This document shows positions 1 to 64,000 of a stretch of 64,000 nucleotides of DNA, one piece after another. The DNA comes from Phallusia mammillata (Eukaryota). A program made the translations under genes and the position numbers. Within the stretch, counting starts at the first letter, position 1, and every line of letters begins with the position of its first letter. The DNA lies in assembly GCA_965637545.1 (NCBI GenBank), contig OZ281500.1:10354001-10418000 (forward strand), in the 5' to 3' direction. Under the pieces are notes generated by a model. That model had not been told where the DNA came from. It searched no databases and saw nothing but the letters and a program-made list of their open reading frames with translations.

Positions 1-40
1 TAGCGTTGGGTTCGTAATATTAGATTATTGCCCTAATAAC

Positions 41-518
41 CAGTGTTTCATACCGGAACGGAACGAAACCAAATAATGTTATTCGTTCTGAGCAAATTAT
101 TTATTTCGTTATTTCGTTCTGGACCGATATTTTCATTTCCTAACGGTCTGACTGAAATAAAATTATAACGGTATTTTGGTCTTTAAAAAAGAGCATTTCT
201 TACTGGTCTTTACAACTATTAAGCAAAAAAAGAAAGAAAGTTGCAACGCACAAGAATTATTGTCGGTAGTTGTTACTTCACATAACACTTGTCAATGATG
301 GTCAGACGGATGTAAATTGTAGGAGCCTCAATTTATATCATATCTTAACAGTGCAAAATTTTCAGCAATTGTTTCATGCCAAATGTCAAGAACGAAATAC
401 CGGAATAAAATATAACGGTATTTCGTTCCGTTCCGGTACTTTGAATATTTTTCATTTCGGTATTTCGTTCCGGTATTTTAGCCAAAAAATATTTATTTCG
501 TTCCGGTATGAAACACTG
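41..518. mobile_element. Non-autonomous hAT-type MITE, 478 bp
   Basis: 20-bp TIR CAGTGTTTCATACCGGAACG (41-60) / CGTTCCGGTATGAAACACTG (499-518); flanks CTAATAAC / CCAATAAC (7 of 8 match); many internal CCGGAA/TTCGTT subterminal motifs. Confidence 0.85.
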
Positions 519-958
519 CCAATAACCTATACCAATACCATTACCATGTACCTCGGATAATGTTTTCAGTTCGTCGGTACATATATTATTGGTTCCAGTG
601 TTGCAACATACTATTTTAGATAAACACTTGTGTAAAAAAGCAGAACATAAAGACCCCACACACTATTTTTGATAAACTCTGGTGCAAATAAGCAGTACAT
701 ATTTGTTTTCACAACATTTGATTTTGAACTTCAACTAAGTACATACTTCAGTTCCCGCGAACAAACGGGACTTCCCCTGTGGTATCCCATACCAGCTACA
801 AAAATCCTAGAGTTTTCGGTTTCATAGTATTTTAAACATAGGATATTCCATGCTTTAAACCAGGTATTTCCCAACTGGGGGCCGCACAAGAAGCTTTAGT
901 TTAAAGGTACAAATACCCTATTAACACGCTGCAAGTTTAGTTTTTAACACGCTTCAAG

Positions 959-1054
959 CAGTGGTGAGATGAGATTTTCCAGGTTCGCGGATCTCATAAA
1001 ATTTCGTGAGACGGTTCTATAGAACCGGTGCGAACCGTCTGAATCCCACCACTG
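959..1054. mobile_element. Minimal hAT-type MITE, 96 bp
   Basis: Ends CAGTGGTGAGAT / ATCCCACCACTG (11 of 12 inverted match); perfect 8-bp TSD GCTTCAAG at 951-958 and 1055-1062. Confidence 0.85.
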
Positions 1055-1515
1055 GCTTCAAGTGTAAGGAAGGCTGGAATATTTGCAATGACTTTCATGA
1101 CTTTCAATAAAAAGACGACCCAGGCTATCGATTGCCAATGTATTTCAATTAGATAGGATGATTAGTTGAAGCGCAAAATTACACGCTAATCACATAGGGC
1201 TATTTAGCGAACTACAGTGTTTCCGCCAGCAAAGGCCGGCGTGATACGAAAGTGCAAATTCGTCATGTCATTGTAAGTTGAAAAGAACGATAACAACATT
1301 AACAGATTAGTGGGAAATAGAAAAGACCGTCGCAAAAACTGTGTATACACATAGTTAGGCAGAACGCAGTTTACTTTTTAACATCAAAATAAATCTTATT
1401 CGAAAACAGGTGGAACTACGCGCGACGTAAAGCCAACAAAACAAGGTACATCGTACAACTAAATATATAGACTTTCGATTGTGCAAAAAGCTATGTTGAT
1501 GGGATGCGGTTCAAA

Positions 1516-28869
<27,354 letters not shown>

Positions 28870-29265
28870 TTCAATCCGCTAATCTAAAACAGAAAAAGTA
28901 GGACCAAATTAGGCATTCATTCATAGTAATTGTAAACAACAACAAACAGGTATCAGTAAAACATATTAGGCTGCGTAAAAAGTTAGTCTAAAATCATCTG
29001 AACAGTATTAATATCAGAAAACAGACACACACACAAAGGACAACTATACATAACGCATAAATTGCGAACAAACGAAGTGAGTAGACGAAACGTAAATCAT
29101 AGGGATCAACTTTGCATCATTATTACCAGCAGGCAAGTTACAACTAGCTTACACGTCTAATTTGCAAACACAGATGTTTTATGCTTTATGTTATCATCAC
29201 ATCGTTTTGTTTCATTTCCATACAAATGCTTATTATGTCCTTTGTTGATGATTGATCATGTAGAT

Positions 29266-29818
29266 CAGGGCTACTCAGTTAGGTTTGTCAAAGGTTCAGA
29301 TAGAAAAGGTAAAAATTACCAAAGGCCCGGACACTTCTGTTCGAAATGCAAATGCGGCATGTCTTAGCCAATTTTGGTCATAGCGAATGGGGAGAATAGC
29401 GGTCAAAAATGGAAGGTTGAACTGGGCACTAAACGTGATTTTACTCCTTGCTGCGAGAGTATATTGGCACAACGTCATACAGATTACATTTTATCTGGTT
29501 TTGCTGGACTGCTTCGTAAGGTAATAATTTGAAATTCATTTCATTACATCACAGATACAATTGCGCAAACAATCGCCGCTTTGTTAATTGTATAGCGGAA
29601 TAATCTATTTTGTCGTAACAGTTGGATTTAGGCAAGACTTTAGGCTTCTCGCAGATCAATCGCTATGCGGACCTCAGTTTAAAAATTGCCTTTACATAGC
29701 AATGTTTAATTAAAACACAAATGATAGTCTATATGTTGCCGTAAAGACTATCGAGGTCTACATTCAACGCCTCAAAAGGTCTGGATGTGGACCGTGGTCC
29801 GTCATTTGAGTAGCCCTG
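29266..29818. mobile_element. hAT (Buster-like) MITE, 553 bp, upstream of the mucin
   Basis: TIR CAGGGCTACTCA / TGAGTAGCCCTG; perfect TSD ATGTAGAT at 29258-29265 and 29819-29826. Confidence 0.92.
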
Positions 29819-31549
29819 ATGTAGATTGTTGAAGAAAAACATAGAAACAAAAGGTAATTAGAGGTGTTTTTCTTACTAACGGTTTCATTTCTTTCATTAT
29901 TTTATCCAAACATCAAATTGCTTTCTACCCTGCTTAGTGGTAAAATGCGGAGATGACTTTTCGAATACAGGGGTTTCAGAATGTTGTCATTCAGCGATTT
30001 ACGAGCGAGTTTCACGGAACTGTGAATCTTTAAAACTTATGAATAGAAAGGTGTGATCTTACGATGCGCTGGCTGAATCGCAAAACACAACTTGACTAGA
30101 CGCCAGATTGTAGCTATATATTTGTGTTTTGGTATGTATCTTTGTTGGCGACAAACAAGGCGATAAACACAAGACATTGCGAACATAAAAAATATGTATA
30201 TTTATTACACGACCCACGTTGGTTGTTCGGTTCCAAAAAAACAGAAGCTAAAATTTAAAGATTCTTGATAACTAAGCTATGATAACTCAAAACCAATTTT
30301 TTACCTATCTTTTTCTTACTTCTTCTTCTCTTATTTGTTCGAGTGCATTCAGCGTCGTTTCGATGCAGAAAAAAGTACTTCCTGACTTCGAAGAGCTGTA
30401 ACTCGAATAAACGACAATTCGTCGGTGACCCTCTATTTGGACCTTAAGCTTTTCTGACGGATGAGCAAGTTTCCATAATCGTTTCACCGGCGTAAAGTTT
30501 TCGACCACAGAGCACGATCTGCGATATTTGCTCTCTTTGGCAATTTGGTTGACGCCCGAATACGCCGCTCCTTCCACACTTGTTCCTAAGTCTCCTTTTA
30601 CCATCTTGCCAGAAGACGACGCAATAGGTCAACATTCTCAAAAAGTAAAATCAAGCCACAATAAAGTTTTGATGTGTGCGCCAGGTTACGACTTACGCAA
30701 ATATAAGAGCGAGTCAAGGAGCATGTGTGAGCTGTTTTAAAAGATGATTTTCTCAACGAAAAGTTGCCACTGTTACGCACGTTTATTGGAACACGTCAGG
30801 GTTTCCATGCCATAATAAAATCACAAATACATTGCGCGCAAACCACTTGCATTTTATCTGTAGTATTATCCCCATTACGCCAAGTTCGAACCCTAGTTTG
30901 TGGTCTAAAGCTTTACTGGTTTGAATTAAAATTACTATCTTTGCGCATTTGAAAGCGTAAGTGGTAAATGTACAAAGTTTGTTTCGGACCTTAGCGCCGA
31001 AAAGAGTTGTCAAAGCTAACGCGTTATGCAATTAAGCGGCATTCGACTTGCTTTTACTTTGGAGTAAATCCTTAAAATGCCAACGACTTTCCGAAGACAA
31101 ACATTGCAAGCATGTTTTAAACTTTAGCTGAATTGTCATCTTGTCAATTGACGTTCACTGACTTTTGTTCGAAAGATATGACGTTAGAATAATGCATAGC
31201 AATGCCTTGTTGGTCGCCGGGTGGGATATGTAGCATGAAAGGATTACTCAGTGGGCGAGCAAACACAAGGACACAAAAGCACTTCGAATCAGCAGTTTAA
31301 TGGTAACTTGGGCGGACTCCTGGATCTTGGGCAAATAGAGTCATCGAACAGAAATCAAGTTATTTTTCTTGAGAAGTAATGATTTGACGCAGAACATCAC
31401 CCTGGTGACGCAGGGTTAGAATTGAATGAATTCAATTAAAACGTCAAGGCATGCCGAGTGCAAACATTTGTCTACACGCACAAACGCTAAGAATACTTTC
31501 GGGAGAAACGGGTGTCCAGATCGGGCTTTTGAACTTTACTGCTACTCAC

Positions 31550-33045
31550 CTTCTGCGTGAAAACGATTTTGTGCTTGCTTAGGGAGGCAACACTGTTTAA
31601 CAATTTTTCGCGGTATTGTTTTGTCCTTTCATTGCCACCGACGTTGCGCAATTAAATACCGTTCTTGCGCTCCTACGAAACGACCCCGAAACGAAAAGGT
31701 AAAAGCATTTTGCAACTATAACAAAAGTACACACTGCCTTTTTACTTCATCTAAAATTCAAACAAGCCTAGTTCCAACAATAATAAAATACATAAATTTG
31801 GCCGATTTTAAAGCATAGAACGAAACTATTTCGTTGCGAAAACAACTAGATCTGTATGCTGTAAAATGGGACAATCTTACTTTTTCCTCACAAGTTTTAT
31901 TCGTAAATCATTTTCATTAGGAATTCACTATTTATTGAAGACAATGTCGATGAACAATACACAGTATTTTTCATAGAAAACACAACGGCATTCGATAAAG
32001 TATTAATGGCGGTTCGAACAAGGTTTCATTAAAATACGGTAACACGACATAGCAGTGGCGCAACAGAGAGAACAAATCACCAAACAATATTTCAACACAT
32101 GGACGAGATTAAACCACTTACGCGAACTTCAGAACGTCGCAAAAAAACTAGTGGACCGATATTTTACCAGTAAATAGGTATTAATTTATTTTAAAACTTG
32201 TTGTGGCGTAAAAATAAAATTGCACATTTTGTAGATAACATTATTGTATCCGAGTAACTATATAACTGGAACGATTAAAATGTTAAATAAAAACAGAAGT
32301 ATACACAACAGGTGGACACAAGAGCTTTGGTTTCTGAAGCTATACTTTACTAAGTTCTAAAACTCACATATCATACCAATGACAAATGCTTTTTCGTTTA
32401 AACGTCAATGAGTTTGGTTTGTATGCAGCGACCGATATAGTATAACAACTGGTAAAAACGGAAACGACATCATAATTGTTACACGAAACCACAACGATAT
32501 AAATATTTTACCGGTTATCGGGTATGTGGGTACAGAAAAATAATATGACAATTTTTATTTCACGCGAGAATCGCCACGTGATGTACTGTTCTCTCGAGCG
32601 ACCTCTAGGAATTGCATAATCTTGCTGCGTTGATCAACTTCAGATTGGTGTTTCCTATGTCAGCTGGCTTGCGACAATCGAGATGATTATAATGAGAAGG
32701 ATGACGCAGCAAATGATCATGCATATTTTCTTCTGCAAATTTGCATCAAAAACAATGTTATAACATACAAAGACCTGTGGCGCCTCCTAATGGCTAAAAT
32801 AATAATTTTAGTAATTCACTACAAATATTATCAACGTGATTATGATAAAAAACTAACATTCACAATAGCATGCCTTTCGTTTTATACACAAAACGAAATA
32901 CACTAACATTTACGTACCTGTGTGTCTACTTGCTAAGGTCAAGTACATAACATAGATGCAACGAACAAAGAACGTCAACGACAACTTCACGATACAAGGC
33001 TAAGGGTGAAAAAGGCACAAAATACAACATTGCAAAAAACGGAAC
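31550..33045 (-). other. Candidate non-coding spliced exons (32918-33045 and 31550-31672) downstream of the syntaxin coding exons
   Basis: Both have a pyrimidine-rich AG acceptor (TTTCTTACAG, TCGTTTCGTAG) and a strong donor (CAG|GTACGT, AAG|GTGAGT); the 31550-31672 exon has stops in all three frames. Confidence 0.5.
32655..32732 (-). CDS. Syntaxin transmembrane exon C ([25 protein letters not shown])
   Basis: TTTGCAG acceptor, phase 0; KK + 23 mostly hydrophobic residues with the IICC motif of syntaxin-1, then TAG. Confidence 0.85.
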   Translation of the reverse strand, partial: KKICMIICCVILLIIIISIVASQLT

Positions 33046-36000
33046 CTGTAAGAAACTAAAACTGGCATGTAGCAAACTAAAAATCACTTTCGATCACATT
33101 ATTTGGCAAATACTATCGCCTATCACTTTATAATTTAAAACGAAAATCCGGACACCAACAAATATTCTACAACAGTATACAAGTTTTTCTTTTAGTCCTT
33201 CAGTTTTAAGTAATATTCCAACATGGAATAGTTGAATATAAAACACACTTAATTTTTGGACATTTTCCACGAGAGAATTTTCCATGTGAAAACAAGGTTT
33301 TACGAAGTTTGCGTGACAGCCACGACAACTGCAATGATGACAATAACGACCACCAGTATGGCGCATAGGATGACGAGACAAATCTTCTTCTGTAAAAAAG
33401 TAATTTCTCTGCGAAATTGTAACGACCCAAAAGTTAATTGACCACATTAACAACGTAATTTTCCCACATAAAACAATAGATTAACTTGTAATTGACTGCA
33501 GAATTAGCGTTTTAGGATAAATCCATGCAGATTTTATAAATTTATTGACTAATCATTATGCGAGTTATATGGGGCTGAACGATTATTTAAAATGCACACA
33601 ACGATCTTTAACAAACATCAATTAATCGAAGCAAGATTTTAACATGATTGGGAACATGCAATTGAAACCGATTGGACACAAAAAGCCGTTGTCAGAAGGC
33701 ATTCAATTATTAACATCCGTCGCAAATGAGCAAATTATTATTTTTTGTTTGTTAAACTTATCATGCGTACCAATCCAATATTCAGTTTGTAAATGTGCTG
33801 GATATATGAAAATGTTTGAAAAGAAACGATTGGACCAACAAAATGGCCAAACATCGTGGCTTGGTTTTAACTTGATAGTATCGGCTTTACCTGTATTGCT
33901 GTGAGAAAATTAGAAACCGTCTTGTATGCACATCATGTTGTTGGCCTACTTTGCATATCGACCAGTTAAATAGCTGGATCGAAGTCACTTAATGCCAAGG
34001 ACGTAGCCTACTTGTACGAGCCGATAGCTAAATGAATTTCTCAAAAAATATCACATCAGTTTGTCGCCATATTTCAGTGATAATGCATTGCTTGATAATT
34101 TTTTTACATGTTAGTGCTGTTCGTTTGTTGTCACTATCTGTGGCAAGAAAATCTAAAAGCGTCTTGTGCTAAGCTATACAAACTGCCTGAGCAATGGAGT
34201 TATTCCGTTTGGATTAGAGTTGCAAGCAGGTCCGAAATTCGAGATCGACCCCGTAACTATGAGCCAAATGCCTTACCAAAACCAGATTGGTTTTTAAGAA
34301 AGCATGTTTAGGCCCAAAAGTTTTGACAGACCTATAATAAAGTGACATTCACAATGATCTAGGCCTACACAAGAAGTTTTACTGCTGTCGGGCGTTAGGA
34401 ACTAGCTACCATGCTCGGTAATTTATATTGAAAAAAAATTAAGGACACAGAATGTAAAAGTCAGGCACGAATGAAGCCAGATTCTTTTAAAAACAAATCT
34501 CGAACCAGGCCCGAATGACAACCACTCGATTTTAAACATTCAAGGAAGGACATTTTTTAACTGACTCAGACGGGAAACTTGGGTCTCAACCAACTTCCAT
34601 CAAACAGAAATCGCGCGCACAATACATCCCATTCATATTGCTAAGTTCCCATTCATATTGCTAAGTTTCACTTCCTATTAGATGATTAGTCATGCACTGC
34701 CACGACGCGAATCTAATAGGACCTTCATCGATCGTGGAGAATGAGATACGCGAATTTTGGAAATAAGCAACAGCTGCGGAAAAGCCACGTTTGCAAAGGC
34801 GATTGATTGCGCGGCAAGAACAGGGTTTCAAGTGCCCGGCCCGTATTGGATATGCGTCCAGTGATTACTTGAGGTCGATACTCTTACGACGCCGGTAGTA
34901 AACATGATTGTGACGTCACAATGGTTTTTAACTGCCCCAACTCGAATCACATTACGCCATTGTTTAATACCATCAATCGTGGTGACCTTTTTGAACAGTT
35001 TTTAACTTCTATTCACGTCGATTGTAGGGGTAAAGCAGAATAATAAAATGCTTTACCAATCATACCAGAAACTCTCCTTTATTGACCGTAAACGTATTTG
35101 ACAAAAATACTTCAGATGGTGCATACACGTTTCGTGAATATCTTTTCCGTTTGTTGGTCCTAATGCAAAGTCTTTGCGTAGGAGTCCAAACTGCCACATC
35201 GCTTAATTTCTCACTTAAACAATTCGTTGGCCGTAGTCGTTGACAACAGAAGCAAACTGATTTTTGAGTGAAACAGATGACGACAAAAAAAAACTAGCCA
35301 CTGTCTTAGACAACAGGCTTCGTAAAATAGTTTTTGTGTCTAAAAGGCGTTAATATGGCACGCAACCACACGGTAGCCTACGCACGACGTCATATAAGCA
35401 TGACGCATTCTTACAGAAACCGGTTGCGTCACAGACAGCATCACACAACGTAGTTTCTTGTAATGTAATGCGATGTTGCGTTACAGAATCGACAACAAAC
35501 ATTAAATAAAGAGAACAATAAAGAATTTATGTGCACGTAACATGTGACGTTGTAACGCGTCCGTCAACGCAAAACAGAGAAACGAGCATCGAATAAAACA
35601 CTGCATCCGTTATTCCATGCGTAAACTTGGAAGGTCGTCATTATGTTAAGGCACACAAGTCATGCAATACAGGCTTAGTAACTGTTGCATTACGAACATA
35701 TCTATCGCATATGACCTGTTTGTGGCCTGTCAGCTAATCGATGCGACCCTCCACAAAATTAGCGGCTGGTTTACGAACACACGGCTATTTGGAGTTCTAA
35801 TAAATCATTTTACCATTGATTTTTCTGACGGATGTGGAAATTCTTTCTTGTCAAAGCGACCGCCGTAGTTTGGTATTGGCTATGTAGCGGCGTTTCGCAT
35901 GATTTACACAAATCGCAGGACAATGTTGTTTAATATAATCAGTGGACAAAACTTGGTTCTTTCTTGCGATGTGTTATCCGAGGCGAAAAGGATTTACAAA

Positions 36001-39000
36001 TTACAGGGACGATTCATATTTCTAAACAATTGAAATGTGACATATTGGTGTAATCGTTGCGAACATTCAAAAGTTTCCACGTGTTACAGTGCTCTCCGCT
36101 TAGATGGAAGTGCTTACAACTGGTTAAGTCAAGCAAAATGGAAAGGGTAGAAACTATACGTAGTTGTACATATATTAGTCGATACATACATTATTGCTAA
36201 CACGACTTTTGCCGTAGCGCTGCGTTTTGTGATCTGCGTAAAAGTTGGGTTTACAGAACAAAAACAATTCATTTGGAATGGGTTCTCCGCCTAAAAAATT
36301 GCTTTTTCGGTACCAAAGTTGATAAACAATCAGCCGATGATACCAATACTTACAAGCAAATGCTTAACAATGTAAAATTGCCTATAAATACAATAAATTG
36401 CAGTAACAGGGTCATGCTGTTAAGTGAATTAATCTACATGAAGCACAACAATATGGGTTCAGTATGATTAAGCTGTACACTTTTCGATCACTCCGTCAAA
36501 GGAAAATCTTTCATTTTTATGTTTGGGTTTTTTGGACGGAATATTATTTCGAAAATACACACAATGAAAAGACTAGCAAAGCACAAAATAATTGCAGTAA
36601 CCGAAGTTGGGTTAGGCAACAGAAAATCAAACCGATAAAAAAGGCGAATCAAGGCACAAAACAAGTCGGTGGTCTCAGGCGCAAGTGCATAACGATGTAC
36701 ATGAAATAAACGTTGAAGAAAGATATCGGGAGTGTATGCCAAAGTTCAAATATATATGCAACTTAGCAAGATCCAACAAATGCATTCAAAGTCATTACGG
36801 TTTATTGTACAATAGGCCAGATCTTAGATTGACAATACTGCTAACATTTGAAAGCGGTTGCTTGTTTCTCAGGTTATCTAGTCCAAAGTGACATATGGTC
36901 TGCAGTCGCATAAGTTTGGTCTTTGAATATTTGGAAATTGGCAATTACTCCGGTCCTTGGTATGTAGTGCGATATAGCTCTTTCAATAGTTCAGGCGAAA
37001 TGCAAAAACAGCCAACCCACAATAGAATACTGCTTTAACATTGCGCTTCGTTCATACGATAGAATAGAAATCAAAAACAAACAAAGAGTTAAATCAAGTG
37101 TGTGACCAAAGGAAGAGGAATCGTCACAATCAATATTTTTCAATATATTTTTGATTGGTTTAAGTGACTACAACGCTGCTTGAATGGACTTCGGCTGTTC
37201 CGGGATCCCACATCTACAGAAACAACAAAATAATGGTAAAATGGGTAAAAAAGCTTAATAGCCTGGAGACCTGTAAGTTGAAACAAGGATTGTTTAGTCG
37301 GATGGTATATACTAGGGTTCGACTTGAACTTTTGAGATAATACTAGGATGCCGACTCGGGTTCCTAGAAACATTTCTTCGATTCCTACTCCTCACGGTGC
37401 CCATTTCGGTTTATAAGTTACAAATTTTAATACATTTATCATTTGGCGTTGGCAAGGGTGCCTGTTTTGAAGCTTATTTATAGACCTGTCGTCAGTTTTA
37501 TATAGGGGCAATTTTGCAATGCGTTCGTAAGAACATCGTGTATTGGAGTGTAAGCATTGAAATGCGATGATTTTTTTCAAGTGTATGTAATGTAAATAAA
37601 TTATGGGTAAACAACTTACCAGACGAACATAATGGGATCACCAATCTTACCATACGTAGGGTTAGAAAAAGTATACGGCAGTGTAACTTAATACCTTTAA
37701 ACTGGATAACGCCAAAAGAATACTATTGCATGACCCGTGCTAAGTGTTTAGAACAGTGGTTTTCAACCATAAAGGACACGTAGAACCACTATATGTTATG
37801 TAGATTTTCACCAGACATTAGAAATTGGCACAATCTTTTTTTTAATTTTTGATAGAAGCTCCGGTCAAGAGCCGCTGGTTTAAGAACAAGGCAAATCTTT
37901 AATGTAAGGTAATCGCTTTCGATGCTTGCTGTAAATAATTTAAAGTGGAAATTCGCGTAGTACTAAGGTCCGCGAAAGATAGTTTGTTTTAACTGGCTTT
38001 GTACGTCCCTAAACATGGCAGTGATGGACACCGTGGTTCGATCGGCAGTTTGAGAAGGGGACAGCTTGAATTCGCGCACTCGGTTGTGCGGTTGACGCCA
38101 TGGCACTCTTTGCTCTGTTCGTCTACTTTCCATCCATTAAATATTCATGCAAAGATTGCATTACGCTCAATACAAACTGATTACACCGAGGGGCGGTTAT
38201 GGCTAGTTGCAACTTGCCGCTGTAAGTTTTCAGTAACTTTACTTGGGGAGAAAAATTATCTGTTTTGTTAGAAATAATATCAGCTAATACCAAAGTTTTA
38301 AAATATCGAAAGGGACCTGCTACCCAAATCACATTAAGCTATTTAATATTAATAAGTGGGTAATCACGAAATGGCAAAAGCATGAATCACACAACGTTGC
38401 GCAGTATCCCCAAGAGCCGCGACAACACCACTGTTGAGGAAACCGACAAGAAATAACGCACTTTAAAACAAGATACAAAGTGAAAACAAATTATAGCGGC
38501 GTAATCCTAATCTACAGACGATTGCATTTTGAAAAATCGTGCCAAAATCGGTCCAAACATAAAAAATTGGAAAATTTAAAATAAAAGAGCTTACTTTCCA
38601 CCACGCGTAATAATAATAATAGTTTTGTTTTTATGGATGCAACACATTTACTAGTAAAGCCTTAAGTTTATTGATTCATCTCTGGAATCCAATATTGTTG
38701 CCGACACTAAGGTATTATGACATATAGCATTTACATAAAAGGAAAAAGGGCCGTAATAATTTCCTAATGTTACGTAATTACCAGCACGAATTCCAATTGT
38801 ACCTATTCTGGGTTGGTTTATCCCTGTTTAAAAGGTCGCACTTCTACAACAGAGCACAATGTGATGTGGTGCGCTTTGTATAAAGTATGGGGGCTTTGAA
38901 CCGGAGATTTGGTTTGCAAATGAGGTAGCTGTGACGTAGCCACTCGGCAGCTATGACCTAGCCGACGATATGCTTAATATACCATCTTATGCTAAAGCAG

Positions 39001-42000
39001 TAATCGATACGTGGCACAAGCTCCCACGACCGCGTTAAACATGAAAGACAATACAATTCTGTCTTCCACATAAGCACATTGGTATAATTGATCTTAGGTT
39101 GCGCTGTTCTATATTCTCACGCATCAACACAAAAGTCTTACCTTTGCATGTAGGCGAGGTGGTGGTGTTTAGCCTTTAGGAACACTGACCCCAATAATAA
39201 TTCCAATAATAGCCAAAATAACAATAACAAGAACAATGATGATGATTTTTTTCTGTTGATAAAATATAAATAAATTCTTCTGATTCCGTCACAAATATAC
39301 ATTGCAAAGTAAAAACAAAAGTCACATTATTATACATCAAACCTTTAATATTGCAACACAGCTGTTCAATAATTAACTACCTGTTACTGATGGATTTGAA
39401 CAGTCACTTACTGCATATTAAAAAACATATGAGTAAACCTATCTGTCACTTCTCTGCCACAAGCAACTGAACAACAGTTCTTACTGTAAACTACCTTGCC
39501 ACCTAACTGAATGTCTTAAAGTAAGATAACAGTGTGTTCTAATAGAAAGGAATCTTTCCGAAGTATAATTCATGGGTTTAATGCTAAAAACTTGCTAAAA
39601 AAACCTGGTTGGTACACAACAAGAAACAGCATCATCCAGTCAAACAATCGAAAAAATAAAACACACAACCAGCGTTACCCAAAAAACATTTCAGTCTAAT
39701 AAGTTAAAGCTAATCTCCTGCAGCAATCAAACTAGGCCTACCATATTTCCATCCCCCAAAAGGAGGACACATTGTAAAAAAATCATGAAAAAAATACTTT
39801 AAAGACCCCTAAAAAATAAAAGCCTAAAAAATTAAACGGTAAAATCAAAAGTTTAACATTTATTACAAGACTAAAATAAGCTTATATTTTCAATAAATGT
39901 AAAATCCACTTGTATTCTTTAAAAAATCAGCCGAAGATGCATATTTGGCTGTTTTTAAAAGCATAATTGTCACATATGTATTTGGTAAACCAGAAATTCT
40001 TTTAAAAGGAGGACATTTGGGCACTTTTTCTTGTTCTCGGAGGACAACTTGTTTTTTGTTAAAAAGGAGGACATGTCCTCCAAAAAGAGGACGTATGGTA
40101 GGCCTAATCAAACAAACCAAACAAAAACTTTTTTAAACATTTTTTGGTACTGAACAACCAGATTATTTTTTAGTGTACACGTTTGAAGATTATAAACCTC
40201 CCAAACTATGCACAGCATGTGTTTACAAAAATTTTTGAACTAAAAATTAGCCAACCTTTTTCTAAATGAGTCACAAAACCAAGGTTACAAAGGCTAACTT
40301 TAACATTGCTGTTGGGAATACAAAAAAAAAAAAACAGATTAGCACTTTTGCTCCAATTTACATGACCTACAGATTTTAAACAATGTTTAAGTACAGGTTT
40401 AGAATATTTTCTAGGTACTGCTTTCAAACAATGTGGGAAAAAACCGGGAAAAACCAGGAAAAGCCAGTTGATCCTACTTAGTCCAAACAATCCTTGTTTG
40501 CCAAAGATGAAAATCATTTGAAGCTTTTTAACACACAGAATCAACTTTAGACACTAAAAACCGGATTTTGAATTGGTACAAAGTGATAAAAGACAGCATG
40601 CACACAGCACAAGCAGGCAGACATAGTGAACATGACAAGTGGTTACCACAGACACAAACAGGCCTACCACACATCGACAGTGCAAGATGACACAGACATA
40701 TAGCGTGCTGTCTTACCCTTCTTGCTTTGCTTTGGTACTTGACAGCTTTCTTGGTATCTGACACTGCACGCTCGACATAGCCGACTGAGTGTTCAACATT
40801 GTACTCTATTCTGTCGATCATTTCGCCCTTTTTGGGCACAACAAACATACAAAAAAACATTAGAAACTTCGTACCTTGCGCGCTTTGCTTTGATATAAAA
40901 CAGCCTTTTTAGTTTCTTGTTTGGCAGTTTCTATGTAACCCTGGGCATTGGTGACATTGTATTCAATCTGGTTTACCATTTCACCCTAAAATAAAAAAAT
41001 GTGATTAGTTATTTGTTAAATATGAAGGTTTTGTAACACTGTGTACATTAAATTGTAAAATTCTGTAGATGCCATTGACATTACAGCTGAAGATTTTACT
41101 GTTAAAATATATATACATTATTTATAAATGAAAGTAAACAAACACAATCACATTTGCAGACGACACCAAACACAAAGTACTTTATATTTTACTTTTAAAC
41201 TCAGCATGCATTGTGGGCTTAATCAAATTAATGATGAGTATTTAACCAACAATATGATAATAATTGTCATTGGTTTGAATTGACAATTTTATTCCACAAG
41301 AATTTACTGACAACATCAAAATACCACATTTGATTTACCTTAAAACATACTGTCGGTACAACAGCATGTATTGTGTTTCGTCGCCACATGTTATGCATTT
41401 TAAAACACAAAAATCAAGTTAAACACTGGTTTGGACATTGAAAAACCGACTAATGTTTTGGAGCATGTCGAAAGACAAATTAACAGCAAAGCAACTTGGG
41501 TTTTTAAATTTTCCAAGTGAATAAAACTTATGAACAAAAAGTAACACTAAGTTGCAAAACAAAACAAAGCAAAAAAAGGTATGTATCCAAAAAAGGATAC
41601 ATAGTAAAAATAACATTTAAAATCTTAACAAAAAAGGAAATAAATGAAAACATTGAAAAAACATAGTAGTTTGGTAAGCAGACATTTTTTATAAAAGTAT
41701 TTAAAGAAGTCATAGAGTTGTTTTAGCAAAATACTCAACAGTCTTATATATATATGTTCTTTAACATAGTGGGATTTGATGAATGTATTACAGTAAGGCA
41801 ACAAAAGAAAAACGAAAATAGTTTACCTGCTGTTCAACTAACATGGCCATGTCCATAAACATGTCATGTAATTCACGGATACTGCTTTCAAGTTTAATGA
41901 TGTCATTGTGTCTTGCTTCAATATCATTAAGAGCCTGTTTTGTTTGCTGAGTGTCCATGATAATCTGCAAATATGTATTGTTTTTACCAAGTCTTGCCAA

Positions 42001-45000
42001 TTTTTATGAAAAGGTCAAGGGTCACCAATAAAAAGGTTAAAAATAAACAACCAATTTTACCATGTACATGTTAGACTCATTCCCTATCATGCACATTACC
42101 ATGTTTATCATGTTGCATCAGAAGCATATGGAGAGCAATATGAATGACACCCCACAATACCACTGATTACAAATCAGACAATGTATTATATCATTTCCTA
42201 TTTTGCGGCATGGAACACAGCACAAGTAACTGTCGAAAGTATGACTAACCGATGATGTGAAAATGGCAGGACTGCCATCTTTACTGTTTTCCAGCATGTC
42301 CTCAAGTTCATTGTCAGACACCTGACGTCCAGTAATTTCAAGCTGCCTCTGTATTCTGGCTTTGCATCTTTCTCGGTAGTCATTTTGTGTTGTGTTATAC
42401 TCTGTCATCACAGCAATAAACTTCCGCGACAAAGTGGAGTGCTAAAAGTTGTTAGAACTATTTAGTCACCTTCAAGTCAAAACACATTTTAACTTTATTA
42501 TTACTTTTATCAAATATCTATATTGCATAATGGTGTTTGTTATTATATTGCAAGTCCCAGAAAGTCTACCTTGTTAGATAGAAATATACATTAGAAAATT
42601 TTAAATGTAAATGATGGCAAGCATATAGTGCACATATTTGAAGCAAAATGTCTTGTAAGCAAATAGTTGGAAATCCCAGACAAAATCACAAATGGAAAAC
42701 ATAAATATTTCTTGCACTGTTGCCCACATCGATTTTGTCAGGTACTTTGTATGTAAATTATTTGCTGAAGACTTGTTTCACCTGTGTTTTCTGTATTCTT
42801 TCATCAGCTTGTGGTAGGTTGGGATTTTCTTCAAAGTCTTTCTGGATTAATTTTAGCTTTGCCCTTACTTTGTTGGCATTTTGTTTGATATCAGCCATGC
42901 ATGCTTCCATTTCTTCTTTGGTTTCTGTAAGTGCACCATGACATTAGAAAATCCTTTTTGAGTATGTGTATTACACAGTAAAAGGTCAATAGATATTTAT
43001 AGTATTTTGCCTGGTTAGTTAATAAAAAAGTCAAACAATTTTAGTTGGTTGGTAAAGTAAAACAAACTGCAATCATGCTATGTAGGACAGAAAGTATGTA
43101 TTGATTAGTTTGAATTACTTTTGGCAGGGCAAAATTGGAACAAGACAGTTGGCCTAAAAAGCTTTTTCAAGGACAATAGTCATAGTTTGCCCTACTTGCA
43201 GCAGTCATAAATAATTCACTGGTCATGGTAAGTCTGGGTGCAGAAGATACGCTGCCGCCCATAAAACCACAAAGCATATGTTGCAAGAGTTTTGGTGTAA
43301 TGCTGTACCTTGGACAGATAAAATGTTGCCTGCTTTGCATCAAAATATTTCTTGTATTTGGGTTTACCGAAGGGCGTGTGCTTATTTACAGTGGGTTTAG
43401 AATAGATCTTCCATTCCTTATCATTCCACGGCGTTTGTTCAAGTCGCCAAGCATTTAGCTTTCAAATCATGTCCAAAAGGCGCAACTGAACCCGCCCGTT
43501 CTGATAATATTTGCATCAGGCGCAAAGAGAACTAGAGAGGATAAAAGAAACAAACGAAGAGGGAGCGACTGCTTACGCGTAGAGGATAATCGGTAAACAT
43601 ACGATAATACGTCACAATGAAGAAGGCCGATTGGAAAGGTATATAAGCGCCGTGGACAGAAAAGGGCGGAGAATACTTTGGCTGTCACAATTACTTTGAG
43701 CGCATTTAAACATAAATTTTTCACGTTTAAAAAAACAAAATATGATAAGCGGACGATAATAGACCAAAGTCAAAGTTGCTAAGTATTTTGTAGTTGGCCA
43801 AATGTTGCGTCCGTTTTCCTTAATGTTCAAAAAAACAACAGACGCGAAAAATCAATATAACCACCATAGAAACCACGCGAAAAGATCCATACACTTCCCA
43901 TAGCAGGCAGATATTGCACCGCACCAGTTTAATGGTGACTTGTAATTTCCCTTTAGTCAATACACGGGGCCCAGGCACAAGAGGCACAGGGGAATAAAGT
44001 CACTACCAGAATAAAAAAGGGAGGTAATTAAAGTTAATGAGAACAGGGCCACAATGAAATTCAGTGCAAATGCAACGAATAAAATATTAATGTTCTAATA
44101 GAAATTAAAGTTAATTTTATATCATGTAGCCAACATTAAATTATTTCTGAAAGTATGAGTGTAAATTAGAAACATGGTGAAAAAGTTATGGCATATTGAT
44201 TGTAAATCAACTCAGTTTGTTTAAAGGCACTGTTTGAAAGCATAGTAAAATTTTTTTATACTAGCGGCACATCAATAAACTATTTAGCCAAGAAAAATGT
44301 AACTTACTGTCATCAGCTTGAGGTGCTGACAGTATATCACTCTGTTTAACTTTCACTTCTTGAACTTTGGTTGAAATTGTGTCGATGTAGCTACGAATTT
44401 CATCCACCTATCAAACAATGTATTCAAAATGACAAAAATTGTACTTTTCCAAACAAACAGTTATGTAGGATTCATAAGGACATTTGATAGACAAATATTC
44501 ATTAATAAGGACGGTGACACATGAAATGTAACAAACTGATACATTTCTTGTGTGTGGTTGTGTATAGATCATGTGAGAAATATATTGCTATTAATCCAAC
44601 ATACACACCCTGTTAATAAGCCTTCTGTTATTATTATTATTATTATTATTTTATGTAAAGAGCATAAACAATTCACTTTTGACTAACCAGCAGAGCACTC
44701 AACCATTACCTGGATGAAAAAATCTTTCATGTTATCAGGTTCAACAGTGACAGAAACAGCATCATCATCTTCATCATCTATTGTCCCACTTCTCCCCTAA
44801 AACAGAATCTTCACTTTAACACCATAGATTTACACATTTAATTAATACGTAGTAAATCAAAATTGCCCAAAAGTCCATAAACTAAAATGCAGAAGTTAGG
44901 AGATGTTAGTAATATGGCAAATAACATAATTAAAAATTTCCCTTGCAGAACTAAAAATTCTATTATAAGACATTAGATTTTCAAACAATTGCACACCTAA

Positions 45001-45721
45001 CCAGCAAGGAGTGTTTTCTTACAAAAATTGCATGTAAAAGTTGCTCTAAATTATCACCATGACAAGATAAACAATTTGTTATAAAATTGTTAAATTTGTA
45101 GCAGAGTAGATTTTAATTATATATTGTCTAAACCAGGGATGTCCAACAAGTGGCATGGATGCCAAAAGTGGCACGCAGAGCATTTGAAAATGGCACACAG
45201 GCTATTGAAAATTCAGATGGTAAACATTAGGATTTGTCCCGCAATTAAATTTGTTTCTGTTGATTCTTCTTGGCTTTTATTCTAACTTCAGTAAAGATTA
45301 CCAGTAGTAAAGTTACACAACCCACTAATTAATTTGTTTGTTTGTTGTTTGCAAAACTTAAGACCCATTGCAAACTATTTGTATCTTGTGTCGCTTAAAC
45401 ATAATAAAAGGTTTTTGGAGTATCATAAACTGAGCCTGTATCGTCAAGACGTTTAAGAAAGGGTTTGGAAAAAGTACCAAACATTGGCACGCGAAAGTAT
45501 TTTAAAACTAAATTTGGCATGGCGGTGTTTGAGTTGGGCACCACTGGTTTAATCCATTTTTGAGTGATATGTATGTTTTTAAACAAAAATAAAATACAAT
45601 CCTCCTCCTTAAAATACAGAAAAGGTTAACGCAGGAAGTGTAATAACTCATTAAAAAAAACAAAATAAAAAAGGTACATTTCAATACTTACAGTTTTCAA
45701 ATCTGCTAGGCGATCCCTCAT
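32655..45721 (-). CDS. STX1A: Syntaxin-1-like plasma-membrane Qa-SNARE with alternative C-terminal exons
   Basis: Exons 45692-45721 ([10 protein letters not shown]), 44710-44796, 44308-44407, 42782-42924, 42250-42441 (HSTLSRKF...QRQLEITGR), 41827-41964 ([32 protein letters not shown]), then 40875-40985 or 40717-40827 ([13 protein letters not shown]...[11 protein letters not shown]), then a TM exon at 39169-39252, 33300-33389 or 32655-32732. Phases are consistent. Confidence 0.95.
33300..33389 (-). CDS. Syntaxin transmembrane exon B ([29 protein letters not shown])
   Basis: TTTTTTACAG acceptor, phase 0; KK + hydrophobic helix + TAA. Confidence 0.85.
   Translation of the reverse strand, partial: KKICLVILCAILVVVIVIIAVVVAVTQTS
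37754..37877. mobile_element. Old degenerate hAT-type MITE remnant, 124 bp
   Basis: CAGTGGTTTTCAACC / GGTCAAGAGCCGCTG imperfect TIR; flanks GTTTAGAA / GTTTAAGA. Confidence 0.5.
39169..39252 (-). CDS. Syntaxin transmembrane exon A ([27 protein letters not shown])
   Basis: CAACAG acceptor, phase 0; Cys-free hydrophobic helix; TAA at 39169-39171; AAG|GTAAGA donor 27 nt after the stop (exon boundary 39142). Confidence 0.88.
   Translation of the reverse strand, partial: KKIIIIVLVIVILAIIGIIIGVSVPKG
39733..40106. mobile_element. hAT (Blackjack-like termini) MITE, 374 bp, in a syntaxin intron
   Basis: 13-bp TIR TAGGCCTACCATA / TATGGTAGGCCTA; ATCAAAC duplicated on both flanks; repeated GGAGGAC subterminal motif. 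Confidence 0.82.
40717..40827 (-). CDS. Syntaxin SNARE C-half exon, copy B (canonical STX1-type)
   Basis: 111 nt, phase 0-0, [37 protein letters not shown]; weak CCCAAAAAG acceptor, GTAAGA donor. Confidence 0.92.
40875..40985 (-). CDS. Syntaxin SNARE C-half exon, copy A (divergent)
   Basis: 111 nt, phase 0-0, [37 protein letters not shown]; TTTTAG acceptor, GTACGA donor. Confidence 0.9.
45134..45546. mobile_element. Internally deleted copy of the hAT MITE family at 50182-51132, in syntaxin intron 1
   Basis: Ends CAGGGATGTCCAAC / GTTGGGCACCACTG; shares GCCAAAAGTGGCACGCAGAGCATTTGAAAATGGCAC and right-end sequence with the 50182 copy; flanks GTCTAAAC / GTTTAATC. Confidence 0.8.
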
Positions 45722-46892
45722 CTTTGTTTGTTGCTGTTTAATCCACTTGATAAGGTGATGTCAATTGTTAATATCCAAAGCAAGGTCTCTTAGCACAAAC
45801 TACTTTATTGCACACAACACAATGCGGTCTGTATCAATGTCTTTAGTCCATCAGAAAAAAATAAATACATATGGCATACCAAAACTCTGCAAGTAAACAA
45901 TTATTTGATGATTGTTATTTTTAAATAAAACTCAAGTCATAAATCCCCTTTTCAAAACATATAATAAGAAACAATATAAATTTAAATAATTTTTTTTTCC
46001 ACTCTTAACTAGCGATAAGGGGTTAATTTTGGTTTAGGTTGATCTGCCAAGAAAAGTAGCCACAAACAAAGTTGTAATTCATAATTTCAGAACATTATCA
46101 GAATGAATAGCCATGTAAAGCAACGTTTTAGATAAATATATATCACAAAACAATTGTAAAAAAGCAAACAAAAGTAAATTTACTTTTACCCTTTCAATAG
46201 ACAAGTGTGTGCAAAGGTTAATCTTTATATGTCTGATAATAATGCAAGACTACCAAGTGGTGATCAATTCCCAACAAACCTGGCGAATCGCTTCATCGAC
46301 GTTACTTCCCACTTGCGAAAAAAATTGCTGTTACGTCTTGTAGTTGTACTGTGCCGAACTAATAATAAAACAAAACGCTATGACTTATGAGCAATGATCT
46401 GAAGAGGGTGTACTTCGGAATAAACTTTGGGTGTACCATACCGTACTGACAGTGACAAGTGGAACTGGCTGGCACAAAAGTTTCAAAAACACCAAAATGT
46501 TACCACAATGTGTAAGGTACCACAACCAATAAATCAAACATGACAACTACGGTACCTTTACTATTATTAGTACAACAATTATTACTTATGTATATTAGTA
46601 TTTGTATCAACACATTAAATTTATTATATATATTAGAGAATTAGTGTCCTAATGCTGACAGACAGAAGATTTACTCTTTGTCCCAGTTGGTGTACACAAT
46701 CCGAATGCACGAATACAGGTTGAATCAGTGATTCTCAACCGCGGCTCTCAGGGCCGCATGCGGTTCCCAACTACTCATTTTGCGACCCTCACTAGACCTT
46801 ACAAAATCAGTAAAGATTATTATTACCATAAAAGCTATACAATTGTTACATCGCCATTGTAGCCTACATATTATTATGTTTCCCGCCAGTAG

Positions 46893-47569
46893 CAGGGTTG
46901 CCATATTGGCTTTTTTGACGCCAGATTCTTCGAAACTGGCTTTTTTTATTACTGTTTGTTTGGCTTACAAAATTTTGTTTGGCTTTTTTTTCGGCTGGGG
47001 AATATCAGACTATTATTGAAGAGCAGTAGGCCTACCGAAAATTGCCCTTTATTGATTGGAAAGAACAAAAACAATTTAAAGAAAATGGGATACCCCAAGA
47101 CACAAGGCAGTTTTGGAAGGGAGTAATGCAGCATCCACAATTTAAAGAACTTGCTACATTTGCTCTTACTTGCCTTATAACACCTATAAGCAATGCCGTA
47201 GTGGAGAGGGTGTTCTCTCTATTAACTTGCATAAAAACTAAAGCAAGAAATAGACTTCAGCTGTCTCCATTGGAAGCAACAATTAGAATCAGAGCAGAAC
47301 TCTTGACTTCTAATAAGTGCTGTAAGGAATTTGTTCCTTCAACCAAAATGTTGAGTAGATTCAAAGCTGACATTTTATATTCTAAGAAATTCTCTACTGA
47401 GTCTGTCAACAATGAAGAGGACAACCTTTTTGAAGAAGAAATTTTTATGTAATTTATGTGTAACTTGTGATTAAATTGTAATTTTGTGGTTAGTAAAATT
47501 ATTTGGCTTTTTTGGCTTTTATTTTTTCTCATCTTGGCTTTATTTGATCACTGGGATCTGGCAACCCTG
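46893..47569 (+). mobile_element. Internally deleted hAT element, 677 bp, retaining the transposase 3' end
   Basis: TIR CAGGGTTGCCA / TGGCAACCCTG; perfect TSD GCCAGTAG at 46885-46892 and 47570-47577; repeated TGGCTTT subterminal motifs. Confidence 0.93.
47042..47452 (+). pseudogene. hAT transposase C-terminal dimerisation-domain fragment
   Basis: FWK....PQFKELATFALTCLITPISNAVVERVFSLL..IKTKARNRL matches the hAT dimerisation motif (P.S....ER.FS...RNRL); no N-terminal part. Confidence 0.88.
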
Positions 47570-48166
47570 GCCAGTAGCCTTAACTCACTTGTATGGCGCA
47601 ATGCTTCTAACGTCTGAACATTGCGCAGCTATTTCCGGCCTGGTGGATATTTTAGCGCAACTGTGCTGCTACGATTTTGCCCGGCGAAATAAACTCAACT
47701 CATGTTGTGCAACCTGGTGACATTATCTATCACACCATCGGTGCTTATGATGTCACAACCTTGGCATTGTTTTACTGAAGTCACGTCTTGTAAGCGTGGC
47801 TGGCTCGTGTTTATTATTAGCGACTAGATGTTATAGAGCAGGGGTCACCAAACTTTTTTCACTGCGGGCCGGATAACTTTAATAATGATTCACGCAGGCC
47901 GCATAGTTCACATGCCCTAGCGCCGTCTTTCCAAACTTAGCCCGCGAGGCGATTTTGTAGGGGCACCAAGATATGGTCTTTCTACAATTCCATTTTATGT
48001 CTGGTGATGCGACAGTTAAACTGTCTTGTTTGTCTCATCTTACGAGCAATGGTTGTATATTACGTCACAAGTAGCAAAAGAAGGCAATGGGGCAGTTAAG
48101 GGTCGAAATTTCCGCATGGTGTCGCCACACAACAGTTATAGTTGTCATAACGGCACAAACGCGCGC

Positions 48167-48272
48167 CTGGCGAGCTTGACCCATATACAGACATAAAAAA
48201 CCTGATCGGGATTCGTCCCCGGGAGTGTCCTGGGTTCGAACCCCGTGAAAAAAAAAAAAAGAAAAAAAAAAA
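48167..48272 (+). mobile_element. Short tRNA-like retroposon (simple SINE or retroposed tRNA-like copy) with poly(A) tail
   Basis: 81-nt body with B-box GGGTTCGAACCC near its 3' end, A13-G-A11 tail, perfect 10-bp TSD AAACGCGCGC at 48157-48166 and 48273-48282. Confidence 0.72.
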
Positions 48273-48328
48273 AAACGCGCGCAAGTTTAGAAGCCTCAAC
48301 ACAACTCCACTCCTTCATATTTTTGAAA

Positions 48329-49580
48329 ATGGATTATTCTAAATGGACAACATACAGACTCAAATCTGAGTTAAATAAAAGATGTGCCAAAACAACTGGC
48401 AAGAAAGAGGATTTAATTTTAAGATGCGTTGTATTTCTGTGTTTTTTTGCAACAGCTTCTTGTTTTTTTTCTCTGCATAACTACTTGTACACCAGGCTTT
48501 TGATAGGAATGACAACTTCACTTGGGCTGTGAGCTTGATGGAGAATGTAGGCAGCAGCTCTGAGTTACGGTGGCCCAAAGTAGATACTCAAATAACCAGC
48601 TTGGATCAAATACCACACACAACTGAGGAACAAGTGAAAGTTTATTTTCATTTCAAGTCCACATGTGACAAAAACAGTGATGTGAAGGTTATTGTGAAAG
48701 GACGCCTAGTCTGAAATGTTTATCTGAGTTTTATTTAGGTGGCATTGTACATGCTTCACTGAAAAAAAAATGTTATATATAATGTCAAAATGAAACTTGA
48801 AAACAGTGGAGAAATTGTAAATTCAGAATGTGAGTGTGCAGCAGGAAGAGGACATGTTGCTACATGCAAACATCTAGCAGCCATAGCTCTTATGGTTTCC
48901 AAATTTCACATCACAGGAGAGCTATCTGTTAAGAAAACTTGTCCAGATCAGCTTCAAACGTTTCACCACCCTGCAAAACAATTAAAAAGGAATCACTCAC
49001 TTTATTTATTACATGTACTGTATAGTGGTGACTTGTAAACCTTGTTTTCTACAAATTAGAAAATTGAATGAAACACAACTGAACAAAGTAAGTGCAAGGA
49101 ATGTTAACCAATGAAAGTTTTGCATAACAGCACCAAATTTAGGGATATTATTTTGGCAACTGAAAGAAGAAATATGCAAAACTATGTGACTCTAAGTTTG
49201 CACTGTCCACAGAAGCAATATGCCATAGCAAAATGTATGAAAAAAGGGCACTTACTTTGTTCAGCAAAACAAAAAATATTCACTAGAGTCCAGCAGGTCT
49301 GTTTATTGACAACCAACAGCCATACCTTGCTGTAACACCAGATGGAAAGGCAGATGAAACTGGTTTGGTTTAGATTAAATGTCCATGGTGAAAAGTTGAA
49401 ATTATTACCGAAGGTGCAAACTTTCCATATCTGAATTTGTGAGTGACAGTCTTCAATTAAAAAAGATCATAAATACTACTTTCAGATTCAAGGACAAATG
49501 GGCATTGCTAATGAGCAGTACTGCTACTTTATGGTGTATACATTTAAAGATGTATTTGTGCAGAAAAAATTTGAATGGGT
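48329..49580 (+). pseudogene. Degenerate SAP + SWIM + YqaJ (lambda-exonuclease-like) gene of the ISL2EU-type element
   Basis: MDYSKWTTYRLKSELNKRCAKTTGKKEDLILR (SAP), ECECAAGRGHVATCKHL (SWIM CxC..CxH), TPDG...IKCP and KYYFQIQGQMGI (YqaJ motifs); stops and frameshifts. Confidence 0.8.
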
Positions 49581-49974
49581 CATTGGTTTAAGTAATTATA
49601 TACTAAATGTTTTGTTAACATAAGAAATACATTATCATGTACTTTTTGGGCTCTTGATTTACATTTAAAATCTTTTTTAACCCACCTTTATTGTTTTTGT
49701 TGCCATTTGATAGAATAATGTAAGAAACAAACCACAAAAAACTATTCACAGAGACCAAGTTTGTTGGTAATCATAATTACTGTCAAAAATACACACACCT
49801 AAATAAAATAAAAACATGGATGTTTTAATGCAAAAGCCAGATAGTCCTACAGACAACCTATAAACAAAACACATTATCCTGGACAGAACTGCCATAACCT
49901 AACTGACATACACAAAAAAATGTAAGCCTAACATTTGTCCACATAAAACAAACAAAAATAAGTTTATTTGACAG

Positions 49975-51406
49975 GCGCAGCATAATGAGGCATGGATTGC
50001 TTTATTATCTTGTATATTTTAGCTATATATTATTTTATATGTAGAGTCCTATGACTCTCTTAACATGGACCATTTCTGATGCAGTATGCCTAACCTTTAG
50101 TTACTACTGAAATATTTTCAAGCTGGCTTTTTCCTTTTAGCATTGTTAGGGATGTTAACAAATACATCAAATGATGTAGACCAGGGGTGTCCAACACGTG
50201 GCACGCGTGCCAAAAGTGGCACGCAGAGCATTTGAAAATGGCACGCAGAGCATTTGAAAATGGCACGCGAGCTTTTGCACATTCATATGGTAAACATTAT
50301 CATTTGTTACGCAATTAAATTTGCTTCTATTGATTCCTCTTGGCCTTTAGTCTAACTTTGGTAAAGATGATCATTAGTAAAGTTATACAACCCACTGATT
50401 AAATTGCATTTTTAAAAGCAATTCACGTTTTTCAAATATAGCTGACCGTGTATTGTTGACGCCTAAACTTAGGTCATCTTGGATCAAATTTAGGCTGTTG
50501 CAGTGCTTTGCAAACGGACATTAAACACGGCTTAGGAAACCAAACCTACATAACAGCATCTAAAAGCGGCTCGAAGCACCTTGTATTATTGTTTGATGTT
50601 GGCCCAATGAATTGATTTAACCAAGAAATTTAGAATTATTTTATTTCAGAAAGTAGCTGTGCCACATAATATTAAAACGTGAGTGTACGTGCCATGTTTA
50701 TGTTGCAATAAAATGCCCGTTTATTTCGAATCAATTGTAATTGTTGCGTTTCAATCGATGTCAATTCAATTAATTACGTGACTACAAACGCATTTGTGGT
50801 TAGTTGGAAATACGTTTTAAAACCGACGTAACTTCAACAAAGATGCGATTTCGACGTTACACAAAGTACTCTCGCCAGCAAACTATTCGTATCTTGTGTC
50901 GCATAAACAGAATTAAAGGTTTCTGGAGTATCATGAACAAGTTTACTCGCATTTGACGACATATTTTTTTCTAACCATCTAATATGATTCTACATATTGG
51001 CCAAATATGCGGATTGAGCCCGTACCGTTAAGACGTTTTAGACATGGTTTGGAAAAAGTACCAAACGTTGGCACGCGAGTGTATTTTAAAACAAAAATTG
51101 GCAAGGCGGTGTAATCGAGTTGGACACCCCTGATGTAGACAAATCTTGCACTCTGATTCCTCTATCTGCCATAATGCTGTCTTTGGGTTAAGAAAACTCT
51201 GATTGATCAACAACTTCTCGTGCTGACCATGTATTAATTTCTTCCATCTGATAGAATAAATAAATTATCGGTTTCCACAACTTTTCAGTTTAAGGGTCAT
51301 AACGCTTGATAGCCACCTTCCTTTTCTCATACAGTTGACTATTAAGTGGAGATTTATGGCCACCTTTATTTTCCAGGCAATTTGGCACACAACAGTATTG
51401 TGACAT
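49975..51406 (-). pseudogene. Degenerate THAP + DDE (Harbinger-like) transposase, internally deleted and split by a MITE
   Basis: MSQYCCVPNC (THAP start) at 51406; DSIMADRG.RVQDL at ~51140-51185; after the 50182-51132 insertion, FVNIP..KGK.QL....V.K.R.TAS..VHVKRVIG (DDE_Tnp_4-type C-terminal motif). Confidence 0.78.
50182..51132. mobile_element. hAT (Buster-like) MITE, 951 bp, inserted in the ISL2EU transposase
   Basis: TIR CAGGGGTGTCCAAC / GTTGGACACCCCTG; perfect TSD ATGTAGAC at 50174-50181 and 51133-51140; internal 22-bp tandem duplication GGCACGCAGAGCATTTGAAAAT. Confidence 0.94.
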
Positions 51407-52765
51407 TGTATCAGCAATATGATTAATTTCTTAAACTTTTCTTTCAAACGTTCGACTTTATCAGACAACAGTAGCCCCTCAATACAAATCCGCCGCTAAC
51501 AATAACTGTTGCGTGGCGACATCGTGTGGTCATTTAATATTTTAATTAACTGCCCCATTGTTTGGGCACATTTAACACTCGTTTTCTTGTTTGTGACGTA
51601 ATAAACAGGTTTGAATCAATCCTGGGCGTTGTAATTCTATGAAACTAGGCAATATCAATTCTACATATCGCGACAACTTTCGTAAGGAGTAGATTAATTT
51701 TTGAATGTCACGAAGTTATCAAAACGATTTGACAAACCAAAAAATGTGGTCGCGGGCCGGATCCGGCCCGCGTGCCGTAGTTTGGTGACCCCTGTTATAG
51801 AGGCAGCATGCTTTATTTAATTGACCGGTTATGTTTGTTTCTTCGGTAACGAATAGGAAATTTGTGCTAATTGAACTGTTGTCAGTCGTCCAATGTGCAA
51901 TTTGTGCATTTCTGGACCATGGATTTCACCGTCATCAGCCAACGTGCTGTTGCTGTAAATAACTGTATTATTCCGGTAAGCTTTGATGCTTAAAGTCTCG
52001 CAGTTCATTACTAATGTGTTTGGTGATGTTTGTTAAATTTGATGCTGTTTTTGCAGAACTTAAAATCTACTGATCGCTTTGAATGTTACTGTTACATTGG
52101 TCCTATAATAGTTCGGTAAGAGTCAATTTTACTGATAATTTATTGTATATTGCCGTAACTAAAGTAGTGCCTATTTGCAGAAACCGCATTTGCCTTTGTG
52201 CTCGTCTTGCTGCTGAACCCTCGAGCGCCATCTCTGTCCTTAATTGCCTTAATAAAAGAATTCGTTATTTTGGCTCTTGGTGCCTTGGAGTTGTTGAGCG
52301 CGTGGAAAGGCGCGTTGCGAACCGTTCTAGGAATTTAAGCGATCGCCTATGCTGTGCTGTCTGGGCGCATAGAGTCACGCCCTCTACCAATTAAAAGACA
52401 GCGCAACAACAATAGTAAAAGAACTTATGTTTGCAAATTTACTAGTTTTAAAAGTTACAATGCAGTATATTTAAATACTAGCCTATAATTATTCAAACCA
52501 ATCAATATTGTTTGCTGTTATCCTGCATTATTTTTTAAGTTCTTTTTTTGCGGCTCCTTACACACTTGAATAACTACCTTTTGGTCCCGACAATAAAAAA
52601 GGTTGAGAACCACTGGTTTAAACTTTAAATAGTGTAGGCTTGCACTGGTAATTAATAAAGTTAATATTGTTATTAATACGCGTATGGGCGCTTGGATGTT
52701 CAGTGAACCTCAAATTTAACATATTTTGTTTGAAAAAACGGATGAATGAGCAAGTATCATGCTCG

Positions 52766-54622
52766 CAAGGGCGTCCGCACATAGGGGCAAATGGGGTCAG
52801 CTGACCCCCCCCCTGGAAAATTGTTGGATGAAAAACGATTATACGCTTGCTGTTCAATTTTTTTAGTTTTTTGACAAATGAAGCTATATGGTGATTTGTG
52901 GTTCGTAGATATCAAAATAATTGATTTTGGGGATTTTGTCCCGTTGCCTAAACCAGGGTTTCTCAAACTGTGGGTCGCGACCCCAATTGGGGTCGCGGAG
53001 TATAATTTTAGGGTCGCGAAACATCGTCCGTTATTATGTCATTCAGGTATTGTCACAATAAATGCTATATGTGCGTAAATTTATTGTTTAAACGTCATTT
53101 CCGTGCTGTATAGTCTATGCCAGGGGTACACAAGTGCGGCGATAGAGACGAGTTTGTTCGGCTGTGAACATGTTTATTAAAATGTATGTACTGGCGACCG
53201 TGACACAAATAAAAACTCTTTTGCCAAATAGTTTGATTTTTAAACTGCTCTAAACACATTTTGTGGAACTTAAAAGGTATTATCAGCCTAATAGCCATTT
53301 GCGCCCACTTTTTTGTGCCTATTGTGTGCAAACAGTGCGAAAAAGCAGATACCACAAGCGTCACAATGTATATTATGACATCATAAAAGCTAAGACTGTC
53401 AGTTTGTGTATCAAGTTAGAAACTAATTTAGGCTTTTTAGGCGCCATTAGATGGTATATATATAATATAAGTATTTCTCTACATCAGTAATTTTAAAACA
53501 CAAGCAAGCAGGCAATTGGCGGACGTTGGTACAATAAATAGCTGCGATACGGCCGTCATAGCAAAATAGTTGTGCACCACTGGGCTATACCCATCAAGCG
53601 GTCGCGTAGAAATTTCTGTTTGAAAATGGGGTCGCAGAGCAAGAAAGTTTGAGTAGCCCTGGCCTAAACTACCACTCATTTGTCCCGAGCACTTTAACCC
53701 GAAGGTACAAGACGGAAACCTAATCCAACTTTCGACTTTGGCGGTTTCTCTATCCGTTTAGTTGACAGAAATAACAAATAATTTTCGCGACAGCTTTGTA
53801 GTTTCCTGATTTCGCCGCTGCCATCTAGCTTACTCGGCAAAACTGCAGCTGCAAGATAAGCGATATAAGCGCCAGGTAAGATTCTCAATGAATGAACGCC
53901 TTTCTAAAGCGATAATGCTACTGTTAAGTTGCACAATGTCAAGAATGCACTAAAGTTGGTAACTGTAGAAGGCTTAAATTCAATGAACATCGATCTAATG
54001 TTCGTGACAAACTATTACGTGTTTGGCGAGTCGAAACAATACAATATTAAACGTTTTTATCCATTTTTTACTCATTTTACATTTTTAAAATGCAAAACAG
54101 GTTGATACGTTGCATTTAGTGCAGTTAACAACCAGCGTCTCAGCCGGAATGTAACTTTCCGATTGTTAGCGCATAAAACTCCTTATTCAACCCTTGTTAC
54201 GTCACAATTGGCGTTAGATAGCAAGCGAACGCAAGAGATTAAATCCTCGCGGCTTTGAGATAACGACTCCCTGTTATCGTGTAGCGGTAAACTAAACGAT
54301 TTGGGCCTATTTAATTTACGCACAACTTTTTGAAAAGGGCGGGTCTGGACCCCCCAATTATTCCCCCTAATGTATATATTACACCTTATGCAAGGTTCAC
54401 TTCAGCACGATAATAGTATGCAATAAAACGATTATATAACTCTGATAATTTTGTGCTCTTGCCAATTTTGATAAAAATCCGTAGAAATGTAAACACTGAT
54501 AAAAATGATAAATTGTCTGGATGGTGTAATGGTCAAATTTTCAAAAAAAATTTGCATCCGGCCGAAAGGGCAGAGTGAACCTACCTTGACCCCCGCTAAC
54601 CGAAAACCTGCGGACGCCCTTG
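52766..54622. mobile_element. Non-autonomous hAT-type element, 1857 bp, with a nested MITE
   Basis: 14-bp TIR CAAGGGCGTCCGCA / TGCGGACGCCCTTG; perfect TSD CATGCTCG at 52758-52765 and 54623-54630. Confidence 0.92.
52954..53661. mobile_element. hAT (Buster-like) MITE, 708 bp, nested in 52766-54622
   Basis: Ends CAGGGTTTCTCAAAC / GTTTGAGTAGCCCTG; perfect TSD GCCTAAAC at 52946-52953 and 53662-53669; GGGTCGC subterminal motifs. Confidence 0.92.
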
Positions 54623-55608
54623 CATGCTCGATTAAATAATTAAAGGGGAGAAAGACAGTGAAGCATAAACAAGCAAATTTAACGATACCTGCGTTATTGA
54701 CGTATCTTGTGTTGCTTCCACAATCTCCGTTTTACCATATTTCGAACAAACAAAATGGTTTACATGATAACGTTTTTTTTTATATTCATACATGTAAATA
54801 GGCCCACAGCCTAAGTACGTGTCAACTCTTGCCCCCTCTTGGAATTTTCTGCCAGCGCCAATGAATATGTACCTTTTTAGTGTTAAAACATTGAGTGTTA
54901 TGCCTGTAATTACCAATTATGTCTTGTCATATTTCCTAAACAATTTATTCAAATATATTGACAAAACTAATGAAGCAGGGAAAAATAAGTGCAGTTAAGC
55001 AGGTAAGAATAAGTGCTGCTATGGAATCACCCGGCTTCAGTTTTTAGCAACCGAAAATAGCGTGTAATCAGCTGAAGGGCGTTGGTACATTTTCTGCCCA
55101 AATATCAGTAAATTGTTATGGTACCTTATTTTCTACAGTCAAGCGTTTTGTTGTTTTTGTAAACATTAAAGTCCATTTAATCAGCTGCAAATGCATGAAG
55201 CAGATGTGTAGAATGTACCATTTCGTTTTTCGCAAGTTTTTTGGCGTTATTTTGCAAAATACTTCCATAAGATGTTGGAGAGAGATATTTTTAGAGGTTT
55301 TCTATTTGTCAGGCATTATTGCAACTGCACAAGTAGTGTTAATTGAACTCCTTGACTTTTCTGATCAAGCTTCACTTCCGTACGATAACCTAAAGTGCAT
55401 TTGTAAAGTTTCTTTTGGCAATATTTGTATGAAACAAATCGAACAAACGCACCACAAAAATAGAAAATGTCAACGAAAGCAAGCCAACTGATAGAAGCGG
55501 CTGCCTTAAAATAAACGTTACGTACAGTGCCCTGCGGTACAGATAAAATAAAAAACTTCACATAATAGAAAAAAATACTATATAAAATCCACAAATTGAT
55601 GAACGTAG

Positions 55609-58600
55609 CTACGTGTCCGAGGTAGATGAATTTGGTAACGGATCAAAGCTGTCTCGCGATATGCTGCGTTTGCGCGTGATCATTGCATGAAGGGTGTTGT
55701 CTTTCAGTTTGGAAGCACTTCGTGAGATCCGAGCTGAAACTGTTAATTGGGGAGACACTGACTCCGTTGGAGAATCAATGTCCAGTTTTCGGTTTAGCGA
55801 ACGTCGTTTGGTCCGGGGAGAAAGTACAGGCGACGGACTCCTAATTGCATTAGGATTTGATTTCGGCGAGTTTTGCTGGAACGTTTTTGGCAATTTATGT
55901 CGCACCGAAGTGGCACTGGCTTCATTTGATGTTTTTGAATGCTGAAGTTCTTTTCTTGGAAACTTTCGCGGACTTGTGCGGCGTGTGTTAATTGCTGGAG
56001 TGGTAACTGTACTAGTTTCCCCTGTAAGCCTGCGGGGGGACACCGAGGTCCGTGTTCTAGACAATTTTTGTTTTTGTCCAAACGAAGGCTTTTGGGGACT
56101 CAGGGAGCGGCGCCGTGTTCGAAGTATATTCGCGTTGTTAAGGGTTGGTGTGCTGCAAATACCAAGTGACTGATTGGGCTGTTTAAACCGCACTGCAGCC
56201 TTAATCGGTGATTTTTTTGTGACTTGCATGTTATTTTGGGGCAACGATTTTTCTTGAACTGCAAGACTAGCTCGTTTTAGGAATCTGAAAAAAAAACGGT
56301 TAACACAATCAAGTTCAAAGTGTTTTTCACTTAAAAGCGTGCAGATAACTTACGACTTGAGATGTAAATCGTTATTTGAAACGTATTGGTCAAGCCTCTG
56401 ATAATTGCTCCTCAACTCTCCATAGCTTTTATGTTCCACACTTCGACAATGCTATAAAAGTTATGTTTGGTAAAAAAATATAAAATATGTTAAAGCATAA
56501 CGTCAGGTTGGCAGCATATCTTACTTTTGATTCGTTTAGATAAGAGCATTGGCAACATTCACAAAAACCTTTCTGGTTGTCTTCTTTTTTCTTCTGTGAT
56601 TTTCTGCAGAAATGGTAAAATCATGAAATAAATTACACCTAAAAACAACTAGAAGGGTGGCTTAGCACATATTGCCCTTGCATATACACTATAACCTATT
56701 TTAAAACATAAATATATTTCCTATTCTGATTTTGTATTGGGTCCCATATTAGTCACCGTCTTTTATAACCTTAGTCGTTTCTGCAGGCAAAAACTCATGG
56801 GTCCCCACACATGCAAAGTTGAAAATAATGCAATTCAAGAGATAACCATGAGGAAGTCGGGTGTTGTAAGGTAAAACACAGTGATCGGCACTGGGCTTAA
56901 ATAATAATACTATGTAGAATACAAACTATAAAATTAGATTCACCCCAGATATTGTTTGAAGTAAGTCCTATTTAACGTTTTAAAAAACTGACCCATTTTA
57001 GGGGGCTAGTAGGGTAACTAATTGGGTTCGACACACAAACTAAAAAAATATAAAAAACACAATGACTCAATCAATAGTACTGCAAAATTTCAGCCCAATC
57101 CGCCAATGTTTAAAATTTCGACCACTAGAGGTGTTTGAGCAACAACCGTTAATGTTTCTGACGGCATAGGGCTGTTAACAAGTCCCTAGCTGCCATGGCG
57201 CAAAAAAGACCACCAAGCAACCCACCAACGAGCAACATACAACTGGTTGCCCTTGTAACACTATTACGCCAAAGAAATCTTTCGTTTGTGGTGCCCAGTA
57301 ACATACAAATACGTTTTACACTTTAGGGGCTTGTGGGGTAAATGTTAGGACTACAGGGTTGAACACAACAATCGACACCTATAAATGGCATACTATACAA
57401 GAAATCCAAACTTCAGCCAATTCTGACACTGTTTGAAAACTCACCCATTTTAGCGGGGTAAATACTAGGGTTATCAACAAAAACAAAGCGGAATGCACAT
57501 CTACATGAATATATCTACCATCTGTGTAAATTTCAGCCAAATCCATCAAACATTTGATGGAAAAACGAGTCGGACAAACTTTGGGTAAAAACACCCATTT
57601 TAGGGGGCTAGCGGGGTAAATACTGGGGTTATCAACAAAAACAAAGTGGGATGCACATCTACATAACCATATCTACCATGTGTGTAAATTTCAGCCAAAT
57701 CCATCAAACATTTGATGGAAAAACGAGTCGGACAAACTTTGAGGGAAAATACCTATTTTAGGGGGGCTAGCGCGGTAAATACTGGGGTTATCAACAAAAA
57801 CAAAGTGGGATGCACATCTACATAACTATATCTACCATCTGTGTAAATTTCAGCCAAATCCATCAAACATTTGATGGAAAAACGAGTCGGACAAACTTTG
57901 GGAAGAAAAAAAACAAAAACAATTTGAGTAAAATCAATATGTGTCCCCTTCAGGGAAGGGGACCCATAATTATTATTTAATGCATGCAGATAAGGAACAT
58001 CAGCAGTTGTATTGACTTACTTTGAAGCTGGTGAAGCTGAAGGGTTTACAAATGGACAACGATTTTTTAATCCTTCAAAATCAAGATATGTCACACTTTC
58101 CATCTCTTCATAAATTGGTTTACTTTGAAACAAACATGACAAAATGTTTAACTGAGCATTTTTTTTCAAATAAAATACCCACTGTTTTAAATCTTCAATT
58201 TTAATGCATGGTTCTCGCAAAACAATTGCTGTTGGTCTGGTTGGGTGGTTAATATCTGAAATAAACAACATGAGTATATGAAAAGATTAACTGTTTGTGA
58301 TTTATAAAATATGTGATCATGTTTAAATGTCAGAAAATCTAATGTATTAATTTTGCATACCTGTCTTTACAAGTTTTTCTTTTGTTTTTGAAAGCCATTC
58401 CCAAACCTCTAAAACCAAAAGTCAAACAGAAATATCAGAGTAAAACATATCAGAATTATTGGTCAACAATTTGAAATAAATGCAATTTTAGTGAAATGAA
58501 TCTTACCTTTAACATAACGAATTTTTATGCCGAGTTTCCTTGCTGTTTCAATTAAACTTGTTGATGAAGCCCGTTTCGACTTTGCTTTGTTAGCAATCTT

Positions 58601-59482
58601 TTTCCAGCGTACAGACTAAAAAGTAACAATTACTACAATATTTTTGTACATAGCAAGTCAAACATTTTTCCATGGTTTTTTATTAGTAAATTGTACCAGA
58701 GATGGGATTGAAAAAGAACTAAAAGTGCAACTGTAACTTACAGATGATGGTTTGTGTTCTGCAATATGAGGTGATGGAACACTTGTGTTGAATGGACTAC
58801 ACATATTTGATGGTGATGGTTGTTCAGCTAAAAATACACATTGACAATAAGCATATTAGTACAAACATATGGGTATATGTTTCAGACCAACCAAAAAAAG
58901 CTTTTTAAAAATTAGATTATTTCTTTGTGCATCGAACTATTTGTTCTAGAAATTACATTTTTGTGGAGGTAGCAAATTTTCCTCATTTGTCAAGGCAAAG
59001 TTTATGTTTCCATCCAGAAAGTCCTCCACAACCTAACAAATAGAAAAATCTTTGATGTATTGTAATAAATGAGTGTTTTAACAGAGGAATATGGTTAATA
59101 TAAAGTGCTTCATTTAAAAATACAAGATCAGAATGAGATTGCTGGGACAAGGGTTCTAAATAAATTTGCTTTGCTAAACCACAAGCAACCATAGCTAAAC
59201 TACACCAAGTTCATCCTGTGTATGCATAAAAGTGCTGTCACATAAGATACCAAAGTAACCCGTTATGTCATTGTATTTTACAAAGAAATGCATTGACTGT
59301 TTAATAGAATCACGAGTTTCCACAGAGCTGTTTAAAAACATACAATGTAAAAATGTACAAACCCCTCCAAGAAGCAGCAAGTTTTGCTTTAGTTTGTTGG
59401 CCATTCCCTTTTCCACTTTCGGATCAATGAAAAAGCGCTTCCCAGCCAATGGTAAACGACTCGACTTCGCTTCCTCGGCCAT
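55609..59482 (-). CDS. DBF4: DBF4/ASK, regulatory subunit of the Cdc7 kinase, 10 exons, ~488 aa
   Basis: Exons 59363-59482, 58957-59032, 58742-58827, 58507-58615, 58361-58408, 58183-58255, 58021-58122, 56525-56603, 56354-56451, 55609-56284. Motif N/BRCT (PLAGKRFFID...LLGG VVEDFL...ARKLGIKI), motif M (LREPCIKIEDLK.KPIYEEM) and motif C zinc finger (GFCECC...H....H). Confidence 0.88.
56832..57968 (+). mobile_element. Probable Helentron-like (Helitron group) non-autonomous element in a DBF4 intron
   Basis: Internal tandem array, then GAGTAAAATCAATATG and a terminal hairpin GTCCCCTTC-AGG-GAAGGGGAC followed by CCATAAT; no TSD or terminal TIR seen; left end uncertain. Confidence 0.6.
57444..57900. 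repeat. Tandem repeat, ~3 x 159 bp (plus a diverged copy near 56990-57110)
   Basis: TTATCAACAAAAACAAAG at 57471, 57629 and 57788; each unit contains AAATTTCAGCCAAATCCATCAAACATTTGATGGAAAAACGAGTCGGACAAACTTTG. Confidence 0.95.
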
Positions 59483-60034
59483 TGGTGAGCTTATAAGATT
59501 TTCGCTAAAAGTTTGAGATGTAAAACACTAAGCTTCATTTCATTAGAAGCAAAAAGCTGAGCACAGAAACGTATACGTAGGCTCGTACTTCGGTAATTGG
59601 CCCGAGTGTTTTTGAATGGTTCACTGAACACGATTAGTACACGCTTCAGTAAGCCGCAAATCTTTTTTATTGACGTACACAGACATCATAAATTCGGTTG
59701 TCTAATTGTTAAATATAAGCCGGTATGGTGATTTAGTTCATTTAATTAATGAAAGTTATGTATTATAAAGCATATATATTTATTTTTGTTTGTTTGGAGA
59801 ATTTTTCCTTGATGAAACGTTTGACTTTGACGTTTTGGTTGAAAACAAACCAAACAAAACGCACGTGGGTGGGTGGCAGTGGCAGTATGTATACACAAGA
59901 ACGCTTGCATGCATCAAACACTGGTCTACTATCAACACCTGTGCTATATTATATATAGTTAGGTACTATGTCAGGGTTTTCTTCGCAGCTTCGTGTCGTT
60001 AGTTAATTCTATGTGCCTAATTTTACAGAACATA
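59483..60034. promoter_or_regulatory. Shared divergent promoter region of DBF4 and EXOSC2
   Basis: Start codons are 552 bp apart on opposite strands; CpG-containing patch at ~59570-59720 between CpG-poor gene bodies. Confidence 0.7.
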
Positions 60035-62215
60035 ATGTCGAGTAGCACTATTGTTATAAAAGCTCCATCAAAAAGAAGGAATAATCCCATATATGCCCAT
60101 GCCAGCGAAGTGTTCTTAGTAACGCCGGGAGATGTCATTACAGAAGATGCTGACTACATGAGAGGACATGGTACCTACTTGCATGCCTGTTTTTGCAATT
60201 CATTTCTTACAGTTATTTTTTAATTAACACAAATTTTGCTTTATCAAAGTAGTTACTTCCTAACTCAATCTATGTGGCATTGCAAAGTTGTGTCAAAACA
60301 TTTTAAATTTTCAACCTTTTTAATAAAAGCCAAAAAAATCTTGGTTCTGGTAGGTTTTATGGTAAATGTAGAATTATGCTTTAATTAAATCCCCTCAACA
60401 TTTGAAGTTTTATAAGGCACCATTTTTTGTGTTGTAAACTTGTAAGCAATCTGGCAATAGCTTGAGCCTTGAACCTTAGTGCAATAATTAAACCTAAAAT
60501 ATTTCTGAACAGGAACATATACCAATGCTGGAGATGAAGATAACAAGCTGTATGCGTCTGTTGCTGGTGTTGTAGAGCGCATTAACAAGCTTGTTTGTGT
60601 TAAAGCCCTAAAAACAAGATACAATGGAGAAGTTGGAGATGTTGTTGTTGGTCGCATTAAAGAAGTTCAACAGAAAAGATGGAAGGTTTGGTTATTAGAA
60701 TGTTTTATGTTTATACCCAGTTAAAAACAAGCAAAAATACACACTCCAATTTTAACAAACTTTTTCAAATTACACCATATATATACATAGTTAATGTAAA
60801 AAGTATTAATGATTGGTTATTTTACATATATATTGTACAAATGTATCTTATTGAATTGGCATATTTTGTTTACATGTAGGTTGAGACTAATTCTAGATTG
60901 GACTCAACACTGCAAATATCATCTGTTAACCTTCCTGGTGGTGAACTAAGAAGAAGATCTGCCGCGGATGAACTAACAATGAGAGAATATTTGAAAGAAG
61001 GTGATCTAATAAGTGCCGAAGTTCAACAGGTACAGTGCACTGTCAGAAGGTCATTTTTTGCTAAAGTATATACATGATCCAGGGCCTTCTTATGTTGTTT
61101 TTGGTACACAAGTATTTAAAAGCATTGTAACTTCACTTTAGTTGAGAGTTGAGATCGTCCATTTACACCATTTACCCCCCAATATTCATTTGGTGATTAC
61201 ATACTCTTCAGGTCAGGAATACTAACCCTAATGTTAATTTAAACTGTTCCTTTCAGTCTTCAAATAGTAAAACTAAGAGAAAAACAAACTAGCAACTGAA
61301 CAGAGCAAATTTTTTAATAAAAAATATTTCTGGCAATATGATTTATATAGCACCAACATTTTAACAGGTTCATAATGATGGTATGTTGTCTTTGCACACA
61401 AGAAGTCTTAGATATGGCAAACTTGGACAAGGCTGTTGTGTTGTTGTTTCACCTTCATTGATAAAACGCAGGAAAAATCACATCCACAACTTGCCTTGTG
61501 GTGCTACAACTATTTTAGCCAACAATGGATACATTTGGATTTCTATTACATCTGGAGATGCATGCAATGAAGGTTTGTGCCTGTTTTAGTATTTGCAATT
61601 TTACAGAAAAGTGAAAAGCATAAAGCACCAATTTGCTAATCTTTTTTATGAAATTAAATGTCTTGTGCAGTTAATGGGACGAAGTGCTGGACAATGTTTT
61701 CTTCATCCTTAAGCGCTAAGCTGACCAGCTCAAACTTTAACAGATTAAATAGTTTCAAAACCACTTGTTTTTAGGCCAATGGAAAGATCAAAACATAAGT
61801 ACACAATGTGTCTACTGCAGGGATAGTGAACCTCAATAAAGCGAACAAACAAAACATGTTTGCATTTTACTAAACACTTAGTATCACTTGACTGCTTTAT
61901 TCTTTTTTAAGGTGATGGGGGGTTCAATGTAAACAAAGAACCGGTGCCATTAGAAGAGCGAGAAGTTGTTTGCAGACTAAAAAATTGCATTCAATGCTTG
62001 GCAAAATCGTCAGTGATGTTATATGACACAAGTGTATTGTATGCATATGAAAGCTCACTGCAATATCAGGTTTGTTTGTACATTGTTTTTATCTATCCAA
62101 GTATATATGGATTGGTCTCTTACAGGTCAAAGAGATTATGTCTGAAAAAGTTTCACTTGAAATTGTGAATCAAACCATATCACTACTTGAAAGAGAAAAG
62201 ACTGGAGATGGTTAG
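60035..62215 (+). CDS. EXOSC2: Exosome cap subunit RRP4, 6 exons, 303 aa
   Basis: Exons 60035-60170, 60513-60685, 60880-61029, 61368-61572, 61912-62069, 62126-62215; LVTPGDVIT...MRGHGTY, ASVAGVVERINKL...RYNGEVGDVVVGRI.EVQQKRWKV, VNLPGGELRRRS, LHTRSLRYGKLGQG, NNGYIWI, LYDTS. Confidence 0.96.
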
Positions 62216-64000
62216 GTGTCAACATTGTTGCTTTTGTTATTTTTTCACAAAAAAAATAAACCAGTTTGTGTTATTTCGTTAATATTAATTGTCATTTGCT
62301 TCAAGTTGGTATTAAGATGGATGCCATTTTAACCATCTTTTTTTACATAGTTCAAAAAGAATGTAACATTTTCTGACAAGTCCAAAGCTAACAAAAACAT
62401 GTTTGCACTTTATTTGTTGAAAGATAGCAAAAACTTAAAGCATACAGTTGCAGCAGGCATATTTTTGCCCCTCTGATTACACCTGCAGTAAAAATTAATT
62501 AACTAATATTCAACTGCTCATACACATTTTTGCTTGCTTGTTTTTTTCATGTGACAACATATTTTGGAGACCAGTGACTTATAAGAAACCAAACATCTTT
62601 CATGAATTGATTGGTTTACAGAACTGCAGTCACAACAGAAAACCGAATTTGTTATCCTTATTATTGCAATAGGATATCCATTTGTTACAGAGTTTTGTTG
62701 AGGTCTGTATTTCTAGTAGTTCATAACTAATGTGTTTGTATGAGCAGAAACTAATGGGTCCCACACATGGTGCTAATTGACACCAGTATTAATAGGCTTC
62801 AATCAGTTTTTGATTTAAATGATTATTTGGTGGAAAGAAATTATATACTGTTAAATTTCAAACATCTGTTTGCGAGGTTAATAGAAATATGGACCTGATT
62901 CCTTGAAAAAATCAGAAGTATTTAAAGTTCTGTTGCTAGAACCAAAGTTACAAAACAAATATGCTGATCTGCAGTAACCTCTGAATCACATAGCCTTGCT
63001 TTTGTTGGAAAACATCCATAAGCACTGCATATGACAGTGGCCTCATATAAATGAAAATCTTTCAAACAACAACTTAAATCCCACCCGCAAAAATATTTGC
63101 CTTGGTGCATGAGAGTCATTGCCTGAAATAGAGGATGCACCACCTGCTGCACAGATCACAAATCTACCAGTCACTGGTAACATGTGTGGTGCAATGGAGC
63201 AACTAGCAAGGGCACAAGTTGGTGATTTGACACATATTAAGAGATACAATGGTAGTTAAAATGCCCGATTTTAAATGACACACAAGCAACACCTTGCTAA
63301 CAATTTTCAGCACTAGGATTTTTTTCAAAGGGATAGCAAATATCAAAAATGACTTCTGGGGGTTCATTTTATCTGATTAAGATACCTATTACTTAGGTGA
63401 AGTATTTGATATTTTACTGATTTGTAATTATATACTATAATTCACACATTTTAGCAGCCTGTTGGTAAACAACTGCTTCAGCCTGGGTCAAGATTTTCAG
63501 TGCACAACTTCAGATACTAATTAATTAAATTTGATTGATTTTAAACAAATCCCGGACCTAAACTTGTGAACAAAATTGAACTAGAAAAAAATAGGGATAA
63601 AAACGCCACATCTTCTTCAGGAAAGGGGACCCATGAACAGCACTATACACATATTCATATTATTTTGCTGTACTCAACACACTAGAATTAGTTTTGTGTA
63701 CATGTTTATCGGTCTTCATTTATTCATAATCACTTACAATACATGGCATTAAGTTAATTGCAGTGTGGATGATACATAGAACTTCTATTGATTGTGACCC
63801 TTATAAACATACTCTCATGCAGATATATGTAACAAACCACAACACATTTTCCAGGAAGGAAGTGAGTCACAGACATGGCAGGCGTGCATTTTTAAATGCT
63901 GAAGAATCAACCTCTATGGTTTTCATTAAAGACAAATTATACTTTTCAAAAATTCAAAACATGATTAGGACTGAAACAAAAGTTTAGCCAACTTTTGATG

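What the first reader, a model, noticed from the sequence alone, without database searches (positions are those of the whole stretch)
32655..40985. Combinatorial syntaxin: 2 SNARE C-halves x 3 transmembrane anchors from one gene
Seen: two paralogous 111-nt exons (divergent [27 protein letters not shown] vs canonical [27 protein letters not shown]) and three alternative terminal TM exons with 0, 2 and 3 cysteines (A, B, C), allowing up to six proteins. Established: vertebrates use separate STX1/2/3/4 genes; STX3A/3B differ in the same SNARE C-half plus TM region; TM cysteines of syntaxin-1 are palmitoylated. Inference: one locus may produce both a neuronal STX1-like form (copy B + TM-C) and general or epithelial secretory forms (copy A + TM-A), replacing gene duplication with exon duplication.
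Basis: partly seen in the sequence, partly recalled or inferred. Interest (0 to 1): 0.8.

Follow-up and report, generated by a model that had tools for sequence, protein, structure and literature searches.

The report
Sea-squirt syntaxin with swappable tail exons
A sea-squirt gene for the membrane-fusion protein syntaxin makes a nerve-type and a general-type protein by swapping two tail exons, a layout already annotated in related sea squirts and apparently the ancestor of the separate vertebrate syntaxin 1, 2 and 3 genes.

Summary
A minus-strand syntaxin gene (start codon at 45721, last stop at 32655) has two tandem 111-nt exons, A and B. Each encodes syntaxin-1A residues 227-263, the SNARE C-half. 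Three terminal exons each encode KK plus a membrane anchor, with 0, 2 and 3 cysteines.

Spliced RNA contigs from four runs show A or B, never both. They link A to TM-A (plus a separate 3'UTR exon) and B to TM-C. TM-B could not be tested in this species, and no other combination was seen, so "six proteins" is unproven.

The layout is not new. RefSeq lists the same isoforms for Ciona, Styela and Clavelina, and the exon order is conserved in those genomes. Amphioxus has 2 x 4 annotated isoforms.

An exon tree puts tunicate A exons with vertebrate STX2 and STX3A (support 100/99). B is 35/37 identical to STX1A. TM-A resembles the STX2/STX3A anchors and TM-C resembles the STX1 anchor.

The likely reading is a pre-duplication STX1/2/3 gene whose splice forms vertebrates later divided among paralogues. 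Exon duplication did not replace gene duplication.

Conserved GCAUG motifs downstream of B suggest Rbfox-type neuronal control. The 47-nt A-B spacer is not conserved. I rate interest as moderate.

The parts
45692..45721 (-). Exon 1 coding part, [10 protein letters not shown] (start codon at 45721), followed by a GTAAGT donor
   Evidence: The N-terminus matches MRDRL... of the tunicate syntaxins. Not covered by the laid RNA contigs.
44710..44796 (-). Exon 2 (87 nt), acidic linker ...[23 protein letters not shown]
   Evidence: Sequence and splice sites. Homology to tunicate proteins.
44308..44407 (-). Exon 3 (100 nt), start of Habc ([33 protein letters not shown])
   Evidence: Its 3' end is the loose end joined to 42924 in all four runs.
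42782..42924 (-). Exon 4 (143 nt)
   Evidence: Joint 42782/42441 in four runs. Translation.
42250..42441 (-). Exon 5 (192 nt), Habc/linker
   Evidence: Joints. Pfam Syntaxin PF00804 at 60.6 bits.
41827..41964 (-). Exon 6 (138 nt), N-terminal half of the SNARE motif. It ends ...MLVEQQ, at the position of syntaxin-1A Q226, the zero layer.
   Evidence: Numbering comes from the alignment of exon B to residues 227-263.
40875..40985 (-). Exon 7A (111 nt), STX2/STX3A-type SNARE C-half, with a strong acceptor
   Evidence: Joined to exon 6 in all four runs and to TM-A in three. Pfam SNARE 41.3 bits. Groups with STX2/STX3A at 100/99.
40828..40874 (-). 47-nt intron between A and B. It was never seen spliced out. 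Unspliced contigs run through it.
   Evidence: The same intron is 93-300 nt in relatives.
40717..40827 (-). Exon 7B (111 nt), STX1-type SNARE C-half, with a weak purine-rich acceptor
   Evidence: Joined directly to exon 6 (skipping A) and to TM-C in run X5. 35/37 identical to syntaxin-1A 227-263.
40596..40601 (-). UGCAUG motif 115 nt downstream of exon B, a candidate Rbfox enhancer, within a GU-rich stretch
   Evidence: GCAUG lies within 200 nt downstream of exon B in all five tunicate loci. None of 20000 random draws reached this.
39142..39252 (-). TM-A exon (111 nt, internal): [27 protein letters not shown], stop at 39171-39169, then a donor
   Evidence: Joints 40875/39252 and 39142/37213 in runs X1, X5 and X17. 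15-16 identities to the STX3A and STX2 anchors.
35452..37213 (-). 3'UTR exon of the A/TM-A mRNA. The lower end is a minimum, taken from contig lengths.
   Evidence: Contig records 1, 5 and 8 extend 640-1550 nt beyond 37000.
33300..33389 (-). TM-B exon: [29 protein letters not shown] plus stop. Predicted only.
   Evidence: Acceptor and ORF. An exon at the same position is used in Styela X1 and Ciona X2. No RNA test in this species.
32655..32732 (-). TM-C exon: [25 protein letters not shown] plus stop. The CC pair aligns with syntaxin-1A C271/C272.
   Evidence: The X5 loose end at 40717 is the reverse complement of this exon's first 30 nt. The contig carries 761 nt beyond exon B, so the 3'UTR reaches about 31970.

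Best explanation
This is the single sea-squirt pro-orthologue of vertebrate syntaxin 1, 2 and 3, a plasma-membrane Qa-SNARE. Exons 1-6 are shared. They encode the N-peptide, the Habc domain and the SNARE motif up to the zero-layer glutamine.

Splicing then takes either exon 7A or exon 7B, which encode layers +1 to +8 plus the first half of the polybasic linker. It finishes with one of several anchor exons.

Two mRNAs are shown:
- 7A + TM-A + a separate 3'UTR exon. This is a syntaxin-2/3A-like form and probably the default or general secretory form.
- 7B + TM-C. This is a syntaxin-1-like form with the CC palmitoylation pair and is probably neuronal.

A third mRNA, 7A + TM-B, is inferred from relatives.

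Inferred mechanism: exon 7A has a strong acceptor and is the default. Exon 7B has a weak acceptor and needs activation, probably by Rbfox-type factors binding the conserved GCAUG just downstream. In this species the 47-nt spacing may also keep A and B from being spliced to each other.

The A/B split and the anchor classes predate the tunicate-vertebrate divergence. After the vertebrate genome duplications, STX1 kept B/TM-C, STX2 kept A with two anchors, and STX3 kept both sets.
For: Gene model and junctions:
- All joints are GT-AG.
- Exon 6 is joined to A in four runs and to B in one.
- A is joined to TM-A and then to the UTR exon in three runs.
- B is joined to TM-C through the loose-end match.
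- No contig joins A to B.

Exon identity:
- B is 35/37 identical to syntaxin-1A 227-263.
- A and B both pass the Pfam SNARE cut-off.

Relatives:
- RefSeq isoforms of Styela, Ciona and Clavelina show the same A or B choice and anchor sets.
- The genomic order A, B, TM-A, TM-B, TM-C is conserved.

Orthology:
- A region search with Clavelina A + TM-A found vertebrate syntaxin-2 (72-79% identity) and syntaxin-3 (69%) as the best non-tunicate hits.
- In the exon tree, tunicate A + STX2 + STX3A + the extra exon of fish STX1A form one branch at 100/99. B sits with STX1 and the invertebrate exons.
- TM-A has 15-17 identities to the STX2a and STX3A anchors, against 8 to STX1.
- The literature says STX3A and 3B differ in exactly this half plus the anchor, and that 3B is the more STX1-like (PMC11476516, PMC8263458).

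Regulation:
- The acceptor of B is weak in all five tunicates.
- GCAUG lies within 200 nt downstream of B in all five, 8 sites in total. None of 20000 random draws reached this.
Against: - TM-B use is untested in this species, and its sequence is not specifically like the STX2b anchor.
- Contigs drop rare variants, so other pairings cannot be excluded. Ciona X2 is B + a TM-B-like anchor, and one C. savignyi model is B + TM-A.
- The tissues of the runs are unknown, so 'neuronal' versus 'general' rests on homology only.
- The exon tree uses 37 columns, and functional convergence of the A type cannot be fully excluded.
- No STX3B or STX4 sequence was in hand.
- The steric role of the 47-nt intron is doubtful as a general mechanism. 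The intron is 93-99 nt in three relatives and 300 nt in Styela, yet no model there includes both exons. The minimum intron size of this species was not measured.
- Rbfox binding is inferred from motifs alone.
Confidence: 0.72

Rival explanations
1. Free combinatorial splicing: the A/B choice and the anchor choice are independent, so the gene makes up to six proteins.
For: All six reading frames are open. RefSeq lists all 2 x 4 combinations for amphioxus. Ciona X2 is B + a TM-B-like anchor and C. savignyi has a B + TM-A model.
Against: In run X5 the contigs run from A into TM-A and from B into TM-C without a branch. In the other runs the only other continuation from A's donor is unspliced intron. 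Transcript-derived tunicate proteins pair A with TM-A or TM-B types and B with the TM-C type. Predicted isoform sets may be built from single junctions.
Confidence: 0.15
2. TM-B is an unused relic in this species, so only two proteins are made.
For: There is no RNA evidence for TM-B here. Its sequence is less like the Styela and STX2b anchors than those are to each other. No TM-B was detected in Clavelina.
Against: The frame is intact, with a KK start, a 27-residue hydrophobic run, a stop and a good acceptor. Exons at the same position are used in Styela X1 and Ciona X2.
Confidence: 0.2
3. Tunicates and vertebrates duplicated the SNARE C-half exon independently, and the A type looks like STX2/3A through convergence on a non-neuronal function.
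For: The exon has been duplicated repeatedly. Amphioxus has two near-identical copies, and arthropod and mollusc gene models carry two tandem copies. The tree rests on only 37 columns.
Against: The joint A-type branch has 100/99 support. The linked anchor TM-A is also STX2/3A-like. The order is A before B both in tunicates and in fish STX1A models that carry an A-like exon.
Confidence: 0.1

Closest known systems
Vertebrate STX3 with its splice forms 3A and 3B (exons 9A/10A/11A versus 9B/10B/11B)
   Same: Exons 1-8 are shared. [quoted passage not shown] One form is epithelial and the other is syntaxin-1-like and neuronal (PMC11476516, PMC8263458). The window's A, TM-A and UTR exons mirror 9A, 10A and 11A. 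Exon A groups with STX3A.
   Different: Here it is the only STX1/2/3-type gene seen, the B form is 35/37 identical to STX1A itself, and there is a third anchor exon. No STX3B sequence was compared directly.
RefSeq isoforms of the orthologous gene in Ciona intestinalis (X1-X4), Styela clava (X1-X3) and Clavelina lepadiformis (X1, X2)
   Same: The same A or B exon, the same anchor classes and the same genomic order. The downstream neighbour is a VWD/TIL/C8 mucin gene in Ciona and Clavelina. Scan notes place a mucin gene in this window too.
   Different: The A-B intron is 93-300 nt there, not 47. Ciona has two TM-A copies. Styela's A isoform uses the TM-B-type anchor. No paper describing these isoforms was found.
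C. elegans unc-64 (forms A and B) and vertebrate STX2 alternative anchors
   Same: Alternative last coding exons change only the membrane anchor. In the worm one form is neuronal and is selected by the CELF protein UNC-75 (PMC4946901).
   Different: unc-64 does not swap the SNARE half. The control element proposed here is GCAUG (Rbfox type). The GU-rich stretch beside it is seen in this species only.
Amphioxus syntaxin, isoforms X1-X8
   Same: Two alternative 37-residue SNARE C-half exons and four anchor exons in one gene.
   Different: The two amphioxus exons differ by only three residues, and both are of the ancestral B-like type. This looks like a separate or homogenised duplication.
SNAP-25 exons 5a/5b
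   Same: A tandem duplicated, mutually exclusive exon within a SNARE partner of syntaxin (PMC2581893).
   Different: It is a different protein, and no anchor choice is coupled to it.

Membership tests
Plasma-membrane syntaxin (Qa-SNARE, syntaxin 1/2/3 group) | Syntaxin N-terminal (Habc) domain | tested here: met
   Pfam PF00804 at 60.6 bits on exon 5 alone, against a cut-off of 26.7.
Plasma-membrane syntaxin (Qa-SNARE, syntaxin 1/2/3 group) | SNARE motif with a glutamine at the zero layer | tested here: met
   Exons A and B hit PF05739 at 41.3 and 52.9 bits. Both align to syntaxin-1A 227-263, so the last Q of exon 6 (...VEQQ) falls at position 226.
Plasma-membrane syntaxin (Qa-SNARE, syntaxin 1/2/3 group) | Polybasic juxtamembrane stretch followed by a single C-terminal anchor | tested here: met
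   KAR[KR] + KK + a hydrophobic run of 21-25 residues + a stop, in all three anchor exons.
Plasma-membrane syntaxin (Qa-SNARE, syntaxin 1/2/3 group) | N-peptide of the Munc18-binding type (M-x-DR-x...L) | tested here: met
   Exon 1 encodes [10 protein letters not shown]. That this peptide binds Munc18 is general knowledge and was not tested.
Mutually exclusive exon pair | Adjacent homologous exons of equal length and phase | tested here: met
   111 and 111 nt, phase 0, 62% residue identity.
Mutually exclusive exon pair | Mature RNA carries one exon or the other, never both or neither | tested here: met
   Exon 6 joins A and exon 6 joins B, with no A-to-B joint, in four runs. No RefSeq tunicate isoform has both. 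Limit: contigs can miss rare forms.
Mutually exclusive exon pair | A mechanism that enforces exclusion, either steric (intron too short) or competing RNA pairing | tested here: inconclusive
   The intron is 47 nt here but 93-300 nt in relatives. Pairing of B's donor with the upstream intron occurs only in this species (z -3.6) and is not conserved.
STX3A/3B-type dual C-terminus | One alternative set is of the syntaxin-2/3A type and the other of the syntaxin-1 type | tested here: met
   The comparison with STX3B itself rests on the literature (PMC11476516).
Alternative terminal anchor exons (unc-64 / STX2 type) | Each anchor exon is used in mRNA | tested here: inconclusive
   TM-A and TM-C are used. 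TM-B lay outside the one stretch that could be laid.

The most novel reading that the evidence does not exclude
The last common ancestor of tunicates and vertebrates had one syntaxin gene that already made a neuronal form (B + CC anchor) and epithelial or general forms (A + TM-A or TM-B) by coupled alternative splicing. The vertebrate genome duplications then turned these splice forms into the separate STX1, STX2 and STX3 genes, with STX3 (and relic exons in fish STX1A) still showing the old layout. On this reading the neuronal/non-neuronal division of exocytic syntaxins began as a splicing decision. The sea squirt would be a living model for how two splice choices 8 kb apart are coupled.
Probability: 0.6. 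Interest if true: 0.55.

Novelty: new member of a known kind. Interest (0 to 1): 0.45.

Why it matters
This gives a clean case of splice forms being turned into paralogues for a core synaptic protein. It predicts which residues separate neuronal from general exocytic syntaxins: the surface of layers +1 to +8 and the anchor. It also offers a simple chordate in which both forms come from one locus and can be removed one exon at a time. For genome annotation, it shows that gene models holding both 111-nt exons in tandem are probably errors.

Tried and rejected
- **Docking or selector RNA pairing.** Inverted repeats link the upstream intron to the 3' ends of A and B. Duplex energies are unusual only for B in this species (z -3.6) and near zero in four relatives, so I dropped it as a general mechanism.
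- **Steric exclusion as the conserved mechanism.** The spacer is 93-300 nt in relatives. I kept it only as a possible species-specific aid.
- **First alignment of the window's exons to a scaffold protein (A1).** Several pieces were misplaced. A reduced one (A2) was used for the search.
- **Locus L004.** It ends before its A and B exons. L001 and L002 are single-exon contigs.
- **Look-ups that returned nothing.** Those for P0165, P0354 and P0384 found no record, and the sturgeon STX1A gene was too long to return DNA. Amphioxus and fish exon order therefore rests on protein models.
- **Literature.** Six searches found STX3A/B, unc-64, STX2 and SNAP-25 work but nothing on tunicate or amphioxus syntaxin isoforms, or on the splice-form-to-paralogue idea. 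A search for ascidian minimum intron size gave nothing usable.
- **Not done.** I did not count other Qa-SNARE genes in this genome, because no tool searches it.
Full report
**What is there**

The gene lies on the minus strand. Earlier scan notes on this window say the genome is a sea squirt's, and the protein matches agree with that.

Reading the strand directly together with spliced RNA contigs gives this model:

| Exon | Coordinates | Content |
|---|---|---|
| 1 | 45721-45692 | [10 protein letters not shown] |
| 2 | 44796-44710 | acidic linker |
| 3 | 44407-44308 | start of Habc |
| 4 | 42924-42782 | |
| 5 | 42441-42250 | Habc/linker |
| 6 | 41964-41827 | N-half of SNARE motif |
| 7A | 40985-40875 | SNARE C-half, A type |
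| 7B | 40827-40717 | SNARE C-half, B type |
| TM-A | 39252-39142 | anchor, stop at 39171-39169 |
| 3'UTR | from 37213 | UTR of the A/TM-A mRNA |
| TM-B | 33389-33300 | anchor, predicted |
| TM-C | 32732-32655 | anchor |

Exons 7A and 7B are both 111 nt and phase 0. They share 23 of 37 residues and are 47 nt apart. Each alone passes Pfam's SNARE threshold, and both align to syntaxin-1A residues 227-263. B is 35/37 identical to it. The swap therefore begins right after the zero-layer glutamine and replaces layers +1 to +8 and half of the polybasic linker.

The three anchor exons encode these peptides:
- TM-A: [27 protein letters not shown]
- TM-B: [29 protein letters not shown]
- TM-C: [25 protein letters not shown]

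A pattern scan of 14 kb found only these three. All six combinations are open frames of 292-296 aa.

**Expression**

All joints have GT-AG ends on the gene's strand, so the contigs derive from RNA.
- Exon 6 is joined to A in all four runs.
- Exon 6 is joined directly to B, skipping A, in run X5.
- A is joined to TM-A, and TM-A to the exon at 37213, in three runs.
- In X5 the contig carrying B continues beyond 40717 with 30 letters that are the reverse complement of the start of TM-C.
- No contig joins A to B.
- In X5 the A contig runs into TM-A and the B contig into TM-C without a branch.
- In the other runs the only other continuation from A's donor is an unspliced contig (40904 down to 40538 or 40502).

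So two mRNAs are shown: A/TM-A and B/TM-C. TM-B lay outside the stretch and is untested. Contigs can hide rare forms.

**Relatives**

A search with exon 5 found single-exon fragments of other tunicates. A profile search then found full-length proteins. Cluster listing and inspection of their C-termini gave the following.

| Species | Isoforms |
|---|---|
| Styela clava | X1 = A + a TM-B-like anchor; X2 = B + TM-C; X3 = B without anchor |
| Ciona intestinalis | X1 and X4 = A + TM-A variants; X3 = B + TM-C; X2 = B + a TM-B-like anchor |
| Clavelina lepadiformis | X1 = A + TM-A; X2 = B + TM-C |
| Unnamed tunicates (transcript-derived proteins) | A with two anchors; B with a TM-C type |

In the genomic loci of Styela, Ciona, Clavelina and one unnamed tunicate, the order A, B, TM-A, (TM-B), TM-C is conserved. 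The A-B intron is 300, 93, 94 and 99 nt respectively.

Amphioxus has two nearly identical SNARE C-half exons and four anchors, annotated as eight isoforms. Hemichordates and echinoderms have one SNARE C-half and two to four anchors. The design is therefore already in public annotation, although I found no paper on it.

**Relation to vertebrate genes**
- A region search with Clavelina's A + TM-A gave vertebrate syntaxin-2 (72-79% identity) and syntaxin-3 (69%) as the best non-tunicate hits.
- A maximum-likelihood tree of the 37-residue exon puts all tunicate A exons, STX2, STX3A and an extra A-like exon found in fish STX1A models on one branch with support 100/99. Tunicate B exons sit with STX1A, STX1B and the invertebrate exons.
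- TM-A shares 15-17 residues with the STX2a and STX3A anchors, against 8 with STX1.
- TM-C is closest to STX1A (13 residues), and its CC pair aligns with C271/C272.
- Styela's TM-B is close to the second STX2 anchor (14-15 residues), but the window's TM-B is not.
- The shared N-terminal 230 residues are 62-66% identical to STX1A/1B, 57-59% to STX2 and 49% to STX3.

[quoted passage not shown] It also states that 3B is the more syntaxin-1-like, and that a soluble form arises by skipping the anchor exon 10A (PMC11476516, PMC8263458).

The simplest reading is that the A/B duplication and the anchor classes existed before tunicates and vertebrates split, and that the vertebrate paralogues later divided them.

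**Mechanism**

*Shown:* A and B are alternative, and A goes with TM-A while B goes with TM-C.

*Inferred:* A is the default. Its acceptor has a long pyrimidine tract, whereas B's acceptor is purine-rich in all five tunicates. GCAUG occurs within 200 nt downstream of B in all five loci, 8 sites in total. None of 20000 random draws of five windows reached that total or had a site in every locus. By the known position rule for Rbfox proteins this predicts activation of B in neurons. That is an inference, not a test.

The 47-nt spacer may block A-to-B splicing here, but it cannot be the general mechanism given the 93-300 nt spacers in relatives. RNA pairing between B's donor and the upstream intron is seen only in this species. 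How the exon 7 choice is coupled to an anchor choice up to 8 kb away is unknown.

**Verdict**

The feature is real and expressed, and it is a new member of a known kind. The title claim of six combinatorial proteins is not supported. Two forms are shown and three are likely. The evolutionary reading is the interesting part and is well but not conclusively supported.

Noticed in passing
window 40502-40904 (minus strand): Unspliced RNA contigs in two runs (depth 5-10 against 25-30 for the exons) run from the last 30 nt of exon A through the 47-nt intron, exon B and about 200 nt beyond. Other introns show no coverage. Read-through of A's donor would give a protein without an anchor, ending ...KARKVRSF. 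Similar read-through or anchor-less forms exist in Ciona (old X1), Styela X3 and tunicate metatranscriptome contigs.
   Followed up: partly
window 39142-39252 and 35452-37213: TM-A is a 111-nt internal exon with its stop inside, spliced to a dedicated 3'UTR exon. This matches the 10A/11A layout of human STX3, where skipping 10A gives a soluble form. No such skipping was seen here.
   Followed up: partly
proteins P0271, P0290, P0310, P0334, P0336, P0063 (fish syntaxin-1A models): These models contain an A-like 37-residue exon directly before the normal B exon, both included. P0048 is a fish syntaxin-1-like protein that uses an A-like exon with its own anchor. This looks like a relic or rarely used A exon in vertebrate STX1A.
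   Followed up: partly
proteins P0174 (barnacle), P0049, P0032, P0061, P0198 (pearl oyster), P0182/P0183 (Anopheles): Gene models of arthropods and a mollusc carry two different SNARE C-half exons in tandem. The same exon therefore seems to have been duplicated, and probably used alternatively, in several bilaterian lineages.
   Followed up: no
L006 26100-27366 and L007 20301-24119, compared with window 1516-28869: In Ciona and Clavelina the gene just downstream of syntaxin is a VWD/TIL/C8 mucin gene. Earlier scan notes place a gel-forming mucin gene at the same side in this window, so the neighbourhood appears conserved.
   Followed up: no
window 41485-41501 and 40715-40731: A 17-nt element in the intron upstream of A is 82% complementary to the 3' end and donor of exon B (duplex -26 kcal/mol, z -3.6 against shuffles). 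No counterpart was found in four other tunicates.
   Followed up: yes
protein P0388 (Branchiostoma lanceolatum 'STX1A', CAH1231296.1): This deposited model includes both alternative SNARE C-half exons one after the other. It is probably an annotation error caused by the tandem exons.
   Followed up: no
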